The notes under the pieces were generated by a model. The model made no database searches. It had not been told where the DNA came from and worked only from the letters and a program-made list of their open reading frames with translations. A program made the position numbers and the translations under genes. A DNA stretch of 63,983 bases, the filler included, from Pelomyxa schiedti (Eukaryota; Protista; Evosea), in the NCBI GenBank assembly GCA_020536535.1. It is 7 parts of 7 records of this genome, joined end to end, with 100 filler letters (N's around TTAATTAATTAA, not from the genome) between each part and the next. Parts side by side here need not be neighbours in the genome. Positions count along the whole stretch, not along the records: positions 33,968 to 50,685 come from JAHLWZ010000556.1; 6 more parts are not named here. One strand, 5' to 3'. Below, one piece after another: positions 1-63,983 of the stretch; positions within the stretch are counted from its first letter, which is position 1, and the number at the start of each line of letters is the position of its first letter.

Positions 1-2728
1 AAAGAACACCGGTAACTCAAATGGATGCTATAAAATTTCTACTCCTCAACTTCTCACAAATGGTCTACTCGTGGTCGTGTCTGGTGGAAAAGTCTTTATC
101 CTGTAAACAAGAGTGCCAACAGGATGTTGGGCCTCTTGTCCCTAGAAGTCTGGAATGCCTTGCAAACCTTGAAGGACTTGATGTGATTTTGTACAAACAA
201 GTTGTACTACCTGAACTATTGCATGTAATTGACACAAAATCCTGTTCTGCACTTCTCAAACGGCATTTAATTATTGAAATTCTCAGGGTATTTATTACAA
301 ACAAACCTTTTTCCTTCCTTCTAAAAATACCCAGAAATTTCCCTACGATTTTCATTTGAGTACACTTGATATCTTGCTTCATGCAATGCAACAGCAGTTG
401 GAGGACAGTGACATTTCCCAAGTGACATCACAGCTCCTGGATGTTATATTACGAACAGGGAAGGCCTCACGTACGACTTCTGCACCTCCAGCAGTTAACG
501 TTAATGGGAGTGCTTCTGGAAGTGCGAGTGGTAGCGGGAGCGGGAGTGGAAATATCGGGGGCAGTGGCAGCAGTAGTAGTTGGGGGAGTGTGGGTGGCCT
601 GAGAGGTGTCAGCTCTTCCGCAACAACCCCCTCGAGTGCTTGCCAATACTCAAACCAAGGCAGTGCCTGCCCAAGGGCTCCAGATTCAAGGGATCAAACA
701 CCATTGAAGAACTCCCCTGACACATGTAGTGATCATGAAGAGACCGCGAAAGTGGGGATTGAAAGCGAACATAGTGACGGTAGTTTAGGAGGTGTGGGAA
801 GTAATGGCGATTCTGCTTCAGTTTCTTCTGATTGTCTTACTATTGCCACGGCTGTTCTTGTTGGTGAGAGCAATCCAAATGCACCCAAGGACCCCAACAC
901 TGACCAACCGTCGGAGGATAAGAATAGAGTGATTGCACTATTTTCTGATTTTTTCCGTGAATGTCAAGTAATCAAGCACTTCAGTCTCATCTCCATCTAA
1001 CCCAGCAAAGGTCAAAACACAACGTTATGAACCTTTTCTTTCTCTACTTGTACATTTTATGAAATTCTGTGTAAAGTATTCACCTGAGAATATTGAGCTG
1101 TTAAATGAAGTTCTTAGTTGGACTGTGCTATACGTACAGAAAGCTCCAATGTATACCCTCCTGCAGCGGTTTTTTGCTTTTTCCCCTTTAAGGTGTTATC
1201 CATAGAGAAAGTAGAGAAAGTCCCGCTCTTGCAGAACTGTGTGAAATTCCTTTTTCGGGGTCGCACAGTATATTAAATGTACCCTTACCTTAATCTCTCA
1301 ACGTTCCTTATGGAGTACTCTCAGATACTGCGGCTTCCGTTCTATGAAAAGATTGTACTTCAAAGCCCTATCAAGAAATTGTCCCATTGAAAGTGCAGAT
1401 GACTGTCAAAAGTTTTTATCAATCCTACATTCTGAGATAGCTGTCAAACTTGAAGCGGTTTTCAGCATAATTCCTCTTCGTTGCCCTCATCTCTACAGTA
1501 GAATGAACAACAATTAATTGCTGATACAGTTCATTTAATTTCACCTGGGGATCAGAACAGTAGGCTAGAGGTGACCCTCTACAATCGACACTTGCTCCCT
1601 TCATACCACATACCATTCTGATGAAAGTTTATAGATATTAAACTTTGCTGTTGAGTTATTCACCAAAGGTGGCCCGACTCTTCGGCAACATGGCCTCTCT
1701 TGCCTCATATTTCATGCTCTTAGATCAGTTCAACATCAGGTATTCTTTCTTTCCATATGCATTTCCATTATTTTGTTTGACCCAACACGTAGAAGTCACA
1801 TGTAGAAACTACATTACTTTTCTGTTGTGAAACGAGCCAGCTTCTTTCCAATACTGGAAATAAAGAACTTGGGCTGAAATTACTCCTTCAAACGGCTACT
1901 GCAGCATCAAATAATTCCCTTGACGAACTTTGTAATACTTGCATGTTGAATGTTGGTTCTCTTTGTTTACGTTGTATGTTGTTGTAACAGTGGTTTCGAA
2001 GGCGTTCACCATTTATGAATATCTTCAACAAAGTGGCTCCTATCCTCATTTATTGATTCTCACCATTGGGACTTTGTATACCCTGCATCTTGCGGATACA
2101 AATAAATACAAGGCGCTGCTATCTGCAGTGTGCACTATCTTCTCAATTCATTTTCGCCGAAACCACGCAAGGTACTGGCGCAGACATCAGCACTTCCTGA
2201 AATTGAACCTAGATGCCGTGCATTTTTGCAACTCTCTTCGCTATTTTGGTCTCCCGAGGTAGGCCCCAAAATTGGTGCCAGAATACTGCCAACCACCATC
2301 CCGATTTATCTCCTCCCCAAATAATTTCCAGGGTAATATGTTTGAGGGTGATGCTTGCCTAGAATGCATACACCTAAGTTGGAGTGCTGCTGAACAATAT
2401 GAAAATGAAGCCGTAGCTGCCAAATTACTTGTGGAGGTTCGTTTTCCCACAAACACCCTAAAAGCAGTCAACACTTCCCAAAAACCAATAATTCCTCACA
2501 GCCAAGTAGGTACTGAACCAAGTTCTTCGCTGTGTTGAAGATGAAGGCCCTCTCACTACTGTTCAAGCAACATCACTAGTACTAGCAATCAATGCCAGGT
2601 TGTCAAAACTATACAACGAGGCTTCAGAATGCATCTTGGTTATCACCTTTTACCAAAATACCCTCGACTTCATCAACTGGCGCAGAGACAGTGACCCAGA
2701 TACACCCCTTCATCTTGTGAATATCTAA
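1..2728 (+). CDS. VPS35: Divergent Vps35 (retromer) homolog, multi-exon, 5' end outside window
   Basis: Exons align by eye to Vps35: DAIKFLLLNFSQM (Vps35 DSIDFVLLNFAEM); LEGLDVILYKQVVLPELL (LEGVNVERYKQIVLTGIL); SKAFTIYE..LILTIGTL (SQAFSLYE..ITLIIGTF); RCRAFLQLSSLFWS (QGRAVSTCAHLFWS); CLECIHLSWSAAEQ (VMECLKKALKIANQ); YQNTLDFINWRR (FHNTLEHLRLRR). Stop TAA at 2726-2728. Confidence 0.85.
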
Positions 2729-2796
2729 ATTTCGTTGATTCAAGAAAACAGCAGTGTTCAAACGAAAGTTTGTTCTATTTTTCCCTTGGTTTCCTT

Positions 2797-4599
2797 TTAC
2801 ACTGCATTGGGTGCATTGATAACACCCCCAAACAGAATTGCTTGTGTAGATTCTTCCAGGATGAAGAATAAGAAGGGTCGGTCAACAAGCATGTGGAATG
2901 ACTTAGCTGGTCTTGAGGGCATACTCTTGGTCTTCAGAACAACAGCTGTTACTGCGGCGGCTTCTGTGCCCTAGAAGTTAAAGCGTTAGGTTAAATATTA
3001 ATTGAGTGTGTTGTAGGAGAGGATAATGCAATACTGATTCGTTGACTTCAACAAAGGTCTTGTGTATCACAGAGGAGATGTAGACGTCATCGGGACTGCA
3101 CAAAGCTGTAAAGAAATTTGTTACAAAAAAAAAAATAGAACTGGGAAGAAAAGACCTCCGAACTGGGCTCCGTTACTGAAGGCTGTCTGCATTCCCATTG
3201 TCTTCAAAACTGTTTTCAGGTCATGTGACCATTCCAGTCGGAATTTTGGCATTTCGAGTACTCCAGCCATCTGACTAAACCCGCTTACCATGGAGGATGC
3301 ATCCTCCAGCAGTTCTTGGATGGTGTTCTTTGGCTTTGGGAGCACTACTACACTGTTTGGGATGTCAGATTCATACTTATTTCGAGCATTACCAGCAAAG
3401 GCTGGGTCCTGGGCCACTTCTGGGAGTCCCGTAACCAAGCTTAACAGCTTGAAATGTCTTGGTCTCACTGTGAATATTGGTGAATATGACGTGAGAGAGC
3501 CCAAAGAACAAACTGATATAAAAATCTCGGAGAATCTTTCGACATCATTTGAACGCGGATTGTATTTCCAGCTGCTGTTGTGAAATTCTTTGGGAAAGTG
3601 TTGCGTGGTTCAAATGGTTGAGTGAAGAGGCCCTTAAAATAGAGGGCGTTTATCAGAATTAAGGCAGTCAGAGGTGGTATAGTGTCAAGAATAGTTCTGC
3701 ACAAGATTTGGTACAAAAACTAGTATAAATACAGCATACGGTATGCGTCCCTTAGTCTTAGCTGAACACCAGGTGTTTACTGGCTCGGCACTTAATGGAA
3801 GAGGAAAAGCCTTGTTGTTTTAGAAGATTTTAAGGGAAGGTTGGGAAACCTCTGTATTGAACCCTGCACATTGACGTTGAAATGCCGGTGTGAAACTATA
3901 ACCAGTCTTTATCCAAGTAGAATTTGCAACCAGTACTTCAGAATCGCAAGCCTACCATATCTTAAGAAAAATTTAGCCAATTCGCGAGCCGAACCCGAAG
4001 TAGTCCGTTGGTGGTAGTGTAGAAAGTTGCAAGGCTACTGATAAGATTTGAGGGAATGCATAAGGTACTTATCATTTCAGCTTGAGTTACACCAACAGCG
4101 CCCGTCGAAACAAGAGATAGAATCTATTTCAAAAGGATAGTTTGTAGGCATTCCAAGATTACATTACACAAAGGGAACCTGTGAAATCGAGTAAGGGGAC
4201 ACAAAGACGTTGTCCGTATTGCCCTGGGAAAATGCCCCAAGTAAAGTAATGCCAAAGGAGTTGACCGAGTCTGCCAAGCTATCGTTTACCCCCCGTCTGC
4301 TGACCGTGGCAGTGCTTCCATGCCCCTTGGCAATACAATCCGCGCACAGGTCAAACTGGCACTAGGGCAGGTGTTGGCGTGGGGGGAAAAAAATATGAAG
4401 CTTGAGTTACCCCGCAACAATGCATTATGGACTGAATCGTGGATCCCTTTCGATCCGTTGTGATGTGACACTGATCACACGTGAAGCCCTCTTCATACCC
4501 AGGGTTCTGCTCCATCAAGCTGTCCCACGTTCGAGGAACCATCGTGTGTCCCTTGGGGCACACTAGGGCCGTACTTGTGCTCGTGCTAGTGGCTGCCAT
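2797..4599 (-). CDS. Serpin with N-terminal ZZ-like zinc finger, multi-exon
   Basis: Serpin motifs NVFVSPYSIS, LVANSTW, LILINALYFKG, MPKFRLE, VIHKTFVEVNE|GTEAAAVTAVV, DRPFLFFI. The N-terminus CPKGH..CDQC..HCCG|CQFDLCADC is joined in frame over a 49-nt GT-AG intron. ATG at 4599, stop at 2797-2799. Confidence 0.92.
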
Positions 4600-4772
4600 C
4601 CCTTCAACAGACTTTGCTTTGATTTCGGGTTTTTTTTCTTTGTGTTGTGTTTCCGGGATGAATTTCAACTGAAGAAATGTGTTATGTCGAGGCCTTTTGT
4701 GGAAAGTGGACTCGCGCAAAAAAGGACGTTTTCTTGATTGAGTTCCTGGTGTGTTGAAATGTGATGGACGGC

Positions 4773-7700
4773 TTAGAAGCCGTAACTTGATGATGAGGGT
4801 GTGGAGAGCCTCTTTTGGAAGATTTCAGAGGAAGCCGCTTTGGTTTGCTCATAGGCGGCCCTGAACTTCTTGAGGTTCTCGGTGCACTGAGTGGATTGAA
4901 TAATGGAGTGGGGGAAGAGAGGTTTTATATTACCTTTGCAAGCTGAATGTCGAGCTTGGCAGCGCGCTGTTTGAGTTCCGCAATGCCGAGATTGAACATT
5001 TGCTCGAAGGTAGAGTCACTTATCTTTCGGAAGTGGTCGATAATGCACGCACTTAGTTTCCTAAACATGGGGTCCAAGAAGAATGCGTTCATCTTTGTTG
5101 TTTATTTGGCAATTAACGATCTTTGCAAAAGAGGGAGTGCTGTACTTTGTTTCGCATGAATTTACAGAAGAAAAAGCGAACTCCACTGAAGAGTCTTCCT
5201 GCCTCTGTGCAAACTGGGGAAAATTAACACTTACAATGATGAGTGGTATGAAACCTCGAGTGTAGGTATCTCTGTCAACAGTACGAGATCTAGAATGGCA
5301 TATGTTTGTGTTCAAAGAAAAAGGTACTGAGTGGTGATAATACCTGGTCCCAGAGTTTAATGGCTCTCTCTTCATTATTGAGCGAACTCTTTCCTCTGTG
5401 TCAGTTCGGGCTGGCTCCAAAAAATTGTAACTACGGTAAATGGTTAGCTTTAACTGTCTTGAACTATATATTCTTACTCCTTTATTGCTCCCAGACCTCC
5501 CAGTAAGTCCCAATCAAGTATTCTTTAATAATGCGACAGTGAAGAAGAAGAAAAAAAAGTAGTCTTGCTACCGAGTGAACGTATCAAAGTCATCAAAAAG
5601 CTTCAAACGGCACTGTGTTTCAGTATTGTCAATAAACCTTAATCAAAATGTTAGGACAGAGCATTTGCAGAAAAGATGATGGTGTACGTGTTATAAACCG
5701 TGCGAAGCTCCGCAATAAAGCCGTCAAAGTGAGCCACTTTGGTCACCTCAGGATCTTGATTATCACCTTGCACAAGAATCGCCATTGCAATTTCAAAGAG
5801 ACGTTTGAAGATAAACGATGTGCGTGATAATACAATGTCAATTAAGGGGCCTGACAAAGATTAGCTAAGTTTAAGGAATTAAAAGGGCAGTTTACGCAAT
5901 GTTTGCTTTGCTTTCATCTGAACAATATCAGACGCCGCTGATTCGATGATTGGGACATTGTGGCATTTCGTTGATCCTATTGCACTTGCGACCTCATTCA
6001 TTGACGTTTTTGGAAACTCCCTACTGTGGGCAACATGCTCAAATTCATTTAAGAGCCGCTCATATTGACTACCGCCATAGACCTATTTCTAATATCATTT
6101 TTAACGTTCTCTCACCTTAGTCAAACCTTAACATCAGCATTTACAATGTCGAACTCTGAAAAATGTTAGAAACCCACAGAAGAGTAAAGGGTGGTAACCG
6201 AAGTCGTATTCTGGCCACTCAGAAAGGCCTTTGATTTGATATAGCAGAGAACAAAAGGAAAATACGGAAGGTACCACTTTGTTCTTTTTCTGCATGATAT
6301 TAGGTACTTTGAAAAATAATAACTCACAAACACTTACCTTCACTGAGAGTAAGCCCAAAAGTATCCGGATTTCCTTCTATGGACCCTAGTTGTACTTGTT
6401 AGACTTTGCTCCAGGGCTTAAGAGCTTGACCTTCTAGAAGCCTTTCGATTTTGGACATAAACGCTGAAGGAAACAGTTAATAATATATCCAGTAAGAAGT
6501 GGAGTAACCTTGGATAAAAACTGTTGTGTGTGCTTTGAGATCCTCAACATTACACTCTGCTAGCTCTCGCTGAGAGATTTAAGATGAATTTTCAACTTGA
6601 AAGTCATTGGATACTTTGACTGTGTGGATTTCTTGTTCAGTTCTCTTGCATGTTGTTTCCAATGTGCGCATCGTTGGAGCTAAGCTTTGTTGGTAAAGAT
6701 CTGACAGTAGGTGTTCCTGCCATGAGTGTGACTTTCACCTTGATCTTTCTCTACATACCAAGTGGTTCTACACAGAGAAATGTAAGAGAAAGAGTGAGCG
6801 TGAAATAACTTGACGGTACCTTAGCCTTGCATATTCCTATCTGAGGTGTAAATCTTCGAAGAGATCTCAATTAAGGAATAGAAGTCAGCACTAAATACCT
6901 TTTTTCATCAAATCCTGCAGAATTTCATTATGAAAATTTTGAAAGAAGCTAGTTAAAATGCCTACCAACTTGAAGCAAGGTACGGTAATCCTCTAAATAG
7001 CACTCGCGCATGGCTTCACGGTAACTAATTGGGTTGTTTGCACTATAATGTAAGGATAAAAAGAAAACCTTCTGGGGTCTAGATTTCTCCTCACAGGTAG
7101 ACTAAAGAAACTAAGAAAAGACCTTTTGAAAGAGAAAAAAAAACCTGATAAAGAATGGTTTCTTTTTAACAGTAAGGTATTCCCCTATTTGAAGTAAGTA
7201 AACGATCAATTTAATTGCAACTACCAGCCAAATACTTATCAGCAGAAGCTTGACTAGAAAATTCTTTTACACGATTGTCAAACCTAAAACCGTTCATCAA
7301 TTTTTATTGCAACTGTAACATCACACTTTGTGTTAATAAGAACAGTTCGAGAAAAAGTGGGATCGACTTCTTGTACAAGTGGGCGTGAAACAGTATTAAC
7401 TGCTTCCACAGTGGATTGCTTGAGAAAATTAAATGGATGAGCTTGGAGATTTAAAAAACCTCTAAACAAATGATGATTCTATGCTGTAAAAGAAAATGAG
7501 TCGGTTAACCCGAGTTGTCAAAAGGCATACCTTTGGCTCAATTATTCTTTGTACCATCTCTCTTATTTCACTCTGAACAAAGTTGTGTGGGCTTAAGAAA
7601 AAACGAGGGTGAGTATACTAACCCTCAATTTGTCATCTCCTCCTAATCTGAACCCTTTTTGATGTTATTGATAAATTTCGTTAAGGCGTCAGAATACCAG

Positions 7701-9714
7701 GTGTGTCATAGATATTAAGGTTACTGTTGGCTATAGTGAGTTGTGGGTAATTGATGTTCTTATGTTTGACCTGCAATTACAGTATTCAACACGAAGAATT
7801 ATTGGGGAAGGGGAAACGGAATCCCCCCTTCCAGCTTTTTCATTTGTCCTGCGGATTATTTCTTGCGACAAGCTTTCAACTGGAGTCTCTGTTGCCTAGG
7901 AGTGACGTTGAGTGTGGGCTTCGATTGTAATATGAAAATTACTTCAAATGGATCCTCATCAGCACTTCGCAATACTTCTTTTCTAAACCTGCACGATGGT
8001 TGCTCACGGTGAGGATTGTTTATCATCTGAACAACACTAAGTCCCTGTTTGCGGTTACGAGAAAATAAACCTGTAGAATAAGTGGTCGACGAGTTCCAAT
8101 ATCTTAAAGTTATGAGATGAATGAAAGAAATACACTAAGGAGAATACTGGAATCAACAATATTGAACCTTGTAGAATGTTAGTGTTAATTTGGAAGAAGT
8201 GTTATTACTGAAAGCCCAACAATGCTTCGATGAAGCTGCTCTTTCCATCAGATTGCATTCCAACAACCACCAGCTCTGGAGTAGAAAAAGATATCTGAAA
8301 GCTAATATGTGTTAGACAAATGTGTATTTAAGTTGACAGAAGTACTCGTGAGCAATTCCCTGAAGGTCATTGAATAGTCGATACAATTCTCTGTTTGACG
8401 ACGAAGCTGTCCTTTCCTCTTCTTCTAATCTGCGTCGCTCTTCCTCCACCTAGGAACGATGAACAAAAAGATTCTACCAAATAGTTCTACCTTTGCTCGC
8501 ACAATTCGGTGCCACTGTTCGTCATCTTCCCATGTACGTGCGCGTTTCCTGTTTGGTCCTGTTGCAGATTCTTCATCTTTGTGCGATGGCCGAGACTGGG
8601 TCTGGGGCTGTGGCTGTGGCTGCTGTTGGGATTGTTGTGGAGGTGGCTGTGGTGGTGATTGTACTGGTGGTGGCGATTGTTGTTGTGGGGGGGCTTGCTG
8701 CGGCTGTATTGGCTGTACCTACGCCATTCATATTAACGCAAGGTGTTAATAACTTATTCCTACATTTATCTTGGAAGAATGTAAGGATGGTGGCGGCTGT
8801 AAAGAAGAGACAATCTGGCCATTGACTTGATCTAAGGGGTGTTTATTTGGTGGATAATAGGCATAAGTGCTTAGTACCTGCACGTGCAAGGAGCGGATTT
8901 CTTCCAATTGTTGTCATAGGAGTGGACGGTACAGGGCTTCCTGCGGGAGTAGAAATACTTTGTATTATTTGAGCTACACCTGATGGCAAATGGATTTGTG
9001 CCGAAGTGTTTGTGCTTGTTGTGGGTGACCTTCCACCAGCGTGCAAAGGAGTTGCAGTAACTGTGTTGTTGGATACAGTAGAGACTGCTTGTGCAGCAGA
9101 TGCGGATGAGGATGTTGAGGTTGCTGTTGGGGAAGAACTTGAAGAAGTTGAGGGCGAAGAGGATGAAGAAGTTGATGTGCTTGTGGTGGTTGCTACTTCA
9201 GCGGGTGGATTTGAGACCGGGAGAGTCGGAGTAGGTGTAAATGATTCTGAGGCTGCAGGAGGTGAGGTAGTAGATTGCCCCAGAGGGAGCAAGTTAGATC
9301 TCGAAAATGAATTGGAGTGTTGAAGGAAAGATTGTATATCAAAAGGGAGTTGGGGTTTATTTGAGGGCATATGCATTGCTTATATGTCGGTTATTATGTT
9401 CGTAATATGCGGGATGTACGTTACCGCGATTATGTTGAGATATGGGGACAACACCCTCACAAAAAATAAGAAAAAGGAGATCTTACAAAACACAACAATT
9501 CTGACAACCACGCAGGCAAGTAATGTCAAACAGGAAAAAAAAAGTAAAAAAAAAGAAAAGAATCAAACAGACCAGCCAATTCCTCAGCAAGCTTGAGGTC
9601 GCTGGCCAACTGCTGAGAAGGAGTGATTTCCTTGTCCAAGTCATCATCATCGACGATTGGGTCTCCCATAACGTCGTGAATGGAAGAGCTGGACCCGTTC
9701 CTCTGTGTGCTCAT
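4773..9714 (-). CDS. Dynamin-like GTPase of the Dictyostelium DlpA/B/C / plant DRP5 type, multi-exon
   Basis: G1 PELVVVGMQSDGKSSFIEALLGFQ (8238-8261 encodes GMQSDGKS), G2 IGTRRPLILQMINNP..PSCRF, G3 NIYDTPG, G4 TK|FDNR. Long S/T/P/Q-rich N-terminus. Stop at 4773-4775. Start uncertain (ATG at 9714, or 9376/9370). Confidence 0.85.
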
Positions 9715-9850
9715 CGTGCCCAAACCAACACGAAAATCTGTTAGCGTTATTAAATCTCTTCCTCGAAAAAAATATAAAAAAAAATAAATTCTCCTTCAGA
9801 AAGAATTCTTATTCACAACAGATAACAGATACGACCCCTCATCGGAGTCT

Positions 9851-10541
<691 letters not shown>

Positions 10542-10802
10542 TATTTCGTTTGTTATTTGCTGTTCCTTGATTTTATCTCCATGATACCAATAGTTCCATT
10601 ATAAAAGCACCCCATCACCCTCGTTGTGTTGCCCACGTTGTCAACGACGTTTTGGAGGGAAATTCAAATCAACAGTTCTCCTAATAGATCTCAGTTCTTC
10701 TTCTGGCGTCAGGCAAAAACTTACTGGGAGCCACAATCCTCAGGGCCGGTGTGTCTAGCAAGGGTGGCAAATATTCAAAAATTGTTCCAAAAAAAAATAA
10801 TT

Positions 10803-10882
10803 GGGTGAATAAAAAAAACACAAGACCTATCCTGAGCGACGATAACGAAAAAGACCGCGTTCCGTGATTATTTTATTCAGCC
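10803..10882. mobile_element. MITE copy 1 (~80 bp)
   Basis: TIRs GGGTGAATAAAA / TTTTATTCAGCC flanked by AATT on both sides. Internal sequence is the reverse complement of the copy at 50046-50134. Confidence 0.8.
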
Positions 10883-11043
10883 AATTGGGATTCTGGCCTT
10901 TGAAGAGAAACGAATGGGAGCCCCAGAATCTTTCATCCGTGCGGTGGGTCCTTCCTCGTACTTGCAGTGAACAGGAGCAAAAATCGATGACACCAAACAA
11001 AACACATATGATGCTCAATATTTTTTTTGCCATAACTTGACAC

Positions 11044-12025
11044 TCAGTACATTACAATGTTTTTGATTGGAACGTTCTTGGTCCAGTGTGTCACATTGGG
11101 GTCAGGAAGAAAATCTGCCCGAACAATTTTGGCTCTTTGCTCTAAATGTGTCGCATTTTCTAACGAAATAATTAAGTAAATGAAGTGAATGTGATAATGC
11201 CCACCTATTCTAAGATAAAGGCCTTCAGCAGGTCCGTCATAAAAATCTGACCTTCTTCCTTGTAGCATTGCCAGCAATTGTTCCTTTTGTTTGGTTAATA
11301 CAGGAATAAAGTACAAAGAGAGGGATCCGCACTCTAGAAAATCGTCCCGAGGCAACAAGCGGGACTGTAGGAATTCCAGTTCCCTCTAGTTTTGCATTTC
11401 TTGCTGTTGTGCTCAAAAACTTCTTTGAAGGAATATCATAGATATCGAAAGCAACAAACGGAGATGGAAGTCTGGTGGCGTTCGTGAAAAGGAAATGAAA
11501 CGGAGACTTTCAACCTTGTGTAGTGAATTGAGTGTTTAATAGCCATCCATTCACCAAACAAGATAGTGTCTGGTGTTAAAATATCGTACAGTGCAGGTGT
11601 TTTGGAGACCCACTGTTCTAATCCCTTCCATTGTGTTGCCGCTGGGTGGTTTTTTTGTTTTAAAGTCAGTGGAGTATATATTATAATATTGGATAGCTCA
11701 CTTGCTGATGTGACCCAATGGCTCCTGTTTTGGAACCGTATTTGGTTATCGTGAGTTATGCTGATGCCAAGGTTTGATCCGTCTATTTTTTCTTCAACAA
11801 TAATGTCCCGTGATAAAAAGTCCCTAACATCCTTAGCATCCATTATCAAATCATCCCTCGAAGCACCTGTTTTTGTGTCAAAGTCCATAAGGTGGAAATA
11901 ATTAAAAAAATTAGTGGGAGCATCTCCCTAGTCAAAGGGTGTGGTATACCTCCGACATTAAGAAGGTGTTTTGTTCGAGGGAATTTGATGTTGATAGTGT
12001 CAGAATCAACTGACGTAGCAGCCAT
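11044..12025 (-). CDS. ATP-dependent RNA ligase (Rnl2-like / PF09414-type), multi-exon
   Basis: KFPRTKHL; motif I EEKIDGSN; QNRSHWV; III LFGEW; IIIa VAFDIYD; IV EGLYLR; V RAKIV. Several short GT-AG introns. Confidence 0.85.
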
Positions 12026-12248
12026 CCTAAAAGCAGGTTAATTACCAGTCAGTGCACCACGAGACTAAATAGATGAAACAAGTAAAGGCCACGGACTACA
12101 ATACTGAGCTGTCTTATTTGTACAGATTTCACGTGTTTACTGCGCGATTTGATGGGAAAAAAACAAACTGACGAAGAAACACAAAAAAACAGTTTAAAAA
12201 AGGGAGGTCGTGTGTCTTCTTGACGGGGAACTGGGAAAGGAACTCTGT

Positions 12249-12838
12249 ATGGAACAACTCATTGAGGCAGTGATGTGCCCGATGAGGTGTGATAATGGTT
12301 GGGAATTCTGTTGCGTTTTTCATTGGTTTTCAATCATCACGAAGGCGTGATGAAGGATCCTGTGGTACTGGCCAAGTGTCAACACTCCTTTTGTAAAAGT
12401 TGTATTGAATCCTGGTTGAACGTAAGGCACAGAACGTGTCCTGTTTGCAGGTAGGTACCCCTCCTCATGTCATTGACAATAATATACAATACATTTTGGC
12501 GATCCTCCTAGGCAGCCTGTGCTGGAACACGTTGGAGAATGGAAATCAGACGATGCTGTTTTGTACCTCAGGCCATGTCCCACACTCTCCAAGTTGTGCG
12601 AAATTGTAAGGCAAGCGACGCCGCCAAATGGAACCCCCTGCACGAACTTATTTTCTGTATCTTGCTCTCCCGAAGCACTTGGGCCACCCCCGCCCAATCC
12701 AGGAAAAGTACGTTCAATATACCTAATTACACAGTAGTAATCTCACAACTCCCACCACACCCAGGGCAACACATTATGTAGGTACTGTGGTAAGATTCGA
12801 GCGATTAGGTCCAAGGTCTGCCCTCACTGTCTCTCATA
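12249..12838 (+). CDS. Small RING-finger (C3HC4) protein, putative E3 ligase
   Basis: Spliced CPMRCDNG|VMKDPVVLAKCQHSFCKSCIESWLNVRHRTCPVCR. The 3' end is uncertain. Confidence 0.7.
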
Positions 12839-13212
12839 ACCCAAGATCTCCTTGCTCCCCTTGACAATGACTTTGTATTAATAAAATCATGCTGCACCGT
12901 TCAAAGGATATGATTTGCACCCTTCACCCAGCCAAAGACTCTCTGTGGCTGTTGTTTTGCATTCCGCTCTAACGAATAGAATTAGAACGAGATGCAAGTT
13001 GTTTCTTATTTCGAAGTTCCACAATTAAACAATTGGTGGCCCTTAAGAGCGCGCGACTTTTCTCGCGCGGTGGTGCGGTGTTTCGTGATGAACGACGTTC
13101 GGCGACGCCGTCGTGGATTTCGCTGTGTTCTCGGCCGATCCTTGATGCGGTGCCGAGGCTCCAAATTTGAAAATGTTTTTTTCGATCTCCAATCTTTCTG
13201 AAAGAAAAACGA

Positions 13213-14348
13213 ATGACGAGAAGCGTGTTGGCGGTTTGTTGTGTGGTCGGGGTACTCGTGTATTGTTCAAGTGCACAAGTGGTTCTGGATATGGGAGAGG
13301 CCTATTCGGCCTTGTATTACGCTATGTCGACGTTTTGCACCGACGCTTCCGTGGTTTGGCTACGAGACAAATAGTTCAAAGTCTTACTGGTTTGAGTGCA
13401 GGAATCATGGAATTGCTCCGCGTGTATGGAAAACCCCAGCTTTGTGTTTGATACTTTTGTGCGGGACACTGCCACCGGAACGGACGGTATTGTTGGATAC
13501 GATGCCCAAAATGGTGAAAAAGCATTTCCTCTCAATGCTCTTGTCTTAGTGGTACCTTAGAAACGGTTATTGTGGCGTTTCGAGGCACAGACAACATTAG
13601 AAACGACATTATTGATGCGGACATCTTGATGAACTACGACTACGAAGATATGGAAAATGCAGGAGTCCACGCAGGGTTTTATGCGGGCTGGTTGGTAGCT
13701 GTGGACTAGCAATTTCCGTCACCGTAACTCCGCTTTTAGGGATTGAAGGACCAGGTTGTCCATGAAGTAAATGGACTACTTTCCAATCACACGGTATGCA
13801 AGAAAGGTGCCTAAAAACAGCTAACTTTCGCCGGGTTGTTAGTTGTAACTTGTAATTTCTAGTTTTAATTACTGGTCATTCGCTTGGAGCCGCTATTTCT
13901 GGGTTTGCAACAGTGCATCTCCGAAATCTACTCTCTGCTGACATTGAAGTATTACTACCATAGTTACCAATTAGCAGTATTAACGGCAATTACCTTCAAA
14001 AAGGTAGTCATGAAAAATTTCGGCATGCCGAGGATTGGTGATTCTGACTTCGCATTTCAATTCACAACACTTCTGCCAACATCATGGAGGATGGTTCACA
14101 TGCACGATATTGTACCCCACGAACCACTGCACGTTAGATTCCATCACGTTCCCACAGAAATTTGGGAGTACGATGTCGGTCAATACAAGGTACCATCTCT
14201 GCTTCCAAATGTTAACTAACTCTTCCAGATTTGTGACTTGACTGGAGAGGATCCCACTTGCTCGGACTCTGTACCTCCACTTGAATGGAGCAATGCAGAC
14301 CACATGGTGTACATGGATGTACCTGTTGCCTGCGATCCAGATAATTGA
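13213..14348 (+). CDS. Secreted class-3 lipase
   Basis: Signal-peptide-like MTRSVLAVCCVVGVLVYCSSA; IVAFRGT; VHAGFY; nucleophile elbow ITGHSLGAA; FGMPRIGD; HDIVPH; DHMVY. Stop at 14346-14348. Confidence 0.9.
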
Positions 14349-14413
14349 AAAAGTTTTGCACATTTTTCTCCCATGACATTCAAAGTTTGTTTTACTTCCA
14401 CAAACATTAATCA

Positions 14414-17400
14414 CTACATTGCCAAGAGAGCTTGTGCAGCAGCCTCGAGTGCACTAGATGATCCACCGATCTGTTTTTCAATCCACTTGGTGGCTTTGTT
14501 CACAATGAGGTTCCATTCCAACTAGAGCAATACATGTGGTTAGTTATGTACATTATATATGTATGTGTGGGTGCTTTGAATCAAGGACTCTCACCTTCTT
14601 ATCTGGGAACTTTGATTTGATGTAGCAGCATATCACCATTGTTATCCATACCACAACCGGTTCTGGTTTACCACTGAGGATTGAAGGAAGAGCAGCGGTG
14701 ACAGCCGGAAGCTTCAGTGGTTCACACAGTCTCTGTGGGAATATGTGAGCCTGAGAAAGTGAAACAGGAAGGGAATACCAATGTGGTGTCTGGCCAGGAT
14801 CCATTGGCCTTTTGCTCCATCAGTATCTCTGGTAACTTTGAAGGAGCAGATTTTGGTGTTGGTGCAGCCGAAACAGAGCTTGTGGAACTGGAACTGGATG
14901 CTCTTGGCTTTGCCATTGCCTTGGCTGATGGAGGTGCAGGAGGGGCACCACCTTTCTCGGAGCACTCGTGAGATTCTGCCTCCAGTTCATCTTCACTCTC
15001 TGACTCCTCATCCTCATCCTCATCCTCTTCTTCCTCTTTTTCTTCATAGCTATCATAGGCAGCAGTAGGGGCTCTTGCCAACTTCAGCATCAACGAAGAC
15101 GAGGCGCTCTGTGGTGGAGGGGGTGGTGGAGGTCCGCCAGAACCGGAAGGTCCAGAAGATGAAAAACATCGGGGCATCATAGCTGCTGGAGGAGGAGGAG
15201 GAGGAGCGGCCCTGTTGCGTGCGCTCCTCGCTGAAACCTCTAACTTTTTCATTTTCTTGCACTTGAGTGAAGCTGTCTGCCTAGAAGATGTGGAAGATGT
15301 GGAAGATGTGGAAGATGGGCATGGGAGGAAACCGCCGCCACGGCCGCGGCCACTACGGCCACCACCTCGACCAACAGATTGAGGGTTCTTGCTGGGAACT
15401 GTAGTAGAAATTACAATCATGCTGGAAAGAAGTGCGTGATAAAAGTACCTGGTCGAATTTTCATTTCTCTAAGCTGCATGGTACCTTCTGTGGCGTCTGC
15501 TCGTTTGTCTACGGCTATGAATGCCGTATATTTGCACAAAATTTGACATCTAGTAATGCAGATGAGTTCTCGTGTTTGTATAAGGGTGGAACCCAGTACT
15601 TGAGAGAAATTGACAGCTCTTCAGCCCGGATTTCTTGTTCAGTTGGTTTTCTTCCTCCAGAGTGGAGGGAACTGGTTCCTGACTCCACCTCCCTATGTGA
15701 TAAGTTGACTTTCATCCATTTTCTTTGAGTAACATGCAAATACATTAATAAACTCTTAGCTGCGAGTTTGAATATTTGAGTTCCTGGAGTTATCTCATTG
15801 GGGTTCACTAATAATTTGCTTGTGACTGGCCCACTTGACCTCACTGCTTTGAGTACAACGGGGAATGGGGCACTCAATCCCTACAAAGTTGATGAGGTTC
15901 CAGGTAGAGAGATGAAGGCATGCGCACTGATGGAAGGAAGCCGTAGACCACCAATGAGGATCCACCAAAAAGTGGTTTGAAACTGAACGGGGTTTGCTTC
16001 AAGCCTGTGATACTCCCCCAGCCTAGTGTAACCTGGAAAGACAATAAGTTTGAAGAAAAAGGGACGAAAGTCTTGCATTGGTGAGAGCTGGCTGAAGAGC
16101 TATGTTCAGTAGTCTTAGGACCTTCTGGTTCATAGATTCCGTATCTTGGATAAGCTCACATTCACCATTTCCTGCCTTTGCAAGACCACGTACAAGATCT
16201 CTATCCACATCTCTTCCGATCCCATACGTGAAAACTCGCGTGTTGTTGGCGTTGCTCCTCACAGTGGAAATGCAGACTTCAGTGTTTGATACTTGATTTC
16301 CTGTTAAGCACAGAAGATGATGGTGGCAACACACTTTGCCCGTCAGTGAGTAAAAATACTTGCCGTGGAACCCCAGGTCTCGGCTTTTTGGCAAAGATGC
16401 TCTTCAATGGCTAGAGTGATTTCGTTAGATTTAAATGACAAACGGATAGGAAAAACGGCATACTTCCAGAATCTGTCATTGTTTAAAAAGAGAAATTGGG
16501 AGTAAGTTCAGTGAAAGTTGCAATATTATAATGTTGCTAGCCTCACATTCGTTCCTCCAAGATTGGCAGCCATTTTTGCCACATACTTGGATGCTGTATC
16601 AAGAGACTTTTCATTGTAAATAGCACTTTCTTTGGGAAATAGAGTCATAAAGCTAGACCCAAATCCTGAGTAGAATTAGAAAGGAAAAATTAAGAAAAAC
16701 ATACCAATGATGTTGAAGTATGTTCCTTCAGGAAGAGACCTCAAAAAGATCTGCAGAGTTTCTTTCACTGGAAACTGTGTCAGAGATGTGTTTTTTTTTT
16801 GTTGTTGTTATTACAACCTTGCTGAATTGGCTCTCCATCCATACTGCCAGATCTAGAGAAAACAGTTAAAGAAATAGAATAGAGACAGGGATATTGCCTA
16901 TCAACAACAAATATGCATTCGGAAATTACATCTCCATCAAGTTTGGGGTAAAAACTTAACATTGCCACTTTGCTTCCATCTTCCTTTTGTTGAACTCGTG
17001 AGGTGATTCTGAGGTCCGTTTTTTTAGTCTAGATGGAATCATAGAGTACAAGGCATACTCATTAGAAGGCGCAAGTTGAATGAGCAACTCGAAATCTTTT
17101 CCAGAGGCAAAAGTAGCTTCTGTGAGAGCAGCCATAGCTTTTGATGGCTTGTCTCCATTTTCAACAACAATGGGGTGGGTATGGCACACCACTGATGTGA
17201 TTGGGCTGCTCATATCTTCACCGTAGGGTAAACAAAATTCAATTTATATTAGGGGGCCAAAAAAAAAAAAAAAAAAAAAGAAGAAAGAAGAAGAAAAAGA
17301 AATACCCAGTGAGGCTCTTATAGAAACCCCCGATTCACCAACTTCTTTGAGGTATATGGTACTTACTGATGGGTTCGAGAGTTGCAGAGGGACGTTTGTT

Positions 17401-18324
17401 GGACCACCAGGAAGGCTGAATCGCAGCTGTGAAAGCCTATATTAGAGGTACCGATGTAGAAACTGAGGAATCATACAGAGCCATCAGGAAGGGTGTTAAT
17501 GGTGCACACATATGATACACTTATGAGTGTTTCTTTCATGGGAGGAAGATTTCCAATGCTCACTGTGAACAGATTTGGTTTCACTGTATTTGGTCAACAC
17601 ATCCACGAAAAACAGATTGACTGACACACCTTCACTCTCTTCCACAAGGAATGCCCCGCCACCCGATGCAATGCTGTCATCATATGTGTCCTGAGAGGTG
17701 TGGTGAGGGTTGTAGGGCATAACAAGTTCATGGCAAACCTTGGCTTTTTGTTTTTCCTGAACAACACCAGTTATCTTTTTTCCTTCAATATCTTTTTGTA
17801 AAGTGTTTTAAGATTGCTTCCTATGTTATTGGCATCACAAATGATGGATAGTACCTGCAACAAATCCGCTGACAGATACATTATCTTCCAGAACAAATTC
17901 GTACACAACTTCCAGTGGCTCAGTTTCTCTGTTCTCAAACCGCTATCATCCAATGGAGTAAGAACAAACCCAAAATTACATTTTTTCAGGGGCAAGTGTT
18001 TTTCACCTGGTGCAGAGTAACTTCAGCGCAGAAGTCAATTACATTAATATCGAATCGAACGCCCGTCAGTGGCACATCCAAGTGCACCGGGGGTGGAGTC
18101 ACAGGGCTATCAAGTCCATCATCTGGGTAGTCCTCCACTAAATAGAGTGATGAACACATTCATCAATATCTATGTTCTATCTAAGAACACTCACCATCGG
18201 GCTCCACGTCGATTTCCAAAGTAGGCGGGGCAACAGAAAGGGGAGGGGGCGGCGGCGCCGAGGAGGCACTGCGAGTGGTGCTCGTTGGCCTACGCTTGCA
18301 ATACAAGTGTCCTACGCGGCACAT
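14414..18324 (-). CDS. VIT + vWA domain protein (VWA5A-like), multi-exon
   Basis: VIT: VPLTGVRFDINVIDFCAEVTLHQ|RFEN..PLEVVYEF..YDDSIASGGGAFLVEE. vWA: ECIFVVDRSGSMDG, FNIIGFGS, GGT, FTYGIG, LAKAGNG. C-terminal WNLIVNKATKWIE after a Pro-rich/acidic linker. Confidence 0.9.
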
Positions 18325-18412
18325 GGTAGTTCGAGTTAAAAGACGTTGAGAACTGTTCTCAAAACAACAAAAAAAAACCGTTATTCGTCCTCGAGAATTA
18401 CTGATAGACCCA

Positions 18413-19294
18413 ATGGAGAGTCGTTGGCAAACGATTTCCAGTTCTCAACCAACACACCAAAGATGTCCACCAAAGCATCAGCAGGACGTGTGTGTACACA
18501 CGTCGACCAGAGTGAGTGCCCAGAGCCAGGCCCTCGCCCTCTCCCTCGCGTCGTCACCTCCTCCTCCTCGCGCGCGCGTAGCGGTCTGCTTCGATAACGC
18601 CAAGACAGCAAGCACGCCCGGCTCCGGGGAGTACAACCTGGCCGTGGTTGGGCTGATATCCCCGACGCTGGGAGTCATCGAGCCCCTGTGGGCCACATAT
18701 GCGAGGTGACCGTGGTGACGGACGTGCTGACTGGGGAGGTCAGGAACAAGGTGAAGCACACCGCGAGCGGCGCGGAGATCGGGAGGACTGTGCCATGTGA
18801 ATGGCAGGTGGATGGAGGACTGGGTGGAGATTAGTGGGGGGACCAGGGAGGTGGTGGTACGGAAGCTGGATGGAACCACCGATGTGGGATTGCGGCTCAT
18901 TTTCTCGGGGAGAGGCCATGTCATGTGGGTGAAGCTGATGACTGAAGTAGAAGTTGGAACAGGAGTAGAAGCAGGAGGAGGAAGAGTAGGAGCGAGTGGA
19001 AAGAAGAAAGAAGATGAGCTTGTGGTATTGCTGGACACTTTTTATCCTCTGACAGACGTTGAAGAGAGGGCCATTGCTGTTGTTGATTTGGAGGAAAGTT
19101 GGAAAGCGAGCACGGCAACCTGCTGGGGTTCGCTTTTAGCAGTGGTCGTAAGATCCTACTCAGTTCCTGTGAAGTCTCATTACACCTCTCCGACTCGGGC
19201 AATCCCAATCCCAGGACAATATGATTTCCTGGTGCAACTTGAACTGACGGATCCTCCTTCCATCTTCAGTGTCAAATCCGGTCGTGAGGTATAA
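18413..19294 (+). pseudogene. Frameshifted member of a lineage-specific intronless protein family (related to 54822-55994)
   Basis: SAQSQALALSLAS resembles ARRQVVALAVAS; LISPTLGV resembles FQISPLTLGV; NGRWM resembles NMTWV. The reading frame changes twice, around 18700-18800. Confidence 0.5.
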
Positions 19295-19305
19295 ACATTC
19301 CTGGG

Positions 19306-22300
19306 TCATGCAATGCTTTTGATATCGGGTGTGGCCTGTTTGGTGTGGTGCACTCGCCCACACCGCCAGGTGCACCTCAACAAGAAAAAGTCATCAGTGT
19401 CTTTAATGGCAACAAAGGGGAGGCACTGGCACCCAATCAATGTAGTCACCACGTTGGGAGATTTTGCCAACCAGCACCTCTTTGCAAGTGGTGGGGTAAT
19501 CTGCTTGTTCAACAACAACCGCCCCGCAGCCACTATTGTTGCACCAGAAACTTCCACAGTTCTTTTCTCTGTGCACACAGAGTAACCGCAAATTCTTTTC
19601 TTTTTGAAAAGCTAACACAATAACAAAATTTGTGTTGGCTCTTTGTGCACAGCACGCAGCCACTGTCTCCCCCCATTGAATCACAAAAAATTTACTTATT
19701 TCCAGGAAGGCAATTAAGCCTCAGACACAAAGTGGGAAGTCGATGTCGTAGTCCATGGGTACTGGAAATCAGCCTCTTACCACGGTCAGAGTGCGTCGGT
19801 TGTTTGCAGGGCTGCAGTGGTGATGCAGACTCTCTTAGCAGCAGGCTGCTCTTGGTTTGGGGAGGTGCTGTTTGTGTCCGATGTTACTATTGGTGGTCTT
19901 TTCCTGTTAAGCTCAGGGAGGTGCCTTTCAGCCAGAGCGTCTAAAACGGCAACAGCTGTGCATGTATCCCGACATCCCCTAAGTTCTCCAGCCACGTCAT
20001 GCTGCGGTTTCAGTAACGCCAAAATCATTCTCTGGTGAGTGTTGCATGGTGGTAGGCCCAGGTGGCAATATACACCATCTTTCTGCAAAGCAGGTTAGCC
20101 ATCAAGGCCAGAAATGGTGCAAACTACTCACAATTTTATCGAGTTCTCGCTCCTTGGCCTTTTGCAGCAGGAGATTTGCCCCCTCGGGAGATATGATAGA
20201 GCAAGTCAGGACTGCTTCAAGGCTGCTATCTCCCTCAACAAGTGGACGCAGAAGGCTCAGTTCCGCCTGATGTTCAGGGCAGAGCATATGCAGAAGGGTG
20301 TCAAATTTGTTCACTGTGCAAGGTAAATAAGCCGATAAGAAACGGGAAATTGGCGAAAAATACAGGTTCCTTGCACTTCTTCAGGCCACTTCATGAGGCA
20401 GTTGACCTTTTCAAGTGGACGTGGTGACGGCAAACAAGCTGCTGTTGAGAGCTGATCGGCGGTAAGAAGGACATAGCGACGAAAATATCCTGTGGCAAAG
20501 ATTCCGTTGTTAACCTGGTTTTGTATCAGGAGACTAGAAGCGTTGCATGATATTCCATACATTTGTTGGTAGATTTTCGTTCTGCAGTCCAGATGGATTA
20601 AGGAACTTTCGGATGTCTGGATCCTTCCGGTCAAGGTGGGAAGTGGTTATGAATATGAAAATTCCTGGACACAAACTTGGCTGTGACACAAGGGGAGAAA
20701 AAAAGATACCTGCTTTATCCACCTTTCTCTCAGTGCAAATCTGCCAGAACTTTAGGCATTTTTTTTTTAATTTTGTGGGATCCCTGTATGTAGTGGCTTG
20801 AAAGTCGGCTGTGAGTGATGTTAGAACAAATTAAAGTTTACAGATTATCAGTACCAACAAGATACTCAGGTTTCGTCTCAATGCCATCTAGAAGAAGGCC
20901 TAAGTTCAACACAAATTCAAGCAATGAGACACACCTATCCTTTTGACAACTACCCTGAGGTCGACTTGGACTGTGTTGGCACTCTCGTGGACACTAATGC
21001 CTACGACACGGTGTTCCTTCAGGATCTCAAGACTTGCCTTCTCGATATCGTCAAACGCAAAAAAAACTACCTTCTGCAGATCTGATGCTTTGATGTTAGA
21101 AACTTTTAAAGCAGGGGAAATACTTTCAAGAATTGCATAGCCTGTTTCCCGCAGAGTAGTCTCACCAAGGCCTGAGCTCCCACAAACAACTTCATCAAAC
21201 AAGGTCTTCTCAAGCAGATAGCCACCAGCTCCTGGACGCATGCGGCATAACAATGACCAAGCAGGGGGCATCAACTTATTGATATGGGTTTCTCGGATAT
21301 ATCCCATTACCCACGTAGGTGGAAGCACTACTCTCAACCCCTCAGGTACAGGAATGAATTGCATCCACTTTCCCAATTCAGAGCTGCATTTGTTGGTCTC
21401 AGCATAACCTGAAGTGCCATTAGCACGCAAACATAGCTCAAATACAGCAACCTGGCTCATTTGAACCAATTGTCACTGCAGATATAGTCCCAAAGTCAGT
21501 CCACTCGAGATTTTTTCGACTGGTCTTAAATACCCATGATAAGCAAGAGAGTACAGCTTCCACAGGGATTTGGGACCTGTGTAGATTGGAATCAAAAAGG
21601 GAATTCACGTTTTTTTTGGTTGGGTGCTACCTTTTAGCATTTTTCTCCCATGTTTTTGTGATGCAGTCTTCTAGTGGGATGGTAGGATCAGAAAATGCAC
21701 TGAGAAACAAAAGGTAAGAAAGGAGGAGGAGAAGAAATGGGTACGTTTCTATGAAGTCGGAAAGAACAACGCAATCCCCACTGAGCTTAACTGCAGTCTA
21801 TCAAAGGCACCAGTTAAGACAAAATTTGAAGAAGCCATCTTATAACCTCTTCAAGTTTTCGAATTCCTTGGTTTGACTTGAATCCAAAAAAAGGAGACTG
21901 GCTGAAGAAATAATTCAACGTTTGTTGGATAGTGGCATACTCCAAGGTTGTGGACTAGTAGTTCTCAATAAAGTAACAAGAAATGAAAACGGGCAAACCA
22001 AGCAGGTAAGGAAAGTTTCAGGTGGCAAACTACTCCTGTGGATCAGGCTGGGGTCTGGCCCTGTCAATATTACATGTGTCCCAGGAGATCTAGCGTTCAA
22101 GTGTCTATATTTACAGGTTAGTTGATGTAATCGCCAACAACAATGCCAACACATACTGTAAGATGGCCATAGTATCGGATTCAGAGGTTGCCTCATTTTT
22201 GGTGAGTAAGAGAATGCATATATTGTGGAACAGCTTAGTACGGAGCAATCAACAATGAGAAGAAACTTTTCACCTTGAGTGTTCTCTTTAATACGGCTTA

Positions 22301-23814
22301 CTGTAAGATTTTTCAGCAAATAGTAATCGACGAGAACATCTGAAACATACTCAGGGAGGTAACTTGGGAAAGGGTAGTTTGACGAAAGCTGTAGCCCAGC
22401 TGCATAGCCATTTCACGAACAATAAGTGGATAGGGTCCCTGGCCCCAGACACAAGGTATTACCATAGAGTTGGAATGCAAGATTTTCAGGACTTGATCCC
22501 AGTCACTTGGAACCCAACACGTTGCAGTCTTTAATGAACTGAGGCCTGTCTTTGGCTTGCGGATGAACACACCGTCAGCAACGATTTCAGAATTGTTCCA
22601 AGGGGGATTGAAGCACCCAGGACGGAACCGGCGTGTCTCCGACTGAGAATCGGCACTGTAATTGATATCCACGTCATCAGTTACTTGTTCCGGCTCTGCC
22701 GTGCTGTCACTGCCGGAGTCCGTACCTAAATTGAGCTGAGGATTGATATGCTGTGAGTCCGCATGCTCTTGAGACTGCACGTAGGCAGCCTGGCTGGAGG
22801 CTGCAGGGGTAGTGAAACCCGCAACTCCGCGTTCATTGTTGTGTGGTGTAGACGAGGGCGACGCAGATATCACCGCGTCGTTGTTGTAGGTACCACTCGG
22901 AGCTGAGGTGCCAAGTTGGTCAACAATGGTCAAGAGTGTATTGCTCTGGTAGTCTTCGAGGTCCGCCACATCAGCAGTATCGTCGATGTCCACTTCAGGG
23001 AGAGTGGGACGGCCAGCATCAGGCGGGACGGCTGGAACAGCTGTAAAATGGGACTGGGCAGGCAGATAATTATCAGTATTGCTCTTTAACTTACAATTTT
23101 TTAGTTATGTGCCCATAACCAGTGAACCTGTAAGACCAGAGCAAGGGCCAGTAATGCGCGCGCAAGACGGTCCTTTATACTACTTCTATAGTGTGAACGA
23201 GCCTGTCCAAATAGGCTCCTCCCCAGCTCCTGCCCTTTGGTCGCAAAATATTCCCAGAGCTCACGCGCCATCTCATCTGCTGTGCTGTGGGTCTGTTTCA
23301 CGGCGTGGGAAGCCCTGGTGGCCTCCTGGGCGCAACGTTTCTGCCACGAGTCTCTAGCATTATATGATTCGTAGTTCTCTGGGACGTTGTCGACGAGGTT
23401 TTGAGCGAAATCGCGCATGTACGGGAACCATGACGGGTTGTTGATGAAGAATTTGTCCCCCGTTTTCTCTATGTCTAGATGATTGCTGAGTAACCGCAAG
23501 AAAAGCGCCACGAGGCTACTGTTGGTGGCGAGCGGTCCATCGCCCTCCGTTTTTGTGCGACCCATGGAGGTAATATCAGGTTGTTGGATGGGACAAATGC
23601 GCGGTTGTTTGACGACGATGGAGAACAACGCGTCCAACAACGCGTTGTGAGAAAAGGAGTTTTTGCGTATGAAAAGTGAAAAGTTTTGTTTTCGACACGA
23701 AAAGAACGAACAAACCTTGGAATCACTGAAGAGCCATAAAGCAAAGAGCTGCAGGTGATTACGTAAGGATACCGCAAGAAACAAACACGTGAGATCAATA
23801 AAGAAACAGGTCAA
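19306..23814 (-). CDS. Large hypothetical multi-exon gene, possibly a pseudogene
   Basis: Chain of long minus-strand ORFs (237, 226, 134, 187 aa and others). An in-frame GT-AG join links ~23130 to ~23055, and there is an apparent frameshift at ~22315. No confident family assignment. Confidence 0.45.
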
Positions 23815-23816
23815 AC

Positions 23817-26575
23817 TGTAGAAAGACTACGTGTCAAAGCGATGCGTAAAGTAACAAAGGTTTTCTTCTCGATCTAAACTCATTATTGGGAGGTTAACAT
23901 TGAGGGAGTGTGGTGTTTCGTGACGTCCGAGCGACTGCCTAATAGAACTATAAGTCTAATCTATCGCCAAGTTGGTATCTTCCAGGTTGGGTGCCTCCGG
24001 CTTGGCCCAGTACCCTTTTCTATCCAGCTTACACATTCCCAACCCTCCCCGTATGTGAGGCAGTGTTAAGGCCTGGAGTGGGCTCGCGCTTCCCTTTTGG
24101 CGCCTTGTACTCCCTCAAGAGCGCATCGTGTCCGGCGCCATCGTCCTCGTACTTCCGCGAGCCATGCGAGTCGTCGATCCCCTTCCATTTGATTAGAAAT
24201 TGCCTGCCTCTCCTTCCACCTCTCGTCCTTGATTGCCTCTGTCACCTGCTTGGTATCACCGCGGGTTGGTATAGTTGTCTCCTGCCTGTGCCCCATGCGG
24301 TTGTGTTGTTGCGTGCCGGGGTTTCGTACACAGTTTCATCCCCTTTACCTTTCCCCAGCATGCCCGACCTTGGGGCCTGGTCCATCTCCTCTGCACTCGA
24401 ATCGTCGTCATCTTCCTCTTCCGACAGCTGAGAGGCCGCCGCGGTTCGTATACTGTCCTGAGGTTGCACATGTGTCTGTGATGGGTTATGTATCCTGAAA
24501 TCCTGCTTAGCCTGGCACATACAGGTGTGCTCGTGCCTTCCTCCTGTTCCCTGGGTCAGGCAGTACCATGGTAGGATGTCCTCCTCCTAATGTTGGCATC
24601 CCCCGGCTCCTGGCCTGCCGTTCCTCTCTGACTTCGCGGGTGCTTAACTCTGCCTTAGCTCCATGTGTCATCCGGTCTGCCTTTTCTTTCTACTGGTGAC
24701 GTGCATATCTCCCTCCGTAGGGTTGCAGTAGTCCCTCTCGTAGGGGCTGTGTATGTACCTGGCGTACTGTGCGTGTCTCCCTTTCGTAGGGGTGCGAGAC
24801 TCCCTCTCTTAGGGGTCATATGGCCCTCGTTTCAGGCCTCTTTTACCTTGGGCTTCCAGTCAGAGAGCAATGGGTTGTATTCCAACCCGGCTCTTACACC
24901 TGACAGTTCAGGCACCCACGTTATGCCTTGTGTGTCGGCTACCAATACCTGGTTCCCCTTGGCCGCTCCCTCCTGCAACCCCTTTTTCTCCTCCATTTTC
25001 CTCTCCAGGGCTACTAGTCGTTGTTCTGCATCCATTCGCGTGGCCCTTGAGACCTCGACCCATCCCCTTCCAGTCCTGTGTTTGCTTCTACAGTTGGATA
25101 ACTCCTCTTCGCTAGTGCTTGTGTTATTGCTGTCGGAGTCGCCACGCCCGCTCTCTCTGTTCCCTCACAGCCCCTTGACTATGGGTCTTCTCCCCTTGGT
25201 GGTACCCCTCCTTTCTCTTCCTCCGCCCCTCCCTACTACTGCTGCTGCTGCTGCTACCACTCTCTCTCCTGTCTGTCCTTCCCCTTCCCTTGTATGTAAG
25301 CCCATTGTTTCCCGTACCCGTCCGTCGTCTCTTAGTCTTCTGACGGTTTCCCCCTCAATGTGTTCTCGGCTTTCTTCATACTCGCTACTGGCTGAAGTTT
25401 CGTCGCTCTCCCCTCTCACCATAAAGGCCTTTGCTTCTTGTCGTCGCCACCTAGCTTCCCTGGTAATTGCAATTGCTTCCTCTTCCCGCCTTGCATATTC
25501 TATGAGCTGTCCTATTGTTGGTATGCTCGGTAGTTGTTGTGCATGGCCTCCTGTATCTTCTCGACTAGGGCTGCTCCTCCCAGATCAGGTTGGCATACCT
25601 CCACTTCTGCGTCATCTTCTGTTTAAACGTAACTGCCGCTTCCTCCTCAAGCTGTGTCATCTTGCCCACCTTCCTACGGAAACGTTGCATATCGGCCTCC
25701 CCCACAAACTTGGCCTTGTGAGCGTCAATGAGCGACACCAGCGTATTCTCTCTGCCTGTTGCCCAAGAGGCTGATACACCAGTAATGGCCGCCCGGAACG
25801 CTCTAACAGCTTCGTCATCTGTCATCAGCTAGGTGCCAACTATGTCACAGAAGCTTTCCAGCCATTCCAGGATCACGTCTGGGTATTCTTTTCCTGCATC
25901 AAGGGCCTTCAGAACAGGTTCCTTCACGATCTTGGGTGCCTTGTATGTGCCGCTGGTCTTGTGCCTGTTGCTCCCTATACTCCCCTCCATTTGACTCGTC
26001 GTTACCAGTCGTGGCCCCTTCCCCTTCCAGAACGCCTGCGTTATCGTGTTGCCACCATGGATATCCCTCCAGCTCGTTCAACTGCTTTTCGAACGACTAT
26101 ACCGCGGGTATAGACCTTCGCTCTGTGGCGCGCCGATCGCCCATTCCCATCGTCGGTGTTTTCGTTCCTCCCTCCTTGCGCTTGTTGGGTATTGCTCCCT
26201 CTAGGGACGGTTTGATGGGCGTTGTTTCCCGCACTTCGTCCGTCGACACCACCCCCTCATTTTGCATCTTTTTGTTCCGTCGTAAGTAGCCGCCACCATC
26301 GCTTGTGGTTTTTATGGGTGCACTACGGTTATTTGTCATGGGAGCAAAACTTTAACCTCCACCACGTGCATAAAGACCACGTGTCGAAGCGATGCTTAAA
26401 GTAACAAAGGGCCCATTATTCGGAGGATAACATTGAGGTAGGACGAGCTCATTGAGGTTTCGTGACGTCCTAGCGACTGCCTAATAGAACAACAAGTCTA
26501 ATCTATCGCCAGGTTGGTGTCGGCCAGGTTGGGTGCCTCCTACTTGGCCCAGTACCCGTTTCTATCCAGCTCACA
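23817..26575 (-). mobile_element. Non-autonomous LTR retroelement with decayed gag only
   Basis: Direct repeats 23817-24033 and 26367-26575 with TG..CA ends. PBS TGGTGGAGG (26356-26364) lies 2 nt inside the 5' LTR. PPT GGGGAGGGTTGGGAATG abuts the 3' LTR. Interrupted gag-like frames. No RT/IN motifs seen and no TSD. Confidence 0.85.
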
Positions 26576-26774
26576 CCGGCCACTACAAACACCCCAGTAC
26601 CATACACAGTGTAATTGTGAGTGGTGCAACAACAAACCACAAAAAAAAAACTAAGTGATACAAAAGCCCAAGTATGGGAAACTACACATGAGAACCCAAG
26701 ATTTTTTTGGTTGCTCATTGAGGAACTTTTTACATATCAAAAAACAAATCTAATGGTGCCACTGGCACTGGTTT

Positions 26775-26874
26775 NNNNNNNNNNNNNNNNNNNNNNNNNN
26801 NNNNNNNNNNNNNNNNNNTTAATTAATTAANNNNNNNNNNNNNNNNNNNNNNNNNNNNNNNNNNNNNNNNNNNN
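26775..26874. other. Assembly linker N44-TTAATTAATTAA-N44 (also 33868-33967, 50686-50785, 53979-54078, 60592-60691, 62790-62889)
   Basis: Identical 100-bp structure six times. The 12-mer puts TAA in all six frames. Confidence 0.95.
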
Positions 26875-27225
26875 GGGGATCTGGGGCTCCAGCGGGGGCT
26901 TGGTGGGGAGCATGCGGCGGTAGGCAGCCCGCTGGCGCTCCAGCAGGTCCTTCTCGTAGGGCGAGGGGTAGAACGACTTGGTCCGGCCGAACGGCATCTT
27001 GGGCGGGGGCGGGGGGCTGACCGCGGCCTCTCCCTCTTCCTCCACGTCGGCCGCCCCCGCCGCAGGCTCCTCCTCCGCCACCTCGTCCTCCTCGCTATCC
27101 AATTCGGGGTTCGCCTCGTTGCCGCTGTCTTCGCCTGTTCCTTCGTTGTGCTGTTGGGGCATGCGCTCACGAGCTTCGCCACGGTAGCCGTCTGTTTGCT
27201 TCGATGTCGACTGCCACAGTCCCAT
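26875..27225 (-). CDS. Hypothetical acidic/Pro-rich protein, truncated by gap
   Basis: GC-rich ORF MGLWQSTSKQ...PPPPPKMPFGRTKSFYPSP runs into the N linker. Confidence 0.4.
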
Positions 27226-27349
27226 TTTTTCCCCTTATTTTAGGGACAACAGATAGCAATTAATCTCTGAGATCTGATCGGGAAAAAAAAGGTTCTCGAT
27301 CTGAGAGACTTTCTTTTCTTTGAGCGACCACGAAGTTGAGCCCCGGGTT

Positions 27350-29624
27350 TTAGTGGTTCTGGAGCCACGGGTGGTGTTTGGCCTGTTGCGCCGTCAGCCG
27401 TCGAGATGGGTCGTTCTGCAGGAGTCGCAGCATGAGGTCCTTGGCTGGCAGAAGACGGTGAGGTGACTGTTAGTTAGAGTTAGATGAAGGAGGGTGGACT
27501 GGAAATCACCCCCCGAAGTCAAACTGGCCCCAGTTTGGGAGGTGGGAGCCCAGAGTGGGTGGGGCCCATTTGACTTCAGGGTGACATACAGAAGAGGAAT
27601 TAACAACCTTGCTCGCTCAGGCCATTCCATTTAGGGTATCTAGGTCCAAGTTCGTAGCAGACACGTTGCAGCTCCGCTTCCTGTTGGATTGCAAAAGGGA
27701 TGGATGTGTTCAATCAGAAACGACCCAGTGAGCCTAAAGAGGTGAGTAAATGGGAAAGAGGTGGGACTGTTTTGGCTCACTCACATTGCATGAAGTAGTA
27801 TGCCAAGAGACCTGAGCTTATGTTTAGTGATTGTGTCACCAACTCAATAGTACTTACCACATATCTGCTGGAAAACTATACCCCCGGTACATGTTTGGCC
27901 CCTGGTCGCAACGGAATACCTCCGGAGCTGTATAATGCGGCGTGCCGCAGTATGTCTGAGCCAGTTCTCCTTCTGGGAGGATGTTTGAACAGACAAACAG
28001 AAAAAGAGGAAAGTAAGTGGTCCTATACCTCGTAAAACTCGCGACAAACCAAAATCCTTTTTTGAGAAAGATTAGTTTTTTGGCTGGATACTATGACATC
28101 AGGCGTACAATTATTTTCACATGCGGAGGGCTCCTCGTATCCATGAGCATAACATTATCTGCCTAATTGTGGTGAGGAACAGCGTTGCCTTTATTTGATC
28201 AAACCTTAAGGTCCCTGGAACCAAACAAAAATTGAGAATAAAAAAAAAAGAACAGAGGGAACAGCAACCTATGAAATACACCACGGGAGTGAAGATAGTC
28301 CACACCATCAAGTATCTGTGGAAAAAATAGCTCTTGCTTCAGGCTCCCTAAGATAAGCACCTTCCTGTGGAAAAAAGCGTGTAAAAAAGGGGGAGGGGGG
28401 ACAGACAACTAGGTGCTTCAACCGTGATTTTTTCACACAAAGTTCCTCCATGAGCTCTGGTAAAGGAGTAAGTGAAACTAAACAATGAAGGAGGAGGGAC
28501 CAGTTGAGTGTCTTGGGAATTATATACCTTGGCATTACAATGCATGTGTTGTACTTCTGGGCTCTCGTAGTAGTCGATTATCGGTAAGGCATTGGGGTGG
28601 CTCAATATGCGGCCGATTTTCAGCTCTGCCTTTAGACTCTTCCAATCTCCATTTGAAATGTGCACACTTTTTATGGCCACATCACAATCCCAGTCATACC
28701 CTAAAAGAACAGTACCACCAGCACCACTACACCAGATTAATCAGGGAAAAAACGAGACGTTTGGGATTTCGTTTCGTGTCGAGTCTAGAAGTGTAGTAGG
28801 TGGTTGTGTGAAAAACCTGCCAAGCTCTGTATCAGTCACCATATATTTGCTGAAGATCGGGTTCTATTAGCCATTTAGGAATGTGCTTCTTCCCTATTAT
28901 TACTATTCCCTCCCTTTCCCATTGGCATACAGAGTAGTGGATTTCGTGACGGTTAGTCTTTTGACTGCCTGGCCCAAGGAGCGTGAATACTACCGCTTGT
29001 GGTAGGTGACTATTACAGATTGGATAAAATGGAAGGGGCCGCGCCACGGGGTCTAACAGACAATCTTTCTTGGTCGAGAAAGATGGTGAAGGTGTCATCG
29101 GGGTAGAGAAGACATGTGGTACCCATCTTCATCTGCTCCCTTAGCTCAACACTATTGGGTACTGAACATTGTAAAAAACAGTTAGTACTCTTTAGATTTA
29201 ATGTAAGAGAGAGAGAGAGAGTGATTGACAAGTTAATCCCACCCACTGCCTGTTGCGCGTTTGAAATTCAGGAAGAGAGAAGATTACGATGAAGAAAAAA
29301 AAGGAAAGCCTGCTTATGCAGTCCAGCACAGGTTGTCCGGCGTCGTTGAAACGGACTCGCGCATGATTCCAGCTCACCTTGGGGTAGTTCAGCCGAAAAT
29401 CAGAACTGGGGGCACAACCAATGGTGGCGCAATCAGCTACGCTGCGCAGAGCCATCACAGTGCGTGCCCTTTGATTCTCCGCGTACACTGCACCATCAGT
29501 AATGACCAGGTATAAGGGCACTACACTTCGGTGACACCTCCTCAGTTGGCACTGCTACTGCGGCCACCACAAGCACTGCGCACGCGCACACGCACACGCT
29601 GACGACAAGCAACACGACAGGCAT
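27350..29624 (-). CDS. TM-FHA-Ser/Thr kinase (Chk2/Rad53-like architecture), probably frameshifted
   Basis: FHA: ATIGCAPSSDFRLNYPKVSWNHARV. Kinase: ELGR, VAIKSV, YLHSRGVFHR|DLK|ADNVML (10-nt microexon), DFGLSR, TYCGTPHYTAPE, ADMW, LLQNDPSRRLTAQQAKHHPWL*. The hydrophobic N-terminus is out of frame with the FHA exon. Confidence 0.8.
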
Positions 29625-30124
29625 CAGTGGTTTCCAGGTTTTTCGTCCTTGGTGTGAATGGATTTTCCGCATAGATCCGCATGTGGCAGTCTCGGGGTCG
29701 GGGTGTTGTTGTTCACGAGCCCCCAAGAGTGCACATGTCGCGAGAATGAGTCTGTGGCACTCCCTATTATGAGGCTGACACAGATCTGGATGGGGGGATC
29801 TCGACCTGCGCGGCTGTTGAGTTGTGGGCACTGATTACGGGGCGTGACTCGGTACCCCAGACTGCAATGGGACATTTTCAGTCGGCGACTCATGACTCTC
29901 GTGGGGCCGTCGACTTGGCGTGATGTGTATCACACTACGCTCTGCCTTTTCGTTACAATCGATTTCTATCTTTTTTCACATAATTTCCAGAGCTCTTCTT
30001 CTGTTGCAACAGCAGTTAACCAATCATGCAAAAGGGAAGTGGACCTACTGTGAGTTCCGTGCCTTGGTGTTTATTCCGCTGTGAACACAAAAACAAAAAA
30101 AAAAACCCGGAATACCACGGGGGG

Positions 30125-31001
30125 AAAGAAGTTCGGTAGCCCCGGCAAGATCCGATGAACTCACGGCTGAACAAGCGCGCCCGAACCCGATTATTTCCCC
30201 CTCTTTCGCTCTTTTTCTGGGCAAAAAGTTCGGCCTCCGTTGCAATTATGGGTTCCAAAAATAGTAGACACTTTTTCAACAACTTCGGGACTCGGTGGTG
30301 GTGGCCACGGCGGACCTTACACTTGGACTTTTACTTCCGTAGGTGCCTCCCATCTGCACTCCTACATGGGGGAAAAAGAAAAGAAAAGAAAACAAAAAGT
30401 TCGGTAGCCCCGCAGGATTTCGATCCCCTAGACTTACGCATTTTGCGTGTGTTGTTCAGACGCGTTGAACGCCCGAACAAGCGCAACCCGAACAATTGAC
30501 ACTCGGTGTTGGGGGTGATGTCTATCCATGCAACAACACAGTTGGAACCTGGTTCGCCCTGTGGCTAGATTTCCTTCACCCTTTCGAATCTGACCCGTTG
30601 TTCGGGTTGCGCTTGTTCGGGCGTTCAACGCGTCTGAACAACACACGCAAAATGCGTAAGTCTAGGGGATCGAAATCCTGGCGGGGCTACCGAACTTTTT
30701 GTCTTCTTTTCTTTTTCCCCCATGTAGGAGGGCAGATGGGAGGCACATACGAGCCCAAGCATAAGGTCCGCCGTGGCCGCCACCACCGAGTCCCTACCGG
30801 GAGGGGAAGTACCCAAAAAGTTTTATTTCAGTACCCATAATTGCAACGGAGGCCGAACTTTTTGCCCAGAAAAAGAGCGAAAGAGGGGGAAATAATCGGG
30901 TTCGGGCGCGCTTGTTCAGCCGTGAGGTTGAGCAACACACGCAAAATGCGTAAGTCTAGGGGGTCCTTCATCGGATCTTGCCGGGGCGACCGAACTTCTT
31001 T
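30125..31001. repeat. Long imperfect palindrome (foldback-like element)
   Basis: Arms ~30125-30493 and ~30597-31001 are reverse complements around a ~100-bp spacer. The module AAGTTCGGTAGCCCCG is repeated within the arms. Confidence 0.85.
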
Positions 31002-31950
31002 TTTTTTTTTTTTTTAAATTGGTTCACTGGCGAGTTACAACAAATCTAAAGGATGATGCCCGAATCCATCATCCCCTTGGTGGTGACTCTGTGGAGGTGT
31101 GCCGCAGTGTTGTTGATGATGCTGGTGTAGAGTTTGTCCCACCAGAAGGCCTTTGGGGTTCTACAGGCCCAATTGGGGGGGGTTCAAACTCCTTGTCATC
31201 CAGCACAGAGATGAGGCTGTTGACAAATGAACACGTGAGTTCTGTTGGTGCTCCTGTTGACTCCCAGCATGCAGGGAGTCAACACATACCTGTCTGAGCA
31301 CCTGGGCAACCACTTTGCCCGTTTGCGTTGCTCCTGCTTTGAGGCATTGTCAAGGGATTTGGGGATTTGGTGAGCTGGGCAGATGTTTGGGCACACAATG
31401 GAGATGTCCAAAATCTGTGGTGGAGCATTGTCCTCCACCAGGAGGTCTATTCTCCCTTCAGTTTCATTGGAAACCTCCTTCTGCACTGTCACACCTGCCT
31501 GCTTTGCCAGCTGGCAAAGCAAGTTGACAACTGACTGCATCGTGTCTTCTGAATTTGAAGGCCCCCTCGTTCACAGCTCAGCAAGTGAGTGTCGTGTGGG
31601 TCCAGGGCATGCCCACAACAGCACACCCTCCTCAAGCCAATGGCGTTGGGGACCGCTGGCACACAGAGGCAGTGGGCCATGCACAATGTGATGGAATGAA
31701 TCATTTGAGAGGGTGAGCTGAGGGATTGAGGGAATGACCTTGGTCCATCTCGAGGCCATGCGTGTGCCTTGTTGCTTTGCTTCTGCTCTTGGGGTCCATT
31801 TGTTTCATTGATGTGCTTTGCTTCGGTGTCAACAAGGCACACACAACCCTTTATTTTGGAGTTAGAAACACTCGAGTTACACCCACTGCCACACCTTGTC
31901 TTCCCCTTCGATCAATGGCAAGAGAAGATATATCCTAAGCAAGGTCACAC
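30999..31950 (-). mobile_element. 3' end of an RLE-type non-LTR retrotransposon (decayed) with poly(A) tail
   Basis: Zinc motif CCCGHALDPHDTHLLSC..GG, followed by RHDAV..LCQLAKQAG..E..GRIDL..ILDISIVCP (PD-(D/E)xK-type endonuclease). The T17 run at 30999-31015 reads as an A-tail on the minus strand. Confidence 0.75.
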
Positions 31951-32254
31951 TTGGTTGGAGCAAGCCCATTCACTGGTCGACATTGGGGTTGCATTCTGAA
32001 CAACACTCAGGAAGATTCCAACACACCACAGGTCCAGTGCAGCATCTACAGAATCCACACCATCCACCAGGAACTTCTGCTTTTGAGGGGAAGAGGAGAG
32101 GGACTGGTAAGAGGAGAACTTCCGTCATTGTGGTGGTGGTGGTGGTGGTGGTGTGGGAATGAATACATGATAACGGCTTTGCTGCTTTCGAATCAGCCAA
32201 CTTCTTTTCAGCCGATCAATGACAACAACAAGATCGCACTAACTCACGCACGCA

Positions 32255-32255
32255 C

Positions 32256-32292
<37 letters not shown>
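32255..32292. repeat. (GCAA)n microsatellite
   Basis: About 9 tandem GCAA units. Confidence 0.9.
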
Positions 32293-32294
<2 letters not shown>

Positions 32295-33028
32295 CCACAC
32301 AGAGAGATGATATACCTAATGAGAGTGGATCACAGGTGTCAGACTCGGTACACGCAGCGAGGAGGATTGCGTGGACAGCATCGGCCGAGTGGCACGAGTC
32401 ACAAGGTGCCCACCACATGCCACCACCCACCACCACATACCACCACATACCACCACATCATCGATTAATACCACCGCGAAGCGAATTTACCAGAAAAGCC
32501 ACTTCGAACAATTATTAAAAGGAAAAACGCCAGGCTGGGCCGAGAGCTGTAGCCGGGTGTACGGTCTGCCGATTATTTTATTTTTACCCAACCTGTCCTG
32601 TCGCGACACAATGAAAAACGAATGACACGAATGCAAAATGTTAGAATAAATGCCATCGTGCCTCCTGCCCACGCCCGTTTAAACGTCGACGCGAGGATCG
32701 ACCGCGACACATAACACGGCCAGCTGAGATCTAGATCCTGGTTCTCCGTTGTTCGTCTCGCTTCGCCCTGGTACTGCCTTCTTTGGACTTCGCGCGATTT
32801 GGCCAGATCTCCCAGGACCCGACGTGGGCCTCCAAACCCCTTCTCGAGGCATGCACTCTGGACGTCAAGCTTGGGAACATCAACAACAGCAGCAGCAGCA
32901 GAGATTGCCTGCCTGGATCTGTGCATCTCGAATATAACATTCATCCGCCGGCGGCCGATAAAACAAACCACCAAAAAAAAAAAAGAACCTTGCCGGCCGC
33001 CTCTTTGACACAGTCGCACGCACTACCT

Positions 33029-33720
33029 ATGCCGCTCGTGTCACCTTTAGTATGCTTGTGTTCAGTGCTTGTGGCCGCATTGGCGGCGCTATTGTGGCGT
33101 CGCCGAAGAGTGGCCCCCATCTGTCTGGCGATTACGGAGGGCGCTGTATATGCCGAGAACAATCGAGTTCGCACCGTGGTATCTCTCAGGCGCCAATCTG
33201 ATTGCGTCACGATCGGTAGCGATCCCAACTGCGACTTTTGGCTAGATTACCCTTCTGTCAGCTGGAAGCACGCGCAAGTTTATTTCGACCACAGGGGGTG
33301 TCCAGTGCTTAAGTGCATCAGGTTTCCCCCTCCCCAGTTTTGAATGCATACCGAGTAGTGAAGTCCATGGAGGTTTGTCTGAGAAGCACTGTCCTCACGT
33401 GGTCCAATTACCGTGAAGACCACCCCTTTGTTATACATGTCAGTGATTATTATATCACAGTTTTATTTTATTCAATAATAATAGCGAACTGTGAGATAAT
33501 AGTAATGACACACCACGGAGCCCCTGAGCAGGTTCATTGAGAAAGATGGTGAAGTTTTCGCCGCCGCGAAGAGAGCAAGTGGTGTCCGCCTTCAGAATAT
33601 ATTCTCTTGCTCGATCCTTCACTAGAACACCATTGAAACTGAACAACATCATTATTAAACAAACAATCAGTTAGTTCTCTTGTCGGTAAATGTAAGAGAG
33701 CGTGATTGAATGGTTTGAAA
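33029..33720. pseudogene. Paralog of the TM-FHA kinase 5' region; exon 1 on +, following exons inverted on -
   Basis: + strand: MPLVSPLVCLCSVLVAALAALLWRRRR..VTIGSDPNCDFWLDYPSVSWKHAQV. - strand 33323-33720: FNGVLV..TTCSLRGGENFTIFLNE and VVFTVIGP..LHYSVC, which match 28900-29240. Confidence 0.75.
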
Positions 33721-33787
33721 TGTCAACAGGAAGAAAGAAAGAAAGAAAGAAGATGCAGAGTATATGATGAGGGAAAAAAAAAGGGGG

Positions 33788-33794
33788 GGGGGTT

Positions 33795-33848
<54 letters not shown>

Positions 33849-33867
33849 CACACACACACACACACAC
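33788..33867. repeat. (CA)n microsatellite at contig end
   Basis: About 40 CA units running into the N linker. Confidence 0.95.
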
Positions 33868-34280
33868 NNNNNNNNNNNNNNNNNNNNNNNNNNNNNNNNN
33901 NNNNNNNNNNNTTAATTAATTAANNNNNNNNNNNNNNNNNNNNNNNNNNNNNNNNNNNNNNNNNNNNTCATAAATCACCTGCACCCGATGAGACCGGCAC
34001 ATTCTCACCAAACACAACAACGGCGGAGACTCCAGTTAGGAAGTGTGCCTCAATGAAAAAAAATAATTCCACAAAAAGGAAAAAAAAAATGACACCAGAT
34101 TGGCGTACTGTCAATTTCCCCCCCGTTGGAACCAGAAAATTGAATTATTTACTCATACACTGTATAATATGCACCCACCCCTAAGAAACCTCTGCCATGG
34201 GGATTAGGTAGTGACTCTGGTTGTATCCACAAGTCTCGGTACAAATCATGAAGCTGTTGGGATAGAAGGGTAAGAGGTAC

Positions 34281-37200
34281 ATACAAGAACGCCATAATAA
34301 AATAATGTGGTTTGGGGTTTTATTATGCCTTAGAAGGGAAAAATCGGCATAACAGAGTGTCACAGAGAACAACAGCTTGTTGTAGTGCATGTACAGATGC
34401 AATGTAGTGCAGACAGAGTCGTTGCCAAAACGCTTGAGCATCTCCCGTTGGAGTGACCGACCAATGAACAGAATGAGCAAGAAAACAGTCTGTTCGCAGA
34501 ATCACACATGGTGTTTGCTGTTTGCATTTTGGCTTCAACCACATTGTGTAGGTTTTTCCATCTTTGTCGCTTATAGTCAATGGGTGCCCAGTAACACTTG
34601 CAACAGCAACAGACCCCACTTTGTGGAACTGTAGGTGGTTTTGGAGGTATCCTGGCGAAAGGAGAGTGTATATGGCAAGGTGGCATAGTCGCAAGGAGAG
34701 TTCCAGCATGGTGGAATCGCGATTATGATGTTGTGGAATGGCACATCAGCCTGCACTGAAGCGGATATTTCCGATATGGAAGCGGACATTTCCGGCACTG
34801 AAGCGATCATTTTCGGCACTACCAGCATGCACTCTGCAATGAGATTNNNNNNNNNNNNNNNNNNNNNNNNNNNNNNNNNNNNNNNNNNNNNNNNNNNNNN
34901 NNNNNNNNNNNNNNNNNNNNNNNNNNNNNNNNNNNNNNNNNNNNNNGCATTCTGTTGCTTCGTTGCGTTACTCTGTTGCTCTTTTCATTCGCATCGTTTT
35001 GCAAGCATTTTCGCATTGCACCTTCGTCATGCTTCATCGTCGTCATTATCTGTTCTATCTACTGTGGCGCTACTCTTGCACTGCACACTCGTGCACATCT
35101 ACTTCGACGTTCTTATTGTTGTACACTCGCGTTACTACCGCTCTTTCAGCAACATCGTTTTCCTGTTGTTTTCTTGCTCATTCTGTTCATTGGTCGTTCG
35201 CACCAACGGGAGATGCTCAAGCGTTTTGGCAACGACTCTGTCTGCACTACATTGCATCTGTACATGCACTACAACAAGCTGTTGTTCTCTGTGACACTCT
35301 GTTATGCCGATTTTTCCCTTTAAGGCATAATAAAACCCCAAACCACATTATTTTATTATGGCGTTCTTGTATGGTGGTTTTGGAGGTATCCTGGCGAAAG
35401 GAGAGTGTATCTGGCAAGGTGGCATAGTCGCAAGGAGAGTTCCAGCATGGTGGAATCGCGATTATGATGTTGTGGAATGGCGCATCAGCCTGCACTGAAG
35501 CGGATATTTCCGACATGGAAGCGGACATTTCCGGCACTGAAGCGATCATTTTCGGCACTACCAGCATGCACTCTGCAATGAGATTAGCGCGGAAATCATG
35601 AGGATCATACCTACAATACCCGGCAAGCGTTCTATTCAGCGCGGGAATGCTAGAAACTCATATTTGAAGTCACTGGATCAATTCCAAAGCTATGTAACAT
35701 GAGACTCTCATTTTCACTTCAATTTACAATTAGTTTATTCATTCCGTTTACATTTATTGATTTATTGGCTTTCAATTGCGTTTTAAAAGCTATTTAGCAC
35801 TATTTTGTTCATGGAATTTCACTCTACGAAATAGATATTTTGGATTGAGTGAGGAACACTCACCTGGAATTCTATTTGCGCTCTGTGCCTACCCATGACT
35901 TGGGAATTTTCGTTTTAATTATGGGTGGATCATGGGAACACAGAAGCGATGGTGTATCCCTGTGACGGACCTCAGCATTGCATATTGCTGTCCCATCACA
36001 CCTGGAAAATCGTTTTTGACCTCCTGGATGTTATTTTGCCCTGCAAGACGTTATTTTGGGAATAAAAGAAGTGGCCACACAGTTATCCTTGCAGCGGACT
36101 GCAGTAGCTCCCAAGGGCACTTGATTGTTATCTGCATTTTTTCCCTGGAGTGGCAAACAAATTTCGAAATTTGTGCTGCCATTGGCATGTTAGTCTGCAG
36201 ATTGGAAATTGTTATTTGGATTTGGGAGTATAGAGTGTACTGCACATACAGAGACAATTTCGAGGTCATCCTGTCATCTTCTGGGGATACAGTAGGCAGG
36301 AAGTGAGACAAAGTCACCCATACAACATTCTGCAAATGAGCAATTTGCCCAAGCTCATTGTATTCAAGTTCTACATTGTGCTGCAGCTTCAAGGCAATCT
36401 TATTTTTTCGTTAGTCAGCTGCACAAGCAAATGGGAATGCATACCATTCTGGCCGCCATTGCAATGCTGCAAAACTGGCACTGGCATGACAATATGACAA
36501 TTCTGTTGAGAGATTCACGCCATTAGAAGACATCCAATCATTTCAGCACTCAGGCATTCTCTCTTTGGCGAATTTCTGGTCATTTATTAGGTGGAGATCA
36601 AGGAATTGTTCTTACCTGACACTGGAGGAATCAGCACTGTTTCCAAAGGCGTTTTCACACCATTTCGAAGCTCCTGCAATGGAATAAGCTATTCTGGCAA
36701 TAGTAACCAGGAAAGGAATACCTGGAATCGCGCAGGAACTCTGGAAAGCAAATCTGAAGCACAGCAAACTCTGTTGCAATTCGAGGACTGATTTCCAATG
36801 CTGCATATTGGCCCTGCATGACAGCAATACATTCTTTATCTATGGCAACAATGTTAGGCAATTCAGGCAATGTCAAGCTACACACACTTCAAGGACCGAT
36901 TGCACTGAAGTCCCAAAGAAGCCCACAAACAAAGTCATCCATTCTGGACAAACAGTTAGCACTGAGAGATCTGTGACTGGAACACACACCAAATCGAAGC
37001 AAGAGTACTTCTCTACATCCTACAGTTCATTCCTTAGCCTGCAAGCATCATCTAGCACATGCATCAAAGCAAAAATCCTCATCATGGCGCAGCCATCAAA
37101 CCCAAGCATGAATTCTAACACCTACATTCAATTAATTCACACACCAACAATCCTACATACCTGCAAGTCACATCAATTCACTGCAAATTCGGCCCTCATG

Positions 37201-37746
37201 CAAATTCCAACCAATTACTGCACAAGTCAACCATAACATGCATCTGGCATCAGAACTATCATTGGCACACTGATAGCACATACCCCAATATTCATGCACT
37301 TATCCTGGACCGATTTTCATCAATTCTGCACTGTTCTGATTGACCCAAAGTGATTGCACTGTAATGGCATCAGCATTCACAATCGAAAGTACATAATTAC
37401 CTGGCAACTGGCAGAAGGCTTGTCCAACTTTCTGAGCACTCTTGCATCATCCTGTTCCAAGGAATCAAGCAGTCACACAAACTGGAGAGACATCAGTACG
37501 AATTTACCTCTGCTCACTGGAAGGCATACCAGCCTAGTTCAAGTACGAATCAGCATTCAGCATTCAATTTGGCTCAAGGCAATACCTATGACATTTTAGT
37601 TAGACCTTACTAGTAGTATGTAATAGTATGTATATTCGTTTTTATTACTTGAATGGTGTTATGGAACTGGTAAACGGCTGAAAACCCCATCTAGGCAGCC
37701 TGTGATGCTCATAAGCCAGTACTGTACATCATTAAGGTAAATAACG

Positions 37747-37805
<59 letters not shown>

Positions 37806-39837
37806 GTACCTGCGTTGAGGCACATTAGCACACATGAAGAAAACACTTGGAACTCACACACACAACACCGGCAAAGCTCCAACTCGTCGCCGAACTGACA
37901 AACACCACAACAATGCTCCATTCATCATCCCAAACATCATCTCCAACAACCGGACCATAATCATTCACTACCGACAACTTCCCGTTTCAAAAACGAACCG
38001 CTACTACACCAGCACCATCATTTCATTTTCGAAATTCTGCTGAAAGAACAACGATCACCAGCTTCAGAGGAAGGGGGAGCATGTGTGATTCTGCGAACAC
38101 ACAGGCAAACTGTGCGCAAGGCACACTCGCAAGACTTGAGACTGGAGACTCAGAGGCTGAGTCATCACTTACCAAGTTCGGAAATCAAGTTCACAGAAAG
38201 ATCATCGAGATACCCAAGACCTTTCCCTTGACTTTGGAATCCTTTATAAACGCACACCAAGTCACCCCATTTCTATACAAAAAAATACCAAGAATCCCAA
38301 TACAAATATACAAAAACACAAATACAAAATCCCAACACAAATACCTACACCCAAATGTACCCATCCATTCCAAGATGAATAAAATACTTTGTGCCTCTTT
38401 GTTCTCCTTTGGTGCAGTTTCCTTCCCACCCACTGAAGGAAACATATGGTGGAGGATGCGTGTTTTGACCCTCACAAGCACTTCAACATCTTGGAATCTG
38501 AATCATCAAGATCGACATCAATCACAGTGACACGGCACATGGCTCGCTGTTGACAGTCATCTGACTCACGCTGTTGACATGTTCTACATCATCTTGACAC
38601 TGTTTCTCTTCATTCATCGACGAATCGACATCATCGGCGATTACCTTCGCATCGGCACATTGCTATCGCACAACGTTGCTTCTATTGGCATGCTACGTTC
38701 GAGTACTTCAACATCCATGTGGTGACATCGCATTCTGTTGCTTCGTTGCGTTACTCTGTTGCTCTTTTCATTCGCATCGTTTTGCAAGCATTTTCGCATT
38801 GCACCTTCGTCATGCTTCATCGTCGTCATTATCTGTTCTATCTACTGTGGTGCTACTCTTGCACTGCACACTCGTGCACATCTACTTCGACGTTCTCATG
38901 GTTGTACACTCGCGTTATTACTGCTCTTTCAGCAACATCGTTTTCCTGTTGTTTTCTTGCTCATTCTGTTCATCGGTCGCTCGCGCCAACGGGAGATGCT
39001 CAAGCGTTTTGGCAACGACTCTGTCTTCACAACACTGCTTCTGTACATGCACTACAACAAGCTGTTGTTCTCTGTGACACTCCGTTATGCCGATTTTCCC
39101 TTTAAGGCATAATAAAACCCCAAACCACATTATTTTATTACGGCGTTCTTGCATAGTGGTTTTGGAGGTATCCTGGTGAAAGGAGAGTGTATCTGGCAAG
39201 GTGGCATAGTCGCAAGGAGAGTTCCAGCATGGTGGAATCGCGATTGTGATGTTGTGGAATGGTGCATCAGCCTGCACTGAAGCGGATATTTCCGACATGG
39301 AAGCGGATATTTCCGACATGGAAGCGGACATTTCCGGCACTGAAGCGATCATTTTCGGCACTACCAGCATGCACTCTGCAGTGACATTAGCGCGGAAATC
39401 ATGAGGATCATACCTACTATACCTGGCAAGCATTCTATTCAGCGCGGGAATGCTAGAAACTCATATTTGAAGTCACTGGATCAATTCCAAAGCTATGTAA
39501 CATGAGACTCTCATTTTCACTTCAATTTACAATTAGTTTATTCATTTCGTTTACATTTATCATTTTATTGGCTTTCAATTGCGTTGTAAAAGCTATTTAG
39601 TGCTATTTTGTTCATGGAATTTCACTCTACGAAATAGATATTTTGGATTGAGTGAGGAACACTCACCTGGAATTCTATTTGCGCTCTGTGCATACCCATG
39701 ACTTGGGAATTTTCGTTTTAATTATGGGTGGATCATGGGAACACAGAAGCGATGGTGTATCCCTGTGACGGACCTCAGCATTGCATATTGCTGTCCCATC
39801 ACACCTGGAAAATCGTTTTTGACCTCCTGGATGTTAT
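34281..39837 (+). mobile_element. Tandem copies of a LARD-like LTR element sharing one LTR (38082-38444)
   Basis: Order is internal region, poly(A) 37747-37801, PPT 38066-38079, LTR, TA+PBS 38447-38455, then internal region again. Interrupted by N gaps, with an inverted/deleted fragment at 34281-34630. Confidence 0.85.
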
Positions 39838-41775
39838 NNNNNNNNNNNNNNNNNNNNNNNNNNNNNNNNNNNNNNNNNNNNNNNNNNNNNNNNNNNNNNN
39901 NNNNNNNNNNNNNNNNNNNNNNNNNNNNNNNNNNNNNGGTACTGCTGCATCAGTGTTCTACCATTAACTTTTCTCTAGAAAAGATTTGTTGAAGTTTCTC
40001 TCTCTAGCCCCTGTCACACTGGATGGTTTACCAGGTTTTCCTATTTCATTCAAAACTTATAACACTTGTTTGTTTTAGATTTGCCTGAAGAACCTGTTCT
40101 TTGTGTTGAGAGTTTGGCGAAACTGGTTTGTATTGTGAAGAGCCCTTACTGGTGCACAGCATTTAATGCCATATTTCTTAAGGAGTATGAAAAATTTAAG
40201 TTGTAACCACTTTTGGTTTTCTTAGTGCTTACTGTTGCAGAAAGCACTGTTTCCAGTCCTTTGACTCGATTTTTGACAATAGTATTAACATTCATCTGCC
40301 GTATCATATGTGTCAAACTGGGGAGCGACTACAGCACACTATTGGTCTTCTTGGTAAACACTTCATTGGAAAAGACACCAACTTCATTCTCCAGGAAAGT
40401 GCTGCTCACACTTGTGTACCTTTTTTCCATTCTGTGTTCATTTATTGACCACCAAAGGGAGTTGAACAAAGATTCTGAGCTTCTACAAAGTGCGTCGCAG
40501 AATGTTTGGTATCTTCAAAAAAAACAGGCAATGGTAGTGTGGGGTCTTACTCTGAGAGTTGGCTCAGTCTATTTATGCTTTTTGAGGACCCAAAAAAGCT
40601 TTGCCTTTGGTCGCATCTGTGCTATACAGTGGCACCGGGAGTTAGTTGATGTAGAGTGGCTAACTTCACCCAAATGTAAGAGAGAAGCTTCAATACTTTG
40701 GCTCACAATTACAGGCAATTTTAAAACAAAGTCCCCTGTTCTGCCACAATTGGCAATGACAGGCACTGTCTCTGTCTTTGATGTTCTCCGCCAAGTGGTG
40801 GTTATGCCTGGGTTCCGCTGTGGTTTGACAACACAGACTAAGAACACATTTGTTTGGCTGTCAGCAGCACTTGGTGTATGAATTCACCTCCGCACCCACC
40901 TTCCCACCACATCCCCCCTCAAACAGACAAAAGACAAAAGACACTTCTGTTTCTTTTTTTTTTTTGCCTTTGGTTCTGTGCAGAAGAAAAACCCACTGTG
41001 GGTACCTTTGTCTGTGGACTTCCAAAATGGATTGCATGGGGCCATTTGGAAGTGGTACACACTGACCCCGCTTTGGTGGATTTAAGCCAAAGAGGGTCCT
41101 TCTGGGAAAAATGGTACCCACCTTGGATTCAGGGTGCAAGTCAGATCGTGTTGCTGCAGTCTGCACCAACTGAGAGGAGACAAGTGTATAAACAATCAAC
41201 TCAGTTAATTAATCCTGGGCGTGTTGGTCCCTTCCCGGTTGGAGCTAACCGACTTCTGCGTCTGACTGAGGAGATCCCCCACTTTGGGTTTAACGTACCA
41301 ATTTGGGTACAAGTTCAGCTCTCCAATGTACAGACAAATTGTGTTAAATCTCCCCAATTCCATCCAAATTGGGGAACTTGCACACACTTTGGAATCAGGG
41401 TGCAGCGGCGGGACCCGATTCAATGAACCCACACGCGCCAACCGCCCCGCGGCACAAAACATCAACAAATCCCGGCAAAATCGGGCCACTTCACCCTGCC
41501 TTGCTCACTAAAAAATTCTGTTTTTCTCATTTGACTTGCCCCCCGTAGAAAGGGAAAATTCAGTGTGATGAAGAAGAAAGGTGAATGGCAGGTACGAGAG
41601 CATTGAGCCACTGTGTGATGCACTCGTTCACTTGGTCGTCTGTCACAGTGCCCCCTGCTGTTGTTGCTTCTGCTTGTGACACAATGGCGGTGCAGCAACA
41701 CAACATCAGTTTCACGATCACTGTGAATGGAAACCTGTTCCTCTCTGTGGTTTGGGAGCCAGTGAGCAAACACAG

Positions 41776-43097
41776 TCAGGTGAAGGAAGTGCACTCACCA
41801 AGGATTGAGAGGCACGACTGAACGACGAGCACAACGAGGTCTGCAGCCGCTGTAGACCATCCATCTGTCAAATGCAGAAGTGCGGAATCAGGGGAGTGCG
41901 TGAGGTGGTTAACAGCCTCAACGGAAGCATTCCTCCTGCTCAAGCAGCTTGCAATGAATGACTCCCTTGACTCCCGGCAAAGTTTTTTCACCTCTGTTTC
42001 CAGTGAGTGAGAGTTCCACAAAAAGAAGAACAAACCTTCAACTTCCTGGGGTGCAAGTAATCTCCTCTGTTCGTTCATGAAGTTTGCCTGTGAGATGAGG
42101 GGGAGACTGTCAAAGGGCGCATCAACAATGTCGCCATTGAGCATCTCAGTCATCAGTATTCCAAACCCCCACATGTCCCCTGTGGTTTTTTTTTTTTTGG
42201 CAGTGATCCAAGGACAATTCCTCAACCTTTGACTGAGTAATGTGCAGTTGCCATTTTGGGAGCCATGTAAACAGGTGTTCCAGGCCCAATGGTTCTGTTT
42301 GTCCCTTGGCTGATCAGTCTTGTTGTTGTCCCTTGTGGGTCCATTGCTCGTGACACACCTTGGGTGTGTTGAAGAAGAATTTTTCACAATACTCATCATA
42401 CCAAAGTCGCAAATCTTTGGAACACCATTTGCGTCAAAGAGTACATTGTTGCTGCTCAGATCCCTGTGCATGAAGTTTTGCCTGGTGTAGTTTGGATTTT
42501 AATGGATGTTAATTTGAGTGGTTATTTGGTAAAAATAGATGGACCTGTGGAGGCTGGGTGGGTGTGCGTGTAAATATGTTGGATGGTCAAAACTGGTGCC
42601 ATCCTCACCTTCATTGCTGTTTTGTTGTCATGTATTGTTGTTTTGTGCATCAAGAGGAGGGTCAACCTGGGATTTGGCGTTTTGGGGAAACCAGTTGGGA
42701 AAGTGACAGTGATGGAGAAGCAGAGAGTGTTGTCTCAGAATGACTTCGGGAAGATAAAGAGATGACCTGCTGGTTTTCATCCAGACCAAACTGTTTCTCA
42801 ACTGCCATCTTCACAACCTGTGTTCGTTGTTGGTTTTCTCATGGTTGTCAACTTGTTCTGAGGTGTTAGCCTAACACCATCATACCTTGTCCAATGGGCA
42901 CAATGAGCAAACTGACTCCTCAAATTCGATGTTGTGCCTTTCCAGTGTGACTGTAACTTTCTTCATCACACACGATCTGCTCTTCACCTCTTCTTCTTCT
43001 GGTGTGCTTTGGGAGTGTATTCTGAGTGGTTGTGATGGTGCACTTACAGATTTCACCCAAACACCCTGTTGGATATGCTTCAGAACGTGTTCAAAGC
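41776..43097 (-). pseudogene. TKL-like kinase fragment lacking a visible N-lobe
   Basis: HRDLSSNNVL, KICDFGM, GTPVYMAP, GDMWGFG are present. No GxGxxG or VAIK found in the upstream exons, and the 5' part is cut off by the LTR at 43138. Confidence 0.65.
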
Positions 43098-43137
43098 CTG
43101 CATTTGAGAATGTGGGTGAAAAATAAAAGAGTGCAAC

Positions 43138-46100
43138 TGTGTGATTCTGCGAACACACAGGCAAACTGTGTGCAAGGCACACTCGCAAGACTTGAGACTG
43201 GAGACTCAGAGGCTGAGTCATCACTTACCAAGTTCGGAAATCAAGTTCACAGAAAGATCATCGAGATACCCAAGACCTTTCCCTTGACTTTGGAATCCTT
43301 TATAAACGCACACCAAGTCACCCCATTTCTATACAAAAAAATACCAAGAATCCCAATACAAATATACAAAAACACAAATACAAAATCCCAACACAAATAC
43401 CTACACCCAAATGTACCCATCCATTCCAAGATGAATAAAATACTTTGTGCCTCTTTGTTCTCCTTTGGTGCAGTTTCCTTCCCACCCACTGAAGGAAACA
43501 TATGGTGGAGGATGCGTGTTTTGACCCTCACAAGCACTTCAACATCTTGGAATCTGAATCATCAAGATCGACATCAATCACAGTGACACGGCACATGGCT
43601 CGCTGTTGACAGTCATCTGACTCACGCTGTTGACATGTTCTACATCATCTTGACACTGTTTCTCTTCATTCATCGACGAATCGACATCATCGGCGATTAC
43701 CTTCGCATCGGCACATTGCTATCGCACAACGTTGCTTCTATTGGCATGCTACGTTCGAGTACTTCAACATCCATGTGGTGACATCGCATTCTGTTGCTTC
43801 GTTGCGTTACTCTGTTGCTCTTTTCATTCGCATCGTTTTGCAAGCATTTTCGCATTGCACCTTCGTCATGCTTCATCGTCGTCATTATCTGTTCTATCTA
43901 CTGTGGTGCTACTCTTGCACTGCACACTCGTGCACATCTACTTCGACGTTCTCATGGTTGTACACTCGCGTTATTACTGCTCTTTCAGCAACATCGTTTT
44001 CCTGTTGTTTTCTTGCTCATTCTGTTCATCGGTCGCTCGCGCCAACGGGAGATGCTCAAGCGTTTTGGCAACGACTCTGTCTTCACAACACTGCTTCTGT
44101 ACATGCACTACAACAAGCTGTTGTTCTCTGTGACACTCCGTTATGCCGATTTTCCCTTTAAGGCATAATAAAACCCCAAACCACATTATTTTATTACGGC
44201 GTTCTTGCATAGTGGTTTTGGAGGTATCCTGGTGAAAGGAGAGTGTATCTGGCAAGGTGCCATAGTAGCAAGGAGAGTTCCAGCATGGTAGAATCGTGAT
44301 TGTGATGTTGTGGAATGGCACATCAGCCTGCACTGAAGCGGATATTTCCGATATGGAAGCGGACATTTCCAGCACTGAAGCGATCATTTTCAGCACTACC
44401 AGCATGCACTCTGCAATGAGATTAGCGCGGAAATCATGAGGATCATACCTACAATACCCGGCAAGCGTTCTATTCAGCGCGGGAATGCTAGAAACTCATA
44501 TTTGAAGTCGCTGGATCAATTCCAAAGCTATGTAGCATGAGACTCTCATTTTCACTTCAATTTACAATTAGTTTATTCATTTCGTTTACATTTATTGATT
44601 TATTGGCTTTCAATTGCGTTTTAAATGCTATTTAGTGCAATTTTGTTCATGAAATTTCACTCTACGAAATAGATATTTTGGATTGAGTGAGGAACACTCA
44701 CCTGGGAATTATATTTGCGCTCTGTGCATACCCATGACTTGGGAATTTTCGTTTAACTATGGGTGGATCATGGGAACACAGAAGCGATGGTGTATCCCTG
44801 TGATGGACCTCCGCATTGCATATTGCTGTCCCATCACACCTGGAAAATCGTTTTTGACCTCCTGGACGTTATTTTGCCCTGCAAGACGTTACTTTGGGAA
44901 TAAAAGAAGTGGCCACACAGTTATCCTTGCAGCGGACTGCAGTAGCTCCCAAGGGCACTTGATTGTTATCTGCATTTTTTCCCTGGAGTGGCAAACAAAT
45001 TTCGAAATTGTGCTGCCATTGGCATGTTAGTCTGCAGATTGGAAATTGTTATTTGGATTTGGGAGTATAGAGCGTACTGCACATACAGAGACAATTTCGA
45101 GGTCATCCTGTCATCTTCTGGGGATACAGTAGGCAGGAAGTGAGACAAAGTCACCCATACAACATTCTGCAAATGAGCAATTTGCCCAAGCTCATTGTAT
45201 TCAAGTCCTACATCATGCTGCAGCTTCAAGGCAATCTTATTTTTCGTTAGTCAGCTGCACAAGCAAATGGGAATGCATACCTATTTGATAGCTGTGATCT
45301 CCAAGCATCTCTATTCTGGCCGCCATTGCAATTTGCTGCAAAACTGGCACTGGCATGACAATATGACAATTCTGTGGAGAGATTCACGCCATTGGAAGAC
45401 ATCCAATCATTTCAGCACTCAGGCATTCTCTCTTTGGCGAATTTCTGGTCATTTATTAGGCGGAGATCAAGGAATTATTCTTACCTGACACTGGAGGAAT
45501 CAGCACCGTTTTCAAAGGCGTTTTCACATCGTTTCGAAGCTCCTGCAATGGAATAAGCTATTCTGGCAATAGTAACCAGGAAAGGAATACCTGGAATTGC
45601 GCAGGAACTCTGGAAAGCAAATCTGAAGCACAGCAAACTCTGTTGCAATTTGAGGACTGATTTCCAATGTTGCATTTCGGCCCTGCATTACAGCAATGCA
45701 TTCTTCATCTATGGCAACAATGTTAGGCAATTCAGGCAACGCCAAGCTACACAGACTTCAAGGACCAATTGCACTGAAGTCCCAAAGAAGCCCACAAGCT
45801 CACAAAGTCATCCATTCTGGACAAACAGTTAGACACTGAGATATCTGTGACTGGAACACACAAAAATCGAGGCAAGAGTACTTCTCTACATCCCACAGTT
45901 CATTGCTTAGCCTGCAAGCATCATCTAGTGCATTTGCCAAAGAAAAATCCTCATCATGGCGCAGCCATCAAACTCAAGCATGAATTCTAACACCTACATT
46001 CAATTAGTTTACACACCAACATTCCCACATACCTGCAAGTCACACCAATTCACTGCAAATTCGGCCCTCATGCAAATTCCAACCAATTACTGCACAAGTC

Positions 46101-46618
46101 AACCATAACCTGCATCTGGCATCAGAACTATCATTGGTACACTGATAGCACATACCCCAATAATCATACACTCATCCTGGACCGATTTTCATCAATTCTG
46201 CACTGTTCTGATTGACCCAAAGTGATTGCACTGTAATGGCATCAGCATTCACAATCGAAAGTACATAATTACCTGGCAACTGGCAGAAGGCTTGTCCAAC
46301 TTTCTGAGCACTCTTGCATCATTCTGTTCCAAGGAATCAAGCAGTCACACAAACTGGAGAGACATCAGTATGAATTTACCTTTACTCACTGGAAGGCATA
46401 CCAGCCTAGTTCAAGTACGAATCAGCATTCAGCATTCAATTTGGCTCAAGGCAATACCTATGACATTTCAGTTAGACCTTACTAGTAGTATGTAATAGTA
46501 TGTATATTCGTTTTTATTTACTTGAATGGTGTTATGGACTGGTAAACGGCTGAAAACCCCATCTAGGCAGCCTGTGATGCTCATAAGCCAGTACTGTACA
46601 TCATTAAGGTAAATAACG

Positions 46619-46654
<36 letters not shown>

Positions 46655-47276
46655 TACCTGCGTTGAGGCACATTAGCAACACATGAAGAAAACACTTGGA
46701 ACTCACACGCACAACACCGGCAAAGCTCCAACTCGTCGCCGAACTGACATACACCACAACAATGCTCCATTCATCATCCCAAACATCATCTCCAACAACC
46801 GGACCATAACCATTCACTACCGACAACTTCGCATTCCAAAAACGAACCGCTACTACACCAGCACCATCATTTCATTTTCGAAATTCTGCTGAAAGAACAA
46901 CGATCACCAGCTTCAGAGGAAGGGGGAGCATGTGTGATTCTGCGAACACACAGGCAAACTGTGCACAAGGCACACTCGCAAGACTCGAGACTGGACACTC
47001 AGAGGCTGAGTCATCACTTACCAAGTTCGGAAATCAAGTTCACAGAAAGATCATCGAGATACCCAAGACCTTTCCTTTGACTTTGGAATCCTTTATAAAC
47101 ACACACCAAGTCACCTCATTTCTATACAAAAAATACCAAGAATCCCAATACAAATATACAAAAAACCTCAACACAAACACACCCAAATGTATCCATCCAT
47201 TCCAAGATGAATAAAATACTTTGTGCCTCTTTGTTCTCCTTTGGTGCAGTTTCCTTCCCTCCCACTGAAGGAAACA
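43138..47276 (+). mobile_element. Full-length-looking LARD-like LTR element (4139 bp)
   Basis: 5' LTR 43138-43500 and 3' LTR 46931-47276, both TGT..ACA. PBS TGGTGGAGGATGCG at 43503. PPT AGAGGAAGGGGGAG before 46931. Internal A34 at 46619-46652. No gag/pol motifs. Confidence 0.88.
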
Positions 47277-48249
47277 TGAGAAATATTTGATAACCCGTTT
47301 TTTTTCTCGTGTAGCTGCGGAAACAATGAGGTTTGGTAACCATTTTAACATCTTTCTGTTAATAAGCTGCATGAAGGTTACACACATCTGCATCAGAAAT
47401 TGAACTTTTTTGTTTTTTTTTTCACAGGTATGGTGCACAACAATTCGACACCTTATGTAACTCACTTTTGACAAACTAGTGGGTTTGAACAATCAAAGTG
47501 CCTGGAGTGAGATCTGGAGTCCTGTCGGAGCGTCTACTTTCTTCAGGCCATTCTATTTACCCATGTATGTTAAACCGGTTCAACTATCGCAATGTGAAAC
47601 AGTTGCGTAACTTCCTTCTTTTCTGTTTTTCTAACATTTTTCCTTTTTAAAACCCAGCTTGTTATGCTGTTAAGGTAAAGAGCGAACTTTAACCCAACCA
47701 TCGCCACCACAAGTGGACAATTAAGTGTTCCTGGGCTTTTTTGGTTTGGGGAACAAATCAAGCCCGACTGTTGTACAATTCACTGTGAAATTGGAATGAA
47801 GAAGGACTGTGTGAGGACTGTATGTACTCGTGGATTCAAATATTCTTTCTAACTTTGTCCCAGTCTTGAACACTGTCTAGGAGACACCCCACGACAACGA
47901 CTAGAGAGATGGCCATGTCGCGCGCTGTGGCGGTCTCGGGCGTGGTGTGGGACTCGGTGGTGCCCAAGGCGGCATCAGCGTGGTGACAGTTATTACTTCA
48001 AAAGATGGCATGACAGAACTCATTGGCTATTCTACCAATCACCAGGTGCTGCAGAGGAATAACCACCAAGAAACCCACAAGTACAAAACCAAACAAAAAA
48101 AAAGAGTTAAAAAAGAAACAGGCCAGTATTATCTCGGTGGCTGGGGTAACTTGGGGTGAGCTGATAGGGGTAACGGCAACAAAAATCATCCCCGGTAGCC
48201 AAAAAACGTCCACTTTTCGTTGCCGTTAGGGGCAACGGCAACGAGAGGA

Positions 48250-48550
48250 TTATGCATGGGGACGCAAAGAGATATTACTGTGCATCGGCTCATTCTCGAT
48301 TAGCAGGCAAGTCGATGTTGGATAATGAGACAGTGTGTGTGGCACCACCATAAGCTTCCCAGGTTTGTGTTGGATAAGTGGATTGTACTGTAATAGTGTC
48401 AGACTCCATCGAGCCAACCTTCCAGATAGGTTTTTTGCCTCCAGAAGGTACTTAAGTGCAATGTGATCTGTGTATAACGTGATGCCTACAGCTCCTTGGA
48501 TATAGCTCCGCCAGTGCTTCAAGGCTTCCACTGCTGCAAGACACTCCCGC
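48250..48550 (-). mobile_element. Ty3/gypsy pol RNase H, C-terminal half
   Basis: ERECLAAVEALKHWRSYIQG..LYTDHIALKYL..SGRLARWSLTLLQY..IQHKPGK. Confidence 0.9.
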
Positions 48551-49744
48551 TCTTTGGTGAATTTCTGGTCATTTATTAGGCAGAGATCAAGGAATTGTTC
48601 TTACCTGACACTGGAGGAATCAGCACTGTTTTCAAAGGCGTTTTCACATTGTTTAGAAGCTCCTGCAATGGAATAAGTTATTCTGGCAATAGTAACCAGG
48701 AAAGGAATACCTGGAACTGTGCAGGAACTCTGGAAAGCAAATCTGAAGCACAGCAAACTCTGTTGCAATTTGAGGACTGATTTCCAATGCTACATATCGG
48801 CCCTGCATTACAGCAATGCATTCTTCATCTATGGCAACAATGTTAGGCAATTCAGGCAATGCCAAGCTACACACACTTCAAGGACCGATTGCACTGGAGT
48901 CCCAAGGAAGCTCATAAGCCCACAAACAAAGTCATCCATTCTGGACAAACAGTTAGACACTGAGATATCTGTGACTGGAACACACACCAAAATCGAGGCA
49001 AGAGTACTTCTCTACATCCCACAGTTCATTCCTTAGCCTGCAAGCATCATCTAGCACATGCATCAAAGAAAAATCCTCATCATGGCGCAGCCATCAAACC
49101 CAAGCATGAATTCTAACACCTACATTCAATTAATTCACACACCAACAATCCTACATACCTGCAAGTCACATCAATTCACTGCAAATTCGGCCCTCATGCA
49201 AATTCCAACCAATTACTGCACAAGTCAACCATAACATGCATCTGGCATCAGAATTATCATTGGTGCATTGATAGCACTTACCCCAATGCTCATACACTCA
49301 TCCTGGACCGATTTTCATCAATTCTGCACTGTTCTGATTGACCCAAAGTGATTGCACTGTAATGGCATCAGCAGTCACAATCGAAAGTACATAATTACCT
49401 GGCAACTGGCAGAAGGCTTGTCCAACTTTCTGAGCACTCTTGCATCATTCTGTTCCAAAGAATCAAGCAGTCACACAAACTGGAGAGACATCAGTACGAA
49501 TTTACTTTTACTCACTGGAAGGCATACCAGCCTAGTTCAAGTACGAATCAGCATTCAGCATTCAATTTGGCTCAAGGCAATACCTATGACATTTCAGTTA
49601 GACCTTACTAGTAGTATGTAATAGTATGTATATTCGTTTTTATTTACTTGAATGGTGTTATGGACTGGTAAACGGCTGAAAACCCCATCTAGGCAGCCTG
49701 TGATGCTCATAAGCCAGCACTGTACATCATTAAGGTAAATAACG

Positions 49745-49798
<54 letters not shown>

Positions 49799-50497
49799 TA
49801 CCTGCGTTGAGGCACATTAGCACACATGAAGAAAACACTTGGAACACACACACACAACACCGGCAAAGCTCCAACTCGTCGCCGAACTGACATCCACCAC
49901 AACAATGCTCCATTCATCATCCCAAACATCATCCCCAACAACCGGACCATAACCATTCACTACCAACAACTTCCCGTTTCAAAAACGAACCACTACTACA
50001 CCAGCACCATCATTACATTTTCGAAATTCTGCAGAAAGAGCAACTGGCTGAATAAAATAATCAACAGACCGGAACGCTGTACTTTTCGTTATCGTCGCTC
50101 AGTATCGGCGGTCTGGTGTTTTTTTTATTCAGCCAACTATCACCAGCTTCAGAGGAAGGGGGAGCATGTGTGATTCTGCGAACACACAGGCAAACTGTGC
50201 GCAAGGCACACTCGCAAGACTCGAGACTGGGGACTCAGAGGCTGAGTCATCACTTACCAAGTTCGGAAATCAAGTTCACAGAAAGATCATCGAGATACCC
50301 AAGACCTTTCCTTTGACTTTGGAATCCTTTATAAACGCACACCGAGTCACCTCATTTCTATACAAATATACAAATATACAAAAACACCTCAACACAAACA
50401 CACCCAAATGTATCCATCCATTCCAAGATGAATAAAATACTTTGTGCCTCTTTGTTCTCCTTTGGTGCAGTTTCCTTCCCACCCACTGAAGGAAACA
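48551..50497 (+). mobile_element. 5'-truncated LARD copy inserted in gypsy RNase H
   Basis: Matches the internal region from ~36556 onward. A52 at 49745-49796, PPT, and 3' LTR 50167-50497. Confidence 0.88.
50046..50134. mobile_element. MITE copy 2 (89 bp)
   Basis: Perfect 12-bp TIR GGCTGAATAAAA with 4-bp direct repeats AACT. Absent from the matching sites in the other LARD copies (~38050, ~46899). Confidence 0.9.
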
Positions 50498-50685
50498 TAT
50501 ATCATAGTTCCTCTCTGCCTTTGTTAGTGCCCGGCTCCAGTAGGCTATAGTAACCCTCCTTTTCCCTATTAGCTGGAATAACACTGCACCCAGACCAATG
50601 CCCGATGCATCTGATTCAATGCAGAAAGGTAAACTCCTGTCTGGGTACCCCAATATTGGTGCCTCCATGAGTGCGTGCTTCAGAG
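50498..50685 (-). mobile_element. Ty3/gypsy pol RT-RNase H linker / N-terminal RNase H
   Basis: EAPILGYPDRSLPFCIESDASGIGLGAVLFQ..IAYWSRALTKAERNYD. Confidence 0.92.
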
Positions 50686-50785
50686 NNNNNNNNNNNNNNN
50701 NNNNNNNNNNNNNNNNNNNNNNNNNNNNNTTAATTAATTAANNNNNNNNNNNNNNNNNNNNNNNNNNNNNNNNNNNNNNNNNNNN

Positions 50786-51400
50786 GCTCATCTAAAAATT
50801 TCGCTGGAAAGAGCTGCTCCCATGTGCAGCTCCCCCTTCATATGGGCAATGTCTTGCGAAGTGACCTGGCTCATTACACTGGAAGCAGATGAGGGCTTGG
50901 CTATTCTGCATTCCCTTGGGCGTTGTTGTGGCACCCCTGCCTTGTGTGGGGCCCCGGCTGAATGTCTGCCTTGAGCCTCTCTGATAAAAGCCACCTCTCA
51001 CAGCTCCTCGGACCACTACACCTCCTCTCATATGTCCTCACCTTGGCACACCCCTCTGGGAATTTACAAAGTGCACAACATCCGGCTTAACTGTGCTCTT
51101 GGCAGGGCTGTCCACCTTGGGGAATTTGTCTGGTTCGCGGAGGTAATAGCAGCCCACACAATCAGCTAATTCCTTGAAGGTAGAAAATTGTGGGTGAATT
51201 ACCTCTATTGTTTTGAGCCAATCATCTGGGAGTAACTGCTTGAAATTCTGTTCCTGCCGAAGTACTTGGAGGTGGCAGGAACAGCCTCAGAGTTTGGGTT
51301 GGTACAGAATTTCAGCAGAATCGGCTTATCATTGTATGCCAGTCTTCATTCTGATTCATATGGAAATGATCAAGTTTCAGGGTGGTCCCCTTTGACAAGC
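50786..51400 (-). mobile_element. LTR retrotransposon gag C-terminus (decayed)
   Basis: RGG-rich segment followed by zinc knuckle CFQCNEPGHFARHC (CX2CX4HX4C). Confidence 0.8.
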
Positions 51401-51529
51401 TGGTGTCAAAGTTGTCTACAATCACCTGCAGGATTCCCTCAACAGTTTGTTCTATCTCTGTGCTCGTAGCCACACTTGCCAGTTCCCCTTTAAGTGTATC
51501 ACAGAAACACACTCCACAGAACAAGCACA

Positions 51530-53978
51530 TTACAATGCAAGTAATCTGAACCCTAAATACTGGTGGTTCATGAATGGCAGAAAGAACTCTGATGGTGTGG
51601 CAATAGGGGTCCTTAGATCCCTAAACCCCACCCACAAATCATTATGGAAGGACGAATGTCCAAAGTCCAATTCACATGGGAAAACAACACCATGGACCTG
51701 GAACTGTATCCCCAAAGCCCAAGACTGTATGGAACAAGAATAGACCCCCAAGATGGACCTTCGAGAATCCTGCATACAAGCTTCACTTAACGAAGTTACT
51801 CCCAGAAGCCCTCCCTGACCACCCAGTGACCTGCTGGAAAGCATACAAACATCTCCTGATTCAAGCAGTGTGGCAAACAATGAACAACAACAACAACACA
51901 CAACAGGATACCCTCTCACTACTCTTTAAACTACAGAAGGCCTCAGCACTGGAAGCTCTGAGGATTATCGAAAGCAACAAAGAAGTTGCAGATTTATTTG
52001 ACTATTATCCCCCAAGCCCAGACCAAATCCACGAAGCCATAGCCTGGGTTAAAACTCAACTGAACATTAAGATCCCCAAGAAGAGACATACCCCTTTCCC
52101 CGAGATACCAACTCTACATGCTCAAATGCTAGACCCTATCACCAACAACCTTACCTGCAACTCAAAGAGGAAAGACGAAATTACAAAAGATTTTTGGGCT
52201 CCACTTCTAGGTCCAATATCCTCAAATGAAGAAGCCTGGAAAGCTTTACTGAGCAATTACAATAAGAAACTCAACCCAATCCCCCATCTCACAGAAACAG
52301 ACATTGAAGCAGCTATTCTATCCTGCAAATCAAGATTGGCCCCTGGCCCAGATGGGGTGACCTTTGCAGCATGGAAAGCACTCCCCAAACTCTCAGCATC
52401 AATTCTGTGCAACATGTTCTATTGGCTATCAGAACACCCTGCCCCAGATCACTTCAATGATCCCTTTTCTTTGCATTTCCCAAAGTGGAAGGGACCACCA
52501 GAATTGTTGAGTCACAGCCCATCTCCACCTAACACAGACAACCGCATCATCACCAAGGCAATGTCCCATATCCTTAATCCCCTCATAGCACAACTCTGGG
52601 TTCTTTGAAGGAAGACTCATCGATGATAATATCATGGAGTATCAAACAATACTATGTTCTTAAGCACTACAAAGTTCCAGCACAACTCTTCTCCAAGGCC
52701 TATGACAACCTTGATCGGAATGGCGTTATTCACATTTTGGAGCAAATAGGAATGCCCCAAACATGGACCACCGTAATTGTGCACCTAATGCAGAACACTG
52801 AAGCATACCTACCCTCAGGGATACACTTCCCACTAGGTAGAGGGGTCTGGCAAGGATGCCCCCTCTCTCCACTCCTTTTCAACGTCGTGATAGACACTCT
52901 TCTCATGAAACTCCATGACTCCCCAGCTAAACCAAAGGTATCAGCATATGCAGATGACATCTGCACTATTTGGAAGAATCTAGAGGACCTGGACACAGGA
53001 GCTCCAATCTTCAATCTATATTGTCACAGGAGCTGCTCTGAACTACAAGAAGACAGAAGTCCTGGCAGCCCACCCCCCACAGGCCAAAGATAGAACATCA
53101 ACTGAGTGGCCAGTACAGACAGTAACAAAGTACAAATACCTTGGAGTCCTTATTGGCCACATCTCCGCTCTAGAAAGAGTTGAACCAATGCTCAACAAGG
53201 CCCAGAGAAGGGCTCAGGACATTATACCCAAAGTCCTTGGCCTACAAAGGAAAATAGTAGCCACCAACATTTACATCCACTCAATCCTTCAATACCAAAT
53301 CTGTTTTCTCTCCAAGTCAAGTCTGGCATCCATACATGACCAAAATTTTCCACTTAATAACCCCATCCAACTGCACATCTTTGGAACACTTGACGGCTTA
53401 GCAACACCCACCCCTGCTGGATATGCAGTGGTGGAATGTTGCAGTGGCCATTTCAGGATATCGGAACCCCAACCGGCATAATCCTCTCATCAAAGATGAC
53501 ACAACCCCGATCTGGGAGATAGAAACTCTGAATAAGCATCTCCCATGCCACCTATCTTCTCCCACAGACATATACAGGAGCATACTAGAAAAGCACCCAA
53601 TTAAGCCTTTGCACCACAAACTCAACACCACCATGACCACAACACCATCAGCAACCAACTGGCAAAACTTAGTAAGGAACCTCAACACCCCAGGCATCCC
53701 CCCCTCAATCCAGAACCAAGCCCTCTTGGTCGTTACCAACATGAAACCTCTTAACAATCGCATGGCCCATGTATGCAAAGTCGCTCCGAGTTGCCGGCAT
53801 GAATGTGATTCACCAGAGACAGTAAAACACATCCTAAACAGGTGCCAACATAATTCGGAACTCCGGCAAGAACTGAAACTGAACCCAATGAAGACCCTCA
53901 ACATAGTTCCCAACTCCCCAGACTCAGCCAAATCTGCAGCCAAAACCATCGTAGGGCTATATAATTTCCACACCTCAA
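51530..53978 (+). mobile_element. Decayed L1/Tx1-like non-LTR retrotransposon ORF2
   Basis: APGPDG, KAYDNL, QGCPLSPLLF, AYADD, YKYLG and a C-terminal C..C..ETVKHILNRC zinc motif, split by stops and frameshifts. Confidence 0.9.
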
Positions 53979-54078
53979 NNNNNNNNNNNNNNNNNNNNNN
54001 NNNNNNNNNNNNNNNNNNNNNNTTAATTAATTAANNNNNNNNNNNNNNNNNNNNNNNNNNNNNNNNNNNNNNNNNNNN

Positions 54079-54631
54079 CCGGCGATATCAGTTTTTTAAG
54101 AGGGGATATCATTGCCGTGATTGACTCGAGTGTATGTGAAGTATTTGGCCAATATCACGCCAGCTAATCGTTGCTTAAGAAAGATTGGTGGACAGGGGAG
54201 CTCAAAGGATCAAGAGGAAATTTTCCCGGCAACTACGTGGAGATGATTGACACACCCCCAGCAGAAACGCAAAACAGTGTTGCATCGAAACCCACACCCG
54301 CGGCAGAAGCAAATTGCAGAGTGGCATCAAAACCCACACCCGCAGCAGAAACAAAAAGCGGTGTGGACTCAAATCCAACAGGGAAATCAACTTCCAAGCC
54401 TGTCCTAGCAGCCAGAGCCCTGTATGACTACAAGAGCACTGAACCTGGTGACTTGGTGTTTTCAAAGGGAGATGTAATTACTGTTCTCGACGACACGGTA
54501 TCCTCTTTTTGTATGCACCCAGCTGATTTTCCTTACCCAAATCGCAGAAGGACTGGTGGCAGGGAACCCTCAATGGAAAGACAGGTGCTTTCCCTGGTAA
54601 CTATGTGGTGATTTGTGTAAGGATTGGATAG
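54079..54631 (+). CDS. C-terminal fragment of a multi-SH3-domain protein
   Basis: GDISFLRGDII..DWWTGELKGSRGNFPGNYV and ARALYDY..GDLVFSKGDVI..DWWQGTLNGKTGAFPGNYV. 5' end lost in the gap. Confidence 0.85.
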
Positions 54632-54821
54632 GAAAAGGAATTTAGTACCTTTTCTTGTAGCGTGTAGTATCAAAGTTAAGAGAATAATAGAACCCCCTTA
54701 CGTCTACTGGTGTTGAAATACTTTGGTTCCAACAATCTTTGGTTCTCAACACCCGGGTAGGAAAGAGCGAGTTTCTAATCACATCTTTTAATATTAAAAA
54801 AATACGGCGTCTGTTGAGGGG

Positions 54822-55994
54822 GTGCCGCGCGAATTGTCCAGTTCGTGTGTTGATGTTGCGGTCGACGCACGTCGGCAGGTCGTGGCTTTGGCTGTTGCGT
54901 CGTCGGTGCCGCGTTGTGGTTCGTACAGCGCAGCCAGGTTGCTCACGCCTCCCATAATCCGCGATTTCTGGGCGCTTGTGGCGGGCCGCCGCGAAGACAG
55001 CCCCGTCGTCATCATTCGGCTGAAGGACCCGAAGAAGCTGCACTGGACAGATGCCCAGAACGACGCTCCCACAATCCAGCTCCAGTTCCAGATTTCGCCG
55101 CTAACCCTTGGGGTCACGCGTGGCCCTTGTTCACGTGAAGGCGACTGTGAGAAACCGCTTGGATGGGACTGGAACATAGAGTACAGCAGTCATCATCGCT
55201 GTCACGTGGTAAAAAACGCCACCACTCGAGAGGAACGAACTCTGCAGGGATCGCATCCAATTGTGTCCGCAGTTGCATCCAACATGACGTGGGTTGTGAT
55301 GGTGAGTGAATCACAGCTGCAGATTTATAAGTGGTCTGATGTGGAAGCAAATCCAAACAGAGGGTGTATTGTGAACATTGATTATAAATGTGACCCTTGG
55401 GTGCGTCCGAATTTGTACCTGAGCAGGGCCAGTCCAAATGAACTCTCCTTCTCGTTCTGCTGCGGTTATGCTGTTTATTTCTGGGTGGTGGACGTGCAAG
55501 AGACCAGCAAGAAGAACGCTCTGGTGTTGCTGGATTCCAGGGAACACAGGAAGACGAAATCATCTGGAGGCTTGTGCAACAGGTTCACACTGTGGAATCG
55601 CAAAGACAGAACTGACTTCACTCACATTTGCGAGGAGAGATTCACACCTGTGAAGTCCGCTGTGTCCATCATATTTCATGACCCACGAAGGATCCCCTGG
55701 GCCATAAGTAACGTAGTACGGTTATGCAAGGTAGACGACTTCCGAGTTGCTATTTTCAGAGATTCATTCTGTGTTGTCTGGGATTCCAGTGACTGGAGCA
55801 CACCTGTGGCAACCCACAATTTCTTGGACCCAACATCACTGTTTGCCACTTGTGGGCTCCTTGTTGATATCAGACCTTGTGGCGGGAATTACAACAAACA
55901 GCAGAGACTGTCAGTGATTGATGCAAACAGTGGCCTTGCCATGATCACACTATCCTGGCCCAAGCTGCTGATATGTGGTGTTTTTTCTGTATGA
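54822..55994 (+). CDS. Intronless 390-aa protein of a lineage-specific family
   Basis: Single long ORF with N-terminal ARRQVVALAVASSVPRCGSYSAARLLTPPIIRDFW and a beta-strand-like, Trp-rich remainder. True start unclear. Confidence 0.7.
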   Translation: MPRELSSSCVDVAVDARRQVVALAVASSVPRCGSYSAARLLTPPIIRDFWALVAGRREDSPVVIIRLKDPKKLHWTDAQNDAPTIQLQFQISPLTLGVTRGPCSREGDCEKPLGWDWNIEYSSHHRCHVVKNATTREERTLQGSHPIVSAVASNMTWVVMVSESQLQIYKWSDVEANPNRGCIVNIDYKCDPWVRPNLYLSRASPNELSFSFCCGYAVYFWVVDVQETSKKNALVLLDSREHRKTKSSGGLCNRFTLWNRKDRTDFTHICEERFTPVKSAVSIIFHDPRRIPWAISNVVRLCKVDDFRVAIFRDSFCVVWDSSDWSTPVATHNFLDPTSLFATCGLLVDIRPCGGNYNKQQRLSVIDANSGLAMITLSWPKLLICGVFSV

Positions 55995-56272
55995 ATTCAT
56001 AAAAAATCAGCCCACCACGTAGTGGCTGTGTTGTTAAAATGAATGCTGGGCATTATACTTCCCAGAAAAAAAGAACTTTTTTGATTACGACAGAAGCAGT
56101 GTTGGTTAGGACTGAGCCGCTAGTTCTGGGAGGGTTCCTCACCATTCTGAGCTTGGAGGATCCACCCCAAGCACTAGATCTGAGACAAGTTACAGTTGCA
56201 GTCATTTAATTAAAACAAGTCTGATCACAGAAAAGTCCAACAAGGTGGTGCGCAGAGACCCACAAGTGCGAG

Positions 56273-59200
56273 ATGTCGTCACTGTTTTCCGCGGACTTGT
56301 TCTCCTGCTTCGACGAGGTTCCTGCCCGGAGACCAACAGAACCAACCGAACAACAAAGTACCCCCGAAACCCCATTTTTCCCCTCTTTTTTCGTTTTTTT
56401 TATTAGTTGTGTCCACAAGCAAATATTGTGGGTTTTTTTTCCCCCTGCTCCTTGTGTTGTGGTTTTATTTGCACTTTTTATTTCTAACCCTTTTGCTTTT
56501 TTAATTTTTTTGTGTTGAAATCAGCCAGAGCACCACCTCCCAAGAAAAGCAGAGTTGATAGTGCTGCTGCAAATACCACCAATGCAACTGCAGCACCAAC
56601 AAACACCAACGCACGACCCCGTGATGAACCAGCAGAGCCCATGCAAACGGAAACACAGGATTCCGCTCCCATAATCACCACTACGGCCACAGCCGCCGTG
56701 GTTTCCTCCACAACAACTACTACCAGTACTGTTTCTGTGAGTGACCCTTCACATAGTCATACCGCGGCACCTACGGCATTACAGACTCAGGTGTTACTGC
56801 AGGGTCCCAGGACTAAAAAGTGCATACATGAGGTAATATCTCCCGTTTTTTGTTGTTCTTTGAAATTTGAATCCCTGGTTCACTGAGTGGTGGCTTTAAT
56901 ATTTAATTTTTTTTTTCTGTGGGTAGGTTACTCTGCCTGTGGGTTACGTTGACACGACTGACATTCAAAACCCTGTGTTCCCAGAGAAACCAAAAAGACA
57001 ATGGAAGTTCGAGCTGGATCCTTTCCAAAAAGTAATTCTTTCTTTTTGCATTGGAAACCTTGTTGTGTTAACAATGCCAAATAGATGTCAATTGCCTGTC
57101 TCGAAAGAAATGAATCAGTCCTGGTTGCAGCTCATACATCAGCTGGAAAAACCGTGGTGGCAGAGTATGCCATTAAAATGAGTCTGCTGGCCGGACAACG
57201 TGTGATATACACATCACCTATCAAGGTTTCCTTTTGCTTCACAACCTTCTCCCTCTAACTTTCTTTTTTTTTTAAAAAGGCCCTGAGCAACCAGAAGTAC
57301 CGAGAATTGGTGGAGGAATTTGACGATGTGGGATTAATGACTGGTGATGTAACAATCACTCCAAATGCGAGTTGTCTTGTAATGACAACAGAAGTATGTC
57401 CTTTTATTCTTTAAGATTTTCATTCCCAATCTGGAATATTAGATTTTGCGTAGTATGCTGTACCGTGGTTCAGAGGTTCTTCGAGAAGTTGCTTGGGTAA
57501 TTTTTGATGAAATTCACTATCTAAGAAATCCAGGTCTGCCCAATACATAAGTAGTGCCTTTACTCCTAATTCTCACAAACCTTATAGAGCGAGGTGTTGT
57601 TTGGGAGGAAACAATCATCTTACTTCCTGACAAAGTTAGATTTATATTCTTATCCGCAACTATTCCAAATGCTAGAGAATTTGCTCATTGGATAACCAAA
57701 ATCCATTCACAAGTTGGTTTAATAATTCCCAATGAGAGTGTAATATCTTACCCAGCCTTGCCACGTTGTTTACACCGATATGAGGCCAGTTCCACTGCAG
57801 CACTACATATTTCCAGCAGGAGGGGATGGGCTTCACCTTGTTGTTGACGAAAAGTGCACCTTCAGGGTTTTGTCTCCACCCTCCCTTTTTTTTAGTACTG
57901 AAAGAAAAAAAGGAAGATAATTTCAACAAGGCATTAGCATCCCTGGGGCCTCAGGACGGGAAAGCCACCCAAAAACGGTCTGGCGCTAAAGGTTTCTTTC
58001 TTTTTTGGTGTTTTATTACTCACATTTTCCAGCAATGCAACAGACAGCATCAGACTGTGTTAAAATAATCAGGATGATTATGGATCGAAATTATGAACCT
58101 GTAATAGTATTTTCTTTCAGTAAGAGGGATTGTGAAATGCTAGCCCTGCAAATGTCAGCGCTTGATTGGAACTCAGGTGCCTTATCTTCTTATTGTACAC
58201 TGTGAGCTCATTTAACCCAGAGGATGAGAAGTCATGTGTAGAGCGCATTTATCGCAGTGCCATAGAGTCTCTTTCCCCCTCTGATCAGCAATTACCCCAG
58301 ATAGTTCATATTTTGCCCTTGTTAATGCGCGGCATCGGCATTCATCACAGTGGACTATTACCTATATTGAAAGAAATTATTGAAATTCTGTTCCAAGAAG
58401 GATTGATAAAGGTAGGCAGGAGAAAAAAATATCTTGTTCAAAAACAATCCCCCAGAGAGCATTAATGGAACAACACTTAGGCTCTTTTTGCCACAGAGAC
58501 ATTCTCCATGGGTCTGAATATGCCCGCCAAAACTGTTGTGTTCACATCTGTCAGAAAATTTGATGGTGGAAGTTTCCGTACAGTTTGTTAGCCGTAAAGG
58601 ATTAGGACTCTGTGATTAACACTTCCAAGATAACTTCAGGCGAGTATATTCAAATGAGTGGACGAGCAGGCAGACGAGGCCTGGACGAAAGAGGAATTGT
58701 TATTCTCATGATTGATGAAAGGATGGAGCCAAATGTCGCTAAAAGTATGGTCTTTGGGCAGTCAGATCCCCTGAACAGTGCCTTCTACATTGGTTACAAC
58801 ATGCTACTCAATTTACTGAGAGTGGAGGGCATTGACCCGGACTATTTGGTGTCAAAGTCTTTCCGTCAGTTCCAGACTCACAATGCCTCTCCCGCCCTCA
58901 TGCAAAGTATCCTCCTTCAGTATCCTGCATTAATGACACCCAATCTTTAGAAATCCAGACACTTGAGCAAAAAAAAACAGCTATTATCGTAGAAGAAGAA
59001 CAATTGGTCTCTGAGTTTTATTTCCTGCGCGAAAGCCTTAGTCTTCACAAGAAGAAGATGAGGGAGTACATCAACCAACCGCTCTATGCTATTCCTTTTA
59101 TTCAGCCGGGTAGACTAGTGAGAGTTGTTGACGGGGAAGATGACTTTGGCTGGGGTTGCGTTGTCAACTTCACCAAAAAGACCCTAGGCAGCCATGATGT

Positions 59201-60591
59201 ATTCATTTCTCTGTCAACAACAGAAAAACTAACGGTAGATAGGCCACGATAGGAACAGCTCAAGCAACAAATGCACCCTCAGTTCTATATATTATAGAGG
59301 GCATTTTTGACTGTGTGAAGGATGAGGCTTCGGGAAAACACAGACCAAGACAGCCCGGTGTACCATCACAAGCATACATAATGCCGTTTGTTCTTTCCAC
59401 TGTGGATGGAATCAGTTCGGTTCGCTTGGTTCTGCAAAAAGATCTCAGGTAAATTCTAGGCCTGTACATTTTAGCTTGTATAAGAAAGAGCTTTAGGTCG
59501 CAAGACATGAAGAATTCAGTTGCGAAAAGTGTGCACTCAGTTGAAGCTCGTTTCCCTGATGGTATTCCTCTACTGGACCCAATTGAGGACATGCAAATAG
59601 AAGACCCAACCTTCCGTGGCATAATAAGGGTACCTACCAAAAGTCAATACACATAAGAGTCTTACATCAACACGTAGAAAATTGAATCACTGGAAGACAA
59701 ATTACTCAGCAACCCTAAGTTTGAATCCCAGGTGGTTCAGGATAACTACCAAAAGTTCCACCAGAGGGTCAAGATTGACAATGAGCTAAGGACTCTAAAG
59801 CACACCCTGAAGAGTGCTAATGAAATTGTCCTCAAAAGTGATTTGCGTAACATGAAGAGAGTGCTGAGAAGGTTTTTACTGCACTGTTACAGGACTTTTA
59901 TGAACTCAACTTTTTTTCTAGACTTGGGTACACCAATGCTGAAGACGTAATTGAAACAAAGGGGCGTGTTGCATGTGAGATCAGTGCGGGCAATGAGCTT
60001 CTCATCACAGAGCTGATGTTTGCCGGGCTATTTAATGAACTGCCACTTGATGCAATGGTTTCTCTACTCAGCTGCTTCATAGCTGAAGACAAGGTGTGCA
60101 CCCCGGCCTTGCACCACAAATAGCTCAAATTTTCCGCAGGTGACTCGCGAGGTTAAAATCAAACCCGAGCTGCAACCAGCATATCAACAAATGCAAACCA
60201 CCGCCAGGCACATCGCCACAATTTCACAGGAATGCAAGCTTGAAGTGGATGTGGAGCAATTTGTACAAAAGTTCCAGCCAGTACTGATGGAAGCCGTCTA
60301 TGCCTGGTGCCAGGTTTATTCCCTTTTTCTTTTTTTTTTCCAGCATCCATCAATCATCACCAAACAAGGAACTGACCTCAAACACAATTCTAACAAAACG
60401 CTCACACAGGGAGCCAAATTCGCCGACCTGTTGCAAATGACCGATATATTTGAGGGCAACATAATCCGCGCACTTAAGCAACTGGAGGAGCTGATGCGGC
60501 AGATGGTGTGTGCAGCAAAGTCAATAGGCAACACGGAGCTGGAGCAGAAGTTCGCAGAGGGAATCACCAGAATCAAGAGGGACATTGCATT
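56273..60591 (+). CDS. MTR4: Exosome RNA helicase MTR4 (Ski2-like DExH), truncated ~6 codons before the stop by the gap
   Basis: LFSCFDE N-terminus, [54 protein letters not shown], arch/[16 protein letters not shown], and ending [11 protein letters not shown]. Confidence 0.96.
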
Positions 60592-60691
60592 NNNNNNNNN
60601 NNNNNNNNNNNNNNNNNNNNNNNNNNNNNNNNNNNTTAATTAATTAANNNNNNNNNNNNNNNNNNNNNNNNNNNNNNNNNNNNNNNNNNNN

Positions 60692-62300
60692 GTATGCCAA
60701 ACCCATTCCCTGAGTGTTTTGCGTGAAACATGCCAAAACGCAGCCTCCTGATCCTCAGTGGAGTACACCCTTAAGAACCGCAATGCCCAAAGCAAGTGCA
60801 GTGGTGAAACACTCACTGTGTGTATCAATTAGAATGAGCAGGTCCACAATGGTGTCAAAACAAATGCTGAAATTGCTAGCCCCAACTCGTGGCTCAACTG
60901 ATCCAAACACCTCCACCAGCAGTCCCCCCAAAATCATTTCATACCAAGCACAACTCATTTTATCAATTAATGAACAAAGTGAACATGAAATTAATCTCTA
61001 TTGAAGGGGTTGATGAGCGATTTGTTCAAAATCAGTACCAACTTGCAGAAAATCGCGAATATGCTTGCGATGAATTTACAGGAAATCAATTGATGAAATC
61101 ACTTCGTACAAGGGAGTTTTCTCAGTAACCAGGAGCCCTCCCGTCACCCCAACACAGGGACCAAGACCAAAGAGCCGACGCCGTGCAAGCAGCACTTCTG
61201 CATCATCAGCAGCCATAGATTTGAGTGACGTCGAATCTGATGACCCTGAGACACAAACACAGACAACCACACCAACGTTCAGCCCTGAGAGTCTGATAAC
61301 AAGTGCAGTGCAAAGGTGCGCAGTTGTGACAGCCTCTATTGCACCATGTGTTTTTGCAACAGCCCAAGAGGTGTTCATCCTCTTTCCAGTCACTCGCTTT
61401 CAACTTCAATTTTTCATTGAGTGGGATGAGAAGTTGGTGGTTGTGAAAGTTGTGTCTCCCCCAGTACAGAAACTGTACTGAGCACCTTCACTTATGGCCG
61501 AATAGCACAGCACTTGGTTGCAGACCGCACAAGCACCATCAAAATTGCTGTGCCAATTGACTTTTCAAGGATCGACCATTCCTGAAATCCCCAGCCCAAA
61601 TGTGGAACTTCCCAACCTAGTTTCCACTGTTGCTGAAGGATTGGTCATTTATCTCAAACCACTGGAGGAGCAACGAACTACAGCTCGTATTCTTTTAATG
61701 AGAGGGGTTCTGCATCCAGTAACAGGCATTTTGTACTTTCTAAGCCAAGCTCTCATATACAGTGAAGGTTTTGGCTGTTGACCTTAGCACAAAGTTTTTG
61801 GTGTTTAGCTTGACGTGCTAATACCAAACTGCTTACTCTCGAGTGGTACACAGCTGTTCGATGTTGTGCCTGCATTGACCCGCACTAAACGCGTCAATCC
61901 CCCCAAAATGCGATTTCCTTTTGGATCTGTTGCTGGACTTCTTTTTTAAAATTCAACCCTGTCTTGAAAAGTGGGAAAGTTGTCAACTTCATTGGGTTCT
62001 GTGAAATTGATCGAAAAATGGGTTGGAAGACTAAGTTTTCTGATGAGCAAGTGCAGGCTTTTGTGGTGCCTCCAGAGTTTCATATAAACAACACTCCTCT
62101 TGGTTGTGCTTTGGCCTTCATCATGTTGCCAATTATACCTTTTTTGCCCTACACCATTGTTGAATGCTTCTCGCAAATTAGTCACCATGTAGGACAAACC
62201 CTGAAAAGGTACCAACATCAGTGCCTGACTGTTCTGAGTCATGGTGGAGGTCATTCTTGAAGAAAGAAGCACTTCCTTTTCATTCAACAACTACAGTGTC
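60692..62300 (+). pseudogene. Decayed coding-like sequence, unassigned
   Basis: Series of short same-strand ORFs of protein-like composition, broken by stops. Confidence 0.3.
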
Positions 62301-63983
62301 ACTAGAATCAGCAGAGATCTTTTAACATCAACCTCAGTTTCTTCTGCCAAAAAACAATTAATAATGCTGTAATAGCTCCACTTACTCAATTGAAAGCTCA
62401 ACCCCCTCAAAAAAAAGCCAAAGCAAAGAAAAACTCAACAACAGAACCACATCCAGTTGTACTTGCCTCAGCTTTGTTCAGTCTACCTCCTCTATTGTTG
62501 CTTTGCCTCAACCTAGCTTACTCAACTCTGTGTCACCCCTTGCTTTACCTCTGTCTGCTTCATCTAACTATTCTTTACCTCAGTCTGCCTCATTGAATGT
62601 TGCTTTGTCTTACCTTATCTGTCCAACTTGGGTCGTTTTTGATGCAATTTCGCACTCCACAGACCATTGCTCATTTATTCTGTTTCATGACAGCTTTGTT
62701 CGGCTCTTAGGCCCGACATCTCAGTTTTTTTTTCCCATTCGATGAGCACCTGTTCGTCAATGAAAGGGTGTGCTGTGGTTGGAATATGGNNNNNNNNNNN
62801 NNNNNNNNNNNNNNNNNNNNNNNNNNNNNNNNNTTAATTAATTAANNNNNNNNNNNNNNNNNNNNNNNNNNNNNNNNNNNNNNNNNNNNGGCGGCCTCAC
62901 GAAGCTCCTCTTCTGGGGCAACACCAAGTTGGTTATCTCGCCCTCCTCCAGGTCATCCGAGCCAGTGCGACTGTTAGTACGAGGCCTCATCACCCAACAG
63001 AAAATTTCTTCTTTTTTATTATTCTCAGCTAATCTGATTGCAGATAAGACAAAACTCAGAATAATAATGGCTCTCCACCACGGACATTTCGCCAAAGGGA
63101 AAAACCAAGTCGAACTGGAACTGGATTAGGCGATGTGGTACCTTGTGATTCTCAATAACTCGAGTGGAACGTAAGTGTGTCCCACCTTGTGTGGCGCCAC
63201 ATCGTGCATCAGGTGGAAACTACGCGGGGGAAAAAAACTAACTTAACCATTCAATCGAAGACGAGGCGATGAGGAAGGGAAACACAAGCGGATGACCGAC
63301 GTGCACTGCCAAGCGGAGCACAAGGCCCCCCAATGGTTGGATCTGTCCGCATCACCCTGGTAGAGGCCCCACTCCAGGAGTTTGTGTGAAGAGCTGCAGA
63401 ACGTTTTGGCCCCCCTCCCGCCACCGCCCCCTGCGTCTTTTTCTTTTTTTTTTATCAGTGCTTTATTTTGTTGGGTTTGTTTTAGCACATCATTTGAGTG
63501 TAATTCCTGCTGGGATAGGGCCCTAAAGATGCACCCGCCAGACCAGTGTCCGCAATAATGGGAAAAGTCTAAAAATAGATTTCAAAAAAGAATTTTTCAC
63601 GGTTATTGCGGTGCCTTTTTGAGTGTGGGTGCTTAGTTGCCGCTCGTTCAGTATCCATTTCTTGGAGTGTGTCTCAGCTTGCCAGAGAGGTGCCTCGCAG
63701 CGCCAACAACGCCTTATGTAATGCCTTTCACTCCAACCACATTCCTCTTGCAAGATCTCAATCCTAACACTGTACGTAGAAACATCACTGCCAAGATCCC
63801 ACTCGCGCTGATTCCAAACTGTTACCTCTTGTGTCGCTGTTCCAGGCATAGAAACACAAAGGGCCGTTGCTGCAGATCTTGACTGAGGCCTGACATACAA
63901 AAGAAAGAAAAGATTTAAAACAAACTGTATTGTATTTTATGCGTAATCCAAAGAAAAAAAAACAGGCTTGGGTTTGGGAGTTT

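Follow-up and report, generated by a model that had tools for sequence, protein, structure and literature searches.

The window analysed here is a stretch of 63,983 nucleotides (nt) from the draft genome of Pelomyxa schiedti, an anaerobic amoeba, and at 43138–47276 it carries a complete unit of 4,139 bp bounded by two long terminal repeats (LTRs) in direct orientation. The 5′ LTR (43138–43500, plus strand, 363 bp) starts with TG, ends with CA and contains TATAAA at 43301 and AATAAA at 43434. It is followed by a TA linker and a 14-nt primer-binding site (PBS) that begins with TGG at 43503 (together 43501–43516, plus strand), and then by a non-coding interior of about 3.43 kb (43517–46914, plus strand), which includes a 21-bp tandem repeat (44330–44397) and an A tract (46619–46652; length given as 34–55 nt). 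A 14-nt polypurine tract (PPT) and a CA linker (46915–46930, plus strand) lie directly 5′ of the 3′ LTR (46931–47276, plus strand, 346 bp). The minus strand was considered as the true sense and rejected, as the LTR-adjoining sequence there has no TGG start and the opposite end lacks a purine-rich stretch. Compared with each other, the LTRs of the unit are 97.1% identical over aligned columns, with a further 17 nt of indels, whereas the 5′ LTR is 99.7% identical to another LTR at 38082 and is thus closer to it than to its own partner. Because of this greater divergence within the pair, what reads as a complete copy could have arisen by recombination, or the assembly could have passed from one copy to another within it.

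The first-pass annotation had placed LTR segments at 38082, 43138, 46931 and 50167, with a PBS after or a PPT before each according to the side on which the interior lies, and both observations were borne out. The four direct-repeat LTRs span 38082–38444 (363 bp), 43138–43500 (363 bp), 46931–47276 (346 bp) and 50167–50497 (331 bp), a range of 331–363 bp; all start with TGTGTGATT (first letters TGTG), end with GGAAACA and contain both TATAAA and AATAAA. TA plus the 14-nt PBS is found 3′ of both LTRs with interior downstream (PBS at 38447 and 43503), and an all-purine 14-nt PPT plus CA is found 5′ of all three LTRs with interior upstream (PPT at 38066, 46915 and 50151). This tracking of PBS and PPT with the LTRs is not independent evidence within this piece of sequence, because the copies are all homologous by descent. 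The complement of the PBS ends in CCA and has the A73 and U70 positions, in which it presumably resembles tRNA-Ala, a candidate isotype. No tRNA genes were detected in the piece with ARAGORN and no match was returned by Rfam. When prokaryotic genomes were scanned for the 14-mer as a tRNA 3′ end, 120 loci came up, none of them a tRNA end and all of them chance matches, and a literature search for the PBS string turned up unrelated primer lists only.

None of the tests applied to the interior detected any coding capacity, in agreement with the earlier description of a roughly 3.4-kb interior that shows no gag/pol motif. None of its 27 open frames of at least 59 amino acids (aa) matched a Pfam family, and a motif search found no gag or pol motifs. 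Searching with 150 Ty3/gypsy Pol proteins by tblastn gave no match between the LTRs (43501–46930), even at E=1, so the reverse transcriptase (RT), RNase H and integrase of an autonomous Ty3/gypsy element are not recognizable there; matches came only from two halves of an RNase H domain beyond the element and from LTR-derived parts of a P. schiedti gypsy protein (P0004; KAH3742726.1). One open frame reaches 175 aa, compared with a mean of 109 ± 21 in shuffled sequence, and no homologue was found for the longest frame in the interior. All three forward frames are open across one T/C-rich stretch, however, a pattern that speaks for base composition and not for coding. Pfam likewise gave no match for ten open frames taken from the flanks (40207–43137 and 47277–48225), and an exact look-up of ten open reading frames (ORFs) of the window in a protein collection found none. 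Two other origins for parts of the interior were considered and dropped. An antisense RNase H remnant had been suggested by a match of 8 nt at 45430 together with slight similarity around 45540–45600, but the 150 Pol proteins gave no tblastn match there; a captured poly(A) transcript had been suggested by the A tract, and was rejected as the interior offers no ORF and no homologue.

Further interior copies are present at 34947–38065, 38461–39837 and 48559–50150, and together with 43517–46914 they are 94–97% identical by self-BLAST, with at least two in different flanks. The scaffold thus holds three to four diverged copies, which differ by 3–6%. One contig (34947–39837, plus strand) consists of element sequence only: the 3′ 3.1 kb of the interior, a PPT (38066), an LTR (38082–38444), a PBS (38447) and the 5′ 1.4 kb of the interior. 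Its overlapping ends are 95% identical to each other. Either elements stand in tandem around one shared LTR here, or the contig is an assembly chimera. Three rearranged element fragments lie at the close of the first contig (34280–34846): an inverted interior piece (34280–34487), the first 18–20 nt of the LTR, also inverted (34491–34510), and a direct interior piece (34630–34846). What appears as a 16-kb array is in fact three contigs joined by 100-N gaps (34847–34946 and 39838–39937), and these scaffold joins, with which the element coincides, are probably unreliable. Given the joins and an assembly built from single cells amplified by multiple displacement amplification (MDA) and scaffolded with RNA-seq pairs (PMC8887013), the adjacency of copies and any dating by LTR divergence are unreliable. 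Of the proposal that at least four copies lie within 16 kb, the similar copies therefore stand, while the physical map is not reliable; a recent amplification, which had also been proposed, does not follow from copies that differ by 3–6% and whose adjacency depends on scaffolding.

The family extends beyond this scaffold at the level of the LTR. Four P. schiedti gene models, each on a different contig elsewhere in the assembly, contain LTR-derived peptides, and one of these models is labelled Ty3 Gag-Pol. In three of these four, homology starts at the same LTR TG with a different sequence to its left, and the LTR-derived peptide is preceded by L or V, which fits an NTG codon. An LTR segment lies inside the RT domain of P0004, so that, with the insertion described below, the family is nested in gypsy elements twice. 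Interior copies were seen on this scaffold only, and the segments on other contigs are LTR-derived; by its LTR the family is dispersed and multi-copy. Exact-pattern scans of JGI metagenome contigs, one with the LTR end plus PBS and one with a conserved LTR 34-mer, gave no match.

A 5′-truncated copy of 1,942 bp occupies 48559–50500 (plus strand). It runs from the equivalent of interior position 45439 through a PPT (50151) and an LTR (50167–50497) to a terminal TAT, and it lies antisense to a Ty3/gypsy RT-RNase H domain. To its left, on the minus strand, is the C-terminal half of that domain (48217–48558; positions 50–105 of Pfam RT_RNaseH; P0004 residues 186–298), and to its right, also on the minus strand, is the N-terminal half (50501–50683; RT_RNaseH 1–48; P0004 residues 125–185), which is cut short by the edge of the piece. 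The insertion point falls precisely on the boundary of two neighbouring codons: in the intact paralogue P0004, which is uninterrupted here, residue 185 corresponds to 50501 and the next one, residue 186, to 48558. As the copy splits the RNase H domain, the family has moved. At the left junction, an 8-nt microhomology (CTCTTTGG; 48550–48557, plus strand) is common to the target and to the element interior (45430–45437). A target-site duplication (TSD) of 4–6 bp, which the first-pass annotation had suggested looking for, was absent at both of the insertions examined in this chimera-prone draft assembly: the complete copy is flanked by GCAAC on the left and TGAGA on the right, and the truncated copy shows neither duplication nor loss of target sequence. 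A TSD is the hallmark of integrase-mediated insertion rather than a component of the element, and canonical integration is accordingly not demonstrated at either site.

The junctions of the truncated copy tentatively suggest that an incomplete reverse transcript was captured at a chromosome break independently of integrase, a reading we regard as possible rather than probable. Its right end still carries TAT, the three nucleotides with which the sequence continues from the LTR into the PBS, as would an unprocessed U5 terminus (CA+TAT), and its left end is a microhomology join in a target with neither duplication nor loss. A full-length, integrase-mediated insertion with a subsequent deletion between short repeats, or a patch made in break repair on the template of a chromosomal tandem copy instead of free cDNA, would account for the occurrence of CTCTTTGG in target and interior alike, and tandem interior–LTR–interior arrangements do exist (34947–39837). 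A deletion should nevertheless have left the right-hand copy of a TSD, where instead the LTR is followed by a TAT foreign to the target, from which not one codon is missing; for a patch, a stop no more than 3 nt from where the LTR ends would have to be a coincidence. We consider an origin by deletion or patching rather unlikely. Capture of retrotransposon cDNA at chromosome breaks is known for Ty1 in yeast, and the likeness lies in the partial cDNA, the missing TSD, the microhomology join and the retained unprocessed LTR terminus; the difference is that capture is proposed here from the sequence of one junction pair in a draft assembly. If this is correct, breaks in the DNA of an archamoeba are patched with cDNA of retroelements. 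This junction pair is the sole unusual point of an otherwise ordinary parasite.

For the element as a whole, we conclude that 43138–47276 is very probably a copy of a 4.1-kb, non-coding family of non-autonomous LTR retrotransposons of the large retrotransposon derivative (LARD) kind in P. schiedti. The first-pass annotation had read it in this way, and the reading is supported by an anatomy that proved real, a non-coding interior, dispersal of the family and insertion in another transposon. Points against it are the missing TSDs, the divergence between the two LTRs of the unit and the fact that interior copies were seen on this scaffold only. The copies might instead be decayed or internally deleted remnants of an autonomous LTR retrotransposon, dead and never amplified in a non-coding form. 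The 175-aa frame exceeds the shuffled expectation and a very divergent gag would escape Pfam, but the openness of three frames over a single T/C-rich stretch suggests composition, and no remnant of pol was detected even at E=1. Moreover, at least three copies, 3–6% apart and two of them in different insertion contexts, have the same non-coding interior, from which it follows that coding capacity was lost before the family spread. An origin as such remnants is improbable. Still less credible, to the point of being very improbable, is a segmental duplication, or an assembly or MDA artefact, of a unique region that carries LTR-like signals by coincidence. MDA-amplified single cells and RNA-based scaffolding (PMC8887013), 100-N gaps, the inverted chimeric fragments at 34280–34510 and the lack of a TSD all lend it some weight. 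Against it, the TG and CA termini, PPT-NN-LTR, LTR-NN-TGG PBS, TATA and AATAAA all co-occur, and four other contigs carry the LTR, whose first TG follows a different base in three of them. The RNase H domain is also split exactly between adjacent codons, as two independent chimeric joins would not do.

Having end signals and no genes of its own, the LARD-like element probably relies on the enzymes of another element. Transcription would start downstream of TATAAA in the 5′ LTR and end after AATAAA in the 3′ LTR, and the RNA would be packaged and reverse-transcribed by proteins that a coding LTR element supplies. These probably come from a Ty3/gypsy family, since this genome contains one. Minus-strand synthesis would start from a host tRNA annealed to the PBS, at a distance of 2 nt from the 5′ LTR, and plus-strand synthesis from the polypurine tract, separated by 2 nt from the 3′ LTR; the cDNA would then be inserted in the genome.

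In the paper describing the P. schiedti genome, ‘transpos’, ‘retro’ and ‘repeat’ each occur zero times (PMC8887013), and our literature search on retrotransposons in Archamoebae found nothing. The element is a familiar kind of genomic parasite in a group without an earlier description of one, and, if our reading is right, Archamoebae would have in this family their first described non-autonomous LTR retrotransposon. There is also a practical side: the LTR is built into at least four annotated P. schiedti ‘proteins’, and a curated consensus would improve both repeat masking and gene models of this genome.

Classical LARDs have LTRs on the kilobase scale. They were first described in Triticeae as non-coding LTR retrotransposons of more than 4 kb, and a size of more than 4 kb separates them from classical TRIMs (terminal-repeat retrotransposons in miniature), which are under 1–1.5 kb (PMC13570524). 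The P. schiedti element resembles LARDs in that its LTRs flank a conserved non-coding interior, a PBS and PPT are kept, its length exceeds 4 kb and mobilization in trans is presumed, although at 4,139 bp it stands at the size boundary. It differs in its much shorter LTRs (0.33–0.36 kb), in the absence of a TSD at two insertions, in a partner that is putative and in its host, an archamoeba rather than a plant. TRIMs and long-TRIMs often occur as tandem copies with a shared LTR and contain satellite-like internal repeats (PMC13570524), and the element is like them in being non-coding, in having LTRs of a few hundred base pairs with a PBS and PPT, and in its interior–LTR–interior contig and 21-bp internal tandem repeat; unlike TRIMs, it measures 4.1 kb with an interior of 3.4 kb. 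The Ty3/gypsy elements of P. schiedti (for example KAH3742726.1, KAH3765130.1 and KAH3764399.1) encode RT/RNase H, whereas the non-coding element encodes nothing recognizable, but they belong to the same element class in the same genome and are candidate suppliers of Gag and Pol.

Self-comparison of 33968–50685, the sequence used for the element analysis, revealed a single repeated unit. Two runs of exactly 100 N (34847–34946 and 39838–39937) interrupt this sequence, which therefore represents three contigs. The unit is present on the + strand as a complete copy (43138–47276), as an element-only contig (34947–39837) comprising the last 3.1 kb of the interior, an LTR and then the first 1.4 kb of the interior, and as a 5′-truncated copy (about 48550–50500). 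Rearranged element fragments occupy 34280–34846. The copies are pairwise identical at 94–97%. All interior copies seen sit on this one scaffold, and exact-pattern scans of metagenome contigs returned no match to the element.

The four LTRs, all on the + strand, have the ends and positions that the first-pass annotation had given them: 38082–38444 (363 bp), 43138–43500 (5′ LTR of the complete copy; 363 bp), 46931–47276 (its 3′ LTR; 346 bp) and 50167–50497 (truncated copy; 331 bp). Each starts with TGTGTGATT, ends with GGAAACA and carries TATAAA (for example, at 43301) with AATAAA about 130 nt downstream (43434), an order that matches expectation for U3, R and U5. Retroviruses and LTR retrotransposons share the layout PPT-NN-TG...CA-NN-PBS, in which a polypurine tract (PPT) precedes one LTR and a primer-binding site (PBS) follows the other. 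Here, a 14-nt all-purine tract plus CA precedes every LTR with interior upstream (38066, 46915 and 50151), and TA plus a 14-mer beginning TGG follows every LTR with interior downstream (38447 and 43503). Because these signals would be senseless on the opposite strand, the element lies on the + strand. The earlier argument, that the PBS and PPT accompany the LTR ends, is borne out at these positions but carries little weight by itself, since every copy here is homologous to the others. In complement, the PBS has a CCA end, A73 ahead of the CCA and U at position 70. The identity elements of tRNA-Ala are G3:U70 and A73, which makes tRNA-Ala a candidate primer. No tRNA genes were found within the analysed piece, and a scan of prokaryotic genomes with the 14-mer, as a tRNA 3′ end, gave chance matches alone.

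The interior of the complete copy (43501–46930, + strand; 3,430 bp) had been described as free of gag/pol motifs, and Pfam, tblastn and motif checks all bear this out. None of its 27 open frames (59–175 aa, both strands) belongs to a Pfam family, the best E-values (0.03–0.08) being at chance level and far below gathering scores. A tblastn search of the piece with 150 RT/RNase H-bearing proteins, gathered using the flanking RNase H fragment, gave significant matches only at the two RNase H halves, which lie outside the element, and through the LTR-derived parts of one gene model; in the interior, no match was better than E = 0.03. Regular expressions found no credible zinc knuckle, protease, YxDD or integrase motif there. 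The longest open frame (175 aa), for which no homologue was found, lies in a T/C-rich, stop-poor stretch where all three forward frames are open together. The interior also contains a 21-bp tandem repeat of 3.2–4.2 units, depending on the copy (44330–44397, 39274–39362, 34753–34820 and 35492–35559), and pure A tracts (46619–46652, 34 nt; 37747–37801, 55 nt; 49745–49796, 52 nt) about 280–370 nt upstream of the 3′ LTR, one in each of three copies, which may be captured poly(A) tails or microsatellites. An insertion of about 93 bp (50045–50137), unique to the truncated copy, where it lies 14 nt ahead of the PPT, has inverted-repeat ends of about 13 nt (TGGCTGAATAAAA...) and a hairpin fold of −35.8 kcal/mol, and resembles a MITE or foldback element.

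The P. schiedti genome paper describes single-cell whole-genome-amplified DNA, assembly with SPAdes in single-cell mode and scaffolding with P_RNA_scaffolder, and makes no mention of transposons (PMC8887013). The 100-N joins were probably made from RNA-seq pairs, which hints that the element is transcribed. Of the four copies proposed within 16 kb, the four LTRs are indeed in place, but their order across these joins is unreliable for the same reason. At 34280–34510, an inverted interior fragment is fused to the inverted first 18–20 nt of the LTR, with a direct interior fragment following at 34630–34846. Such inverted chimeric fragments are a typical product of single-cell DNA amplification (MDA), and the join reflects either such a chimera or a genuine rearrangement at the contig end. 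The LTRs at 38082 and 43138 are 99.7% identical, in contrast to 97% for the interiors next to them and to 97.1%, plus indels, between the 5′ and 3′ LTRs of the nominally complete copy. Such a pattern points to a repeat that was collapsed, or an assembly path that switched between copies. LTR divergence is unfit for dating. The target-site duplication (TSD) sought at the complete copy is absent (GCAAC left, TGAGA right); this copy could have arisen by recombination between two elements, by a switch of path during assembly or by some other kind of non-canonical insertion. About 0.65 kb left of its 5′ LTR, antisense to the element, lies a protein-kinase catalytic core (41776–42498, − strand; HRDL...DFG; Pfam Pkinase, E = 1.4e-12), whose downstream motifs GTPVYMAP and DMWGFG fall in other reading frames, so that the locus either has short introns or is a frameshifted pseudogene.

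The truncated copy splits a Ty3/gypsy RT–RNase H domain (48217–48558 and 50501–50683, − strand; 84–95% identical to KAH3742726.1). The closest relatives of the RNase H fragment are the P. schiedti ‘Ty3 Gag-Pol’ entries KAH3742726.1 (95%), then KAH3765130.1 and KAH3764399.1. Pfam RT_RNaseH positions 1–48 fall at 50683–50501 and 50–105 at 48555–48250 (minus strand); residues 185 and 186 of the uninterrupted paralogue P0004 (KAH3742726.1) align to 50501 and 48558, respectively; and D-T spans the insertion point in all five P. schiedti-type relatives. Thus, 1,942 bp of element, consisting of the 3′ part of the interior, PPT and LTR in antisense to the gypsy gene, sits exactly between two adjacent codons. 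Pol similarity of the split gypsy copy ends near 48120–48217, with no integrase after it; since P0004 departs there too, the gypsy lineage could be a multi-copy derivative that is already truncated.

The target has neither lost nor duplicated any sequence at this insertion. At the right junction, the terminal CA of the LTR is followed by TAT and then target; the same TAT follows the 5′ LTR, where it comprises the TA linker and the initial T of the PBS (chance match 1 in 64). Linear cDNA that had escaped processing would be expected to have just this right end. At the left junction, CTCTTTGG is common to the target (48550–57) and the element interior (45430–37), with a probability of about 1.5e-5 of being shared at a fixed point by chance. 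Were the copy a full-length insertion later shortened by deletion, the right-hand TSD should persist, yet it is absent. A weaker alternative is that repair patched the site with sequence from a tandem copy in the chromosome. The most economical reading, which we advance tentatively and at less than even probability, is that an incomplete cDNA was captured at a break by non-homologous or microhomology-mediated joining, without integrase. Comparable cDNA capture events are known for yeast Ty1.

Pieces of the LTR also occur in other P. schiedti gene models. A 149-aa frame through the LTR matches three ‘hypothetical proteins’ of this species at 57–94% identity. Together with the relatives of the RNase H fragment, these matches assign the piece to P. 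schiedti, an anaerobic archamoeba, or to a very near relative, and not to human. On three other contigs, P0001 (Pelo_13797), P0002 (Pelo_8642) and P0004 contain the first 110–190 bp of the LTR in frame, with similarity beginning at an identical point. The residue ahead of the LTR-derived peptide is L in one and V in two of them, and its equivalents in the window are L (5′ LTR) and M (3′ LTR); as L, V and M all fit an NTG codon, a different base precedes the first TG of the LTR in each context. In P0004, the LTR segment breaks the RT domain immediately downstream of the conserved LVY in the YxDD region, by comparison with the protein P0005; in a fourth model, P0003 (Pelo_17540), the segment has a later start point. 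These different flanking contexts, together with the insertion into the RNase H domain, are evidence of the family’s mobility. The annotated proteins P0001–P0004 include exons translated from the U3 region, probably through errors of annotation or through chimeric transcripts driven by the LTR.

The family represented by 43138–47276 is probably a non-autonomous LTR retrotransposon, and the LARD-like reading of the first-pass annotation is supported in its core by the LTRs, PPT and non-coding interior. We found no literature report of retrotransposons in Archamoebae, which makes the element a new example in a poorly studied lineage. Non-coding LTR retrotransposons are divided into TRIMs (<1 kb) and LARDs (>4 kb), and tandem copies with shared LTRs are common among them (PMC13570524). 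The Pelomyxa element matches the LARD type in its LTRs, TG..CA ends and PPT, in its size, and in having a non-coding interior and having amplified in that non-coding form; the TSD of LTR retrotransposons was not found. It is thus akin to a LARD or ‘long-TRIM’, yet has short LTRs and a length at the size boundary, and its predicted mode of working is like that of LARDs.
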